Assembly (NCBI GenBank): GCA_963724515.1
Contig: CAVRUU010000002.1
Location: 2,942-66,941, forward strand
Source of the DNA: Candidatus Eiseniibacteriota bacterium
GTDB taxonomy: Bacteria; Eisenbacteria; RBG-16-71-46; SZUA-252
DNA length: 64,000 bases
Direction: 5' to 3'
Shown: piece after piece, positions 1-64,000 of the stretch
Layout: the number at the start of each line of letters is the position of its first letter
Position numbering within the stretch: the first letter of the stretch is position 1
Made by a program: the position numbers and the translations under genes
The notes under the pieces: model-generated
Told to the model about the DNA's origin: nothing
Seen by the model: the letters and a program-made list of their open reading frames with translations, nothing else
Databases searched by the model: none

Positions 1-56
1 TCGGGCGGGAAGGATCGCGTTCCCGCCGAGCGTGATCACGGCGGATCGGGGGAGTG

Positions 57-1238
57 TCAGCGCGCGGCCCGGACCTGGCCCTGGACCGCCGCGCCGATGC
101 GACGGAGCGCCTCGCGGATATTCTCGATCGAGTTGGCATAGGAGAGCCGGATGTACCCTTCGCCGTGCGGCCCGAAGGCCGTGCCGGAGAGCACCGCGAC
201 CCCTGCCTCCTCGAGGAGCATCCGCTCGGCGTCGGCGCTCTTCATGTGGAGTGCCTGGATGTTCGGGAAGACGTAGAAGGCGCCGGCCGGCTCGAGACAG
301 CGGAGCCCGGGAATCGCGTTCAAGCCTTTCACGATCTCGTCCCGCCGCCGATGGAACTCGGCGATCATCGCGCGGATCGGCTCCTGCGAGCCTCCGAGCG
401 CCACGATGCCCGCCCGCTGCACGAATGAAGTGGCGCAGGAGTAGACATTGGTGGCGAGCCGCGCGACGTGTTTCGCGAGCGTGGGATTCATGACGCCGTA
501 GCCCAGCCGCCAGCCGGTCATCGCGTAGGTCTTCGAGAATCCGTCGAGGAGGATCGTCTTCTCTGCCATGCCGGGACGCGTTGCGATCGATTCGTGCACG
601 CCGTCGTAGAGGATCTTCGAGTAGATCTCGTCGGAGAGCACGAAGATCTCGCGGTCGCGGAGAAGCGTGGCGATCTCGTCGAGGTCCTTGGGGGTCAGAA
701 CCGATCCGGTGGGGTTGTGCGGCGAGTTGAGCACGACCATCTTCGTCTTCGGCGTGAGCAGCGCCTCGAGATCGGCCGCGCCGAAGCGGAATTCCTTGTC
801 CTCGCGCAGCACGAGCGGAACGGGCTTTGCGCCGATGAACCGGACGACCGACTCGTAGATCGGGAAGCCCGGGTCCGGCACGATGACCTCGTCGCCGGGA
901 TTCACGCACGCCATGATCGCGAACGTGAGAACCGGCTTTCCCCCGGGGGTCACGACCACCTGATCGGCCGTCGTCTTGAGCCCGCGATCCCTGGTGATGA
1001 AGGCAGCGATCGCCTCGCGCACCTCGGGGAGTCCCGCGGAGGGCCCGTAGTGGGTGAATCCTTCGTCCAAGGCTCGCGCCGCGGCAGCTCGGATCGGAGC
1101 CGGCGTGTCGAAGTCGGGCTCACCGATCTCGAGGTGCACGATGGAGCGGCCCTGCGCCTCCAGCGCGCGCGCCTTGGCCAGGACCTCGAACGCCGTCTCG
1201 GTGCCCAGCTGACTCATCCGGTCCGCGTATCGCATCAC
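57..1238 (-). CDS. Pyridoxal-phosphate-dependent class I/II aminotransferase (aspartate aminotransferase-like)
   Basis: 393-aa ORF. It carries the GEPDF motif, NSPHNPTG, and the PLP-lysine motif SKTYAMTGWRLGY. The start could instead be the internal Met at 1217 (MSQLGTETAF). Confidence 0.93.
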   Translation of the reverse strand: MMRYADRMSQLGTETAFEVLAKARALEAQGRSIVHLEIGEPDFDTPAPIRAAAARALDEGFTHYGPSAGLPEVREAIAAFITRDRGLKTTADQVVVTPGGKPVLTFAIMACVNPGDEVIVPDPGFPIYESVVRFIGAKPVPLVLREDKEFRFGAADLEALLTPKTKMVVLNSPHNPTGSVLTPKDLDEIATLLRDREIFVLSDEIYSKILYDGVHESIATRPGMAEKTILLDGFSKTYAMTGWRLGYGVMNPTLAKHVARLATNVYSCATSFVQRAGIVALGGSQEPIRAMIAEFHRRRDEIVKGLNAIPGLRCLEPAGAFYVFPNIQALHMKSADAERMLLEEAGVAVLSGTAFGPHGEGYIRLSYANSIENIREALRRIGAAVQGQVRAAR

Positions 1239-1251
1239 GTCTCCGTTCGGG

Positions 1252-2682
1252 TTAACGATCCAGCTTCAGCCACACGGTTCCGCTCCAGGGCCGCGGGCCC
1301 CCCGCGTCCTCCGAGCGCTCGAGCGCGTAGCCGAGGCGAAATCCGCGCGGGCCGAATGCCCCGCGCGCGGCGAGCCGCAATCCCGGTTTCGACCGGGCTC
1401 GCAGGACGGTCTCCCCGGAAGGGGTGAGATCCACGCCCCATGCGGTGGCCCCGCTCCGAAGCCGCGTCGCCTCGATGAGCATCGAATGCCCGCCGATCCA
1501 TCCCGCGCCCAGGTCGAGCCTCGCTCCCACGGTCGTGCTCGAAACCCGCGAGCCGCGGCTCGCGCGGCCCGAGGCTCGCCTCACGGCGTGGACGGCGAGG
1601 CTTCGTCCGCTGTCCCGCGAGAGGGTCGCGTCGATCATCCCATAGGCTTCGCGTGCCGGGGCGGGATTTCCGCCGCCCCCGAAGCCGACCGCTCCCAGGC
1701 GCACCCGCACCGGGGCAGATCCGCCGCGGCGCGACACCGCCGCTTCCAGCTCGAGGAGGCCATCGTCCGCGGCGGCATCACCGGACCAGGACCGCCACGT
1801 CAGGCGCGCCCGGGAATCGGAGCCGAGCGTTTCGGCGCTGATCTCCGCGGCCACACTTCTCGCGGTCCAGGATCGGTATCGCCACCGCGCACGGAGTATC
1901 ACGGCGTCGGCGCGCGAGGCCGCTTCCGCCAGAAACGCGCGCCCCTCGCTCGACCCCAGCGCCTCGAGCGCGATGCTCCCGCCGCGCTCCCGGCGAAGAA
2001 CCGTGATCGATCCGCACCGCGCGGGCCCCGCGGCGCCGGCCGAGGCCGAAACACGCGTTCCGCCGCGTCCCACGCCCATCCCGATGCCCGCGATCGGCTC
2101 ACGCGAGCCTCCGCGGATCCCGGCGAAGGACCAGGCGGACACGCCACGCTGCAAGACCACGGCGCCCCCGTCGATCGCGCCCGCGGACGCTCCCAGGGAC
2201 GGCGCCACCCGGATGACCCCCGCTCGAGGCGCCAAGACCCGCCGGGGGATTCGCGTGATCCGCATCGCTTCCGCGAAGAGTGGCGGCGCGAGGGAGACGC
2301 TCACGCGCCCGGCCGCGAGCACCGCGCCCCTGCCCCCGCCCGCAAGCCGGACTCCGGGTTTCAGGCGGGATTCCTCCGCGAGGAATCCCAGCTCCCACCG
2401 GATTCCGCCGTTCAAACCCACGAAACCGATCCGCCTCAACGCGAATCGTTCGCGAGCGATGGCGCCGCGAAAGTACGCGCCCGTGCGGGCTGAAGGCCGC
2501 TCCTCCTCCAGGGCCTCCACGCTCTCGAGGTCCTCTTCCGGGACGGGAAGCCACCGCTCGGCGCCTTCCATCGAATCCGGTTCCGCGGCGACCGGAGGCT
2601 CCGCGGCGGCTGCCGCGATCGCGGCGGCCAAACAGCTTCCTGCGACCAGCCCAAAACCCGCCAGCGGAATGAGACGGCGCAT
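1252..2682 (-). CDS. Hypothetical secreted protein, possibly an outer-membrane beta-barrel
   Basis: The track ORF is trimmed to the internal ATG at 2682, which gives a signal peptide (MRRLIPLAGFGLVAGSCLAAAIAAAAA). Beyond it lie long stretches of alternating Gly/Ala/Arg/Ser beta-strand-like sequence. I recognise no motif. Confidence 0.55.
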   Translation of the reverse strand: MRRLIPLAGFGLVAGSCLAAAIAAAAAEPPVAAEPDSMEGAERWLPVPEEDLESVEALEEERPSARTGAYFRGAIARERFALRRIGFVGLNGGIRWELGFLAEESRLKPGVRLAGGGRGAVLAAGRVSVSLAPPLFAEAMRITRIPRRVLAPRAGVIRVAPSLGASAGAIDGGAVVLQRGVSAWSFAGIRGGSREPIAGIGMGVGRGGTRVSASAGAAGPARCGSITVLRRERGGSIALEALGSSEGRAFLAEAASRADAVILRARWRYRSWTARSVAAEISAETLGSDSRARLTWRSWSGDAAADDGLLELEAAVSRRGGSAPVRVRLGAVGFGGGGNPAPAREAYGMIDATLSRDSGRSLAVHAVRRASGRASRGSRVSSTTVGARLDLGAGWIGGHSMLIEATRLRSGATAWGVDLTPSGETVLRARSKPGLRLAARGAFGPRGFRLGYALERSEDAGGPRPWSGTVWLKLDR

Positions 2683-2699
2683 GATACACGGGATTTCCC

Positions 2700-2728
2700 T
2701 GGAAACGACACGCGAAATCCGGTATAAT
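2700..2728 (+). promoter_or_regulatory. Candidate sigma70-type promoter (TGGAAA-17 nt-TATAAT) for the 948-aa CTD protein
   Basis: Perfect TATAAT at 2723-2728. A 4/6 match to the -35 hexamer lies at 2700-2705 with a 17-nt spacer. This implies a ~205-nt leader. An AGGAG ribosome-binding site (RBS) sits 7 nt before the ATG at 2939. Confidence 0.4.
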
Positions 2729-2938
2729 GTGCGATGCCGCTTCCAAGAAGGTCCTTTAGCGAGGCGGGTGTCGCAACTATCCAGCATGAGAGGTCTCCCC
2801 GAGGCGACATGCCCTGCCCCCTGCCGGCTTGTTCCGTGCGTTTTCCTCGCGCGCTGTTCTTCCTTCGCCTGACCTCGTTAGTCGCTTCGACGATTCCCCT
2901 GTCCTGTCCCGAGAAGTCCACGTGGAAGGAGCTCCCCC

Positions 2939-5785
2939 ATGCGACGTAGTGCGACCGCACTGCTCTCGACATTCCTCGCATCGGCTCTCTGCGCCGGTGT
3001 CGCCGTGGCCTCGTCCTACGTGGCGGCCCCGCCGGCAGCGCCGGTTCCGACGGGTGTTGCCCGAACGCAGATTCCCGACGGCTCGCCGATGTTCGGCGCC
3101 CCGGCCCGCGCGGGAAGATCCATGCGCACCGCGACCGTCGGAGAGACGGTCTGGGTCTTCGTGGACAGCCTCGAGACGCGGACGAGCCCGAACAACGAGG
3201 GTGGCTGGACGCACTACGACGCATCGGCAAAGCCGACCGCCTGGCACATCGACACGTTCCTCGGCTGCCAGAACCATTCCTGGTGGTGTGGAATGGTCGA
3301 CTCCTCCTGGACGTTCGACAGCAACCGCGCCGGCTACGACAACGACTGGACGCAGAATCTGCAGAACAAATTTCCCACCGCTTCCATCCCTCCGGGAACT
3401 CCCGTGACGCTCGGCTTCAAGCACCGCTTCAACGCGGAGCCCGCGTACGACTTCGGGTACGTGGAAGTGCTCGACCCCCACAGCGAGTGGATTGGCCTCG
3501 CCCAGTTCACAGGGCAAGTGCCGGCCGGCGCTTTTTGCGACACCTTCGTGGTCGCGATCCCCGACTCGATTGTGGCGGCCTGGCGCTCCGGCGCCGGAGA
3601 CTCCACCGCGACGCCCATCCCCGTGCCCTTCCGGTTCCGGTTCACGAGCGACGTGGGGTACTCCTCGGCGGACGGCCTCTACGACGGGGACGGCTGGATC
3701 ATCGACAACGTCACGGTGAGGGCGGGTGCAAGCGTCGTCTTCTTCGACAACGCGGAGGGCGGTCAGGGGACCTGGTTCCGAACCACTTCCCCGGGTGTGG
3801 GGGACTACTTCAGGCTCCAGCGGAACGTCCTCACCGAGGACTTCTGCACGACGAATCAATCCAACGTGTGGACCGATTGGAACCAGATCTTCCAATCGCT
3901 CGTGCAGAGGCTGGACAACTTCGTGGTGACCCCGCCGGTCTTCACCAACAAGGCAAGCTCGGTCTTCGTCAACTTCGATGTCTACCGGAACCTGCCTCTC
4001 AATTCCTGCTTCTACTACCATCTCAACTTCCGCACCAAGAACGCGGGTGACGCGAACTGGGGCAACTGGACCGACCCCACACTCTTCGTGTACTACGGGG
4101 GGAGCAAGGACTGGGCGCGCCAGCTCATCACGCTGGCCGGCGCGGGCGGCAAGGACTCGGTGCAGGTGGAGCTGGGACTTCGGGACTATTCGGAGACGTT
4201 CTGCGACGGGGTCTCCTCCCCGGCGAACACCTACGCGCTCTTCGACAACGTCGCGGTCGGCATCATCGGACAGACCGGGCCCGGATTCGTCGTGCGCGAC
4301 ATCGATTTGTTCAACGACACGTTCCAGACCACACCGTTCTTCCGGGACGACAATTTCAATTCGCCGATCGGGGACACCACGGTCGTGCAAGTCAGCGCGT
4401 CCCGCGGATACAAGAACGGGTTCATGTTCTACCGATTCAACGGGGGTTCGTTCAACTCGGTGCCGCTCCAGCGCTCCCATCCGGCGCTCCCCACGCATTA
4501 CTTCGCCGACGTTCCGCCCGGGAGCTATCCGGCCAACACGACCGTCGAGTACTACTTCGCGGCCACGGACAGCCAGAACGCGACCGCCTACTTCCCCGTG
4601 GATGCCATCACGAACCAGCGCTACCGCTCGGCTTCGATCCTGCCGGTGAAGACCGCGATCAACCTCCCGCTGGGATGCTCGGACAGCCTTGCCTCGATTC
4701 TCTTCGTGAACCACTTCGCGGGCCGCGAGACGCAGACCTACATGACGCAGACCCTGACTTCGCTCGGGTTCAAGTACGACACGTGGGAGGTGAACGGGCC
4801 CACGAGCGGAATCGGAAACTGCCTCGGGGGATCGGACCCGGGAGATATCCAGTACCACTGGCCGGTGACCGACGTCGGGAAGCTGCTCCAGTACTCCACG
4901 ATCATCTGGAACTCGGGGGATCTGTCCGCGTTCACGATCACGCCTCGAGACCAGCAGGTGATCCAGTCCTGGATCCAGCAGCCTGGGAAAAACCGGAACT
5001 TCTGGATCAGCGGCGATGACGTGGGCGCCGACCTGATGGCGAACAATCAGGCGAACAACTTCAACGGATTCGTCGGGTTCACGTGCGGCGCCCTGTGGCT
5101 CCGGAACCTCTGGGAGAATGTGCCCCAGGACTCGCTTCATCCGGCCGTAAAGGGAGTCAACGGTGGGCCCGCGGCCGGCAGGTTCATGCACCTGAACGGC
5201 GGGTGCCCGATCCTGAACACGTTCGACCTGGTGACACTCTCTTCGACCGGAAGCGCCGGCAAGTCCGGTCTCCTGCTCCAGTATCCGAACCTCTTCGGGG
5301 CGGCGACCCGCTACGCCACCGACTACAACACCTTCAGCACCACCGACAGCGCCCGCGTGGTGTTCTGCGGCTTCGGCTTCAACATCATCGAGGAAGGCGG
5401 GGAGCGGCTGAATCTGACGAAGCTGGTCGTCCAGAATTACTTCAAGGAGGCGAACTGCTACCTCGCGTCCGGAGTCGAAGAGGGAGGCACGTCGGAAGCG
5501 CCGCCGATCCGGAACACTCTCGGTCAGAACGCGCCGAACCCGTTCAACCCCGAAACCGCGATCCGCTATTCGGTTTCGCGCACCGGCCCGGTCGCGATCC
5601 GGATCTACAACGTGAGCGGGGCTCTGGTCCGCACCCTGGTGAACCGCGTGCAGGTCGCCGGGGAGCACCTCGAGCGCTGGAACGGTACGGACGACCACGG
5701 GCGCCCGCTGCCCAGCGGCGCCTACTTCTACCGGCTCGAGTCCGAGGGATTCGCCGATTCGAGGAAGCTCATCCTGCTGAAGTAG
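2939..5785 (+). CDS. Large secreted protein with an FlgD-Ig/T9SS-like C-terminal domain
   Basis: 948-aa ORF with signal peptide MRRSATALLSTFLASALCAGVAVASS. The C-terminus is NAPNPFNPETAIRYSV...IRIYNVSGALVRTL...WNGTDDHGRPLPSGAYFYRLE...KLILLK. The N-terminal jelly-roll-like region ends in GDGWIIDNVTV and is paralogous to the 39325..42954 protein. Confidence 0.9.
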   Translation: MRRSATALLSTFLASALCAGVAVASSYVAAPPAAPVPTGVARTQIPDGSPMFGAPARAGRSMRTATVGETVWVFVDSLETRTSPNNEGGWTHYDASAKPTAWHIDTFLGCQNHSWWCGMVDSSWTFDSNRAGYDNDWTQNLQNKFPTASIPPGTPVTLGFKHRFNAEPAYDFGYVEVLDPHSEWIGLAQFTGQVPAGAFCDTFVVAIPDSIVAAWRSGAGDSTATPIPVPFRFRFTSDVGYSSADGLYDGDGWIIDNVTVRAGASVVFFDNAEGGQGTWFRTTSPGVGDYFRLQRNVLTEDFCTTNQSNVWTDWNQIFQSLVQRLDNFVVTPPVFTNKASSVFVNFDVYRNLPLNSCFYYHLNFRTKNAGDANWGNWTDPTLFVYYGGSKDWARQLITLAGAGGKDSVQVELGLRDYSETFCDGVSSPANTYALFDNVAVGIIGQTGPGFVVRDIDLFNDTFQTTPFFRDDNFNSPIGDTTVVQVSASRGYKNGFMFYRFNGGSFNSVPLQRSHPALPTHYFADVPPGSYPANTTVEYYFAATDSQNATAYFPVDAITNQRYRSASILPVKTAINLPLGCSDSLASILFVNHFAGRETQTYMTQTLTSLGFKYDTWEVNGPTSGIGNCLGGSDPGDIQYHWPVTDVGKLLQYSTIIWNSGDLSAFTITPRDQQVIQSWIQQPGKNRNFWISGDDVGADLMANNQANNFNGFVGFTCGALWLRNLWENVPQDSLHPAVKGVNGGPAAGRFMHLNGGCPILNTFDLVTLSSTGSAGKSGLLLQYPNLFGAATRYATDYNTFSTTDSARVVFCGFGFNIIEEGGERLNLTKLVVQNYFKEANCYLASGVEEGGTSEAPPIRNTLGQNAPNPFNPETAIRYSVSRTGPVAIRIYNVSGALVRTLVNRVQVAGEHLERWNGTDDHGRPLPSGAYFYRLESEGFADSRKLILLK

Positions 5786-5820
5786 CGCGCTTCGCTTCGC
5801 ACGGCGCGTGACGGTTTCGA

Positions 5821-5854
5821 GGCGGCCCGCGTGTTCGGCGGGCCGCCTTTTTTG
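5821..5854 (+). terminator. Rho-independent terminator
   Basis: GGCGGCCCG-cgtgttc-GGCGGGCCGCC hairpin followed by TTTTTTG, starting 36 nt after the TAG at 5783-5785. Confidence 0.8.
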
Positions 5855-6634
5855 CCCGCGAACGAGCCCCAGACGCAGCGCGGTGATGGTTCCCCCGAAG
5901 GCGTAGTCGAGCCTCCCCCAAGAAACCTCCAGCCCCGCGACTCGGACCGAGAAGGCGATCCCGATCCTTCCGGGCGCCGTGCCTCGTCCGAGCCGGACCC
6001 GCGCCGCGTCCCCGAGGGGAAACTCGAGCGTCACGCGAGGGCTGTGCGTCGCGTCGGGTTCCCATCGGTCGAGGAACGCGAGCGCGGCGCCCCTCGCGCG
6101 AAACGCGGCGGCGAGCTCGAAGGCCGCCGGCACTCCGGCGCCCTCGAGCGTCCTCGTCCGGAGAATGCGATCCGCCGAGATCCAGACATCGGCGTGATCG
6201 TCCAGACTCCCGAGCGCGCGCCCGCCCAGCGCCCAACCTCCCCAGCGCTCCTCCCCGTCGGCGGAGAAGTCGAGGCGCTCAAGCTGTAGAACGAGGCGGA
6301 CGGATTTCAGGGCCCGCTCCCCGGCGGTGAGGCGCAGGGAAGCTTCCCGCGCCCCCGGCCCTGCCAGCGTGGCGTAGTTGAGCCCGATCTCACGGCCACT
6401 GGCCGAGAGCGAGAGGTCGAGCTGGGATTGAGCGAGCCCGTCGGCTCCGAACAACGAGGCGCAGCCCGCGCCCGCGCGCAGAAGCGAGACCTCTTCTCCA
6501 AATGGGAGCCAGGCTGCGTCCGTGGACACGGCTCCCAGGGCGGCGGGGCCGGCGTCTCGCAGCTCGAACGCGGCCCGCGCGGCGGCGGGCATGGCCAGAG
6601 CCCAGAGGAGCGCGATCGCGGCGGCCCTCACCAT
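5855..6634 (-). CDS. Hypothetical signal-peptide protein (beta-barrel-like); 3' end unresolved
   Basis: The ATG at 6634 overlaps the upstream stop (ATGGTGA). Signal peptide MVRAAAIALLWALAMPAAARA. This frame has no stop codon until 2777, because it runs on as the antisense shadow of 2939..5785. I therefore set the lower coordinate arbitrarily at the convergent terminator. Confidence 0.4.
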
Positions 6635-8370
6635 GGGCCCACCACGGTGAGCGCGAGGTTTCCGCTCCGCGCCGGCTCGTTGCCGTCGGGGATCGTCTCG
6701 ACCCGCACGACGTAGGTGCCGGCGGGAACCGGAGCGCCCACGTCGTCCCGGCCGTCCCAGACGAACGCCGCGTCGCCGAGCACGCGCTGGCCGTCCACGA
6801 GAAGACGCCGAGGACGGCCCAGGAGATCGTGGACGAGGACGCGGACCCGTTTTCCGCGCGATCCATCTCCGAAGGCGAACACGACGGAAGCGACAGGAGA
6901 GCCCGTGCGTCGGCGAACGACGCGGGTGCTCGCGAGGAGGAGCCCGCCGCCCGGGCCGCCCCCATGCCGCGGCGGGGCCGCGAGGGAGTTCGTCCGCCCG
7001 GGAGTGCCCGCGTGAGGATCGATCGACTCGGCCCAGGAATTCGGAGAGGCGCTTGGGAGGGCGGTCCCCAGCCGTTCGATCGACCCTCCACGCTCGGCGA
7101 AGCCGGAGCGGTACGGAACGGCGTCGCACGGCGCCCCGAGAGAGTCCACGACCCGCACGCGATCCGCGAACCCATCGTCCCGGTCGGTATCGTTCAGCGC
7201 CGGCCAGCCGCCGCGGCACCCGACGACGAGACTCTCGGGCAACGAGTAGGCGGCGCGCACGAGGTCGGGAGACTGCGCGACGACGAAGACAGAGCCGGCG
7301 CCCGCAGGCCGCGCCTCCGGTCCCCGATCGATCGGGAACGTGCGCCCTCCGGCGTCCGAGAGCGCATAGGCGCCGATGTCCAGCACCGGCTCGAGCGCGA
7401 TCAGCTCCACCCATTCCCCCGCCCCGCGATCGCGGAACGCGAACTCGTTCACGGCGAGCGGCGAGGCGGTCGATCGCGATCGGAAGAACGAAGTGTCCGC
7501 GATCGCGGAGGCGCCGTCATTCCCACCGTCCGCATCCGCCCCGGCGTCACGGAGCGCCACGCGAAGATCGAAGGGCCCGGCTGAGGGCGCCACGAACGCG
7601 CAGCGCACGCTCGCGCTCTCGCCGGGAGCGAGCGCGACTCCAGCGCACGCCGACGCCGCGGACCACTCCAGTTCCGACGCGCGGCGCATCGCGATCTCGG
7701 TCCGCCATCGGGCGGCGGGAACGCCCAGCCGGCCCCGATTCCTTACGTGCACCGAGAGGACCGCGTCCTCCCCCGGCCAGGGCACCTCCGGCTCCAACGC
7801 GGCGGTCCCGCGCGCGATCGAGAGCCCCACATCCGGACGATTCGCCCGTCCCGGCGTGGGGCCCGGGTCAGGGGCCCAGTCCGCGGTGTTCGAATCGGTA
7901 TCGCGACCATCATCGAGGCGGGCGAGGCTCGAACCCGAGGCGGCGTCCGCGGCCGGCGACCCTTCATAGAGGTCGGCCGACGCAAGCGCTCCGTAGCCCA
8001 CGAGGTCGAGCACGACCCCCGCGCGGCTCAGTCGCACGGCGTCCGGCCCGTTCTGGATCGCCGAGAGGAGCGCGCCCCCTGAGATGAGGAAGGCGTGGCG
8101 CGGCGGAATGGAGTCGCCCGCCGAGCCGGCGTAGAGGGTTTCCCAGACACCCGGACGGGCGCCATCACCCGACTCGACGAGGATTCCCGCGAGAGACACG
8201 GCGCTCGTGTCCGGATTCCACAGCTCCACGAACTCGGAGCCGTCGTCCGGACCCGCCGGGTCGTAGAGCACCTCGTTCAACAGGAGGTCGGCGCGGGCGA
8301 GGGCGGCCGGGAGGAAGAGGGCAAGGCAGATTGCGGTGAGCCACGGTGCGGCCACGAGAGCGCGGTGCAT
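6628..8370 (-). CDS. Secreted protein with two lamin-tail domains (LTD) and an FlgD-Ig-like C-terminus
   Basis: 580 aa with signal peptide MHRALVAAPWLTAICLALFLPAALARA. The LTD signature LLLNEVLYDPAGPDDGSEFVELWNP is followed by a second LTD-like segment (LAVNEFAFRDRGAGEWVELIA). The C-terminus reads VRVLVHDLLGRP...FVWDGRDDVGAPVPAGTYVVRVE. Confidence 0.85.
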   Translation of the reverse strand: MHRALVAAPWLTAICLALFLPAALARADLLLNEVLYDPAGPDDGSEFVELWNPDTSAVSLAGILVESGDGARPGVWETLYAGSAGDSIPPRHAFLISGGALLSAIQNGPDAVRLSRAGVVLDLVGYGALASADLYEGSPAADAASGSSLARLDDGRDTDSNTADWAPDPGPTPGRANRPDVGLSIARGTAALEPEVPWPGEDAVLSVHVRNRGRLGVPAARWRTEIAMRRASELEWSAASACAGVALAPGESASVRCAFVAPSAGPFDLRVALRDAGADADGGNDGASAIADTSFFRSRSTASPLAVNEFAFRDRGAGEWVELIALEPVLDIGAYALSDAGGRTFPIDRGPEARPAGAGSVFVVAQSPDLVRAAYSLPESLVVGCRGGWPALNDTDRDDGFADRVRVVDSLGAPCDAVPYRSGFAERGGSIERLGTALPSASPNSWAESIDPHAGTPGRTNSLAAPPRHGGGPGGGLLLASTRVVRRRTGSPVASVVFAFGDGSRGKRVRVLVHDLLGRPRRLLVDGQRVLGDAAFVWDGRDDVGAPVPAGTYVVRVETIPDGNEPARSGNLALTVVGPW

Positions 8371-8446
8371 GGATTCCCCCTTCTTGGGAGAGGCAAGGGG
8401 GAGAGAACGGAGACGGAAAGACGGGGCGTCTTCGAATGCGGGTCTT

Positions 8447-10612
8447 CTACAGCAAGTGGAACCTCTTTCTCAGAATCCACTCGCCGGTCGCGCCGAGCAC
8501 GAGCACGATGAAGAGCGCCGAGTTGTGGAAGAGATCCAGCTCGACCATCCGCGCCTTCGCGGTCTCGGGGGAGCGAAGCCTTGCGAGAACGGCGCCCGGC
8601 TGGTCGAGCGGGGCGGACTCGCCGCCCGATCGCGAGGCGAGCCGCTCGAGCACGGCCGGATCCGCGTTGAGCGATTCGAACTCCACGCCCTGCTCGCCCA
8701 CGGCTACACGAATGCTATCGACACCCACCAACCTTCCCGAGGCCTCCACCCGTCCCTGGAGCGAGTAGATCCCCTCGGGGAGCTGGACCAGGCCCGCGAA
8801 ATCGCTCTGGGTCGACGGTGTCATGACGGACGCGCCCGTAACACCGCGGCCGCCGATCCTACGCGCGGTCACCGTCGCGCGGGCGCCCCGCGCGAGCGAC
8901 GGGTTCGAGAGCGCGATCCGCACCGGGATCGGTCGCTCCGCCGGAGTCAGGTCGGGTGCTGAAATCCGGACCGGGCGCTCGTCCACGCTTTGCGCGAGCC
9001 ACGTCGCGAGACCGCCGAAGAACGAGGGCTCGATTCCGGAACCCCCCGAAAGACCGGAAGCCGTGAGCCCCCACCGGTACACTCCGCTCGCGGTCAACAC
9101 CGCCACGCGCCCCGCTCCGACCCTCCCCGCGAGAAGCAGCGGCGTCGGGTCCGGGCCGGTGCGGACCACGAGAAGCGGCGCCAGGGCTCCTCCACTCACT
9201 CCAAACGTCACGGGAACCTGGACGGGGGGGAGCGCGCGCCACGCGGCGGTCGCGCTCGCGGCGTCGCCGCCCAGAAGGGAGATCTCGTGCGCTCTGCCGG
9301 CAGGCGTGAGCTCGACGGCGGCTCCCAGCGCGGGGGCCCGACTCATCTCCCGCCATTCGAGCCCGAGCGCCTGCGTGAGGGGACTCGGGGCCGGCGGTCG
9401 GTTCAGCGGATCGGTCCAGAAGAGAACGCCGCCGCCACCTTCGAGAAAACGCAGGATCGCGGCACTCCGCTCGGGCGTGAGCGTGCGCGAATCATAGCGG
9501 ACCACAGCCACGTTCACGTCGAGCAACGCCTGCCCGAGCGACAGCGGATTCCCTCCAAGGGGCGCGACGGCCGACGGACCCGAGGGAACGAGCCGTTGCA
9601 CGGCCCAGGAGGTGTCCGACTCCACGCCGCGAGCGAGCGAGCGCAGATCCCAGTCCCACGCGTCTGCCAGCAGGGGCAGAACGCGCTTCGCGGGCCTCGC
9701 GGTGACGGCCACCAGACGTCTCTTGTTCTGGGTGATCCGGTCTCCGGGCAGGCTGTCCAGCCTGACCGTGAGGAAATGCTTTCCGCGCTCGCCGAGCGTG
9801 AACGGAATCACGACGCGCACCGTCGACGAGGGGTGGTCGAGCGCAAAGGACGCGCGACCCAGCTCCCGTCCACCATCGCCCAGACGGGCGACTCCGCGCG
9901 TGGCGGGGCGCGACCCGTGGCGGATGGTCACGGTGAGCACCGCGGGCTGCCCGATCACGACCTCGGCCGGAGCGTCGATTCCGCCGATTCCGGTCGTCGG
10001 GGGATCGCTCGCCACGCCCGTGACGAGCCCGAAGGCGGGCACCGCCGATTCCAGCACGCGCTCGGGATCCTCTCCCCGGTTCACGGCGCCGTCGCTCAGA
10101 ACGAGAACCGCCGCGAGCGAATCGGGATCGACGCGGTCGAGCGCCTCGCGGAGCGCATCCCCCAGCGCGGTCTCTCCGGCCCCGCGCGTGACCGTGGACT
10201 TCTTCCAAGCGCCCGGCGTCTCGATCGGCCCCAGCTTGACGTCGAACGGCGCCAGGCGCACGTCGTAGCGCCCCGAAAGCTCGCCGGCGATGGCAGCCGC
10301 CGCGCTGTCCGCGACCTCCCGGCGCGTGCGCCCCGAGCGATCCCCATCGCGCACCTCCATGCTCCCCGAGTGGTCCACGAGAATGAGGATCCGGTTTCGC
10401 TCGCGCGAGGCGGCCGAGTAGCGCAGAACGGGCGCGAGCGAGGCGAAGAGGAGCGCCAGGAGGGTGATCGTGCGCACGGCGACCAGGATCGCGCGGCGCC
10501 GCGGCGGGAGCACCGGATAGCGCGTGAGGTAGAGCGCCAGGCCGAGCGCCAAGGCTCCGAGGACGAGCACGAGCGCGATGAGATTGGGCGCGGACGACAG
10601 CGTGAAATTCAT
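8447..10612 (-). CDS. VWA-domain membrane protein (BatA-like double-TM N-terminus, C-terminal TM)
   Basis: 721 aa with two N-terminal TM helices. The VWA MIDAS-like motif is ILILVDHSGSM...VLVLSDGAVN. The C-terminal TM is FHNSALFIVLVLGATGEWILRKR. Confidence 0.85.
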   Translation of the reverse strand: MNFTLSSAPNLIALVLVLGALALGLALYLTRYPVLPPRRRAILVAVRTITLLALLFASLAPVLRYSAASRERNRILILVDHSGSMEVRDGDRSGRTRREVADSAAAAIAGELSGRYDVRLAPFDVKLGPIETPGAWKKSTVTRGAGETALGDALREALDRVDPDSLAAVLVLSDGAVNRGEDPERVLESAVPAFGLVTGVASDPPTTGIGGIDAPAEVVIGQPAVLTVTIRHGSRPATRGVARLGDGGRELGRASFALDHPSSTVRVVIPFTLGERGKHFLTVRLDSLPGDRITQNKRRLVAVTARPAKRVLPLLADAWDWDLRSLARGVESDTSWAVQRLVPSGPSAVAPLGGNPLSLGQALLDVNVAVVRYDSRTLTPERSAAILRFLEGGGGVLFWTDPLNRPPAPSPLTQALGLEWREMSRAPALGAAVELTPAGRAHEISLLGGDAASATAAWRALPPVQVPVTFGVSGGALAPLLVVRTGPDPTPLLLAGRVGAGRVAVLTASGVYRWGLTASGLSGGSGIEPSFFGGLATWLAQSVDERPVRISAPDLTPAERPIPVRIALSNPSLARGARATVTARRIGGRGVTGASVMTPSTQSDFAGLVQLPEGIYSLQGRVEASGRLVGVDSIRVAVGEQGVEFESLNADPAVLERLASRSGGESAPLDQPGAVLARLRSPETAKARMVELDLFHNSALFIVLVLGATGEWILRKRFHLL

Positions 10613-10737
10613 CGATCGGACCTCGTGCGAGAGAACACTCGCGAACGTGCTCGAATGGACGGGCGGGGACGTTTCACGGAGGCGGCTTCCAGGAGGACGC
10701 CGGGAGGTTACGGCGGCGGAACGAAACCGGTCAAGCC

Positions 10738-10775
10738 GGAAAATGAAACGCCCCGCCTCTTGGAACGAGGCGGGG
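10738..10775 (-). terminator. Rho-independent terminator after the STAS gene
   Basis: On the minus strand: CCCCGCCTC-gttccaa-GAGGCGGGG (a perfect 9-bp GC stem) followed by cgTTTCATTTTCC, beginning 24 nt after the stop at 10800. Confidence 0.7.
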
Positions 10776-10799
10776 CGCGATTCGGTTCCGTTTCGCTCG

Positions 10800-11474
10800 C
10801 TAGAATCTCGTCGTGCTTCCGGAGGCCGCGCTCGACTTGGAGTAGGCTTCGCGCCGCTCGCGCGTGTCCAGCTCGAGCTTCCGGAGGATCACGTAGAGCT
10901 GCACGGGATTCATCTCGCGGCCGCCCAGCTCGGGTCGGCGCAGCTCTTTCTGGATCCGCATGAGACCGTAGTCCGGGTGCTTGCGCGCGATTTCGCGAAC
11001 GAGGTCATCGTCCGACAGGATCGTCTCGCTCCGCCGCAGCCCGTCCTCACCCGAATCCGGGTTCGGCTGGTGCGCGGATGAGGAGGGTCCGGAGGACGGC
11101 GCCGGACTGGCGGGCACGATGGGTCCGAAAGAGGCGACGGCCAGGTCGGCGTCGGTATAGGACTGCAAGATGTTCTCGAACTCGAGCAGGTCGAAGACCT
11201 CACGCACGTCGGGCGCCATGCCCGCCAGCTTCAGGTCTCCACCATGCTCGCGGATTTCCCGGATCTCGCTGATGAAGATCCCCCATCCCGCGCTGGAGAT
11301 GTACTCGACCCGCGCAAGGTCCACCACCACGTGAAAACGCTTCTCACGGAGCAACGCCTGCAGGCGCCGTTCCAGATCCGGGCTGGTGGTGGTATCCACG
11401 TACCCGGAGACGCGCAGGATCGATACACCCCGGTTCTGTGCGGCCTCTTCGACGTAGACGTCGATACCCTTCAT
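10800..11474 (-). CDS. STAS-domain anti-sigma-factor antagonist (RsbV/SpoIIAA-like) with a ~100-aa C-terminal extension
   Basis: 224 aa. The STAS core (LRVSGYVDTTTSPDLERRL...VVVDLARVEYISSAGWG) includes the phosphorylatable Ser context. A Pro/Ser linker leads to a C-terminal segment (DDLVREIARKHPDYGLMRIQKELRR...VQLYVILRKLELDTRERR) that resembles IS3-type transposase HTH modules. The start overlaps the upstream stop (ATGA). Confidence 0.9.
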   Translation of the reverse strand: MKGIDVYVEEAAQNRGVSILRVSGYVDTTTSPDLERRLQALLREKRFHVVVDLARVEYISSAGWGIFISEIREIREHGGDLKLAGMAPDVREVFDLLEFENILQSYTDADLAVASFGPIVPASPAPSSGPSSSAHQPNPDSGEDGLRRSETILSDDDLVREIARKHPDYGLMRIQKELRRPELGGREMNPVQLYVILRKLELDTRERREAYSKSSAASGSTTRF

Positions 11475-13933
11475 TCTCCCCCTCCTTGTCCTTCTGGGGC
11501 ACGGTCGGCTCGGGCGGTCGAAGACAGCGCCTGCGCCAGCCTTGCCATACGTCTATCGGTCCCGTTTTGGGCGAACTCAAGCCTTTTTTCCCGCGTGTTA
11601 AGCCCGTTCTTCTTTAGAGTTAGGTAGACCGTGGCCGGGGTCAAACCAGGCCCCGCCTTGCGGGTCGCGATGAGCAGCTCCGCGACTCGCTTCGCGCCCA
11701 GAAGAGGCTCGGCTTTCACGACCGCCAGGATCGCGGCTTCCTCCTCGAGGCTCGCCCGCGCGAGCCCGGCCCGCGGCCGGAGGCTCTTCAGCCCCTCCTC
11801 GCCTCCAACCTCGGCGACGCGGCGGCGGTAGCGGTAGTAGGTCGACGGCGCGATCTGCAGCTGCTCGCATGCTTCCCCGACCGGCATTCCCTCCTGCTCG
11901 ACGAGCCGGAAGAGCTCGCGCCGCTTCGACTCGATCCTCACCTCCGGCTGCACCTTCTCCTTGATCGCCACGAGCGTGATGTCGTCGTTCTGGAGCGCGC
12001 CGGCGGTGAATTCGTGGATTTCCCGATCGAGCGCCTCGGTGAATTCCTGGGCGGTCAGGTGGCCGTACTTCTTGATCGCCGCGAGGAGCCTGCCCTCCCC
12101 GAACTGCTCCCGCGAGGGATTCATGGCCTCGGTGATGCCGTCCGTGTAGATGACGAGCATGTCCTCCTGCTTGAGCGTGAGCTTCTCGACCGAGATGGTG
12201 CGCCGGAAGAGATCGGCGTCCGGCGCGTCGATCCCGACCGGGATTCCCTTCGGCTTCAGGAAGTAGGTCGCGTCCGATTCCCCCCGATAGAGGATCATCG
12301 GATTGTGCCCCGCGCTCGCGTAGCTCACGACGCGGTTCACCGAGTCGAGCACGACGTAGAACATCGTCACGAACATCCCCTTTTTCATGTCCTCGGTGAC
12401 GAAGGTGTTCATCCGGGCCATCACGTCGGACGCGGAGCGGTTCCCGCGCGCCTCCATCCGGAGCGCGGTCCGGATCATCGTCATGACCAGGGAGCCGGGG
12501 ACGCCCTTGCCCGACACGTCCGCGACCACGACGCCGATCGTGCGCTCGTCGACCTGGACGAAGTCGTAGTAGTCCCCTCCCACTTCCTTGGCGGCACGGT
12601 AGAGCGCGCCGATCTCGTAGCCCTCCAGCTCGGGGACATTGCGCGGAAGGAGGCTCTGCTGGATCTCCTGCGCGACCTGCATCTCCTTCTGGAGCCGTTC
12701 CTGCTCGACCAGATTCCCCTGAGCCGCCCGGAACTTGGCCGTGATCTCGTTGAACGCGCGGGCGATCTCGTCGATCTCCTCGTTACCCGACCCGCCGACG
12801 TCGGCCATCATCGTTCCCTCGCCGATCGCCCGCACGCTGTCGGAGAGGACCTGGATCGGCCGCACGAAGATCCCGATGAGGATCATCGAGAGGACGCAGC
12901 CGAGGAACAGGATGAGGAGCGCGATCCCCGCCAGCTCGGCGCGCGCCGCCCCGATCCGCGCCCCGATCGCGTGCTCGCTGATCCCGATCTGCACATATCC
13001 GAGCACGGTGGCGAGGGCCTTTCCCATCGTGCCGGCCCGCACCGGCTCGACGATCGTCCCGACGCCGTTGCTCACAAGGTAGGCCGGGGGCGCCCACTGG
13101 CCGCCGAGACCCGCGCCCGATCCGGACTTGAGCCCGCTTCGCTCGGTGGTGAAGAGCTCCTCGAACCGGTTGCTGCCCCACACGCGGCCCGCGGTGTCGA
13201 GCACCCGCGCCGAGACGTAGTCCGGATTCGCCTTGAGCGCGGCGCGAATCGACTGGTTCAGGAGTGTCTGCTCGATCGACATCGGCTCGGGCCGCGAGAG
13301 AACGTCCGCCGCCGGAATCGCGAGCCCGCGCGCGACGCTCCGCGCATGCAACAGGGTCTCCGCCCGGATGCTCTGCATCTGGCGTGCGTGGATGGCCGTG
13401 AAGGCGACCGCCACGAGGAAGGTCATCGCGCCGAACGCCTGAAGGGTGTACGTGAAGCGGAGCGAGCGCGGCCGCGTGCTGCCGCCGGCCCGGCGGCGCC
13501 GCCGGCCGAGGCGCTTCGACATCGTGAGGGCGTTGCCGTCGGCGCTCCCCCGGTAGCGCACCTCGTCCATGAGCTGATTCATGAGGAAGACGCCGAGTCC
13601 GCCGCGCTTTCGGGTCTCGACGTACATCTTGAGGTCCGGGCTCTTGACGTTCCTGAGGTCGAAGCTCTCGCCCTGGTCCCGGATCTCGATCGAGAACTCG
13701 CGCTGGTTTCCGGTCACGACGACTTCGATGAAGCCGCTCCGCCCCTTGTAACCGTGCTTCACGACGTTCGTGCAGGCTTCGTCGACCGCCAGCTTCGTGT
13801 TGGCGAGAACCTTCCCCGGGATCTGGATCTTCTCGCCGACCTCCTGGATGAAGTCGCGGATCTCGGCGAGATGCCGGTCCTCGGCCGGAACGCGGAGCTG
13901 GAAGCGGCGGGTCGGTCCCGCCTTCCGGATCAT
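11471..13933 (-). CDS. Multidomain partner-switching regulator: RsbW/SpoIIAB-like kinase, 2 TM with an extracytoplasmic loop, HAMP, PP2C (SpoIIE) phosphatase and an HTH
   Basis: 820 aa.
- N-terminal HATPase_c_2-like region: LAVDEACTNVVKHGY...GGLGVFLMNQLMDEV.
- Two hydrophobic helices.
- HAMP: RPIQVLSDSVRAIGEG...IDEIARAFNEITAKF.
- PP2C: AQEIQQSLLP...GGDYYDF...DVSGKGVPGSLVM...YTDGITEA.
- C-terminal HTH: ACEQLQIAPSTYYRYRRR...GAKRVAELL...TVYLTLKKNGL. Confidence 0.9.
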   Translation of the reverse strand: MIRKAGPTRRFQLRVPAEDRHLAEIRDFIQEVGEKIQIPGKVLANTKLAVDEACTNVVKHGYKGRSGFIEVVVTGNQREFSIEIRDQGESFDLRNVKSPDLKMYVETRKRGGLGVFLMNQLMDEVRYRGSADGNALTMSKRLGRRRRRAGGSTRPRSLRFTYTLQAFGAMTFLVAVAFTAIHARQMQSIRAETLLHARSVARGLAIPAADVLSRPEPMSIEQTLLNQSIRAALKANPDYVSARVLDTAGRVWGSNRFEELFTTERSGLKSGSGAGLGGQWAPPAYLVSNGVGTIVEPVRAGTMGKALATVLGYVQIGISEHAIGARIGAARAELAGIALLILFLGCVLSMILIGIFVRPIQVLSDSVRAIGEGTMMADVGGSGNEEIDEIARAFNEITAKFRAAQGNLVEQERLQKEMQVAQEIQQSLLPRNVPELEGYEIGALYRAAKEVGGDYYDFVQVDERTIGVVVADVSGKGVPGSLVMTMIRTALRMEARGNRSASDVMARMNTFVTEDMKKGMFVTMFYVVLDSVNRVVSYASAGHNPMILYRGESDATYFLKPKGIPVGIDAPDADLFRRTISVEKLTLKQEDMLVIYTDGITEAMNPSREQFGEGRLLAAIKKYGHLTAQEFTEALDREIHEFTAGALQNDDITLVAIKEKVQPEVRIESKRRELFRLVEQEGMPVGEACEQLQIAPSTYYRYRRRVAEVGGEEGLKSLRPRAGLARASLEEEAAILAVVKAEPLLGAKRVAELLIATRKAGPGLTPATVYLTLKKNGLNTREKRLEFAQNGTDRRMARLAQALSSTARADRAPEGQGGGE

Positions 13934-13967
13934 GGGCGGACCTCGTAGGCGGTCTCGGCGTGGGCCC

Positions 13968-15911
13968 TCACCGGCGCGCCTCGGACTTCATGCGCTCACG
14001 CGCTTCGAGCACGTTCCGCCGCGCGCTCTCGTTCAGGGGATCGAGGACGAGGATCTGCTCCCAGTTCCGGAGCGCCTCGCGGTAGTCCCCCGCGCTGAAG
14101 GCTTCCATGCCCTTGATGTAGAGCTGCTTGATCCGCGCGTTCAGCTCGGGCTTGGGAGTGGAGAGCCTTCTCCCGATCCGGTCGCGCCAGTCCTTGGCTT
14201 CCGGGCTTCCGGGATCGAGCGCCAACGCGCGCTGCGCGGCGGCGCTCGCGTCGGCGTATCTACCCTCCGCGAACGCGCGCGCGACCTCGTTCAGGGCGGT
14301 GAGGGCCGCGAGCTTCTTGCCCAGGTTCTGCGCCTCGGCCGCCGTCTTCCCCAGGGTGGCCTCCATCTCGGCCCAGCGCGCCTGCGCCTTCGGGTCGTCG
14401 GGGCTGAGCCTCAGGGCGAGCGCGACCTGCCCGGCCGCGTCGATCACCCGGCTCTTCGACTGGAGCGAGTCCGCGCGGGCCAGCGCCCGGGCCGACGCTC
14501 GGTCGCGGGCCGCCGCCACGTCGCGCGCGAGCACCGCGAGCGTGTCGCGCGAGACGCCGCCTTGAGCCCCGGCGCTCTGGATCCCCCGCATGAGACCCGC
14601 GGCCTCCTCGGCGTCGCCACGGAGGAGCGCCTTCCGGGCCATGTCGGCCAGAGCGACGGCGAGCCTCTTGCCGCTCTCCACCTCGATCGCGGCCTTGGCG
14701 CTCCGCTCGATCTCGGCGCGCGCGCGCCCGGAGCGGGAGACATAGTCGCGCTGTCCGGGATCGGCGCGCTCGAGCACTTGCCACAGGATGAGCGCTGTCT
14801 CCCAGTCTTCGGATCTCTCGGCGGCCTCGGCCTTCGACCGATCGCGCGCGATGTCGCCCGCGTGCCGGGCGCGAAGCGAGTCCTCGGCGGCCCGGCGAAG
14901 CTCCTCGATCCGCTGCGCTTCGTAGCGGCTGATCGGAACGCCCCACGCGAGGCGGAACGCGAACTGCTGCGTGGCCTCGACTTTTCCACTCTGGTAGGCG
15001 TAGTCGAATCCGTAGCGGCGGAACTTGAGCCCCAGGCCGAATACCGGACCTCCGTCGGAGAATCCCGCGCGGATAGCGCCCAGCCCCGCGCGCGAGAACT
15101 CGGCCCCCACGCGCGGCTTCATGCCCTCCTTGCCGCGCGTGGCGAGGTCGAGAACGAGGCTTCCCACGGAGGACGCGTTCAGTCGCCACTCGGGGCTCCC
15201 CAGTCCGATCCGATAGGAGCGGTCGAGCGCGGGCGAGGTCCCGCCCAGATCGAGAGATCCCGCCACGACGTTCTGCGCCGACACGCCGATCCGGGCGCCG
15301 CGGAGCGCCGGCGGGCGGCAGAGCAGCCCCAGATCGAGCGCCGGGGCCGATGCGGAAAGGTCGCCGAGCGTCTGACCCAGGATCTTGAACGTGGCGCCGG
15401 CCCAGATCGGGCCGCGCACGCGGCGCGCGACGCTCGCGGCGGCCGCGGTCTCGCGGTAGTTCATCGAGCCCAGAGGACGATTCTGGGAGTCGTAACCCTC
15501 GATCCCTCCGGTTCCGATCCGCGCGAACCCGAGGCCGATCCCGCCGAGTCCCGGCACCGGATAGGAGACCGCGGCCAGGTCCCAGGTGGTCTCGAACTGG
15601 AGCATGCCGTGGTGCACGAGGAACGAGCGCTCGTCCTGGGTGGCAAGCCCCGCGGGGTTCATGTAGATCGCGAGCGGATCGAGGGCCATGCCCGTGAACC
15701 CGCTCACGGCCCCGGTGCTCGGCCAGCCGGCCGGCGTGGACATGAGGTTCGACGTGCCCGCGGTCTGCGCGGACGCGCGCGCGTGCGTGCTCAGGAACGC
15801 GGCGATCAGGAGCGAGGCTGCGAGGAGCGCCCGGACGAGGCGCTTCACCGGGACGCGCCGCAAGAAGCGGCGGCTCACGACGCACCGTCTGCGCAAACGG
15901 TTTCGCCTCAT
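13968..15911 (-). CDS. PorV/PorQ-like outer-membrane beta-barrel fused to a C-terminal coiled-coil/TPR region
   Basis: The track ORF is trimmed to the ATG at 15911, which overlaps the adhesin stop (ATGA). Signal peptide ...LLIAAFLSTHARASAQ. The barrel half has the PorV-family look (GFTGMALDPLAIYMNPAGLA, alternating strands, ...FAFRLAWG). The ~290-aa C-terminal half is Ala/Arg-rich helices with clear TPRs (FSAGDYREALRNWEQILVLDPLNESARRN). Confidence 0.8.
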   Translation of the reverse strand: MRRNRLRRRCVVSRRFLRRVPVKRLVRALLAASLLIAAFLSTHARASAQTAGTSNLMSTPAGWPSTGAVSGFTGMALDPLAIYMNPAGLATQDERSFLVHHGMLQFETTWDLAAVSYPVPGLGGIGLGFARIGTGGIEGYDSQNRPLGSMNYRETAAAASVARRVRGPIWAGATFKILGQTLGDLSASAPALDLGLLCRPPALRGARIGVSAQNVVAGSLDLGGTSPALDRSYRIGLGSPEWRLNASSVGSLVLDLATRGKEGMKPRVGAEFSRAGLGAIRAGFSDGGPVFGLGLKFRRYGFDYAYQSGKVEATQQFAFRLAWGVPISRYEAQRIEELRRAAEDSLRARHAGDIARDRSKAEAAERSEDWETALILWQVLERADPGQRDYVSRSGRARAEIERSAKAAIEVESGKRLAVALADMARKALLRGDAEEAAGLMRGIQSAGAQGGVSRDTLAVLARDVAAARDRASARALARADSLQSKSRVIDAAGQVALALRLSPDDPKAQARWAEMEATLGKTAAEAQNLGKKLAALTALNEVARAFAEGRYADASAAAQRALALDPGSPEAKDWRDRIGRRLSTPKPELNARIKQLYIKGMEAFSAGDYREALRNWEQILVLDPLNESARRNVLEARERMKSEARR

Positions 15912-18900
15912 CGCAGCACTCCCACCTTGATGCGCTCGCTCACGCCGGGTCCGTCGATTCGCGCGACGTAGACACCCGGCCGGACCAGTTCCCCGTTCCC
16001 GTTTCGCCCGTCCCAGGGAACCTCGTTCAGGCCGCTCGTCCCGCCGCGCCCTCCTGGGGCGAGCGACATCTCGCGCACGAGATCCCCGAGCAGCGTGTAG
16101 ATGGACACTTTCACGGCGGCGTCCTGACCCAGCACGTAGGAGAGCAAGCAGGCCTCGTTCCCCGCGTGGAACGGGTTCGGGTAGCCGTGGGGCCGCCCGA
16201 AAAACGTGATGTCGCGCGACGTCAGAACGCTGAAGGGAAGCCCGCCGCCGCCCACGACGGGGACGCTGCCTCCGGTGACAACATCGACGGCGAAGACGTC
16301 GGTCGCCTGCGCCAGCGCGAACGCGACGCGCTGCGCCGCCGTCCCCGCCCGGAACGTCGCCTCGACGAAGAGCGATTCCGGAGCGTTCCCCATGGCGAGC
16401 GGGGGGCTGACCGTGAGGACGACCGGATTGGGGGCGCCCGGAGCCGGCGCGCTCTGCGCGAGAAGGGTGCCCGCCGCGTCGCGTAGGGCGATCGAGGCGA
16501 TCGAAGAGGCGGGCGCCGTTCCGGCCGTGCCGTCCGAGAGGACGGTGACGGCGATCGACTGGAGAGAATCGCCGGTGGAGCTGCCGGCCACGGCCAGCGG
16601 CATCAGCTCGATCCCCCAGACCCGCACCGGCGCTCCCCCCGCCGCCACCTGCAACGGCGGGGACGTATCGATCGCGCGCACCTGGATCGCGGCGAGGGCT
16701 TGGAGCACGATGAACTCGCTGTCCGAGGAACCGACCGAGGCGCTTCCCGGAAGGCCCCACTCGGTTCCCTGGAGCGCGAGGTCCACGCGGTACGGCTGGC
16801 TCGCCATCGACGCGGGAATCGTCACGCCCGGGAAGCGGAGCGTGGCCGTGGCGCCCAGCCCCAGCGTGAAGGCGCCGCCCGTGCCGAGGCCGGTCATGAC
16901 GTCGACACCGTCGGTGAGGGTGAGCCTGGATGCGGACGGATCGAGCACGAACGGCGATCCGCCTCCGTTCCGCACGTCGAGCGTGACGTCGGTCGTCTGA
17001 CCGGGACGTGCCTGGCTCGGCGCGGTGGAGCGCGCCACGTACTGGAGCGCGGCCGGCTGCATCGCGTGGAGCGTGTCCGCGGTCAGGCTCTGCGCGCGCA
17101 CGACACCGTCCTCGAGCCCGAAGACATCGAGCGTGGCCGCGGCGTCTCCCGGCGAGGCCGGCGAGCCGAGCGCCCCGCCGGAGAAGCTCAGGACGAGCGA
17201 CTGGCCCGCGCCCACCGTGAGGGCCGCTCCCAGGGTCCGCGTGACGGCGACCGGCGGGCCGAGCTCGAGCGCCGTCGCCGGATCGAGGGCGAAGGACACA
17301 TCGCCCAGATTCTGAAGCGTTATCGAGAGGGGACGCGATTGCCCCGCGCTCACCGTTCCCGGGCTGAGCGAGCCGGCTGTCGCGGCGAGGAGCGCGGGAT
17401 CGAGGACGTCGACGCTGTCGGGCGCGAACGGGATCGTGTCGGTGAACGCCTGCCCTGCTTCGATTCCGTCGACGTACAGAAGCGCCGGGTATCGTCCCTT
17501 GGAGACGCTCCCCGGCACCGCGAGCGAATCGAACGCGAGGGTCGCCTGGTCGGACGCCGCGACCGCGGTGTTGGCCGAAAGCGCCGTGACGAGCGTGGTC
17601 CCGCCGAGATCGATGACGAGCCTCGTCGTTCCCCGCTGGAGCGTCGCGCTCGCGGCGCCCGTGTTCGCGACGCGCACCGTCGGGGCCGATGTCCTCCCGC
17701 GGAGGAATCGCTGCGGCGTGCCCGTGCCAGCGACCGCGACGATCGCCGCGCCCGAGACGACGCGGAAGCCGAGCGGCGTCACGCTGGACGCGACGACGGG
17801 GTTCCCACCGAACGTGACCGTCGCCTGAAGCGTCGCGTCGACGGTCGTCCCCGACGGGATCCCGCTCGACGGGACCTGCGCGGGGAACGTGAAGCGCGTG
17901 GTTGCCCCGGCGGGGATCGCGGTCCCGAGCGGCGGTGTCGGCGCCCCGGTGATGAAAGCGCCCGTCGAATACCCCACGCTCGCGCCCGAGAGATTCCCCG
18001 CGGTGCCGGAGATGTTCGAGACGTCGAACACGAGGGAGACCGTCTGGCCGAGCGAAACCGGATCGGGAGAGGCGCTCACGGCCGTCACGCCGATCCCGCC
18101 GACGCTCACCTGGGCTCCGGCGAGGCTCGGATAGAAATCGAACGAAGCGCCGGTCGCGTCGGTCCCGAAGGCGCGAAAGCTCGGTGCGTAGGAGCCTGGG
18201 GCGAGCGCGGCCGGAACCGTTGCCGCGGCGAACGCCAGGGTCGCGGTGGCCCCGGCTCCGATGGTGGCGGTCGAGGCGAGGGTCGCGGAGAACGCCGTCG
18301 CGCCGGCGCCGAATGAGAAGATCGAGCCCGCACCGACCTGGATCGTGCCCGTTCCCGTGTTTCGCGCCTGGAGCGAGAAGGCGGCGCTTCCACCAGGGAC
18401 GACCGCTCCCGGCGCAAGAGAACCCGCCACGTACGCGAGCGACGGAGGCGGCACGTACGTGAATGCGTGCGATCCGGCGCCACTGCCCGCGCGCGAGACG
18501 GCCAAGAGCGTGTCGAGACCCGCCGTGGAAGGCGCGATGAGAACGACCGAGGCTTTGCTGTCGGCTCCGGTCGCGAGATCGAGCCCCGGATAGGCGGCGC
18601 TCGCGTCGGAGGCGATGAGGGTCCCGGCTTGCGCGCTCACGCCGATGAGGATCCCGGCCCCGACGAGATTCCCGAACGTGTCCCTTACGGGACCGAGGGT
18701 GATCGTCGAGGCGCTTCGTCCATCCGCGGTCAGGCTGTCGCGCGTCGCGGAGGTCGCGATCGCGCCCCCGGGAGCCGCGGGGGTCACCGTCGCGTTCCCG
18801 CCCGCGCCGCTGCCTCCGCCCGCGCGGTCCGCGCCGATCGCCACCGACTCGACGAGCGTGTCGCGGCCCATCGTCACGAACGCTCCCGCCGAAAGGGCGC

Positions 18901-21900
18901 CCGAGACCGGCGTCCACGTGACGGCGCCCGAGGGGCGCATCGTCACCAATGCGGTGTCAGCCGTCACGAGGTTCCCGAACGCATCGACGGCCTGCACGCT
19001 GACGCTCTCCGGAACGCCCGCGGTCCACGCGAGCGAGGCGGCCGTCACCCGGAGCGCGGCCGTCGGCCCCGGGTACGTTGCCGCGCGGATTCCGACCGCG
19101 CTCAGCGATCCCCCGCTGACGAAGACCGAATCCGCCGCGGGCGCCGCGCTGGGGGCGCGGTAACGCACCGCGAGCCGGCCCGAGGAGTTCGTGATCCCAC
19201 TCTGCGATCCGGGCCCGCCCGACGTGCCGCCGATCGACTCGAGCGATCCCACGGCACTCGGCCCGCCCAGGTAGAACGTGATCGCGTGACCCTGGATCGG
19301 GTTCCCCTGCGGATCGAGCACCGTGACCGTCACGTTTCTCCCCTGCGTGGGCGTCAGGGAGAGCGAGTCGGGAGCGAGCGTCAGGCTCGCGGCGCCGGCC
19401 GGATTCACCGCGACCGGCCCGTAGGTGACCGTGGGGCGCGCGCCGTCGCTCACCTGGATCGTGAGGGGGCTCGCCTGGGTTGGGGTTACCGGGATCGGGG
19501 CGGTGCCTCCGCTCAACGCCACGGAGCCGGGCACGGTCGCGGCGCCGGACGTCACGGTGGGCGTGAGCAGCTCGCCGCTCTCGCCCGGAAGAGGGTTTCC
19601 GAACGAGTCGAACGCGTCGACGGTGAGCGTGACACCCGTGCCCGCCGTGAGGGGCCCCGCGGGACCTGAGATCGTGTAGTGGTCGATGGCGCCCGGCTGG
19701 TAGAGGATCGCGGGCTCGACCAAGAGCGGCACGCCGCTCGCGATCACGTGCACGACGCCGGTGTCGGCGACGGTCGCCGTCGCGCGGAAGTCGAGGCTGC
19801 CGCCGGCGTCCGTCGCGGATCCGAGCGCCGTCACGGTCGCCGAAACGCCGGCCACCGTGACCGCGATCGATGCAGCCGGAATGCCGGGCAGCGGATGATC
19901 CTGGCTGTCGCGGAGCGTGACCTGGACGATGCTGCCCGTGGCGCCGACCGGGGCCGGCGACCCCGCGCTGACACCGGAGCGCCCCGCGCTCACGCTCCCC
20001 GGGACGAGGCGGACGCTCACGGAGCCGGCCGAGGTGGTGTCGCGCACCGCCCGCGCGGTGACCACCGCCGTGGCCAGCACGTCGCCGCCGAAGAGCGTGC
20101 ACGTGATGGCTCCCCCCGACGCGGAGACCTGAACCCCGGGGGTCGATGGGTCGGCGTCGGCGGTCACGATCGAGCCGGCCGAGGCGGCGACCGTGTACTT
20201 CTCGCCGTTTTCGACCTGGTTTCCGTTCGCGTCGTGAAGGCCGCTCGCGCCGATCGTGAGCGTCGCGACGCTGTCGGCGGCGAGCGAATCGGCCGCGGCC
20301 CCGAGCGCGATCGATGCAGCCGGAATGCCGGCGAGGAGTCGGACCGCGGCCGTGGCGCTCGCCGGGCCGCCGCCTCCCACGCGCTCCGCCGTCACCGTGG
20401 CCGTTCCCGGGCCCGCCACGACGCCTGCGCGCACGCTGCCGCCGACGGCCCCCGTGGAATCCGCGAGGAGCTGCGCGCCAGGCGCGCCCGGATCCTGATC
20501 GGTGACCGGCGAGACGAGTGTCCCCGCCAGCGTGAACCGCTCGCCGGCCGCCACGGCGTTCCCGTATGCGTCGACCGCCGTCCCCGAGACGAGCACCGAA
20601 TCCACGGAGTTTGCGATCACGGTGTCGGGCGATGCGAACAGCACCATCAGGGCCGGCACGTTCGGGACCGTGTACACCGGCGCCCCTGCCGTGCCCAGGA
20701 AGGGCGACACGCCGTTCGCGTCGATCGCGCGGATGCGACCCTCCGACGTCGTGGTCCGGGTGTCGGTGAACTTGAAGCGCGCGGAATCGGCGCCCGCCGG
20801 GACCGTGATCTCGAAGATCGCGCTCGTGCCCGCGACGCTCCGGAACGTGCCGTTCGAACGGTCGGTCCACAAGGTCAGGGTCTCCGGAGCAAGGGCCGGC
20901 GCCGGGTTCCCGAAGGCGTCGAAGACCCGCACGGTGACCGTGTCCGGCACTCCCGCCGTGAGACGGAGCGTGTCGGGCGCGAGCACCATGTGATCGGGAC
21001 CGGCCGGAGAGACATCGAGGCGATGACGCCCGGACGTAAATCCCATGGCTGAGTCGCTTACGGCGAGCCAGAAGGCGCCCGCGCGGCGCGCCGTCAACGA
21101 CCCCGCGTACGTGCCGCCTGCGAGCGCGGCCAGGTCGCTGACGAGCTCCGGGTCGGCGGCCGCGGCGCCCACCGAGTCCGCGAACGCCACGAACCGCAAC
21201 GCCGCCACGGAGCCCGGCCCGTCCGTGATCGTGTTCCCGTCCGCGTCGCGCGAGCGCGCGGTGACCGCGAACGGAGCGCCCGCGGTCGCGGAGCCGGCGG
21301 CCGTCATCGCGAGCCCGGCGTACGCGCCGTGGAGGACCGTGATGACCCCCGTCGAGTCCGTCCACACGCCCGCGCTGTCCGCGTAGGCCTTGCCGGTGCC
21401 CGGAACGTCGAGCCGGAGGGCGGTGGCCGAGCCGTTCGCCGGCACGGGAGCGCCGATCCCACCCGACAGCGTCCAATCACAGCGAATCAGGAGGCCCGGG
21501 TTTCCGTAGGAGTCGTAGCCACGGAGGAAGAGCTGAGTCGTGTCCTGGTCGGTCGTGCGCGTGAGCGCGTCGACCGGCGCGCCCGAGCCGTCCACGAGAT
21601 CAACGGAGACCACGGCCCCTGCTTTGACGGCCAGCTGGACCGATGTGGAAACTTCCGCCGGCGACCCGGTGAATTGTGGGTCGCTCAGGACCTGGAACAC
21701 GACGGTGTCGGGCGCGATCGTCTGCACTCGCGCGGAAGCGGACCCGCCCCCCGCGCCGTAGACGATTCCGAACGAGTCCCCGCTCAGGAACCGCGTCGCG
21801 CTCGAGAAGTGAGGCGCCCCGCCGAGGTAGACGCGAACGGTCTGACCCGAGACCGAAATCGAATCGACCCTGACGTCGGTGGACGCGACGTACCCCGCCG

Positions 21901-22219
21901 CGGTGGAATCCGTGGTCTGCGGCGGACTCCATCCGGTCGGAATCACGGCCTCGATGAATCCGCCGGTCACGGCATCGAAGTCCTCTCCGGCGGTGTAGGT
22001 GATCGTCCACGTGCCGGGCGCGCCGGCCACCACGGTGTCGGGAGGCGTGATGAAAGCGGTCCCCGATCCCGCGCCCGCGAGAGCGGACGTTGCGAGCAGG
22101 CAGCAGGCGCACGCGACCCCGAGCGCGACGAGGATCGAGCGCCACGTCGCGCGCGCGCGCGAGCGCCCGCGCTTCGGGAACGCACGCGGCTTTCGGTTCC
22201 GGAGTGGTTGCTGCGGCAT
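15908..22219 (-). CDS. Giant surface adhesin-like protein (Big/invasin-type Ig repeats, CARDB-like repeats, FlgD-Ig/T9SS-like CTD)
   Basis: 2103 aa with a signal peptide (...LVALGVACACCLLATSALAGA).
- About 9 Ig-like modules with the recurring motif (V/A)xDA(F/Y)GNP/GNxV, e.g. VRVFDAFGNPAP, TAVDAYGNAVAAG, VDAFDSFGNPLPG, VLDPQGNPIQG, VQAVDAFGNLV.
- About 7 CARDB-like modules in the C-terminal half.
- CTD: GYPNPFHAGNEACLLSYVL...VKVSIYTLLGDLVREM...WDGRNGNGELVRPGVYVARI. Confidence 0.92.
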   Translation of the reverse strand: MPQQPLRNRKPRAFPKRGRSRARATWRSILVALGVACACCLLATSALAGAGSGTAFITPPDTVVAGAPGTWTITYTAGEDFDAVTGGFIEAVIPTGWSPPQTTDSTAAGYVASTDVRVDSISVSGQTVRVYLGGAPHFSSATRFLSGDSFGIVYGAGGGSASARVQTIAPDTVVFQVLSDPQFTGSPAEVSTSVQLAVKAGAVVSVDLVDGSGAPVDALTRTTDQDTTQLFLRGYDSYGNPGLLIRCDWTLSGGIGAPVPANGSATALRLDVPGTGKAYADSAGVWTDSTGVITVLHGAYAGLAMTAAGSATAGAPFAVTARSRDADGNTITDGPGSVAALRFVAFADSVGAAAADPELVSDLAALAGGTYAGSLTARRAGAFWLAVSDSAMGFTSGRHRLDVSPAGPDHMVLAPDTLRLTAGVPDTVTVRVFDAFGNPAPALAPETLTLWTDRSNGTFRSVAGTSAIFEITVPAGADSARFKFTDTRTTTSEGRIRAIDANGVSPFLGTAGAPVYTVPNVPALMVLFASPDTVIANSVDSVLVSGTAVDAYGNAVAAGERFTLAGTLVSPVTDQDPGAPGAQLLADSTGAVGGSVRAGVVAGPGTATVTAERVGGGGPASATAAVRLLAGIPAASIALGAAADSLAADSVATLTIGASGLHDANGNQVENGEKYTVAASAGSIVTADADPSTPGVQVSASGGAITCTLFGGDVLATAVVTARAVRDTTSAGSVSVRLVPGSVSAGRSGVSAGSPAPVGATGSIVQVTLRDSQDHPLPGIPAASIAVTVAGVSATVTALGSATDAGGSLDFRATATVADTGVVHVIASGVPLLVEPAILYQPGAIDHYTISGPAGPLTAGTGVTLTVDAFDSFGNPLPGESGELLTPTVTSGAATVPGSVALSGGTAPIPVTPTQASPLTIQVSDGARPTVTYGPVAVNPAGAASLTLAPDSLSLTPTQGRNVTVTVLDPQGNPIQGHAITFYLGGPSAVGSLESIGGTSGGPGSQSGITNSSGRLAVRYRAPSAAPAADSVFVSGGSLSAVGIRAATYPGPTAALRVTAASLAWTAGVPESVSVQAVDAFGNLVTADTALVTMRPSGAVTWTPVSGALSAGAFVTMGRDTLVESVAIGADRAGGGSGAGGNATVTPAAPGGAIATSATRDSLTADGRSASTITLGPVRDTFGNLVGAGILIGVSAQAGTLIASDASAAYPGLDLATGADSKASVVLIAPSTAGLDTLLAVSRAGSGAGSHAFTYVPPPSLAYVAGSLAPGAVVPGGSAAFSLQARNTGTGTIQVGAGSIFSFGAGATAFSATLASTATIGAGATATLAFAAATVPAALAPGSYAPSFRAFGTDATGASFDFYPSLAGAQVSVGGIGVTAVSASPDPVSLGQTVSLVFDVSNISGTAGNLSGASVGYSTGAFITGAPTPPLGTAIPAGATTRFTFPAQVPSSGIPSGTTVDATLQATVTFGGNPVVASSVTPLGFRVVSGAAIVAVAGTGTPQRFLRGRTSAPTVRVANTGAASATLQRGTTRLVIDLGGTTLVTALSANTAVAASDQATLAFDSLAVPGSVSKGRYPALLYVDGIEAGQAFTDTIPFAPDSVDVLDPALLAATAGSLSPGTVSAGQSRPLSITLQNLGDVSFALDPATALELGPPVAVTRTLGAALTVGAGQSLVLSFSGGALGSPASPGDAAATLDVFGLEDGVVRAQSLTADTLHAMQPAALQYVARSTAPSQARPGQTTDVTLDVRNGGGSPFVLDPSASRLTLTDGVDVMTGLGTGGAFTLGLGATATLRFPGVTIPASMASQPYRVDLALQGTEWGLPGSASVGSSDSEFIVLQALAAIQVRAIDTSPPLQVAAGGAPVRVWGIELMPLAVAGSSTGDSLQSIAVTVLSDGTAGTAPASSIASIALRDAAGTLLAQSAPAPGAPNPVVLTVSPPLAMGNAPESLFVEATFRAGTAAQRVAFALAQATDVFAVDVVTGGSVPVVGGGGLPFSVLTSRDITFFGRPHGYPNPFHAGNEACLLSYVLGQDAAVKVSIYTLLGDLVREMSLAPGGRGGTSGLNEVPWDGRNGNGELVRPGVYVARIDGPGVSERIKVGVLR

Positions 22220-22538
22220 GTGCCTCGGGTCGATGGGAGGTCTCGCTGCGCTCCTCCATTGAATCGCAGCGACTTAGCAGACATGCGGACCGCAAGAGGC
22301 ATGCCACGGAGCGCCGCCGGGCGGGCCTCGCGGCGCGCGAGGAAGCGGCTCGACGACACGACCTTGCAAACGCACGAAGAGCCGGGGGTTCCGGGGCGGC
22401 CGGAGGGGTGTCCGGAACCATGCAGAATGCAATTCGACGTCGAAAATGCGGTCCTGGAGCGGCTGGAATTGGGCGGGCGGCCGAGAGTTGGCCAGGGGGG
22501 GTCTGGGGGTGCTTACGTGGGGCCCAGCGTGGCTCGCG

Positions 22539-23474
22539 CTACCTTGGCCGGCGAATCTCTCCCACGACCTTGGCGGAAAGCTCCGGGCGCTCCGTCACCT
22601 CGACGATCTCCGGCCCATCGGTCCGGTTCGCGAGGCCGATGAACACCACCTGGATGATCGTTGCGAGTCCCATCACGGCGAGCCCGACGTCGAACACTTC
22701 CTTGAGGCTCTGCCGCGTCGCCTCGCTCCAGGACGAGAGCCCGAGGAGCAGGAGCCCCAGCAAGAGCGTCGTCAGGAACCCGGTCAGCTTCCCGAACAGG
22801 GTCGGCCGGATCCGCACGGGACCATGGAAGAAATAGAGGTACACCGTTCCGCCGACGAGCAGCGCGTAGCGCGCGAGCATGAGCGCCGTCACCCACCACG
22901 GCACGACGCGCGCCACGAGCAGTGCCACGAACACCGCCGAATTGAACGCGACGTCGGTCAGCGGATCGAGGAGCGCGCCGACGCGTGTCTCTGCGCGAAG
23001 CGCGCGGGCGAGGACGCCGTCCAGCACGTCGGTGAACGCGCTCGCGGCGAAGAGCCAGACGACCGCGGCCCAGCGCTCCTCGTGGATCAGGATCACGATC
23101 GCCGGGATCGAGACGAAGCGAAGCATCGTGATGGCGATCGGGAGCGGCATCCGGATCACGAGCTGCGCGTCCCGGGAGCCGAGCAGGAGCCCCACGTGCG
23201 TGAGCACCCAGAAGGAGAGGAACAGGAGCATCAGGCTCGACGCGAGGAGGTAGCTCGAGCCGGCCGAGCGACCCACGTGAACCGAGAGGAGGAGCGCCGC
23301 CATGAACTGGAGCGCGAACAATCCGAGCGCCAACGTCGCGATGAGACGCACCAGCTCCGGATGCTGGGGAAGGCCGCGCGAGACACGAACGGCGCTCACG
23401 CGCACGAACCGCCAGATCGCGCTCAGCGTGTATCCCTCTTGGCGGATCTCTTCGAACAGGTCCGGGCGCGGCAT
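22539..23474 (-). CDS. CDP-alcohol phosphatidyltransferase family membrane protein
   Basis: Trimmed to the ATG at 23474 (MPRPDLFEEI...), 311 aa, polytopic. The family motif D-x2-DG-x2-AR...G-x3-D-x3-D appears as FTDVLDGVLARALRAETRVGALLDPLTDV. Confidence 0.85.
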   Translation of the reverse strand: MPRPDLFEEIRQEGYTLSAIWRFVRVSAVRVSRGLPQHPELVRLIATLALGLFALQFMAALLLSVHVGRSAGSSYLLASSLMLLFLSFWVLTHVGLLLGSRDAQLVIRMPLPIAITMLRFVSIPAIVILIHEERWAAVVWLFAASAFTDVLDGVLARALRAETRVGALLDPLTDVAFNSAVFVALLVARVVPWWVTALMLARYALLVGGTVYLYFFHGPVRIRPTLFGKLTGFLTTLLLGLLLLGLSSWSEATRQSLKEVFDVGLAVMGLATIIQVVFIGLANRTDGPEIVEVTERPELSAKVVGEIRRPR

Positions 23475-23506
23475 GGCGCTACGGTAGGATTTTCGACCGC
23501 GGCTGT

Positions 23507-24727
23507 CTAGGGGTTCTGGATGGAGAGCGTCGCCTGCGCGACGCGCCGCTCCACGCCGTAGGTATCCTCGGAGAGGTTGTAGAACTGGATCGTTTCCGGG
23601 CGCGCGCGGCGGTGGAGAAGCTGGGCCTCGATTTTCACGGCTCCCTTGGCGTCGCCGATCGGAATCTCGAAGCTGGACTGCGCGCTCGCGCCGGCCTGGA
23701 TGCGACGGTCCGAGAGCACCTTGGTCGCGGTCCAGGTCTCGGCGGGGTAGGCCCCCAGGTCGTTCGCGAGGAGGATCCCGAACACGGAGTGGTTCCAGTC
23801 TTGAAATGGGTCGTTCTCCCACAGGACGTGCCCTTCCTGATCGGTCGCCCGCATGCGGATCAGGAGCAGGTGCTGGTCGTTTCCGGTGGGGATGGCATGT
23901 CCCGCGCCGACGTTCGTCACGGTCGCGACCACGTGAAGCTCGTCCTCATCGCGTTTCCCGAGCTTCAGCACGAGCGTCGCCGCGTCTTGAAGCGCGGGGT
24001 TCTTGTCGGAACCCTGGAACGAATGATCGGCCACGCGCGGGCGGGCCGGACCCAGCGAGGAGATCCGTCCCGGGCTGCCCGGCATGTGGCACGACTGGCA
24101 CGTGACTCCGGTCTTCGCGTACTTGGACCGCTTCCATTCCCCGAACGTGTCGCTGATCAGGATTCCATTCTGGTTCTCGTACTGGTGGCAGCTTCCACAG
24201 AAGTCCGACTTCGTGATGAACGCGCTGTACTTGGAGGTGTGATCCTTCACCGTCACGGCGTTGCGGATCGGGCCCAGGTAGGGACCCAGCTCGAGCGTCA
24301 CGGGCGGAACCGACCCCGGCGGACCCGGTCCGCTGATGGCGTGGCAATAGACGCACGTCACCCCTTCAACGCTCACCTCGCGGATCTTCTCGTAGTCGTT
24401 CGTGACGAACGACTCCGTCTCGTGGCACGGCCCGCACTTCAACATGGTCAGGCCGCGCGTCTCCTTCAACGACGTGAAATACATCCGTCCGAAGAGAGGG
24501 TTGTTCTTCTGGTCCGCATGGGCATGCGGCGAGCCCACCCACTGCCTGGTGATGTCCACATGGCAGGTGACGCAGGTTTGGGCCGATTGCGGGTTCAGGG
24601 TGTTGCGCAAGAGCGGTGGCGGCGTGTAGGCCGAGACCGCCAGGGCCACCAGCGCGAGAGCCGAAACGACGAAGGCAAAGCACCGGGGGGACGGAGGCAA
24701 ACGATAACGGGTCAAGGTGCCGTTCAT
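23507..24727 (-). CDS. Multihaem c-type cytochrome (five CxxCH motifs), membrane-anchored or secreted
   Basis: 406 aa with an N-terminal hydrophobic anchor. The CxxCH sites are CVTCH, CGPCH, CVYCH, CGSCH and CQSCH. The start overlaps the GT2 stop (ATGA). Confidence 0.9.
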   Translation of the reverse strand: MNGTLTRYRLPPSPRCFAFVVSALALVALAVSAYTPPPLLRNTLNPQSAQTCVTCHVDITRQWVGSPHAHADQKNNPLFGRMYFTSLKETRGLTMLKCGPCHETESFVTNDYEKIREVSVEGVTCVYCHAISGPGPPGSVPPVTLELGPYLGPIRNAVTVKDHTSKYSAFITKSDFCGSCHQYENQNGILISDTFGEWKRSKYAKTGVTCQSCHMPGSPGRISSLGPARPRVADHSFQGSDKNPALQDAATLVLKLGKRDEDELHVVATVTNVGAGHAIPTGNDQHLLLIRMRATDQEGHVLWENDPFQDWNHSVFGILLANDLGAYPAETWTATKVLSDRRIQAGASAQSSFEIPIGDAKGAVKIEAQLLHRRARPETIQFYNLSEDTYGVERRVAQATLSIQNP

Positions 24728-25464
24728 GGTACCCCGGTCCGAGAAGAGGGGTCAAGAAGGTGCGCGAAAACCGTGCTCAGGATCGTGACGCCGGCCCGGA
24801 CCGACCCCGCGACCGTGCCGGAGATCTTGGATCGGCCGACGCGGCGGCGGTAGCGCACCGGGACCTCGACGTGGCGCAGTCCGTGGCGCGCCGCCTTGAC
24901 CTGCATCTCGATGGTCCAGCCGAAATCCCGCTCCCTCATGCCGAGCGCCACGAGCGCGTCGTACCGGATCGCGCGGAAGGGCCCGAGATCCGTGTACCGG
25001 ACCCCGTAGAGCGCGGCGAGGAGCCGGGTCGCGATCCAGTTTCCAAACCGCGCGTGCGGCGTGAGGGCGCCGGGCTCCCGCTCGCCGAGCACCCGGGAGC
25101 CGATCACGAGGTCCGCCGCTCCGTCGAAGATCGGACGGAGCACCAGGACCGCCTCGGAGGGATCGTCGCTCAGGTCGGCGTCGAGGAAGAGCACGACGTC
25201 GGGAGGATCGGCGGCGAGCGCTTCGAGCGCCTTGAGGCAAGCGGCGCCGTAGCCGCGGCGCGGCTCGTGGACCACCGTGGCGCCTCGCTCGCGGGCGATG
25301 CGCGCGGTCGCGTCGGTCGAGCCGTTGTCGGCCACGATGACCCGGCGGACGGGAGGCGAAGGGAGCGCATCCAGGACGAGGCCGAGCGACTGGGCTTCGT
25401 CGAGGGCCGGGATGACGGCGTCGACGCGGAGCGGCGAGGCGCCCCGCGCTCCCGCGACCCTCAC
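24724..25464 (-). CDS. Family 2 glycosyltransferase
   Basis: The GTG start at 25464 overlaps the ppdK stop (GTGA), giving 246 aa. Motifs: DAVIPALDEAQSL, VIVADNGSTDAT, FLDADLSDDP. The upstream part of the 718-aa track ORF is a shadow of ppdK. Confidence 0.85.
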   Translation of the reverse strand: MRVAGARGASPLRVDAVIPALDEAQSLGLVLDALPSPPVRRVIVADNGSTDATARIARERGATVVHEPRRGYGAACLKALEALAADPPDVVLFLDADLSDDPSEAVLVLRPIFDGAADLVIGSRVLGEREPGALTPHARFGNWIATRLLAALYGVRYTDLGPFRAIRYDALVALGMRERDFGWTIEMQVKAARHGLRHVEVPVRYRRRVGRSKISGTVAGSVRAGVTILSTVFAHLLDPSSRTGVP

Positions 25465-28334
25465 TTCCGCTTCAGGGCGGCGCGGGCCGCCGCGAGGCGG
25501 GCGAGCGGAACGCGGAAGGGGCTGCACGAGACGTAGTCCAAGCCCACTTCCTCGAACAGCTCGATCGAGGCCGGATCGCCGCCGTGCTCTCCGCACACAC
25601 CGACCTTGAGGCCCGGTTTGGCCTTCCGACCCGCGAACGTGGCGCGTCGGACGAGCGCGCCCACGCCCGGAACGTCGATCGAGACGAAGGGATCGCACGG
25701 GAGAATCCCGGCGCGCACGTACTCCGGGAGGAAGCGGCCGGAATCGTCGCGCGAATAGCCGAACGTCATCTGCGTGAGGTCGTTCGTCCCGAACGAGAAG
25801 AAGTCGGCTTTTGCCGCGATCTCCCCCGCGAGCACGGCGGCGCGCGGCACCTCGATCATGGTCCCGACGGTGTACGGGATGCTCACCCCGAGACGATGCG
25901 TCACCTCCGCCGCGACCGCGTCCACGACGGCGCGCTGCCGGCTCAGCTCTTCCGGGTCCCCGACGAGCGGGATCATGATCTCGGGGATGACCTTCTTTCC
26001 TTCGGCGATCACGCTCGCCGCCGCCTCGAAGATGGCCTGCGCCTGCATCCGCGTGATCTCGGGGTGGAGGATTCCCAGCCGGCAGCCGCGGAAGCCGAGC
26101 ATCGGATTGAACTCGTGCAGCTCCTCGACGCGGCTGAGCGTCGCCGTGAGCAGCTTCCGCCGCGCCTCGGACCCTGCACCCCGCTTCAGCCCCTTCAAAT
26201 CCCGCATCAGCTGATCCCGTTTCGGGAGGAACTCGTGGAGCGGCGGGTCGAGCGTGCGGATCGTTACGGGGCAATCCTCCATCGCGAGGAAGAGCCCCCG
26301 AAAATCCGCCCGCTGGAGGGGAAGGAGCTTCCTGAGCGCGCCCTCGAACGCGCGGATCGGCTCCCGCCCCACGCGCTCCGCCTCCTTCAGCTCGCTTCGA
26401 ACCTTCGGCCGCTCCGAGCGCGAGGCGTCCTTCAGCTCCGCCGTGAGCCGCTCGATCTCGAGCTTCGCCTGGCGCGCTTCCTGGGCATTCAGGATCATGG
26501 TCACGACGTGCGGGATGCGCTCCTCGGCGAAGAACATGTGCTCGGTGCGGCAGAGCCCGATCCCCTCGGCGCCGAGCTGGCGGGCGAGCAGGGCGTCGCT
26601 CGGCACGTCGGCGTTCGCGCGCACCCGGAGCCGCCGCACCTCGTCGCACCACTGCGTGAGGCGCTGGAAGCACTGGTAGAGGGGCGAGCGTTCGGGACGG
26701 AGCCTTCCCGTCAGGACGCGCACGACCTCGGAGTCGGTGGTCGCCGCGTCTCCCAGGAACACCTCCCCGGTCGAGCCGTCCAGCGAGATGAAGGATCCCT
26801 CCCGGAGGGTCCGCCCGCCGACGCGCAGCACGCGCTTCTCCTCGTCGATCGAGAGCGCCGTGCAGCCCGCGACGCAGCACTTCCCCATGCCGCGCGCCAC
26901 GACCGCCGCGTGTGAGGTCATCCCTCCGGTGGCGGTGAGGATGCCGCGCGCGGAGCTCATCCCCGCGATGTCGTCGGGAGAGGTTTCGGCGCGCACGAGG
27001 ATGACCCGCTCCGCCCGCCCGCGCCGGACCGCCTCGTCGGAGGTGAATACGATCGCTCCCGCGGCGGCTCCCGGGGACGCGGGCAACCCACGAGCCAGAA
27101 GCTGGTGTCTCTTGCGCTCGACCGGATCGAGCACCGGGTGGAGCACCTGGTCCAGGTGATCAGGCTCGACGCGCTCGATCGCCTCTTTCGTGGTGAGGAG
27201 CCCTTCCTCGACCATCTCGACCGCGATCCGGAGTGCGGCCTGCCCGGTGCGGGCGGCGCGGCGCGTCTGCAGCATGAAGAGGCGCCCCTCTTCGATCGTG
27301 AACTCGAAGTCCTGGACGTCGCGGTAGTGGCGCTCGAGCCTCGAGGTGATCTCCCTGAGGGAGGCGTACGCCTCCGGAAGCTCCCGCTCCATCTCCTCGA
27401 TGGGAAGCGGCGTGCGGATGCCGGCGACCACGTCCTCGCCCTGGGCGTTCATGAGATATTCGCCGTAGAAGCGCGGCTCGCCGGTGGCCGGGTCGCGCGT
27501 GAAGCCGACGCCGGTGGCCGACCTCGATCCGAGGTTCCCGAAGACCATCGCCTGCACCGTGACCGCCGTGCCCAGGTGTTCCGGGATTCCGTTGAGCTGC
27601 CGGTAGTGCACGGCCCGCTCCGTATGCCACGAGCGAAAGACGGCGTCTCGCGCCCGGGCGAGCTGCTCCCGCGCGTCTTGCGGGAAATCCTCGCCGATCT
27701 CGCTCCGCACGAGCAGCTTCATCCGATCGACGATCGTCCGAAGCCGTGCTTCGTCCAGATCCGTGTCGTCCTTCACTCGCGCGCGCTTCTTCGCGAGCGT
27801 CAGCTCGTTCTCCAAGATCTCCCGGGGGACACCGAGCACCACGCCGGAGAACATCTGGATGAAACGCCGGTAGCTGTCGTAGGCGAAGCGCGCGCTCCGG
27901 CTCTTCCGGGCGATCCCATCGACTGTCCGGTCGTTGAGCCCGAGGTTCAGGACCGTGTCCATCATCCCCGGCATGGAGACCGGGGCTCCGGATCGGACCG
28001 AGACGAGGAGCGGATTCGCGGGATCTCCGAGACGGCGTCCCAGGAATTTCTCGAGCCTGCCCAGGGCCTGCTCCTCCGCCTTCACGATCGAGTCGAGAAG
28101 GCGGCCCCCTGCCTCGAAGAACTCCCGGCAAGCCTCGGTCGTGATCGTATAGCCCGGAGGGACGGGAATGCCGGCGTTCACCATCTCGGCGATCCCGGCG
28201 CCCTTTCCGCCGAGAAGGTCCCGCATGCGGGCGTTGCCCTCGGCGCGCCCGTCGCCGAAGAAATAGACCCAGCGGCGCCGCTCCGCCGCGGAGGACGTCC
28301 CCGGATCGCGGACCGTGGCGGCGTCCGTGCTCAC
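25461..28334 (-). CDS. ppdK: Pyruvate, phosphate dikinase
   Basis: RWVYFFGDG...LLGGKGAGIAEM, the phospho-His region GGMTSHAAVVARGMG, and the PEP-utilising C-terminus FFSFGTNDLTQ. I chose the GTG start at 28334, which overlaps the upstream stop (GTGA); there is no in-frame ATG upstream of the conserved N-terminus. Confidence 0.95.
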   Translation of the reverse strand: MSTDAATVRDPGTSSAAERRRWVYFFGDGRAEGNARMRDLLGGKGAGIAEMVNAGIPVPPGYTITTEACREFFEAGGRLLDSIVKAEEQALGRLEKFLGRRLGDPANPLLVSVRSGAPVSMPGMMDTVLNLGLNDRTVDGIARKSRSARFAYDSYRRFIQMFSGVVLGVPREILENELTLAKKRARVKDDTDLDEARLRTIVDRMKLLVRSEIGEDFPQDAREQLARARDAVFRSWHTERAVHYRQLNGIPEHLGTAVTVQAMVFGNLGSRSATGVGFTRDPATGEPRFYGEYLMNAQGEDVVAGIRTPLPIEEMERELPEAYASLREITSRLERHYRDVQDFEFTIEEGRLFMLQTRRAARTGQAALRIAVEMVEEGLLTTKEAIERVEPDHLDQVLHPVLDPVERKRHQLLARGLPASPGAAAGAIVFTSDEAVRRGRAERVILVRAETSPDDIAGMSSARGILTATGGMTSHAAVVARGMGKCCVAGCTALSIDEEKRVLRVGGRTLREGSFISLDGSTGEVFLGDAATTDSEVVRVLTGRLRPERSPLYQCFQRLTQWCDEVRRLRVRANADVPSDALLARQLGAEGIGLCRTEHMFFAEERIPHVVTMILNAQEARQAKLEIERLTAELKDASRSERPKVRSELKEAERVGREPIRAFEGALRKLLPLQRADFRGLFLAMEDCPVTIRTLDPPLHEFLPKRDQLMRDLKGLKRGAGSEARRKLLTATLSRVEELHEFNPMLGFRGCRLGILHPEITRMQAQAIFEAAASVIAEGKKVIPEIMIPLVGDPEELSRQRAVVDAVAAEVTHRLGVSIPYTVGTMIEVPRAAVLAGEIAAKADFFSFGTNDLTQMTFGYSRDDSGRFLPEYVRAGILPCDPFVSIDVPGVGALVRRATFAGRKAKPGLKVGVCGEHGGDPASIELFEEVGLDYVSCSPFRVPLARLAAARAALKRK

Positions 28335-29392
28335 CGGCCGACCCTCTGAAGCTCGAGCGCCGGGAGAACCTCCCCCACGGGGAGCCCTGAGTAGTTTCGC
28401 AGCACGCGCTCCTCCGGCGGCTCCAGTGTCTCCTTCTCCCCGGGGCCCAGGAGCCCGAGCTGATCCAGCGCGGCCAGAACAGCGGGCCTGAGCGCGCGGC
28501 GGCTTCCGTCCGCGATCTTGACCGCGATCCCGAGGCCTCGCGTGAGGCAGGCGGTGGCGTGCATTCCCTCGGCGCCCGCCTTCGAGACGACGGCCCCCTT
28601 CAGGGTGCGCATGAGGAGCGTATCGAGCCGCCCCTCGCCCGCCACGTGCTCGGGGTGCTCGGCCATCGCGTCCCGGATCTCGACCAGCGCGGGCACCGGC
28701 CGCCCTCGCGCATCCACGCCGCGCGCGAAGAGCGCGAACGCGCGCGCGAGGGTCGAGAGCTTCATCCGGGGCGTCGGTGCGCTGCAGCCGTCGATCGCGG
28801 GCGCCGGGTCCTCGAACGGGGTCCCCACCAGCTCCTCGAACCGCTCGAAGATGCGGCGCTGAACCGCGTGTGACGGGTCGATGTAATCTTCCAGCGGCTC
28901 CCCCATGGCGCGCGCCATGAGGAGCATCCCGGCGTGCTTTCCGGAGCAGTTGTGGCGGAGCGGCGTGGGCGTCTCCCCACGCGCGCGGAGCGAACGGGCC
29001 GTCGGCTCGTCGTAGGGCTCGTGGAAGCCGCATCGGAGCATGGCTGGATCCGCGCCCGCGGCCTCGAGGATCCGGAGCACGATCGCGACCTGCGCGTCCG
29101 TTCCGCCGTGCGACCCGGCGATCAGCGCGAGCGCGTCCCTCCCGAGCCCGGAACGCGCGAAGACTCCCGACTCCACCAGCGGAAGGGCCTGAAAGGGCTT
29201 GAACGCCGAGCGGGGAAAGACCGGAACGTGCGGCTCCCCCGCCCAGGCGAGAACCCTCCCGCGGGTGTCCACGGCCGCCACGTGACCGTAATGGATGCTC
29301 TCGGCGTGCCCTCCCCGCATGAACTGCACGAGCGGGGCGGGACCGGCCGGTGCCGCCACGTCACGATCCACGAGGGTCTTGGTCTCCGCCAT
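28331..29392 (-). CDS. Asparaginase family 2 protein (L-asparaginase II-like)
   Basis: Trimmed to the ATG at 29392 (MAETKTLV...), 353 aa. Motifs typical of this family: PRSAFKPFQALP, GSHGG, NCSGKHAGML, IDGCSAP, SKAGAEG. Confidence 0.85.
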   Translation of the reverse strand: MAETKTLVDRDVAAPAGPAPLVQFMRGGHAESIHYGHVAAVDTRGRVLAWAGEPHVPVFPRSAFKPFQALPLVESGVFARSGLGRDALALIAGSHGGTDAQVAIVLRILEAAGADPAMLRCGFHEPYDEPTARSLRARGETPTPLRHNCSGKHAGMLLMARAMGEPLEDYIDPSHAVQRRIFERFEELVGTPFEDPAPAIDGCSAPTPRMKLSTLARAFALFARGVDARGRPVPALVEIRDAMAEHPEHVAGEGRLDTLLMRTLKGAVVSKAGAEGMHATACLTRGLGIAVKIADGSRRALRPAVLAALDQLGLLGPGEKETLEPPEERVLRNYSGLPVGEVLPALELQRVGR

Positions 29393-29430
29393 GTTCGAGA
29401 CGAAGCGCGCCCCGGGGGGGGCGCGCTGCC

Positions 29431-30978
29431 TCACCGATCGATCTGGGCCTTTTGCAGGCGGCCGCTGTAGTCGATGTAGACCGATTTCCACTCGGTGAAG
29501 GCGTCGATGACCGTCGGTCCGCCCTCCCGATGGCCGTTTCCGGTCTCCTTCACGCCTCCGAACGGAAGTTGCACCTCCGCTCCGATGGTCGGGCCGTTGA
29601 CGTACGTGATCCCCGCCTCGATGTCCCGGATGGCGCGCATCGCGCGATTCACGTCCGTGGTGTAGATCGAGGAGCTGAGCCCGAAGGGGGTGCCGTTCAG
29701 GACCTGGATGGCTTCCTCCAGCGAGGAAACCGTGATCACGGAGAGCACGGGTCCGAAGATCTCCTCCTGCGCGATCCGCATCTTGGGCGTGACGCCGTCG
29801 AAGATCGTGGGCCTGTAGAACGCTCCCTCCGAAAGAGCGCCGTCTGTCGCGGGCGCCCCTCCGGTCACGAGCGTGGCGCCTTCGTGCTTGCCGATCTCTA
29901 CGTAGGAGTGAACGCGGTCGCGCTGGGCCCTGTTGACCAGGGGCCCCACTTCCGCCGCGGGATCGAGGCCGTCCCCCAGCTTGAGCTTGGAGGCACGGTC
30001 GGCCAGCCTCCGCACCAGCTCGTCGTGAACCTCCCTCATCACGATGAGCCGGCTCGTCGCGGTGCAGCGCTGTCCCGTGGTTCCGAACGCGCCCCAGAGG
30101 ACGCCTTCGAGCGCCAGATCGAGGTCGGCGTCCTCCATCACGATCTGCGCGTTCTTCCCGCCCAGCTCGAGGGAGACCCGCTTCAGCGTCTTGGCGGAGC
30201 GCTCCGCGATGACCTTGCCCACGTCGGAAGACCCCGTGAAGGAGATCATCTTCACGTCCGGATGCATGACGATCGGAGTCCCGACCGCGCTACCGCCGCC
30301 GTGCACGATGTTCACGACCCCTTCGGGGACCCCGGCCTCGACCAGGATCTCGATCAGGTGGTGCGCCGAGCCCGGCGTGTCGCTCGCGGGCTTCAGGACC
30401 ACCGTGTTTCCCGCCACCAGCGCCGGGAAGGTCTTCCACGAAGGGATCGCCATCGGGAAATTCCACGGCGTGATGAGCCCGCAGACGCCGAGCGGCTGCC
30501 GAATGGACATCGCGAACTTGTCCGGCAGCTCCGAGGGCACCGTCGCGCCGAAGAGCCTCCGGCCCTCGGCGGCGATGTAATAGGCCATGTCGATCGCTTC
30601 CTGGACGTCGCCCCGGGTCTCGGCGAGGACCTTCCCCATCTCGCGGGTCATGAGACGGGCCAGCTCTTCCTTCCGGTCGCGCAGGATCTCGGCGGCGCGG
30701 AAGATGAACTCAGCGCGGCGCGGGGCCGGGACGAGCCGCCAGGAAGAGAAGGCGCGCGCGGCGGCCTTGACGGCCTCGTCGACGTCCTCGGGGCCCGAGT
30801 CGGGGAACGTGCCGACGAGATCGGAGCCGCGGGCGGGGTTCCGATTCTCGAAGGTCTTGCCCGAGCGGGACGGAAGCCACTTCCCTCCGACCAGGTTGAG
30901 ATAATCGCGATGGGATGAATCCGAGGTGCGGGACCGGCCCTGAGAAAGCGTCGCCGGGGTTGCGGTGGGGGCGCTCAT
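29431..30978 (-). CDS. NAD(P)-dependent aldehyde dehydrogenase
   Basis: 515 aa. Motifs: ITPWNFP, FTGS, the catalytic Glu in LELGGKN and the Cys in GQRCTA. A GGAGG RBS lies 5 nt before the ATG. Confidence 0.95.
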   Translation of the reverse strand: MSAPTATPATLSQGRSRTSDSSHRDYLNLVGGKWLPSRSGKTFENRNPARGSDLVGTFPDSGPEDVDEAVKAAARAFSSWRLVPAPRRAEFIFRAAEILRDRKEELARLMTREMGKVLAETRGDVQEAIDMAYYIAAEGRRLFGATVPSELPDKFAMSIRQPLGVCGLITPWNFPMAIPSWKTFPALVAGNTVVLKPASDTPGSAHHLIEILVEAGVPEGVVNIVHGGGSAVGTPIVMHPDVKMISFTGSSDVGKVIAERSAKTLKRVSLELGGKNAQIVMEDADLDLALEGVLWGAFGTTGQRCTATSRLIVMREVHDELVRRLADRASKLKLGDGLDPAAEVGPLVNRAQRDRVHSYVEIGKHEGATLVTGGAPATDGALSEGAFYRPTIFDGVTPKMRIAQEEIFGPVLSVITVSSLEEAIQVLNGTPFGLSSSIYTTDVNRAMRAIRDIEAGITYVNGPTIGAEVQLPFGGVKETGNGHREGGPTVIDAFTEWKSVYIDYSGRLQKAQIDR

Positions 30979-31015
30979 GAATTCCTCCGAGCCGCCCGAC
31001 GTGCGGAACGGCCTT

Positions 31016-31933
31016 CTAGCGAATGACGACGAAGTGTCCCTTGATGTGGCGACCTTGGGGCGATTCTACCTGATAAATGTAGATTCCCGAGACCACCTTT
31101 CGGCCGTCCGCGTTCTTCAAGTCCCACTCGAGGTCCCCGGTCACTCCGCCGGGATTGGCGTTCGGGTTCTGGACCAGGACCCGGACCAGTTCGGCGTTGG
31201 CGGTGAAGATCCTGACCGTCGAGCCGGCCGGGAGGTGGATGAAATGAACGCGGTTCTCGCCCGGAAATGGGTCCCACTCCGCGGAGCCCCGGAACGGGTT
31301 CGGCACGACGCCCACCCGCTCGAGATTGTCGGCGGGCGGCGTGGAGGGCTGGACCGTGACGATCTCGCTCGAGTCGATGGCGCTTTCCGTGAAGTCGTTA
31401 TTGGTCGCGTGAATGGTGTCGATCGAGGTCACCGCGTACATCGAGGTAAACCCCGCGAGGTTCGCCCGATCGGCGAATACCCAGCAGCTGTCGCAGTTGT
31501 CAACCGGCGCGCCGGGAGGGTAGTCGAGGAGGTATCTGCCGCCCGAGAAGTTGTTCCGGAACCCCTTGAAGAAGATCCCGGTGCCGTAGAAGACGAAGTG
31601 GCTCGGGTCGCATGGCTCCCCGGTCGAAATGCAGGCTTCGGTGACCGTGTTCCTGGACTTGTGCTGTCCGATCAGCTCGAAGGGTGTGGGGGTGATCCCC
31701 TTGATCGTGCGGCGGACCCGGTACCCGGTCCAGACGCTGTCCGTCTCCACCTGCGCACCGGTCCAGATGAGGATGACCGTGTTTCCACCCGTGAGGCGAA
31801 AGAAGGCCCGGACTGTGTTCGGGCTCCTCGGAGGCGGAATTTGGGCGCCCGCGGGAGAGGTGACCGAGAAAAGGGCGCCTGCGACCAGCAGTATTCGGAG
31901 CGCAACCGCTGAACTCTTTGCTGAGAAAGGCAT
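31016..31933 (-). CDS. Secreted protein with an FlgD-Ig/T9SS-like C-terminal domain
   Basis: Trimmed to the ATG at 31933, 305 aa, signal peptide MPFSAKSSAVALRILLVAGALFSVTSPAGAQ. CTD: VVPNPFRGSAEW...VRIFTANAELVRVL...LEWDLKNADGRKVVSGIYIYQVE. Confidence 0.8.
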   Translation of the reverse strand: MPFSAKSSAVALRILLVAGALFSVTSPAGAQIPPPRSPNTVRAFFRLTGGNTVILIWTGAQVETDSVWTGYRVRRTIKGITPTPFELIGQHKSRNTVTEACISTGEPCDPSHFVFYGTGIFFKGFRNNFSGGRYLLDYPPGAPVDNCDSCWVFADRANLAGFTSMYAVTSIDTIHATNNDFTESAIDSSEIVTVQPSTPPADNLERVGVVPNPFRGSAEWDPFPGENRVHFIHLPAGSTVRIFTANAELVRVLVQNPNANPGGVTGDLEWDLKNADGRKVVSGIYIYQVESPQGRHIKGHFVVIR

Positions 31934-32157
31934 TAACGATCCCTTCGTACGCAAGTCTGCCCCGGCGGCACGGTACCGATTCAAATTGGCTAATTGGGGG
32001 GGAAGAGCTATGTTCCAGCCCGTTGGGAAAGCCCGGCTGGGCGGACCCGGCGCCCGCCTCCCTGCCCAGGTCCCATCGCGGGCCAGACTAGGTCGGCGTA
32101 GAGCCCAGGTCAAGGCAATTTTAAACCACGCAAACGGCCGTAAGTTCCAAAAATCGC

Positions 32158-32187
32158 TTGACACTGCGGGCCTCGGTCCCGTATACT
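32158..32187 (+). promoter_or_regulatory. Near-consensus sigma70 promoter (TTGACA-18 nt-TATACT)
   Basis: TTGACA at 32158-32163 and TATACT at 32182-32187. It drives a ~165-nt, visibly AT-richer leader before the ATG at 32358. Confidence 0.55.
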
Positions 32188-32357
32188 CTATCAAGTAATT
32201 TGATGACGTTCACTCTTCCCATTGTGAGACCACACTTCAATTTAGCTCGGCCAGAATCACGATGACTAAGGAGGTGATCGGGCTCGGAGTATTGTGATCC
32301 TTATCCTCTTGAGGGTGTCTTCTCGCTTTTACCTGCGTTAGAGAGGAGATGAATGGA

Positions 32358-34325
32358 ATGAAGAGATTACTAAGCATTGTCGCGATCCTGTTCCTGGCGA
32401 CTTCGATGCTGCCAGCGAAGGGGCATGCCCTGCTCCGAGGCGCGTTCGACTTCATCAGTGGCACAGGGTCCGATCCTTTCGTCAGAGGGAAGTTCGGCCC
32501 AGTGCTCAGGGGCGGGATCGTGACCGGGACCGGAACCGCCGCGAGCCCGATAAGGGAGCGGTGGGTGACATTCGTCACGCTGAGCTCGGCCGTGGGGAGC
32601 GAGAGCGTCGGCGAGATCTACCTGCTCAGAAACCAGGACCAATCGTTCGCCAGGGGCAACCCCGCCGAGCCGTTGGAAGTGGACCTGACGGGCGCGGTTT
32701 CTTACATCGATCCGGCCTGGTCCAAAGACGGCAAGTGGCTCGCCTACGTTCAGACGGACAACAACGTCAGCGAGGCGAGCATCTACGTACAGCAGTTCGA
32801 TACCGGCACCGCGACCGGTGCTGTGCCCTTGGGAAGCCCGATCCTCATCGCCGATGGCAGCGGCGGCCTTCACCACCGGCACCCGGCGTTCAACGGCGCC
32901 GCCACGCAGATTGCATACGACTCCGACGCGAGCGGTCCCTCGATCGACCTTTGGACCGTGGGCGTCTCGCTGGACGCGACGGCGCATACGGGGACGGTCA
33001 ATGAGGCTTCGCGCGTCCGCCACCAGGTTGGGCTCGATGCCGATAACAACCTGCTCAACGCGAAGGCTGAATTCAAGCCTGCCTTCAGCCCCGACGGCAC
33101 GAAGATCGCGTACGTGACGAATCGGTTCGGATCGTTCCAGATTCAGATCGCGACCATCACGGCCGACGGCTCCGGCGAAACCAACACGGGCGCCGAAGTG
33201 AATCCCGCGCTCGTGACCCACGACAATCCGTCCTGGTCGCCCAACGGCCTCGAGCTCTACTACGACGCGCCGGCGAACGAAGACCCGGCGAATCCTCAGG
33301 ACATCTGGAGAATCACCCTCGCGACTGGACAGAAGTGCAACATCTTCATCGATCTCGCGGGTGACGTCGATCCGGACGTCTCTCAGTACACCAACGTCAC
33401 GCGTGACGGTCTGCCCTACAACTTCTTCACGTTCATCTCTCAGGCGAACGGGCTCGGAGTCCAGGTGTGGCTGGCCGAGGCCATTCAGAACTGCGTGCCG
33501 GCGTTGGCCGTGCAGGTCCAGGCCAACCCGAGTCAGATCGACATCGATCAGGGCACCGACACGGACCTGATCAAGACGACCATCTCCTTCCCGCTCTCCA
33601 TCAGGTCGCTTGGCTACGCGTGCCGGGCGTCCAACACCGGCGGTGAAGGAATCAGGACGCGGAGAACCATCATTCCCAGCCCGACGCTGATGGGACTGAG
33701 GATGCCAAGCACGCCCGACGACGATTCCGACTGCACCAGCATGGCATTCGATGCTTTTGGTGTCGCGGACTCGACGACCTGCTCCAGCATCATCCATGAC
33801 TTCGTCGGTGACGGCAGTTTTGGATGGTGGTCTTTCGTCGATGACACGACGGTCGTCACGCCGCCCACGACGAAGAACACCAAGCTGATCTTCAACTGGA
33901 ATCGGCGGACCATCCAGGCCCAAATCGTGGCTCTCGGACTGGTGAACAAGTACGTTCCCTTGACGTATCGCGCCTACACGAACACCACGGGCCGTCAGCT
34001 CCTGGGCTTCGCGTACGTCAAGCTGGCCAAGGCTAATTACCAGGCCGGCAGCATCGTGTTGGAGCAGAACTTCCCGAACCCGTTCAACCCCGTGACGAAC
34101 ATCAAGTTCGCGGTGGATAAACCGGGTAATGTCGAAGTCCGGGTCTTCAACGTGCGCGGCGAGCTGGTGCGCACCGTCGCCAACGGGTGGTACCCGCAGG
34201 GTCTGCACGCCGTCACTTGGGATGGCAAGACCAGGAGCGGTGGCCAGGCTCCCTCGGGTGTCTACTACATCCGGGCGAAGTCGATTGGTGGCAGCGACGT
34301 GATCAAGGCGGTACTCGCGAAGTAG
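32358..34325 (+). CDS. Secreted TolB-like (PD40 beta-propeller) protein with an FlgD-Ig/T9SS-like CTD
   Basis: I prefer the second ATG (32358) because the GAGGAG RBS is 9 nt upstream of it but abuts the first ATG (32349). Signal peptide [26 protein letters not shown]40-type repeats: [39 protein letters not shown]: [16 protein letters not shown]...[14 protein letters not shown]...[20 protein letters not shown]. Spot GC counts are 55-60%, against about 70% elsewhere. Confidence 0.88.
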
Positions 34326-34350
34326 TCCATTCGCGAATCGAAGCGGCAAG

Positions 34351-34388
34351 GGCCGCGGGGCGAAAGCCTCGCGGCCTTTTGCGTTTTC
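34351..34388 (+). terminator. Rho-independent terminator
   Basis: GGCCGCGGGGC-gaaa-GCCTCGCGGCC hairpin (one G-U pair) followed by TTTTGCGTTTTC, starting 26 nt after the stop. Confidence 0.75.
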
Positions 34389-34453
34389 TCCTGGCTCGAA
34401 ATGAGCGGGGTTCCCTGGGGGCTGCGCCAATCCGAGTCGGATCGCCAAGGTCC

Positions 34454-34639
34454 GACCTGTTCGAGGCGGGCGTGGTGGATCCGACCAAGGTGACGCGGTC
34501 GGCTCTCCAGAACGCCACGTCGGCTGCTTCCTTGCTGCTCCCGACGGAAGCGCTGGTCGTCGAGATCCCCGAGAAGAGGAAGGCGGCTCCCGCGGGCCCG
34601 CACGGCGGCGGCGGTGGCGGCGGCTACGAGGACATGTAT
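34454..34639 (+). pseudogene. groEL: Orphan 3'-terminal fragment of chaperonin groEL (last ~62 codons only)
   Basis: Translates to [62 protein letters not shown]. This matches the near-invariant GroEL C-terminus (..[32 protein letters not shown]..) and its Gly-rich tail. There is no GroEL-like sequence upstream of 34454. A hairpin plus CTTTT at 34653-34685 looks like the original terminator. Confidence 0.8.
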
Positions 34640-34754
34640 TTGTTGGCGAACCCCCCGAGCGGGTCAACCCTGCGGCGGGGCTTTTCGCAGTGCGGCGTCA
34701 GGATGTTGCGCCTGCCCCGGCATGGGTGGGCGCAGCGTTAGGCTCGAGCGCCCG

Positions 34755-35213
34755 CTACCGCTTCTTCTTCAGAACGGCAATCTGCCCCGCGTGGTAGAGG
34801 TCGTGCTGGATGACGCCGTGCAGGAGCTGGTAGCGGGTCGAGTACTTTCCGGTGGGCGATGCGTCCAGCTGCTCATCCCGGACGCCGGCGGCGGTCTCGC
34901 GGAGCTTCATGTGCCCCGCGCGGAGCGCGGACAGCGCGCGTTCCCAGGCCGCCTTGGTCTTGTCCTTGACGGGGGGCCAGTTCTCCTTCGACGTGATATC
35001 CGGGCTCTCCCCGAGCAGCCGCCGCCGTACGACGTCTTCCCACGTCGTGATGTGGAGAACCAGCTCCCAGATGCTGTGAGCCCCCGGAATCGGCTTCTTG
35101 AGCGCGCGCTGGTAGGTCACGCCCGCGAGCACTTCCAGAACGGAGGGCCCGTGCCACGCCTCTCCTTCGAAAGCCTTCGTGAGCTGATCCAGGATCCGAT
35201 CGCGCTCGGACAT
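34755..35213 (-). CDS. DinB-family protein
   Basis: 152 aa. It has the DinB_2-type four-helix pattern with conserved His residues (AWHGPSVLEVL, SIWELVLHITTWEDV, LLHGVIQHDLYHAGQI). Its ATG overlaps the upstream stop by 1 nt (TGATG). Confidence 0.85.
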   Translation of the reverse strand: MSERDRILDQLTKAFEGEAWHGPSVLEVLAGVTYQRALKKPIPGAHSIWELVLHITTWEDVVRRRLLGESPDITSKENWPPVKDKTKAAWERALSALRAGHMKLRETAAGVRDEQLDASPTGKYSTRYQLLHGVIQHDLYHAGQIAVLKKKR

Positions 35214-37534
35214 CAGGGCAGCGTCGGCGACGCGTTCACGTACTCGAACGATCTCCTCATGATGTTGACGGCGTCCGCGTCCTTCAGGAAATAGAGCGGG
35301 AACGTGAAGATCGCGTAGCGGCCAAGCGCGGCGCTTGGCACGTAGCCCTGGTTCGGGCTGGCTCCGAGGTCATGCGACTGGCCGAGGAGCCCGCACGCAA
35401 GCCCCTCACGGGGTGATGGTCCGCCGTCCTGGTCGGCGCCAACTCTCACACCATGGTACGTGTAGAGCACCTGGATGATCGGGTCCGCCGGGTTCTCGAA
35501 ATTGAAATTCTGGATGGGCCGGCATCCGAAGTTCTGGGCCATTACCCAGCCCTCGATACCCGCCAATCCGGGGAAGGTCCGCTGGTCCCGGGAATTGAGA
35601 TCGGCCACAAAGGGATAGTGGTTGGTGTTCCACTTGAACGACACCTGGCCGGGCCCTGGGGTAGCCGGATACTGGACTCCGGTCCCCGTGTTCCCCGTAT
35701 CCACCCGCGCCGTGTCGAACCCTAAGCCGATCGCGGTCGCGGTGGGTATCCCCCGCACGAAGTCGAAGGCCCCCGCCGCTCTTCGGCCCTCGCGGCTCTG
35801 GACCGACCGGTCGATGCCCATGTACATGCGTGGGAAGATCGTCTGGTTGAACTGCGGCGTGCCGGGCGGATAGGTAGTGCAAATCCCCCCGGGAACCCCG
35901 TCGTACGTCTGGTTGCCGGGGAGCCCCGTCGTCGCTTGAGCGACGCTCCAACCGGTCAGGATCAGGGTGCCCCCCGCCCGCAGGTAGCCTTGAAGCTCGC
36001 TGTAGTCCCCTCCCGCGACCGACCGGAACAGGCCCGTCGCGAGACTTCCCCCGTTCTCGGCGTCCGTGGTCCACACCACGGTCGTGTACTCCGCGAGGTT
36101 CCTGGCCTCCGGCTGCTTTCGCCTGTCGATGCCTCCGGCGGCCTCGGCGATCGTGTCCCACTCCGTGTACGGGATCCCGTATAGATCGAAGATGGTGATC
36201 AGAGGACCCTGACCCGTGTCATTCCGTTCCGTCCACCACCGGGACTCCAGATCGTCCGTTGGACGACTCCCGTTTCCAAGGGTGGGATCCGAGTCGTCCA
36301 CGAACAGGATCTTCCGCGGCGCGCCCGGATCCTTGAACGACGGATGCACGATGAGAAGCGGCACGGTGATGTTCGTCGTGAGCCCGCCGTCGTCCACCAC
36401 CCGCACATAGAGGAAATGATTTCCCGGAGGAAGCTGACTGGGCTGGTACGTGGCGCCGGTCGATCGAATGTCGATCCCCGGGAACGAGCTGGTATCGTCC
36501 ATCGCATACGTGAACCCGACGATCTCTCCACCGTAGGACTCCGCGTTCGCCGTCCAGGAGAAGCTCACGGTCTCCCCCTCGAAGATCTGGAGTTGCTTCC
36601 TCGCGTAGTCGTCGGGGCCGATGGCGGGATCCAGGCACCGGTTCAGGATACTGCTGCAGACGTTGAGCACAGGTCCCGCGTTTCGACTCGTGACCGTGAA
36701 ATGCCGGATATTGCGGACAAAGACCAGGTCCTTCTCCGTGGCTCCCGCGATGTCCACCGCGCGCTCCGCGAACACGTATTCGCCTGGGGTCACGTTCCGG
36801 AAGCGGGTCTTGAGCGCGCGGATGCCCTGCCATTTCCAGTCGCCATTGGGCGCCGGCAAGCTGTCGCTGACGGCCGCGCGGATCATGTCCACGTACACGT
36901 TCGGACTGAAATGGGGCAGCGGTGGATGCGTGGGAGGGGTGGCGAGGTCCGCGGTCCCGTCGACGCGCAGAAGCAGATACTGGAACGAATCGACCGGCAC
37001 CCTTCCGCCCGTTTCTCCGCCGTCGGGGTCGAGTCCGGACCACTCATACGTGAAATTGGGGCCGACGACCGGATTGAACGCCGCGGGACCCTTCTCGATC
37101 CTCGAGTTCGGCGGAAGCGTTTTCGCGGAGAAGGCCCTCGAGGCGGGCGACCTGTCGATCCTGCCGTCGTTGTCCTCGGCCGCGACCTTGAAGACGTGAA
37201 CCTTCAGCTCCCGGACGGGGTCCACCAGGAAAAGGAGGATCGTGTCCTTGGATACCGTCGTCCTCCACTCGTTTGACGGACGCAGGGTATCGTCGTCGAC
37301 CGCGTAGTGGAACCGCATGACCTCGCCGTCGTCATCGTAGCCGCTCCAGTAGAAGTGAACGCGGAACGTGGTCGTGTCGTACTGGACGGGCGCGTAGGTG
37401 AGCTCGGTCTCGGGATAGAGCTTATCGGGCGTTGGAGGGACGACGGGGCCCTTGGAGCAGCTCGTGCCGTTGTAGATCGCCACGAGCGCGAGGAAGATCA
37501 ACCCGAAGTGCCGGATACGAAATGGAGGCTTCAA
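35213..37534 (-). CDS. Large lipoprotein of unknown function (repeated W-x-G-x-D-x-DG beta-sandwich modules plus a C-terminal alpha/beta domain)
   Basis: The TTG start at 37534 has an AAGGAG RBS 8 nt upstream, giving 773 aa. Lipobox: LVAIYNGTS-C. Repeated motifs: FRVHFYWSGYDDDGEVMRFHY, FTYEWSGLDPDGGE, VSFSWTANAESYGGEIVGFTY. The C-terminal segment is KILFVDDSDPTLG...YTTVVWTTDAENG...GGTLILTGW. Confidence 0.85.
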   Translation of the reverse strand: MKPPFRIRHFGLIFLALVAIYNGTSCSKGPVVPPTPDKLYPETELTYAPVQYDTTTFRVHFYWSGYDDDGEVMRFHYAVDDDTLRPSNEWRTTVSKDTILLFLVDPVRELKVHVFKVAAEDNDGRIDRSPASRAFSAKTLPPNSRIEKGPAAFNPVVGPNFTYEWSGLDPDGGETGGRVPVDSFQYLLLRVDGTADLATPPTHPPLPHFSPNVYVDMIRAAVSDSLPAPNGDWKWQGIRALKTRFRNVTPGEYVFAERAVDIAGATEKDLVFVRNIRHFTVTSRNAGPVLNVCSSILNRCLDPAIGPDDYARKQLQIFEGETVSFSWTANAESYGGEIVGFTYAMDDTSSFPGIDIRSTGATYQPSQLPPGNHFLYVRVVDDGGLTTNITVPLLIVHPSFKDPGAPRKILFVDDSDPTLGNGSRPTDDLESRWWTERNDTGQGPLITIFDLYGIPYTEWDTIAEAAGGIDRRKQPEARNLAEYTTVVWTTDAENGGSLATGLFRSVAGGDYSELQGYLRAGGTLILTGWSVAQATTGLPGNQTYDGVPGGICTTYPPGTPQFNQTIFPRMYMGIDRSVQSREGRRAAGAFDFVRGIPTATAIGLGFDTARVDTGNTGTGVQYPATPGPGQVSFKWNTNHYPFVADLNSRDQRTFPGLAGIEGWVMAQNFGCRPIQNFNFENPADPIIQVLYTYHGVRVGADQDGGPSPREGLACGLLGQSHDLGASPNQGYVPSAALGRYAIFTFPLYFLKDADAVNIMRRSFEYVNASPTLP

Positions 37535-37547
37535 TGCACTCGCTCCT

Positions 37548-39149
37548 TCACGGTCGGCGTGTCGGTCGGCTTGTGGGGGACACGAGATCAAAATAGAAGA
37601 TTTTCGAGCTGTCGGACACGAACTCGGCCCGGTCGATGGCCCAGACCTCCACCGAGTGGGGGTTGCCCGGCGCCAGGTTGGCAAAGGTAGAGTCGGGAAT
37701 GAAAACGCTCGTCGGGGGATCGCCCGTGAACACGACGTTGCGGGTTTGAGTCGCGTCGAGCTTGATTCGAGCGTTCTTCACCACGCCATCCTCCACATCG
37801 TGGGCGTACCAGGTGATGAGCCTGCCTGGTTCGAACGGGAAAACGGGTCCGACACTCTCTTCCACGCTCAACGAATCGATGAACGGCCGGTAGTTGCAAT
37901 TGAACCGAAATGCCGCCTTCGTCCCGTCTCCGCGGTTCGAGCAATCCCGTGACGCCGCGAGCATGTACATGTTGAAGCCGGCATCGAGCGAATCCAGCAC
38001 GAGATTGCTGAATCCCCTCTGCCGGAGGGAATTGGGCTCGTTCGTCTTGAAGGGGATGGGCGGGCTCCCGGGTATCTCGTTGAGGAATCCGATGACGTAA
38101 GGCTCACCGAGGTTGCGGGTGCCTCCCCGCAGCTCGAGGGAGTACCCGTTGATGCAATTGGACTCGGGCAGCGGATTGTTCACCCTCCCGGGTCTCCCCA
38201 GATCCTCGCCATCCCAGGCGAACCAGACCGTGGACCTGTAGGGCACGGTGTCCCCCTCGCCGAACGGGACGACCACCGATTCGTCCACGAGGTCCCCGCC
38301 CAGGAAGGGTGGATGGTAGAAGCCGTTGGGTCCGCCCTTCGGCGTGAACCAAGTCTCGGGATCGTGGTTCACGACGAAGAAGAGGTTCGTCTTCCCGACC
38401 GCCAGCGCGTTGTCCACGGCGGTGATGGTGAGATTGTAGACCCCGCTCGCGAGGCCCACGGAGTTGACGTCGGTCGTGTCGTTGAATACGGCGAACGTGT
38501 CGGCCATCAACGGGCTCGAGACCGTCCCCACGTCGAACTTGTAACGGATCACGACGCCGTCGGAGTCGTCACCGGTCCAGGAGACCCTGAAGGGCTGGCC
38601 GTCCGACAGGGTGTCGATCACGTAGCCAAGCCGTGCGCTATCGCTGGGTAGGGTGCCGGTGAACTGCACCCGGGGCCGGATCGTTTCAGCCTTGAACGTC
38701 GTCCGATTGAAGATCGCGGAGCTCGGATCATGTTTGCCCAGGTTGTCCACCGCCCTGATGTAGAACGTGTGATACCGGGTGAATCCGATGATGGTGGACC
38801 CGCCGGTGATGTCAGTGGAATCGTTCACGGTCAGGTCGAAGATGCTGTCCGTCTTCGTCGTGAAGTGGAAGTGCCCCGCGCTCGAATCGTCGAACGCCCA
38901 CAGGTAGCCGGCCACGTATCCATCCGGATCCTCCCCGCGCCAGTAGAGGTGAACGCGGTAGGAATAGCTTACCCCGGTAGCCGTCGGGTGGGCGACGGTG
39001 CTGTCGAGGGGGGCCGCGACCAGGAACGTGCGCGGCGGCCGGTTCCGGTCGACGCGAAGCGGGTCCTTGGCGCAGCCGGCGAGCATCGCGAGCGCGGCCA
39101 CGGGCACGGCAATGCATGCCAGAGACAACGCGGTTCTCCGCAATGGCAT
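37548..39149 (-). CDS. Lipoprotein of unknown function, paralogous at its N-terminus to 35213..37534
   Basis: Trimmed to the ATG at 39149 (GGAGAG RBS), 533 aa. Signal and lipobox: MPLRRTALSLACIAVPVAALAMLAG-C. Motifs: YRVHLYWRGEDPDGYVAGYLW, FRVSWTGDDSDGVVIRYKF, VWFAWDGEDLG, ITWYAHDVEDGVV. Confidence 0.85.
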   Translation of the reverse strand: MPLRRTALSLACIAVPVAALAMLAGCAKDPLRVDRNRPPRTFLVAAPLDSTVAHPTATGVSYSYRVHLYWRGEDPDGYVAGYLWAFDDSSAGHFHFTTKTDSIFDLTVNDSTDITGGSTIIGFTRYHTFYIRAVDNLGKHDPSSAIFNRTTFKAETIRPRVQFTGTLPSDSARLGYVIDTLSDGQPFRVSWTGDDSDGVVIRYKFDVGTVSSPLMADTFAVFNDTTDVNSVGLASGVYNLTITAVDNALAVGKTNLFFVVNHDPETWFTPKGGPNGFYHPPFLGGDLVDESVVVPFGEGDTVPYRSTVWFAWDGEDLGRPGRVNNPLPESNCINGYSLELRGGTRNLGEPYVIGFLNEIPGSPPIPFKTNEPNSLRQRGFSNLVLDSLDAGFNMYMLAASRDCSNRGDGTKAAFRFNCNYRPFIDSLSVEESVGPVFPFEPGRLITWYAHDVEDGVVKNARIKLDATQTRNVVFTGDPPTSVFIPDSTFANLAPGNPHSVEVWAIDRAEFVSDSSKIFYFDLVSPTSRPTRRP

Positions 39150-39217
39150 TCTGCTCTCTCCGAGGAGATGGTGACGCCGGCAGGTCATCTCGGGCACGGG
39201 GTCTTGGGGACCCGCTG

Positions 39218-39246
39218 AAACTAGCAACCCCGCCAGGGGCTGTCAA
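39218..39246 (-). promoter_or_regulatory. Candidate sigma70 promoter (TTGACA-17 nt-TAGTTT) for the lipoprotein operon
   Basis: On the minus strand: a perfect -35 TTGACA (39246-39241), a 17-nt spacer, then TAGTTT (39223-39218). It sits ~65 nt upstream of the ATG at 39149. Confidence 0.45.
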
Positions 39247-39254
39247 CGAATTTT

Positions 39255-39300
39255 GTAGGGAAACGAGAAGGGCCGCCGGGGTTCCGGCGGCCCTTGTCTC
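39255..39300 (-). terminator. Rho-independent terminator after the 1209-aa gene
   Basis: A 10-bp all-GC stem (GGGCCGCCGG / CCGGCGGCCC) with a 4-nt loop at 39270-39293 and flanking A-T extension. On the minus strand it is followed by CTTCTCGTTTCCC. Confidence 0.65.
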
Positions 39301-39324
39301 GTTGAAACTCTACGGCTGGATCGA

Positions 39325-42300
39325 CTACCGAACGATAGCGATCTTGAGACCGTTCAGGCTCTCGCTGCCATCGCCGTACTTCACCTTCACGAAGTACACG
39401 CCGCTGGCCAGGTTTCTGCCATCGCTCGACTTGCCGTTCCAGTGAACCTCGTTCACACCCTGCGTGGCGTTCTTCGTAATCGTCTGCACGAGACGGCCAG
39501 CGACGTCGAAGATGCGCACGTCAGCACGGCCGTTCTTCGCCGAAAGGAAGCGAATGACCGTGCTCGGGTTGAACGGGTTCGGGAAGCTTCTGTCCAGTCT
39601 GTTGGCAACCGGCGGAGCTCCCGCGACATCCACCGCCGACAGGACCTTGGTCGCATCCTGGAGCGGATAGAGCGGACCGTACGTGCCCGTGCTGAAGCCC
39701 GTAAGGGTAGCCCAGTTGCCGTACTTGTTGGCATCCGTCGGGCACGGCCAGCAGGAAGCCGTATCCGCTGTCGTCCTCGGTCCACGGCAGCTCGTCAGGA
39801 ACTTGTAGAGCACCTGAGCGCGCGTGTCGATCAGGTTCTGGCCACCCTGGCGAATGAACTGGATCGAGAAGCCGTAGCCCAAAGCCTTGTTCCGGTCGTG
39901 ATCGTTCAACACGTCACGCTCGGTCGAATAGGAGACGCCCGCGACGTTCGTCACAGAGGCGAACGTCGGGTAGGTCGCGGCATTCGAAGCATCGCCGCTT
40001 CCAACCTTGGTCAGTGCGTCAAACCGGTTCGGCGCCGGGCAGGTCCCATCTACGAAGTAGGTGTACCCACCGGTGAGCGCGGGACCCGACGCAGGATTCG
40101 CGAACAGATCCGTGACGAGCGGGAGCTGGACCGACGTGTTGCCGTTCCAGGCATTCGGAGCCGCTGCGACACCAAACACGGAACTCGACAGTAGATTTTC
40201 GTTCGGATGAGGCACGCCGCTCACCGTCAACAGTGAGCTGAAGAAATCGTCGCCCGAACCGAAGATGCACCGGTCTCCGCCGTCGGTACCCGGGGTGGGA
40301 GCTTCCCACCACAGCTTGATGAGCTTCGCGTCGGACTCTTCATCGACAACCGTCGTCGAGGTGTGCGAAGACTCGATCATGAGGCGGTACCAGATGGCCA
40401 GCGAGTCCTTGATGCTGTACTCGTCCATATTCGGGAAGTAGTTGCTCAACCGGCCGGCGCGGGTTCCTGCGAACTCGTGCCCACCGATGTGACCGCCCTC
40501 TTCCAGACCCTGCAGCGTACGGTAGCGGTCGGAGCGGACACCCAGCGCGCGCAGTGCCTGCACGGTCGCGTGGCTTCCGAAATTCCACCGCGTGTAGCTG
40601 CCGTCCAGATCGAGGAGCGGCGTATTGGTTCTGCCTGCCAGTTGGGTTCCGCCGGCGCCAGCTGCGTACACGCCCGGCAGAACGTTGAACTGGATGATAT
40701 CCGGGGCAACGATCGAGCTGCCCGGAAGCGTCGGAAGATCCTCAACCTCGCGGGCCAAACCGTCCGTCGAGAATTGATAAGAGGTTCCGCCGTTGATATC
40801 GACACCCTTCCAGTAGTACTGGACCCGGGTTCCGCGAGGCAGGAAGGCCAACTGGCTGTAAAGCGTCTTCCCGTTCACGCTGAAGCCACCCGGAAGTGAC
40901 GTGCCGGCCTTGTCGCGCGGCGGCCAGTTCACCCGGTATTCACTGTCGATCAGAGTGGTGTCGCCGGCGTTGATCCCGACCGCGTTCGCGTCGAGCTCGC
41001 TCGAGTCGAACGGGCTCCAGGTCTTGCTCGCCGGATCGAATATGCGGTAGATGATGCGCGGCTTGTCAAAGGCCGCCACGAAGTTCGGATTCGTGTGCGC
41101 GATGGTCAGACCAAAGTTCACACTCTTGTCGAACCCGTGGTGCCAGTTGACGCCCTTACCGTTCTTCCGGAGTCCCGTCGCGACGGCCAAAGTGATCGAG
41201 TCGCCGAGCGGGCTGTTGAAGTTGTCATGCACGGCGCCGTTAGCCGCGCCGGTGTCGCTGCCTCGCAGGCCGGGCCAGCACGTACCCGCTGTCACCGTGC
41301 CCGCGTTGCAACCGACGCCTGCCAACGTCCCGTCCACGAACATCGACTGAGCGACCGCGCCGACGAACACGCCGAAGATCGGCGCCGGCACGCCCGTCAC
41401 GATCTCGAGACGGAAGTTGTCGTACAGAATCCCGTAGATGACGTCGCCGCAGTTCAGATGGTCGGCGGCGAAGAACGGGATACACTGCAAGATGTAGCGG
41501 ATCTGGATCGAGTCGGCCTGGGTCGCCGCGGCCAAGTCGCCGAACTGCGTGCCCCAGGACTGCCTCGCGCCCGTGTTCACACCGCCACCCGCGTCCGTGT
41601 CGTTCCAGTTACCCCAGCTTCCGAGGGCGAAGATCCGGTACTCGGCCTGCTGGACGTATCCCTGGTTTCTCGGCAAGTCGAAATAATCATCCCACAACGC
41701 CAGCACGGAAGCCGTTCCGGCCGGAATCGGGAACGAACAGGTCACCACCGAGTTGTACTGGTTCGGCACCGTGTGGAAGTTCGCCGCGTTTCCTCCCTCG
41801 AAAATGAGGTCGGAGGAGGCGCTCTTCGGCACGCAAACGTCAGGAGTCGGCAGGAGGTTTCCGGAGACGAGCTGCCAGAGACTTCCTACTCCGGGCGCCA
41901 CGCGGGCAGAAACGATCGGAGCTCCTGCCGTACCGACGAGAACCTTGCCCCCAAACGCGTCGGTGAAGGCCGTGGCCGCTTGGTCGGTGTAGATCGCACC
42001 GTTGTCGCTGCTGGCAACGTTGTCGATCATCGCACCATGACCTTCGGGCCAGAGACCGTCTTCAGACGAATAGAGGCAGTCGGCCTTGAACACTATGTAG
42101 AGTGCCCTGTCGGCCGCCAAGAACGAGAACGAGGCGCCGGTCACCGTGACCGGTCCCGTACCCGGGTTGCTGGAGATGTTGAACGGCGCCCCAGCAACTT
42201 GTCCGGTGCCGGTCGCACCCACCGTGGCCGGGGTGATGCTGCCAGTCCACTGAATCAGATATGCCCCAGCTCCGATGATCCCGTCCAACACGCTTCTGGA

Positions 42301-42954
42301 GTTTCCGATCGGGTCGGCACCGCCGCCGCCGCCGCCGATCACCCAGACGTAGTCGTAGTTGAACTCGGCGCTGAAGTTGTAGTTGAGGGTCAAATTGTAG
42401 TTGCCGCCGTGAGCACCTGTGTCGATGTAGAGAATCTGGTAGGTGATGTTCGGATATCCGTACTTGTTCACCCAGTTGCCGTCGTACTTACCGCACCAGA
42501 TCATCCTGGTCCCGTTTAGCGCGGGAGGGCAGAGGTTCGTGCCGGTTCCTGTGGTGTTGCAAGTCGCGTTGTCCGACACATGCCACAGAGCCTCGCTCAG
42601 CGAATTGTCGCCGACGGTATACGGTCCGACTGTTCCGGCCGTGTAGGTGTCGAGCGAATCCGCCTGCGGAGAGGTCCTGGGGACCCACGTACTGGCCGCA
42701 CGTTCAGCGCACGCGCCAGGATAGAGGAACCAGGTGGTCGTCGCCTGGGACTGCTTGATCAGGTTGCCGCTCAGCGTCCCCTGATAGTTGCCGCCTGTCC
42801 GGCTCTGCCAGACTCCCGCGTGATTCTCCAGCGAGATCGGCTCCGAAGCCTTGGGCGGATCCTTCAGCGGGTCATTCGAAACCGCGGCCAGAGTGGGCAT
42901 CGCCCACAGGCCGAGTGCCACGAGACCCAACATGGCAAATAGGGTTTTCCGCAT
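39325..42954 (-). CDS. Very large secreted protein with an FlgD-Ig/T9SS-like CTD (paralogue of 2939..5785)
   Basis: I prefer the ATG at 42954 (AAGGAGG RBS 8 nt upstream) over the GTG at 42960, giving 1209 aa. Signal peptide MRKTLFAMLGLVALGLWAMPTLAA. Motifs shared with the 948-aa protein: WH(V/I)..., (I/W)WCG, FSAEFNYDY / FNAEPAYDF, YSSEDGLWPEGHGAMIDNV / YSSADGLYDGDGWIIDNV. CTD: SFPNPFNPSTVIRFLS...VRIFDVAGRLVQTI...WNGKSSDGRNLASGVYFVKV. Confidence 0.9.
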   Translation of the reverse strand: MRKTLFAMLGLVALGLWAMPTLAAVSNDPLKDPPKASEPISLENHAGVWQSRTGGNYQGTLSGNLIKQSQATTTWFLYPGACAERAASTWVPRTSPQADSLDTYTAGTVGPYTVGDNSLSEALWHVSDNATCNTTGTGTNLCPPALNGTRMIWCGKYDGNWVNKYGYPNITYQILYIDTGAHGGNYNLTLNYNFSAEFNYDYVWVIGGGGGGADPIGNSRSVLDGIIGAGAYLIQWTGSITPATVGATGTGQVAGAPFNISSNPGTGPVTVTGASFSFLAADRALYIVFKADCLYSSEDGLWPEGHGAMIDNVASSDNGAIYTDQAATAFTDAFGGKVLVGTAGAPIVSARVAPGVGSLWQLVSGNLLPTPDVCVPKSASSDLIFEGGNAANFHTVPNQYNSVVTCSFPIPAGTASVLALWDDYFDLPRNQGYVQQAEYRIFALGSWGNWNDTDAGGGVNTGARQSWGTQFGDLAAATQADSIQIRYILQCIPFFAADHLNCGDVIYGILYDNFRLEIVTGVPAPIFGVFVGAVAQSMFVDGTLAGVGCNAGTVTAGTCWPGLRGSDTGAANGAVHDNFNSPLGDSITLAVATGLRKNGKGVNWHHGFDKSVNFGLTIAHTNPNFVAAFDKPRIIYRIFDPASKTWSPFDSSELDANAVGINAGDTTLIDSEYRVNWPPRDKAGTSLPGGFSVNGKTLYSQLAFLPRGTRVQYYWKGVDINGGTSYQFSTDGLAREVEDLPTLPGSSIVAPDIIQFNVLPGVYAAGAGGTQLAGRTNTPLLDLDGSYTRWNFGSHATVQALRALGVRSDRYRTLQGLEEGGHIGGHEFAGTRAGRLSNYFPNMDEYSIKDSLAIWYRLMIESSHTSTTVVDEESDAKLIKLWWEAPTPGTDGGDRCIFGSGDDFFSSLLTVSGVPHPNENLLSSSVFGVAAAPNAWNGNTSVQLPLVTDLFANPASGPALTGGYTYFVDGTCPAPNRFDALTKVGSGDASNAATYPTFASVTNVAGVSYSTERDVLNDHDRNKALGYGFSIQFIRQGGQNLIDTRAQVLYKFLTSCRGPRTTADTASCWPCPTDANKYGNWATLTGFSTGTYGPLYPLQDATKVLSAVDVAGAPPVANRLDRSFPNPFNPSTVIRFLSAKNGRADVRIFDVAGRLVQTITKNATQGVNEVHWNGKSSDGRNLASGVYFVKVKYGDGSESLNGLKIAIVR

Positions 42955-42981
42955 TTTCACATCCTCCTTAGCGTTTCCTAA

Positions 42982-43125
42982 CTAGGAGTCCAATATCGGG
43001 AGGACAGTAGCTGGAACTTCAAAACACGGGATTCGGTACAACGAGTTGAGTCTGGAGTTGAACACTGAGGGCACCCACTCGACGGGACAGTTCTCGAGGG
43101 TTGCTGGGCGTCCTCCTTCCAACAT
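42982..43125 (-). CDS. Possible 47-aa upstream small ORF in the leader of the 1209-aa gene
   Basis: Not in the track because it is under 60 aa. AAAGGAGGT lies 7 nt before the ATG at 43125. Translation: MLEGGRPATLENCPVEWVPSVFNSRLNSLYRIPCFEVPATVLPILDS. The stop at 42982-42984 is 27 nt before the main ATG. No homology is recognisable, so it may simply be untranslated leader. Confidence 0.25.
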   Translation of the reverse strand: MLEGGRPATLENCPVEWVPSVFNSRLNSLYRIPCFEVPATVLPILDS

Positions 43126-43161
43126 TCACCTACCTCCTTTCCTCGTGTATTTGTATTGGGT

Positions 43162-43185
43162 GTTCTGATTTACGTTCTGATTTAC
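43162..43185. repeat. Perfect tandem duplication of a 12-nt unit (GTTCTGATTTAC x2)
   Basis: Read directly from the sequence: 43162-43173 equals 43174-43185. It lies in a 60-nt line with ~40% GC, ~35 nt upstream (minus-strand sense) of the small ORF's RBS. Confidence 0.9.
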
Positions 43186-43370
43186 AAGGCTGAAACGAGA
43201 ATCTGCTGTATGCGTCGGAGTCTCTCTCACCCCCTTTGTAGCGTCGTTCTCTCCAAGCGAGATTGGCTGTAACGTATTTTAGGGCATAAACAAAGAACGC
43301 CGCCCCGTCAGGCAGATGTCAGCTTCGCATTCGCTGTTGTTTCAGTTGCTTGGGACGGTAGCGGCTGTGT

Positions 43371-43392
43371 GGAAGCAAGTTATTTTGCTTCC
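43371..43392 (-). promoter_or_regulatory. 5'-proximal stem-loop of the predicted leader transcript
   Basis: Perfect 8-bp inverted repeat GGAAGCAA-6 nt-TTGCTTCC, placed a few nt downstream of the predicted transcription start. No T-run follows on either strand, so I do not call it a terminator. Confidence 0.5.
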
Positions 43393-43404
43393 ATGTACTC
43401 GGCT

Positions 43405-43432
43405 AGTATACCAAAAAAGCCGCTAATGTCAA
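43405..43432 (-). promoter_or_regulatory. Near-consensus sigma70 promoter (TTGACA-16 nt-TATACT) for the 1209-aa gene
   Basis: On the minus strand: TTGACA (43432-43427, overlapping the glyS stop codon), a 16-nt spacer, then TATACT (43410-43405). This implies a ~440-nt leader. Confidence 0.6.
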
Positions 43433-54457: not shown

Positions 54458-55749
54458 CGGGCGGAGTCCACGAGCTCCCGCCGCTCGAGAAGCCAGCGTT
54501 TGAGAACATCGGCCGAGGGCTGCCGCGGCTCGTCCTTCCCGGCCGCCATGTCCCTCACCGCGTAGCCTCCATCCCCCATCGGGACGAAGACGGCCCACCG
54601 CGCGCCGACCTTGGAAGCCCACTTCATCTGCGAATTGGCGCTCCGGCCGAGGACGTCCACCACGGCGCGCAGCGACAGGCGCCCCTCCGGCGCCTCCGAC
54701 CGGCCCCGGAGCGCGTTCGCGAGCACCTGAGCTTCGATCCCGGCGCCGGGCTCGAGCGCGATCACGCAGACGTCGGGCTTCGAAGGCTGAGGGGCCGCCT
54801 CCTCGCCCGCGGCGAGGAGCAGACGCTCCATTCCGATCGAGAATCCGATCGCGGGCGTGTCGGGTCCGCCGAAATCCTTCACGAGCTTGTCGTAGCGGCC
54901 GCCTCCTCCCACCGCGTTCTGCGCCCCGAGGCCCGCCGCGTGGATCTCGAACACCGTGCGCGTGTAGTAGTCCAGCCCGCGCACGAGCCTGGGCGCCACC
55001 TCGAACGGAATGCCGAGCCCCGTGAGCGAACGCTTCACCGCCTCGAAGTGCTCCGCGCACTCCGGGCAGAGCGAATCGAGCACGCTCGGGGCTCCGGCGA
55101 TCACGGGGGCGCAGGAGGGCACCTTGCAGTCCAGGATGCGCAGGGGGTTCGTCTCGAGCCGTTCCACGCAATCGCCGCAGAGCTTGTCCTCGTGCTGCTT
55201 GAAGTACGCGTGGATCGCCTCGCGGTACCGGGGCCGGCACGCCGCGTCGCCGAGGGAGTTCAGGAGCACGGTCGTGTCGCGCAGACCCACGTCCCCCAGG
55301 ATTGCCCGGAATAGATCGACCATCTCGGCGTCCGCCTCGGGCCGTGCCGAGCCAAGAAGCTCCGCGCCGATCTGCCAGAACTGGCGGTAGCGCCCCGCCT
55401 GCGGGCGCTCGTAGCGGAACATCGGTCCCATGTAGTAGAGGCGGGTGGGCGATTCCGCGCGGAGGGGCGGATTCTCGAGATACGCGCGCACGATCGGTGC
55501 CGTGCCCTCTGGCCGAAGGGTGAGCGAGCGGCCCTTCCGATCCTGGAAGGTGTAGAGCTCCTTCCGCACGATGTCGGTCGACTCGCCGACGCTGCGCACG
55601 AAAAGATCGGTAGCCTCGAACATCGGCGTGCGCACCTCGCGGTAACCATAGAGCGCCATCACTCCCCGCGTGCGCTCCTCGAGCCATTGCCAGCGCTCGA
55701 CCTCGCCGGGCAGGATGTCGCGCGTGCCCCGCGGAACCTGGTAGCTCAC
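54454..55749 (-). CDS. hisS: Histidine--tRNA ligase
   Basis: The GTG start at 55749 overlaps the upstream stop (GTGA), giving 431 aa. Motifs: PRGTRDILP, YREVRTPMFE, LTLRPEGTAP, FRYERPQAGRYRQFWQ, GGGRYD. Confidence 0.95.
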   Translation of the reverse strand: MSYQVPRGTRDILPGEVERWQWLEERTRGVMALYGYREVRTPMFEATDLFVRSVGESTDIVRKELYTFQDRKGRSLTLRPEGTAPIVRAYLENPPLRAESPTRLYYMGPMFRYERPQAGRYRQFWQIGAELLGSARPEADAEMVDLFRAILGDVGLRDTTVLLNSLGDAACRPRYREAIHAYFKQHEDKLCGDCVERLETNPLRILDCKVPSCAPVIAGAPSVLDSLCPECAEHFEAVKRSLTGLGIPFEVAPRLVRGLDYYTRTVFEIHAAGLGAQNAVGGGGRYDKLVKDFGGPDTPAIGFSIGMERLLLAAGEEAAPQPSKPDVCVIALEPGAGIEAQVLANALRGRSEAPEGRLSLRAVVDVLGRSANSQMKWASKVGARWAVFVPMGDGGYAVRDMAAGKDEPRQPSADVLKRWLLERRELVDSAR

Positions 55750-56135
55750 GGCTTCCCCTTCTCGGCCGCCGCCCCCGACTCGGGATCGCGCCGGCGTCGG
55801 ATCGGGTGGATCCGGATGTACTGCGTGAACAGGACCGCGAGTGTGACCGCGGCCACGTCCATGGCCCAATCGCGCACGTCGCTGACCCTCCCCGGGGTGA
55901 GTCGCTGGTAGAGCTCGTCCATGCCGCCCACGAGCCCGCCGAAGACGACGGTCGCGAGCGACCAGAACTTACCGCGCTGTCCCCCGATCGTGAAGCGGAA
56001 CGCGCGGCCGAGAAGGAGGCCGAAGAGCGCGTATTCGGCCAGGTGCTCGAGCTTGTCCGAATAGGGAAAGAGGGTCGGGATGTCGCGGCCGGGGATCGAG
56101 GACACGCCGAAGATCATCGTGACGTACAGAATCAC
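55746..56135 (-). CDS. VanZ-like family membrane protein
   Basis: 129 aa from the GTG at 56135. It has the IFGVSSIPG...DKLEHLAEYALFG pattern. The frame stays open upstream (…ALFLWYWLPV) with no canonical start codon, so the N-terminus may be longer. Confidence 0.7.
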   Translation of the reverse strand: MILYVTMIFGVSSIPGRDIPTLFPYSDKLEHLAEYALFGLLLGRAFRFTIGGQRGKFWSLATVVFGGLVGGMDELYQRLTPGRVSDVRDWAMDVAAVTLAVLFTQYIRIHPIRRRRDPESGAAAEKGKP

Positions 56136-56239
56136 GGGCAGCCAGTACCAGAGAAAGAGCGCGGTGCGGCTCCCCCCTCTGCCTGGTTCATGCGGACACG
56201 CGGGAGATCCGCGCTCGTGGCGGACCTCCCGCGCCGGAT

Positions 56240-57586
56240 CTACGGCCGGTCAATCCGGCTCACGCTCCAGATATTCACTCCGCGCCGCTCGGTATTGTAG
56301 AAGCCGTTCGCGCCGTACCCGTCGGCCCGATTCGACATGAAGAAAACCGTGGAGTCGTTGGAGAAGCGCGGATGGTACTCGTCGGCGGGCCCGTAGGTCA
56401 CGCGCACGGCCGCCGCCGGATCCGAGGCGCCCGCGTTGATGATCCAGATGTCGCGATCGACCCGGCCCGGTGACGGTTTGGCGAACACGATGTGCAGCCC
56501 GTTCGGAGACCAGTCCGGCTCCGAGGCCGCGGGATCGCTGAGCCACACGGAAAACGGTTCGGGGTTGGTCGGGGGATTGATCGGAGGAGTTCCGACCGCC
56601 AGGAACTTGTAGAAACCCCGGCGAGTCTGGAAAGACGACCCGAAGGAGGAAAATGACTCCACCACGACCGAATCTCCGGTCCAGGCAGGGTTCCAATAGG
56701 TATTCACGACTTCCGGGCTTCCCGACACCGTCGTCGTCGACATGATCGGGACCGGTTGCACGTTCAGGTTCGCAGCGTCACGCGACCAGAGTTTCGGCCG
56801 GGAGAAGTTGAAGGTGGTCGTGTCGCTCGAGTAAGCCAGGGTCGAGCCCGAGCGCGCGAATCGCGGCGGTCCGATGAGATGATTCGTGTTCGAGCCGAAG
56901 CGGACGAGGCCCGTCGCGTCCGTCGTGTCCCCGCCCGTCGCCGATGGGACCTGCCAGATGGAAGCGCCGCCATCGTTCGAGTGCACCTTGCCGAGAAAGG
57001 CTACTTGCGAGCCGTCCGACTGCACCGTTGGCGCGGTCGCCTGCCAGAAATGCCGTGTGATCTGCTGCGGCGAACCCATCGGCGCGTCAAGCGCCCACAC
57101 GTCCGATTCCCCCGTCGCGGAGTTGCGGATCTCCGTGTAGTAAATCCTTCCCCCCGTCGGCGGAACGACGTCGGACTCGACGGCGATGGTCCGCGTCCAG
57201 CGGACGAACTCGTTATCGACGTAAAGCTGGAATGTCCGCGTCTTGAAGAAGTCCACGTTGTTGTCGGGATCGTGGGCCACGATCGAGACGGTGACCGGAT
57301 AGATCCCGATCGAAGGCGGGGCGGTCCAGTGGACCGTCGCGGAAGTGGAATCGGTCAGCGTGCCCGCGGGCGCGCTCCAGTGGTATTGAATCGGGTACCC
57401 TCGCGGATTCGACACCTGGGCGGTGAGCACGTTGACGTCCCCACGCACGGGGGGCTCGCGATCCGCGCTCACGTTCACGATCACGGGAGTGTAGGCGCCC
57501 TCCACGTTGAGCGTCTTGTTCTTCGAGCAGCCGGAAAGGACCAAGAGCACAAGGGTCCCCACCCGGAGCCCACGTTGGAAATTCAT
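56240..57586 (-). CDS. Lipoprotein with an Ig-like N-domain and a TolB-like (PD40) beta-propeller
   Basis: Trimmed to the ATG at 57586, 448 aa. Lipobox: LVLLVLSG-C. PD40-type motifs: PDWSPNGLHIVF, YHPRFSNDSTVFFMSNR. Confidence 0.8.
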   Translation of the reverse strand: MNFQRGLRVGTLVLLVLSGCSKNKTLNVEGAYTPVIVNVSADREPPVRGDVNVLTAQVSNPRGYPIQYHWSAPAGTLTDSTSATVHWTAPPSIGIYPVTVSIVAHDPDNNVDFFKTRTFQLYVDNEFVRWTRTIAVESDVVPPTGGRIYYTEIRNSATGESDVWALDAPMGSPQQITRHFWQATAPTVQSDGSQVAFLGKVHSNDGGASIWQVPSATGGDTTDATGLVRFGSNTNHLIGPPRFARSGSTLAYSSDTTTFNFSRPKLWSRDAANLNVQPVPIMSTTTVSGSPEVVNTYWNPAWTGDSVVVESFSSFGSSFQTRRGFYKFLAVGTPPINPPTNPEPFSVWLSDPAASEPDWSPNGLHIVFAKPSPGRVDRDIWIINAGASDPAAAVRVTYGPADEYHPRFSNDSTVFFMSNRADGYGANGFYNTERRGVNIWSVSRIDRP

Positions 57587-57658
57587 GGAAGGGAAATGCT
57601 CCTTTCTGGGGGACACGGCAGTGTGTCTTGGAACCCTATCAGGAGCGGGGGGCTTCCG

Positions 57659-58156
57659 TCAACCCGGCGGCTGGGGGGAGTATGGCTCCGCGCGGAGGTG
57701 CTGCGCCTCCGCTTCGCGCAGGGTGGCGAGGAACCCGGCCGGGGTCTCGCTCGATCGAAGGGAATCCCGGACCGATTCTTCTTTTAGGAGGCGCGAGACG
57801 TTGGCCAGCGCCTTCACGTGGGGACCCCGGAGGCTCTCGGGGGAGACGAGCAGGATGAAGAGCGTGGCGGGCTCCCCGTCCATCGAATCGAAATCGATCC
57901 CGGGATTCGAGACGCCGCACGCGGCCACGAGCTGGTCCAGGAGCCTCGTCTTGCCGTGGGGGATCGCGACGCCGTTTCCGATCCCGGTCGACATCATGGA
58001 CTCGCGCTGGAGGACCTTGCTCAGAATCTCCCCCTTCGTGTCCACGCGGTGCGCGGACTCGAGGAGCTGCACCAGCTCTTTGATGGAGGATTCCTTGTCG
58101 CGGGCCTTGAGCGAAAGCGTGATCGCGTCTTCGTTCAGCAATTCGGACAGTTGCAT
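57659..58156 (-). CDS. ptsN: PTS EIIA-2 domain protein (nitrogen-regulatory PtsN-like)
   Basis: 165 aa. Motifs: RESMMSTGIGNGVAIPHGK (active-site His) and ATLFILLVSPE. Confidence 0.85.
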   Translation of the reverse strand: MQLSELLNEDAITLSLKARDKESSIKELVQLLESAHRVDTKGEILSKVLQRESMMSTGIGNGVAIPHGKTRLLDQLVAACGVSNPGIDFDSMDGEPATLFILLVSPESLRGPHVKALANVSRLLKEESVRDSLRSSETPAGFLATLREAEAQHLRAEPYSPQPPG

Positions 58157-58255
58157 CGGCTCTCCGGCTGGTCCGAGGCAATCTCGGCGGGATCGGGCGG
58201 GCGTGACCTCACGCTAAGCGCGTGCCGCCACGCTACCTGCGTCCGCAACGGAGCG

Positions 58256-60871
<2,616 letters not shown>

Positions 60872-60936
60872 TCGGCGAGTATAGACCCACGCCGGCCTTG
60901 ATCATGTAGCAGTTCGACGCATAGAGTCGTGAGCCT

Positions 60937-61680
60937 ATGACCCACGCCCCTTCCTACCAGCAACCCGATCTCGTCGACGTCTGGGACAAGGTTTCCGAGC
61001 GCTACCGGAGCATCGACCTCGAAGCCCCCGACCATCGGGCCGCCATGGCGCGCTTCCTGGAGCTGGTCGGCCCGCCGGCCGGGCGCTCCTTCTGCGAGGT
61101 GGGATCCGGATCAGGCACGACCAGCGGGGCGCTTGCGGGCATGGGCGCGAAGGTCACCCTCGTGGACATCTCGCCGAAGTCGTTGGCGTTCGCGCGGCGG
61201 CACTTCGAGGGGAAAGGGCTTCGCGCGGCCTACGCGATCCAGGACGGCCTTCGGCTCGGATTTCGCGACGGGTCTTTCGACGTGGTCTGGAACGGGGGCG
61301 TCATCGAGCACTTCACCGACGACGGCAAGATCGCCCTGATCCGGGAAATGTATCGGGTCACGCGCCCGGGCGGGCTCCTGCTCATCGTGGTCCCGAACGC
61401 GATCGGCCTGCCGTTTCGCCTCGGGAAGTGGATCGCGGAGCGACGCGGGAAATGGATCTTCGGCTTCGAGGACGATCTATCGGAGAGCCGCTTCAGGAAG
61501 CTCGCGGCGCGGGCCGGGCTTTCGAAGGTGGAGTTCTCGGCGCACAATCCGATCGTCGGGTGGTGGTTCTTGCCCTACGGACGGTGGCTGACCGACCGGC
61601 TGGGGCTCAACACTCCGCGGTGGCACGCGAAGCGGACGCGCTTCGGGCACGCGCTGGCCCTCGCGGCGAGGAAGCCCTAG
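60937..61680 (+). CDS. Class I SAM-dependent methyltransferase
   Basis: 247 aa. Motif I: CEVGSGSGTTSGALA. Also VTLVDISP, FDVVWNGGVIEHF and LKPGGLL-like RPGGLLLIVVPN. Confidence 0.88.
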   Translation: MTHAPSYQQPDLVDVWDKVSERYRSIDLEAPDHRAAMARFLELVGPPAGRSFCEVGSGSGTTSGALAGMGAKVTLVDISPKSLAFARRHFEGKGLRAAYAIQDGLRLGFRDGSFDVVWNGGVIEHFTDDGKIALIREMYRVTRPGGLLLIVVPNAIGLPFRLGKWIAERRGKWIFGFEDDLSESRFRKLAARAGLSKVEFSAHNPIVGWWFLPYGRWLTDRLGLNTPRWHAKRTRFGHALALAARKP

Positions 61681-61737
61681 CGGCTCCGCTTCGGGGTCCG
61701 GGTCGGCTGTGCGTGCCGGCGGGAGTGCCGGCTGGCC

Positions 61738-62535
61738 CTAGGGCCCGCCACTTTTCTGGGCGAGGCGCTCGCGCGCCATGCGCGCCTCCTCGCTCTTCGG
61801 GTAGCGCTGGATCACGAGCTGGAAATACCTCTTCGCGGCGGGGGCGTCGTCGATCCTCCCCGATGCGATTCCCGCCTTCAGGAGCGCCGCCGCGTGCTTG
61901 TCCCCTTTCGGGTAGTTCTCAACGACCTTCCGGTACGCCTCGATCGCCCCGCTGAAATCCCCCGTGTTGTAGGCGCACTCGCCGATCAGGAACTGGGCAT
62001 TGTCGGAGACCCCGGTGTCCGGATACCGGCGCAGGTACTCGCTGAACGCCTGTCTCGCGAGGGAGTAGCGGCCCGCGGAGTAGTCCGAGAGCGCGGCCTG
62101 ATAGGCCTCCTCGGGATCCAGGAACATGGTCGAATCCCGCGTGCGGCCGGTGGCGCGCGCGCTGTCCGCGGCGACCATTCTCTGCTTCACCCCTTCGACC
62201 CTCTGCGCGACCTGGGTCAGGCGCGCGCCCGATTCCTCGAGCTTTCCCTGGAGCATGTCCATCCGCTGGCCCAGCTCGGTCAGGCGCGAGTCGGAGCTGG
62301 CGCGGGTTGCCTGGACGTTTTCCCTCGTGCTCGAAACCTCGCGCTCCAGCGCCGTGAGACGTTTGTTCACCTGGGCGTTCACGGCCAGGAGGCTGTCGAG
62401 CGAGCTGCTCGTGGACCGGTAATAGCCCGACGGCGCGCATCCTGCCGCCGCGAGGGCGAACGCGGCGGCGCCGAGGACCGCGGCCCGCATGGCGGGCCGA
62501 AGTGCCTTACGCGGGAAGGCCCGCGGTCCCTTCAT
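61738..62535 (-). CDS. cpoB: Tol-Pal system protein CpoB/YbgF (coiled coil plus TPR)
   Basis: 265 aa with a lipoprotein-type signal (FALAAAG-C), an N-terminal coiled coil and C-terminal TPRs (YQAALSDYSAGRYSLARQAFSEYLRRYP, AQFLIGECAY). The ATG overlaps the pal stop (ATGA). Confidence 0.85.
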   Translation of the reverse strand: MKGPRAFPRKALRPAMRAAVLGAAAFALAAAGCAPSGYYRSTSSSLDSLLAVNAQVNKRLTALEREVSSTRENVQATRASSDSRLTELGQRMDMLQGKLEESGARLTQVAQRVEGVKQRMVAADSARATGRTRDSTMFLDPEEAYQAALSDYSAGRYSLARQAFSEYLRRYPDTGVSDNAQFLIGECAYNTGDFSGAIEAYRKVVENYPKGDKHAAALLKAGIASGRIDDAPAAKRYFQLVIQRYPKSEEARMARERLAQKSGGP

Positions 62536-63059
62536 TTCGATACGACGTGGGCCCGGCGATTCTTGGCCCAGGCGTCTTCGCTGTGCCCAGGATCGAATGG
62601 ACGCTCCTTGCCGTAGGAGATCGTCGTGAGACGGTTGTTCGGAATGCCGTAGCTCACCAGATAATCCTTGGCCGCGCGCGCGCGCTTCTCGCCGAGCGCC
62701 AGGTTGTATTCGACCGATCCACGTTCGTCGCAGTGCCCCTCGATCACGACCCTCGCGCCGGTATTCTTCTGGAGATACTTCCCGTCATTCTCGAGAGCGG
62801 ACTTGGCGTCCTGGCGAAGGGCGAAATCGTCGAAATCAAAAAACGCGTCCTCGAGCGAGAGCCTGTCGGTCGTCGTTTCGGTGCTCGGCTTTTCGGTCTC
62901 CTCCGTGGCGGGCGGGGCGGGAACGGTCGTCTCTGTCGTTGGCTCGGGGATGTTCGCTTCCGGGGTGACTTTCTTTCTGCTGGAGCACCCCGGTGCAAGG
63001 GCGAGCACGATAGCCAGCCCGATTAACGTAGCGGAAGCGATCCGTGGCGTTAGTCGCAT
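62532..63059 (-). CDS. pal: Peptidoglycan-associated lipoprotein Pal (OmpA family)
   Basis: Trimmed to the ATG at 63059 (GGGAG RBS 9 nt upstream), 175 aa. Lipobox: LALAPG-C. OmpA-like core: FDFDDFALRQDA...IEGHCDERGSVEYNLALGEKRA...SYGKERP. Confidence 0.93.
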   Translation of the reverse strand: MRLTPRIASATLIGLAIVLALAPGCSSRKKVTPEANIPEPTTETTVPAPPATEETEKPSTETTTDRLSLEDAFFDFDDFALRQDAKSALENDGKYLQKNTGARVVIEGHCDERGSVEYNLALGEKRARAAKDYLVSYGIPNNRLTTISYGKERPFDPGHSEDAWAKNRRAHVVSK

Positions 63060-63184
63060 AGCGGTGTCTCCCATCCGGTTCAGGTAATTGGACCACAACA
63101 ACTTCCGTAGTTTTCGCAACCTAGCACAGCCCACCTTGAAGCGTCAACCCTACCCCTCCTTATCGGCCTCTTCTCGCCAATTTC

Positions 63185-64000
63185 TTACCCCCCGGAGCCG
63201 GTTCGGGCGCCGCCCTTCGACGATTCCCCCTTGCCGGCGAGCCGGCTCTTCGGCCTCGGTCCCCACGAGGGGTTGAAGCAATCCCCGTCGCTCGTGAGCC
63301 GCACCACGTCGCTCCCGTCGGAGCTCATCATGAAGATCTGGCGCTTTCCCTCCCGGCTCGAGCTGAAGACGATCTTCCGGCCGTCCGCGGACCAGTGCGG
63401 GTTCTCGTTGTGCCCCGAGCCGGACGTGATCTGGACCGGATTGCTCCCGTTCGCGTCCATGACGATCACGTCGAAGATCCCGTCGTGGCGCCCCGCGTAG
63501 CAGATCTTGTCTCCCTTGGGGGACCACTGCGGTGAGTCGTTGTAGCTGCCCTCGATCGTGAGGAGCCGCTGGTTCAGTCCGTCCACGTCCATCACGAATA
63601 CTTGTGGCGAGCCGGTGCGGTTCGACGTGAATACCACCTCGTGCCCTCCCGGGCTGAACGAGGGGGAGGTGTCGATGACGGTGTTGCGGGTGAGGCGCTT
63701 CGCGGTCTGGGCGTCGCGGCTGATGAGGTAGACCTCCGCGTTCCCGTCGCGGGAGAGCGTGCACGCGACCCATTTCCCATCCGGCGAATAGTCGGGCGCC
63801 GTATTGAGGCCCGGCCGCGTCGAGAAGGGGTACGAAGCGCCGCGAGTGAGATCGAAGAGGTAGAGATCCGGGTTCCCGCGCTTGAAGGTGGTGAACGCGA
63901 TCTCGCTTCCCCACGGCGCCCACGTCGGGGAAAGCGCCAGGCTCCGGTCGTGCGTGACCTGGCGACCGTTTTCCCCGTCGTAGTCCATGACCCAGACTTC
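63185..64000 (-). CDS. tolB: Tol-Pal system beta-propeller protein TolB (5' end beyond the window)
   Basis: PD40 repeats: PTWAPWGSEIAF, PDYSPDGKWVAC, PSFSPGGHEVVFTSNRTG, PQWSPKGDKICY, PHWSADGRKIVFSS. The frame stays open to the window edge. Confidence 0.93.
   Translation of the reverse strand, partial: EVWVMDYDGENGRQVTHDRSLALSPTWAPWGSEIAFTTFKRGNPDLYLFDLTRGASYPFSTRPGLNTAPDYSPDGKWVACTLSRDGNAEVYLISRDAQTAKRLTRNTVIDTSPSFSPGGHEVVFTSNRTGSPQVFVMDVDGLNQRLLTIEGSYNDSPQWSPKGDKICYAGRHDGIFDVIVMDANGSNPVQITSGSGHNENPHWSADGRKIVFSSSREGKRQIFMMSSDGSDVVRLTSDGDCFNPSWGPRPKSRLAGKGESSKGGARTGSGG

Follow-up and report, generated by a model that had tools for sequence, protein, structure and literature searches.

The 5' UTR of the Escherichia coli ompA mRNA is a well-known stabiliser of a transcript encoding an abundant envelope protein. 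Sequestration of the Shine-Dalgarno (SD) sequence is found in riboswitch platforms and RNA thermometers, and tisB provides an example of a ribosome standby site. To our knowledge, the Eisenbacteria are a phylum with no cultured member, and their gene regulation is almost entirely unknown. Highly expressed S-layer mRNAs are stabilised by stem-loops in the 5' UTR, as in the Lactobacillus slpA leader (PMC10221546). According to a passage of PMC12970973, the cry3A mRNA of Bacillus thuringiensis is stabilised by an additional SD at a long distance from the start codon, and the same passage gives the proposal that such a STAB-SD (Agaisse & Lereclus 1996) binds 30S and blocks the access of RNases.

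The window analysed here, a stretch of 64,000 nt, comes from an uncultured soil Eisenbacteria. On its minus strand, the gap between glyS and the gene of a 1,209-aa protein has 474 nt and contains a conserved promoter followed by a leader of about 440 nt, which is best explained as the 5' untranslated leader of a monocistronic mRNA. In this window, glyS is split by an apparent frameshift. The features of the region are the following:

43405-43432, minus strand: sigma-70-type promoter TTGACA-16-TATACT, 11 of 12 consensus positions, TG-extended -10 (-35 TTGACA, 43432-43427; -10 TATACT, 43410-43405; spacer of 16 nt)
43397-43399, minus strand: predicted transcription start, from sigma-70 spacing, 6-8 nt past the -10 hexamer
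43370-43393, minus strand: P1, 9-bp hairpin near the 5' end, a perfect inverted repeat with an almost invariant loop region CAAAAUAACUUG
43299-43365, minus strand: branched P2/P2a domain with covariation in the alignment; P2 pairs GCCGCU.CC (43365-43357) with GG.GGCGGC (43306-43299), and the inner helix P2a pairs GCA (43349-43347) with UGC (43314-43312)
43288-43298, minus strand: U-rich tract GUUCUUUGUUU directly 3' of P2, interrupted, U-rich in all clades
43226-43236, minus strand: SD-like motif 1, AAGGGGGUGAG, in the variable linker, ~275 nt upstream of the ATG
43217-43236, minus strand: P4, local hairpin of SD-like motif 1 with ACUCC (43221-43217), 89% paired in the alignment
43162-43185, minus strand: tandem 12-mer, GTAAATCAGAAC twice, a window-specific duplication in the variable linker
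43132-43141, minus strand: SD-like motif 2, GAAAGGAGGU, ~180 nt upstream of the ATG
43054-43137, minus strand: P5-P6-P7 long hairpin, from folding and, for P6, covariation; P5 GGAG (43137-43134) with CUCC (43057-43054), P6 GAGGACGCCC (43115-43106) with GGGUGCCCUC (43076-43067), P7 CUCG (43098-43095) with CGAG (43081-43078), loop UGUCCC invariant
42982-43125, minus strand: 47-codon ORF (uORF), an open frame on a conserved RNA and not a conserved gene
42961-43005, minus strand: P8, predicted pairing of the anti-SD GUCCUCC (43005-42999) with the true SD GGAGGAU (42967-42961)
39325-42954, minus strand: main gene, a 1,209-aa secreted protein with a signal peptide and a C-terminal T9SS sorting/FlgD-Ig domain
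39261-39293, minus strand: intrinsic terminator of the main gene, a 10-bp GC stem GGGCCGCCGG/CCGGCGGCCC followed by UUCUCGUUU

Outside the C-terminal domain, no known homology was found for the 1,209-aa protein in a PDB sequence search, NCBIfam or Pfam. Its AlphaFold model is mostly beta (pLDDT 83.5), and besides the C-terminal domain Foldseek returned generic beta-sandwiches with no informative structural match. The best explanation is an Eisenbacteria-specific T9SS cargo protein exposed on the surface, and this orphan is probably a major component of the cell surface.

The promoter reported by the initial annotation as overlapping the end of glyS was found on the minus strand, with the glyS stop TGA (43431-43429) inside the -35 hexamer. 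It is the only promoter-like site between 42500 and 44000, where 0.3 are expected in shuffled sequences, and it is kept as TTGAC(A/T)-16/17-TA(T/C/G)ACT in all 43 related loci that contain the region. The remaining elements listed by that annotation were also located where it had placed them on this strand, and a few of its descriptions had to be adjusted. The AT-rich stretch at 43141-43200 does have the ~40% GC attributed to it (0.40), with 0.50 for 42955-43404, while the background is 67% (0.674 for the whole window) and not about 70%. The leader was also said to be the most deviant in composition, which holds at the 450-nt scale, where it has the lowest GC; at 60-200 nt a second intergenic region, near 32.1-32.4 kb, is equally low.

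The boundaries of the transcript can be approached through related contigs. Five independent contigs of mRNA length (4.1-4.4 kb) all start inside P1, 5-25 nt 3' of the predicted start, and none contains the promoter. Their 5' ends lie ~420-437 nt upstream of the main ATG, leader and CDS are continuous from P1 in the five of them, and their 3' ends fall 10-35 nt past the stop codon. In a further contig, the 3' end lies in the U-tract of the homologous terminator hairpin. These look like the boundaries of a monocistronic mRNA. The long leader proposed earlier seems therefore to be real, since the contigs begin at the 5' hairpin and a start close to the main ATG was not seen. Its position, from promoter to start codon, on the sense strand and apparently within the mRNA, is the one expected for a cis-regulatory leader. 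We also observed that some contigs of metagenome type, such as L020, break directly past the stop codon. Several of the 4-kb contigs rank by length within the top few hundred of their assemblies, which suggests metatranscriptomes and high expression; a literature search for a metatranscriptome origin of the JGI sample identifiers gave no match.

Like the slpA and ompA leaders, this region combines a strong promoter with a long leader that has a stable stem-loop within a few nt of its 5' end, in what appears to be a monocistronic mRNA for a secreted envelope protein ending at a strong terminator. However, those leaders have ~60-200 nt and an exposed ribosome-binding site (RBS), whereas this one has ~440 nt, an RBS that is predicted to be hidden and an additional branched domain.

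Conservation was evaluated in about 50 related loci. All the glyS-adjacent orthologs that were compared have the leader, even with protein identity as low as 51% (two loci retain it at 51-55%), and its length is 425-454 nt in 30 loci. It always lies in the gap that separates glyS from the ortholog, and paralogs lack it; the upstream regions of three paralogs, considered as candidate leaders, are short and unrelated. Neither nhmmer nor a covariance-model search, the latter covering 319 kb from these genomes for the 5' domain, revealed the leader or that domain at any further site, so there is one copy per locus. The leader has a median nucleotide identity of 83%, compared with 72% in the first 900 nt of the CDS and 78% in the 3' end of glyS. 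Across five GTDB species, the leader has 81-85% identity and the protein 68-76%. Invariant blocks of 20-25 nt, such as GGAAACGCUAAGGAGGAUGUGA, are found in unpaired or weakly paired regions.

The alignment of homologous leaders supports the helices P1, P2 and P2a in the 5' domain and P6 in the 3' domain, which are maintained through compensatory changes. Over the whole leader, 95% of the cells are paired, against 41-51% when the partners are slid, and 14 pairs are altered on both sides. By helix, such two-sided changes affect 4 pairs of P1, 1 of P2, 2 of P2a and 6 of P6. For the 5' domain alone, the values are 97% and 41-46%, and its covariation score was reached by none of 500 shuffles. The perfect 5' hairpin had been described with 8 bp; it is present and has 9 bp, with arms at 43393-43385 and 43378-43370 and a loop of 6 nt. 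P1 is paired in 98% of the cells across homologs, with two-sided changes in 4 of its 9 pairs (UA/AU, AU/GC, AU/GC and GC/AU). P2 is also 98% paired, its pair 47/105 occurring as AU, UG or CG, and at the P2a pair 58/96, 19 sequences have GC whereas 13 have CG. In P4, the changes are mostly one-sided and of the G-U type. The folding energy of the whole leader is unremarkable (z = -1.1). The initial annotation had made its regulatory leader depend on conservation among orthologs, and both sequence and structure are kept in them. The proposal of a novel cis-regulatory RNA stands as a candidate, given a conserved leader with compensatory helices outside the Rfam families.

Three other pairings were considered and rejected. 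A small terminator-like hairpin at 43315-43300 is not conserved, and its bases are used by the covarying P2 and P2a helices. A kissing interaction between the loops of P1 (UAACU) and P9 (AGUUA) shows no compensation in three homologs and in the group-2 P9 variants, and the P9 helix itself is broken in another sequence, which also counts against it. The pairing of the start codon suggested by alifold (CCGUGU/AUGCGG) is broken without compensation in three sequences.

The leader also contains SD-like sequences and their possible partners. Motif 1, AAGG(G/A)GGUGAG, is invariant but for one position, while the linker around it is variable. Motif 2 is complementary over 9-10 nt to the canonical 16S 3' end and occurs as GAAAGG(A/G)GGU in all 42 sequences of alignment A3, with no conserved start codon downstream. 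In ensemble folds, its exposure (mean unpaired 0.39) exceeds that of the other two GGAGG motifs. Within the long hairpin, P6 has two-sided changes in 6 of 10 pairs, while P5 and P7 have no variation; the single-sequence minimum free energy (MFE) folds of 32 of the 42 homologs contain P7 together with 7 or more pairs that enclose it. The true SD is predicted to be mostly sequestered. The 7 pairs of P8 are invariant in 42 sequences, the local hairpin has an energy of -15.1 kcal/mol, and 33 of 42 MFE folds of the 3' domain have the whole SD core paired with GUCCUCC. In full-leader ensembles, the mean unpaired fraction of the true SD is 0.12 and the mean SD:anti-SD probability 0.65. For the window's own full-length ensemble, this probability is 0.01, yet the SD is 82% paired, and in the MFE folds of three homologs the anti-SD is assigned to motif 2 instead. 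P8 shows no covariation because neither strand varies, and the pairing in P5, P7 and P8 rests on thermodynamics, since these helices never vary. The invariance of the SD motifs and of GUCCUCC, while P1 and P6 covary freely, fits a constraint imposed by the invariant anti-SD of 16S rRNA.

We suggest, with a probability of roughly 0.55, that this structured 5' leader represents a new family, which would stabilise the mRNA and gate its translation. The P1 hairpin, near the 5' end, may shield the long mRNA from 5'-end-dependent decay, and the ribosome-complementary decoy SD motifs, far from conserved start codons, may likewise protect it. The true SD would be held by the upstream GUCCUCC in a 7-bp helix, and translation would therefore need the opening of this helix. 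A 30S subunit already bound at the exposed upstream SD-like motif, used as a standby site, could let initiation proceed; alternatively, this motif could compete for the anti-SD and so free initiation. The strongly conserved branched P2 domain and the U-tract have no role in this stabilising and gating model.

Like a STAB-SD mRNA, the leader has SD-complementary stretches in its 5' UTR that apparently do not serve initiation, as both motifs are far upstream of the ATG and neither precedes a conserved start codon. Unlike the STAB-SD case, the organism belongs to a different phylum and is of the Gram-negative type with a T9SS, there are two decoy SDs with matching CCUCC-type partners, and the true SD is itself predicted to be sequestered. 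With SD-sequestering platforms the leader shares a predicted anti-SD:SD helix immediately upstream of the start codon, and with standby sites an accessible upstream ribosome-binding element, a putative standby or anti-antisequestor at about 170 nt from the RBS. It differs from the platforms in that both strands of P8 are invariant, giving no proof by covariation.

A riboswitch or attenuator, with P1 and P2/P2a as the aptamer and P2 plus the U-tract as a conditional terminator and/or the anti-SD helix as the expression platform, seems rather unlikely to us. The context would be a classic one, since c-di-GMP classes are known to control secreted surface proteins, and like GEMM-I/II the leader is long and precedes the gene of a large secreted protein. 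Unlike them, it matches neither Rfam model, in the window or in 11 homologs. Rfam 15, whose families include c-di-GMP-I/II and other riboswitches, T-box, RNA thermometers and sRNAs, gave no match in the whole window at gathering thresholds, only a plant snoRNA in 42800-43600 at E <= 10 (17 bits against a gathering score of 50), and none in 11 diverse homologous leaders at E <= 1, in agreement with the earlier failure to recognise a riboswitch consensus by eye. The P2/P2a junction has many invariant unpaired bases with the conserved U-rich tract immediately 3', and the predicted SD sequestration would suit a riboswitch. However, the U-rich tract 3' of P2, though conserved, is interrupted, and the closing stem spans ~55 nt, unlike simple terminators. 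The tract could be a terminator-like tail, a site for protein or S1 binding, or a partner of a G-rich motif. Some contigs begin right past P2 (model positions 99-104), a hint of discontinuity, but full-length contigs with leader and CDS exist. Moreover, the 5' domain occurs at this single locus, while aptamers usually serve several genes, and ~300 nt of further conserved leader separate it from the gene.

Equally doubtful is a new large sensing RNA, as opposed to a passive stabiliser, whose invariant branched 5' domain would bind a small molecule or protein and so decide what becomes of the transcript, or whose array of decoy SDs and anti-SDs would titrate free 30S. If true, it would be a new regulatory RNA class specific to an uncultured phylum, and titration would couple the synthesis of a major T9SS surface protein to translational capacity.

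We consider it unlikely that a trans-acting regulator binds the GGA/GGAGG motifs or the P2 domain, the candidates being CsrA-type repression at the SD and feedback by the secreted protein or by a secretion-stress factor. The CsrA SELEX core is ARGGAUGU. The true SD region GGAGGAUGU resembles it, and the invariant 20-25-nt blocks are the unpaired or weakly paired kind of sequence that a protein could bind. On the other hand, the GGA motifs are abundant but are found in predicted stems and not in hairpin loops, and the locus has no linked regulator gene. Eisenbacteria do have CsrA homologs, but functional CsrAs are predicted there at low frequency (PMC13443453). Binding of a protein is compatible with the stabilising and gating model, and the two are not mutually exclusive.

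The 5' domain could also be an independent sRNA of about 110 nt (P1, P2 and the U-tract), with the mRNA produced by read-through. This module is compact and structured, with a GC stem and a U-rich tail at its end; a linker of variable sequence lies between it and the 3' domain, and several contigs begin just past it. However, this is very unlikely, considering the continuity from P1 to the CDS in five contigs, that the module was never found apart from the leader, and that its U-tract is poor as an intrinsic terminator.

Finally, the uORF was present in the window as described, with AAAGGAGGT, 7 nt and the ATG at 43125 opening 47 codons, and AAGGAGG and the main ATG (42954) 27 nt past its stop. 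Of the 23 closest relatives, 14 have an intact uORF (15 when a TTG start is accepted). Six close relatives have it frameshifted within a nucleotide sequence that is still conserved. About 15 of 37 sequences lack the start, and one more has TTG there; no ATG is found in group-2 sequences, one sequence has ACG and 14 more distant orthologs are startless. Counted by codon position, the columns that vary number 16/11/10 of 48 in the uORF and 166/137/229 of 277 in the main CDS, so the uORF has no third-position excess, and no Pfam match was obtained. An antisense ORF (43046-43168, plus strand) was discarded as well, since its third positions, shared with the uORF frame, are the least variable. No positionally conserved ORF was found in the leader on either strand, and by sequence comparison the leader is non-coding on both. 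Consequently, the small-protein gene or attenuation peptide suggested by the initial annotation was abandoned. That an ORF behind AAAGGAGGU is translated, and that its product or translation regulates the main gene, is hardly credible despite the ideal SD and the 7-nt spacing, given those frameshifts and the covarying helix P6 underneath it. The perfect tandem 12-mer was likewise seen at 43185-43162. GTAAATCAGAAC has no other occurrence within the window (0.05 matches expected by chance), and relatives have a single diverged copy (e.g. ATAAATCAGATC) or none. A functional repeat was rejected, as it is unique to the window and located in the variable linker. The uORF and the 12-mer are, judging from the alignments, by-products of the leader.

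For annotation, this means that the 47-codon ORF and the N-terminal extensions of the big ORF are artefacts to be avoided. The region is an RNA element of ~440 nt with clear covariation, better conserved than the protein downstream, and it offers a defined new motif for probing of structure, ligand and ribosome binding. In soil RNA data, few long transcripts of these organisms seem to assemble as readily as its mRNA. If the logic of the decoy SDs is true, STAB-SD-like stabilisation would reach well beyond Firmicutes.

On the minus strand, a leader of about 440 nt lies between glyS and an ORF of 1,209 aa. All the elements listed for it in the initial annotation were found in the sequence, except that the 5' hairpin, perfect as described, has 9 bp and not 8.

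46506-45541, minus: glyQ, first in the gene order
45548-43429, minus: glyS, split by an apparent frameshift
474 nt, minus: gap between glyS and the 1,209-aa ORF
43432-43405, minus: promoter TTGACA-16-TATACT with a TG extension
43393-43370, minus: 5' hairpin
43185-43162, minus: tandem repeat GTAAATCAGAAC x2, chance expectation 0.05
43125-42982, minus: 47-codon ORF (uORF), with AAAGGAGGT, 7 nt, then ATG
42954-39325, minus: 1,209-aa ORF, with signal peptide and C-terminal type IX secretion (T9SS) sorting/FlgD-Ig domain
39293-39261, minus: strong terminator 3' of the 1,209-aa ORF

The promoter is the sole promoter-like site in 1.5 kb (0.3 expected), with the glyS stop TGA inside its -35 hexamer, and all 43 loci that include this region carry the form TTGAC(A/T)-16/17-TA(T/C/G)ACT. 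The main AAGGAGG and ATG are located 27 nt 3' of the uORF stop. With a GC content of 0.50 (42955-43404) against 0.674 for the window, the leader is the lowest-GC stretch at the 450-nt scale, being tied at shorter scales with the region around 32.1-32.4 kb. There, a divergent intergenic region (about 32110-32380) between ORFs at 31016-32194 (minus) and 32349-34325 (plus) equals its AT-richness at the 60-200-nt scale (GC 0.38-0.47).

Upstream, glyS reads as two overlapping ORFs (45548-44070 and 44169-43429, minus), and the frame that matches the undivided GlyS of a relative changes from 1 to 3 between gene nucleotides 1218 and 1269 (window 44280-44330). Relatives have one protein of 705-707 aa. 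The split is probably an assembly or sequencing indel, a pseudogene being less likely. At the glyS end (43411-43436, minus), CCGUU-UGACAUU-AGCGG, with U6 after it, forms a weak terminator-like hairpin. The -35 hexamer lies in its loop, its U-tract doubles as the spacer of the promoter downstream, and in locus L017 its stem changes from CCG/CGG to CCC/GGG. Terminator and promoter appear to overlap here in a compact arrangement. A further promoter-like sequence that includes TTGACA, TTGACAGCCCCTGGCGGGGTTGCTAGTTT (39240-39215, minus), comes immediately past the terminator of the large gene and upstream of the minus-strand ORF that follows (39227-37548).

Relatives of the 1,209-aa protein at 50-80% identity number more than 160, and all those with a named source are Candidatus Eisenbacteria. 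A GTDB genome scan gave 15 loci, and the exact 22-mer GGAAACGCTAAGGAGGATGTGA, from the invariant 3' end, gave 42 further metagenome loci when used as query. In five close species with the upstream region available (L001, L002, L006, L008 and L009) the whole gap is alignable at 81-85% identity, while the proteins share only 68-76%; the gap is partly kept in L014 (55% protein identity). The glyS-leader-gene order is the same in the distant orthologs L062 and L063 (51% and 55% protein identity). Paralogs (L004, L007 and L060) are located elsewhere, with short and unrelated upstream regions. Each locus has one leader copy, with no second copy within the window. Comparing 30 loci with the window, the median nucleotide identity is 83% for the leader, 78% for the last 300 nt of glyS and 72% (amino acids 61%) for the first 900 nt of the CDS. 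Leader length ranges from 425 to 454 nt, and in the close clade the share of variable columns is 26% for the uORF region, against 64% for the CDS.

This conservation is not that of a coding sequence. The uORF, proposed as possibly functional, stays intact in only some members of the clade to which the window belongs. Frameshifts interrupt it in L001, L002, L029, L032, L033 and L052, with the nucleotides 3' of the shift still conserved; in L054 it starts with ACG, and in a second clade of 14 sequences it lacks a start and has early stops. For the sequences with an intact uORF, counting variable columns by codon position gives 16/11/10 of 48, against 166/137/229 of 277 for their main CDS. Frameshifts, start loss and no third-position excess indicate that it is incidental. 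No positionally conserved ORF exists on either strand of the leader; the third positions of a frequent antisense ORF coincide with those of the uORF frame, the least variable ones. The tandem 12-mer is likewise incidental, a duplication found only in the window, the relatives having a single diverged copy in a linker otherwise free to vary. The leader is thus non-coding, and the central proposal of the initial annotation, a novel cis-regulatory RNA, is supported: the sequence is conserved and structured, and has no match in Rfam.

The structure was derived from RNAalifold and direct pair counts on MAFFT alignments made independently of any structure. The 9 bp of the P1 hairpin begin 5-6 nt past the predicted transcription start; its loop is almost invariant, and four of its pairs change on both sides. 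P2 (GCCGCU.CC / GG.GGCGGC) encloses about 55 nt and has one pair occurring as AU, UG and CG, and P2a has one pair split between GC (19 sequences) and CG (13). This 5' domain (P1, P2 and P2a) is 97% paired, against 41-46% with partners slid, and its covariation score was equalled by 0 of 500 shuffles. A conserved U-rich tract follows P2; a small terminator-like hairpin suggested by the scan is not conserved. The linker of about 130 nt is variable except for a near-invariant AAGG(G/A)GGUGAG (SD-like motif 1), which can pair with ACUCC as a local hairpin, P4, where most changes are of the G-U type. Taking the leader as a whole, 95% of cells are paired (41-51% with partners slid), and 14 pairs have both-sided changes. 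The whole-leader folding energy is unexceptional (z = -1.1).

The 3' domain, of about 190 nt, begins with GAAAGGAGGU. In its long hairpin, P6 has both-sided changes in 6 of 10 pairs, P7 (CUCG/CGAG) and P5 (GGAG/CUCC) are invariant, and for 32 of 42 homologs the single-sequence MFE includes the P6-P7 hairpin. At the end of the domain, the predicted P8 pairs GUCCUCC (anti-SD) with the true Shine-Dalgarno (SD) GGAGGAU in 7 invariant bp (-15.1 kcal/mol locally). MFE folds computed for the 3' domain pair the whole true SD core with GUCCUCC in 33 of 42 sequences; in L001, L002 and L032 the anti-SD is taken by the upstream GAAAGGAGGU. In full-length ensembles the true SD has a mean unpaired probability of 0.12, against 0.26 for SD-like motif 1 and 0.39 for SD-like motif 2, at the start of the domain. 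Helices such as P1 and P6 accumulate compensated changes, while GGAGG-type motifs and their CCUCC-type partners are unchanged down to about 50% protein identity, which fits a constraint by a third invariant partner, the 16S rRNA 3' end. The invariant P7 loop ACUGUCCCG (43098-43083) and the anti-SD segment ACUGUCCUCCCG (43010-42997) are near-duplicates differing by a UC insertion; both unvarying, they may compete for the same purine-rich partner.

Among the matches listed, contigs of 3.9-4.4 kb are the source of about 20 of 120 homologs. Five independent contigs of 4.07-4.36 kb (L043, L048, L055, L056 and L058) start inside P1, 5-25 nt past the predicted start, lack the promoter and end 10-35 nt past the stop codon; the end of L064 is the U-tract of the strong terminator. 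These boundaries suggest that leader and gene share one transcript. JGI names encoding length rank place these 4-kb contigs among the few hundred longest in their assemblies. Such a rank is typical of metatranscriptomes, and suggests that the contigs derive from them and therefore that the transcripts are abundant. Other contigs start at model positions 50, 99, 104, about 140 and 167. Among them are four of about 4 kb that begin inside the leader (L065 at about 50, L066 at about 99, L064 at about 104 and L059 at about 140), at or just past the P2 3' strand and U-tract. Such starts may mark sites of RNA processing, or places where coverage or assembly dropped out in structured RNA.

In the protein, similarity to known families is confined to the last ~90 residues (T9SS type A sorting/FlgD-Ig), and a PDB sequence search gave no match. 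The AlphaFold model, mostly beta and of good confidence (pLDDT 83.5, pTM 0.80), matches only generic beta-sandwiches (TM-scores 0.1-0.2). A major surface protein is plausible. Gene callers push the ORF start into the leader, making the N-terminus unreliable in database protein lengths for this family: in L063 (1501-1673) the start is called 172 nt ahead of the conserved ATG, for a product of 1,334 aa, and in the window a GTG at 42960 is just ahead of the conserved ATG (42954).

Downstream of a strong, conserved promoter there is a leader of about 440 nt that is conserved, structured and non-coding, and that accompanies a single orthologous gene throughout a phylum-level group. We infer that it acts post-transcriptionally, most economically by combining two known principles. 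The stem-loop near the 5' end, and SD sequences binding 30S subunits without initiating, would protect the long mRNA, the latter as proposed for the STAB-SD of cry3A (PMC12970973); the S-layer slpA leaders (PMC10221546) are a further precedent for mRNA protection. The anti-SD:SD helix would gate initiation, with the exposed upstream SD-like motif either offering a standby site or competing for the anti-SD. A riboswitch or attenuator, a protein-binding leader and an sRNA are kept as less probable alternatives, because the conserved P2 domain and U-tract are left unexplained by protection and gating. The leader belongs to a known kind, the structured 5' leader, and is a real, large, strongly constrained and undescribed one, of putative function and from an uncultured host.
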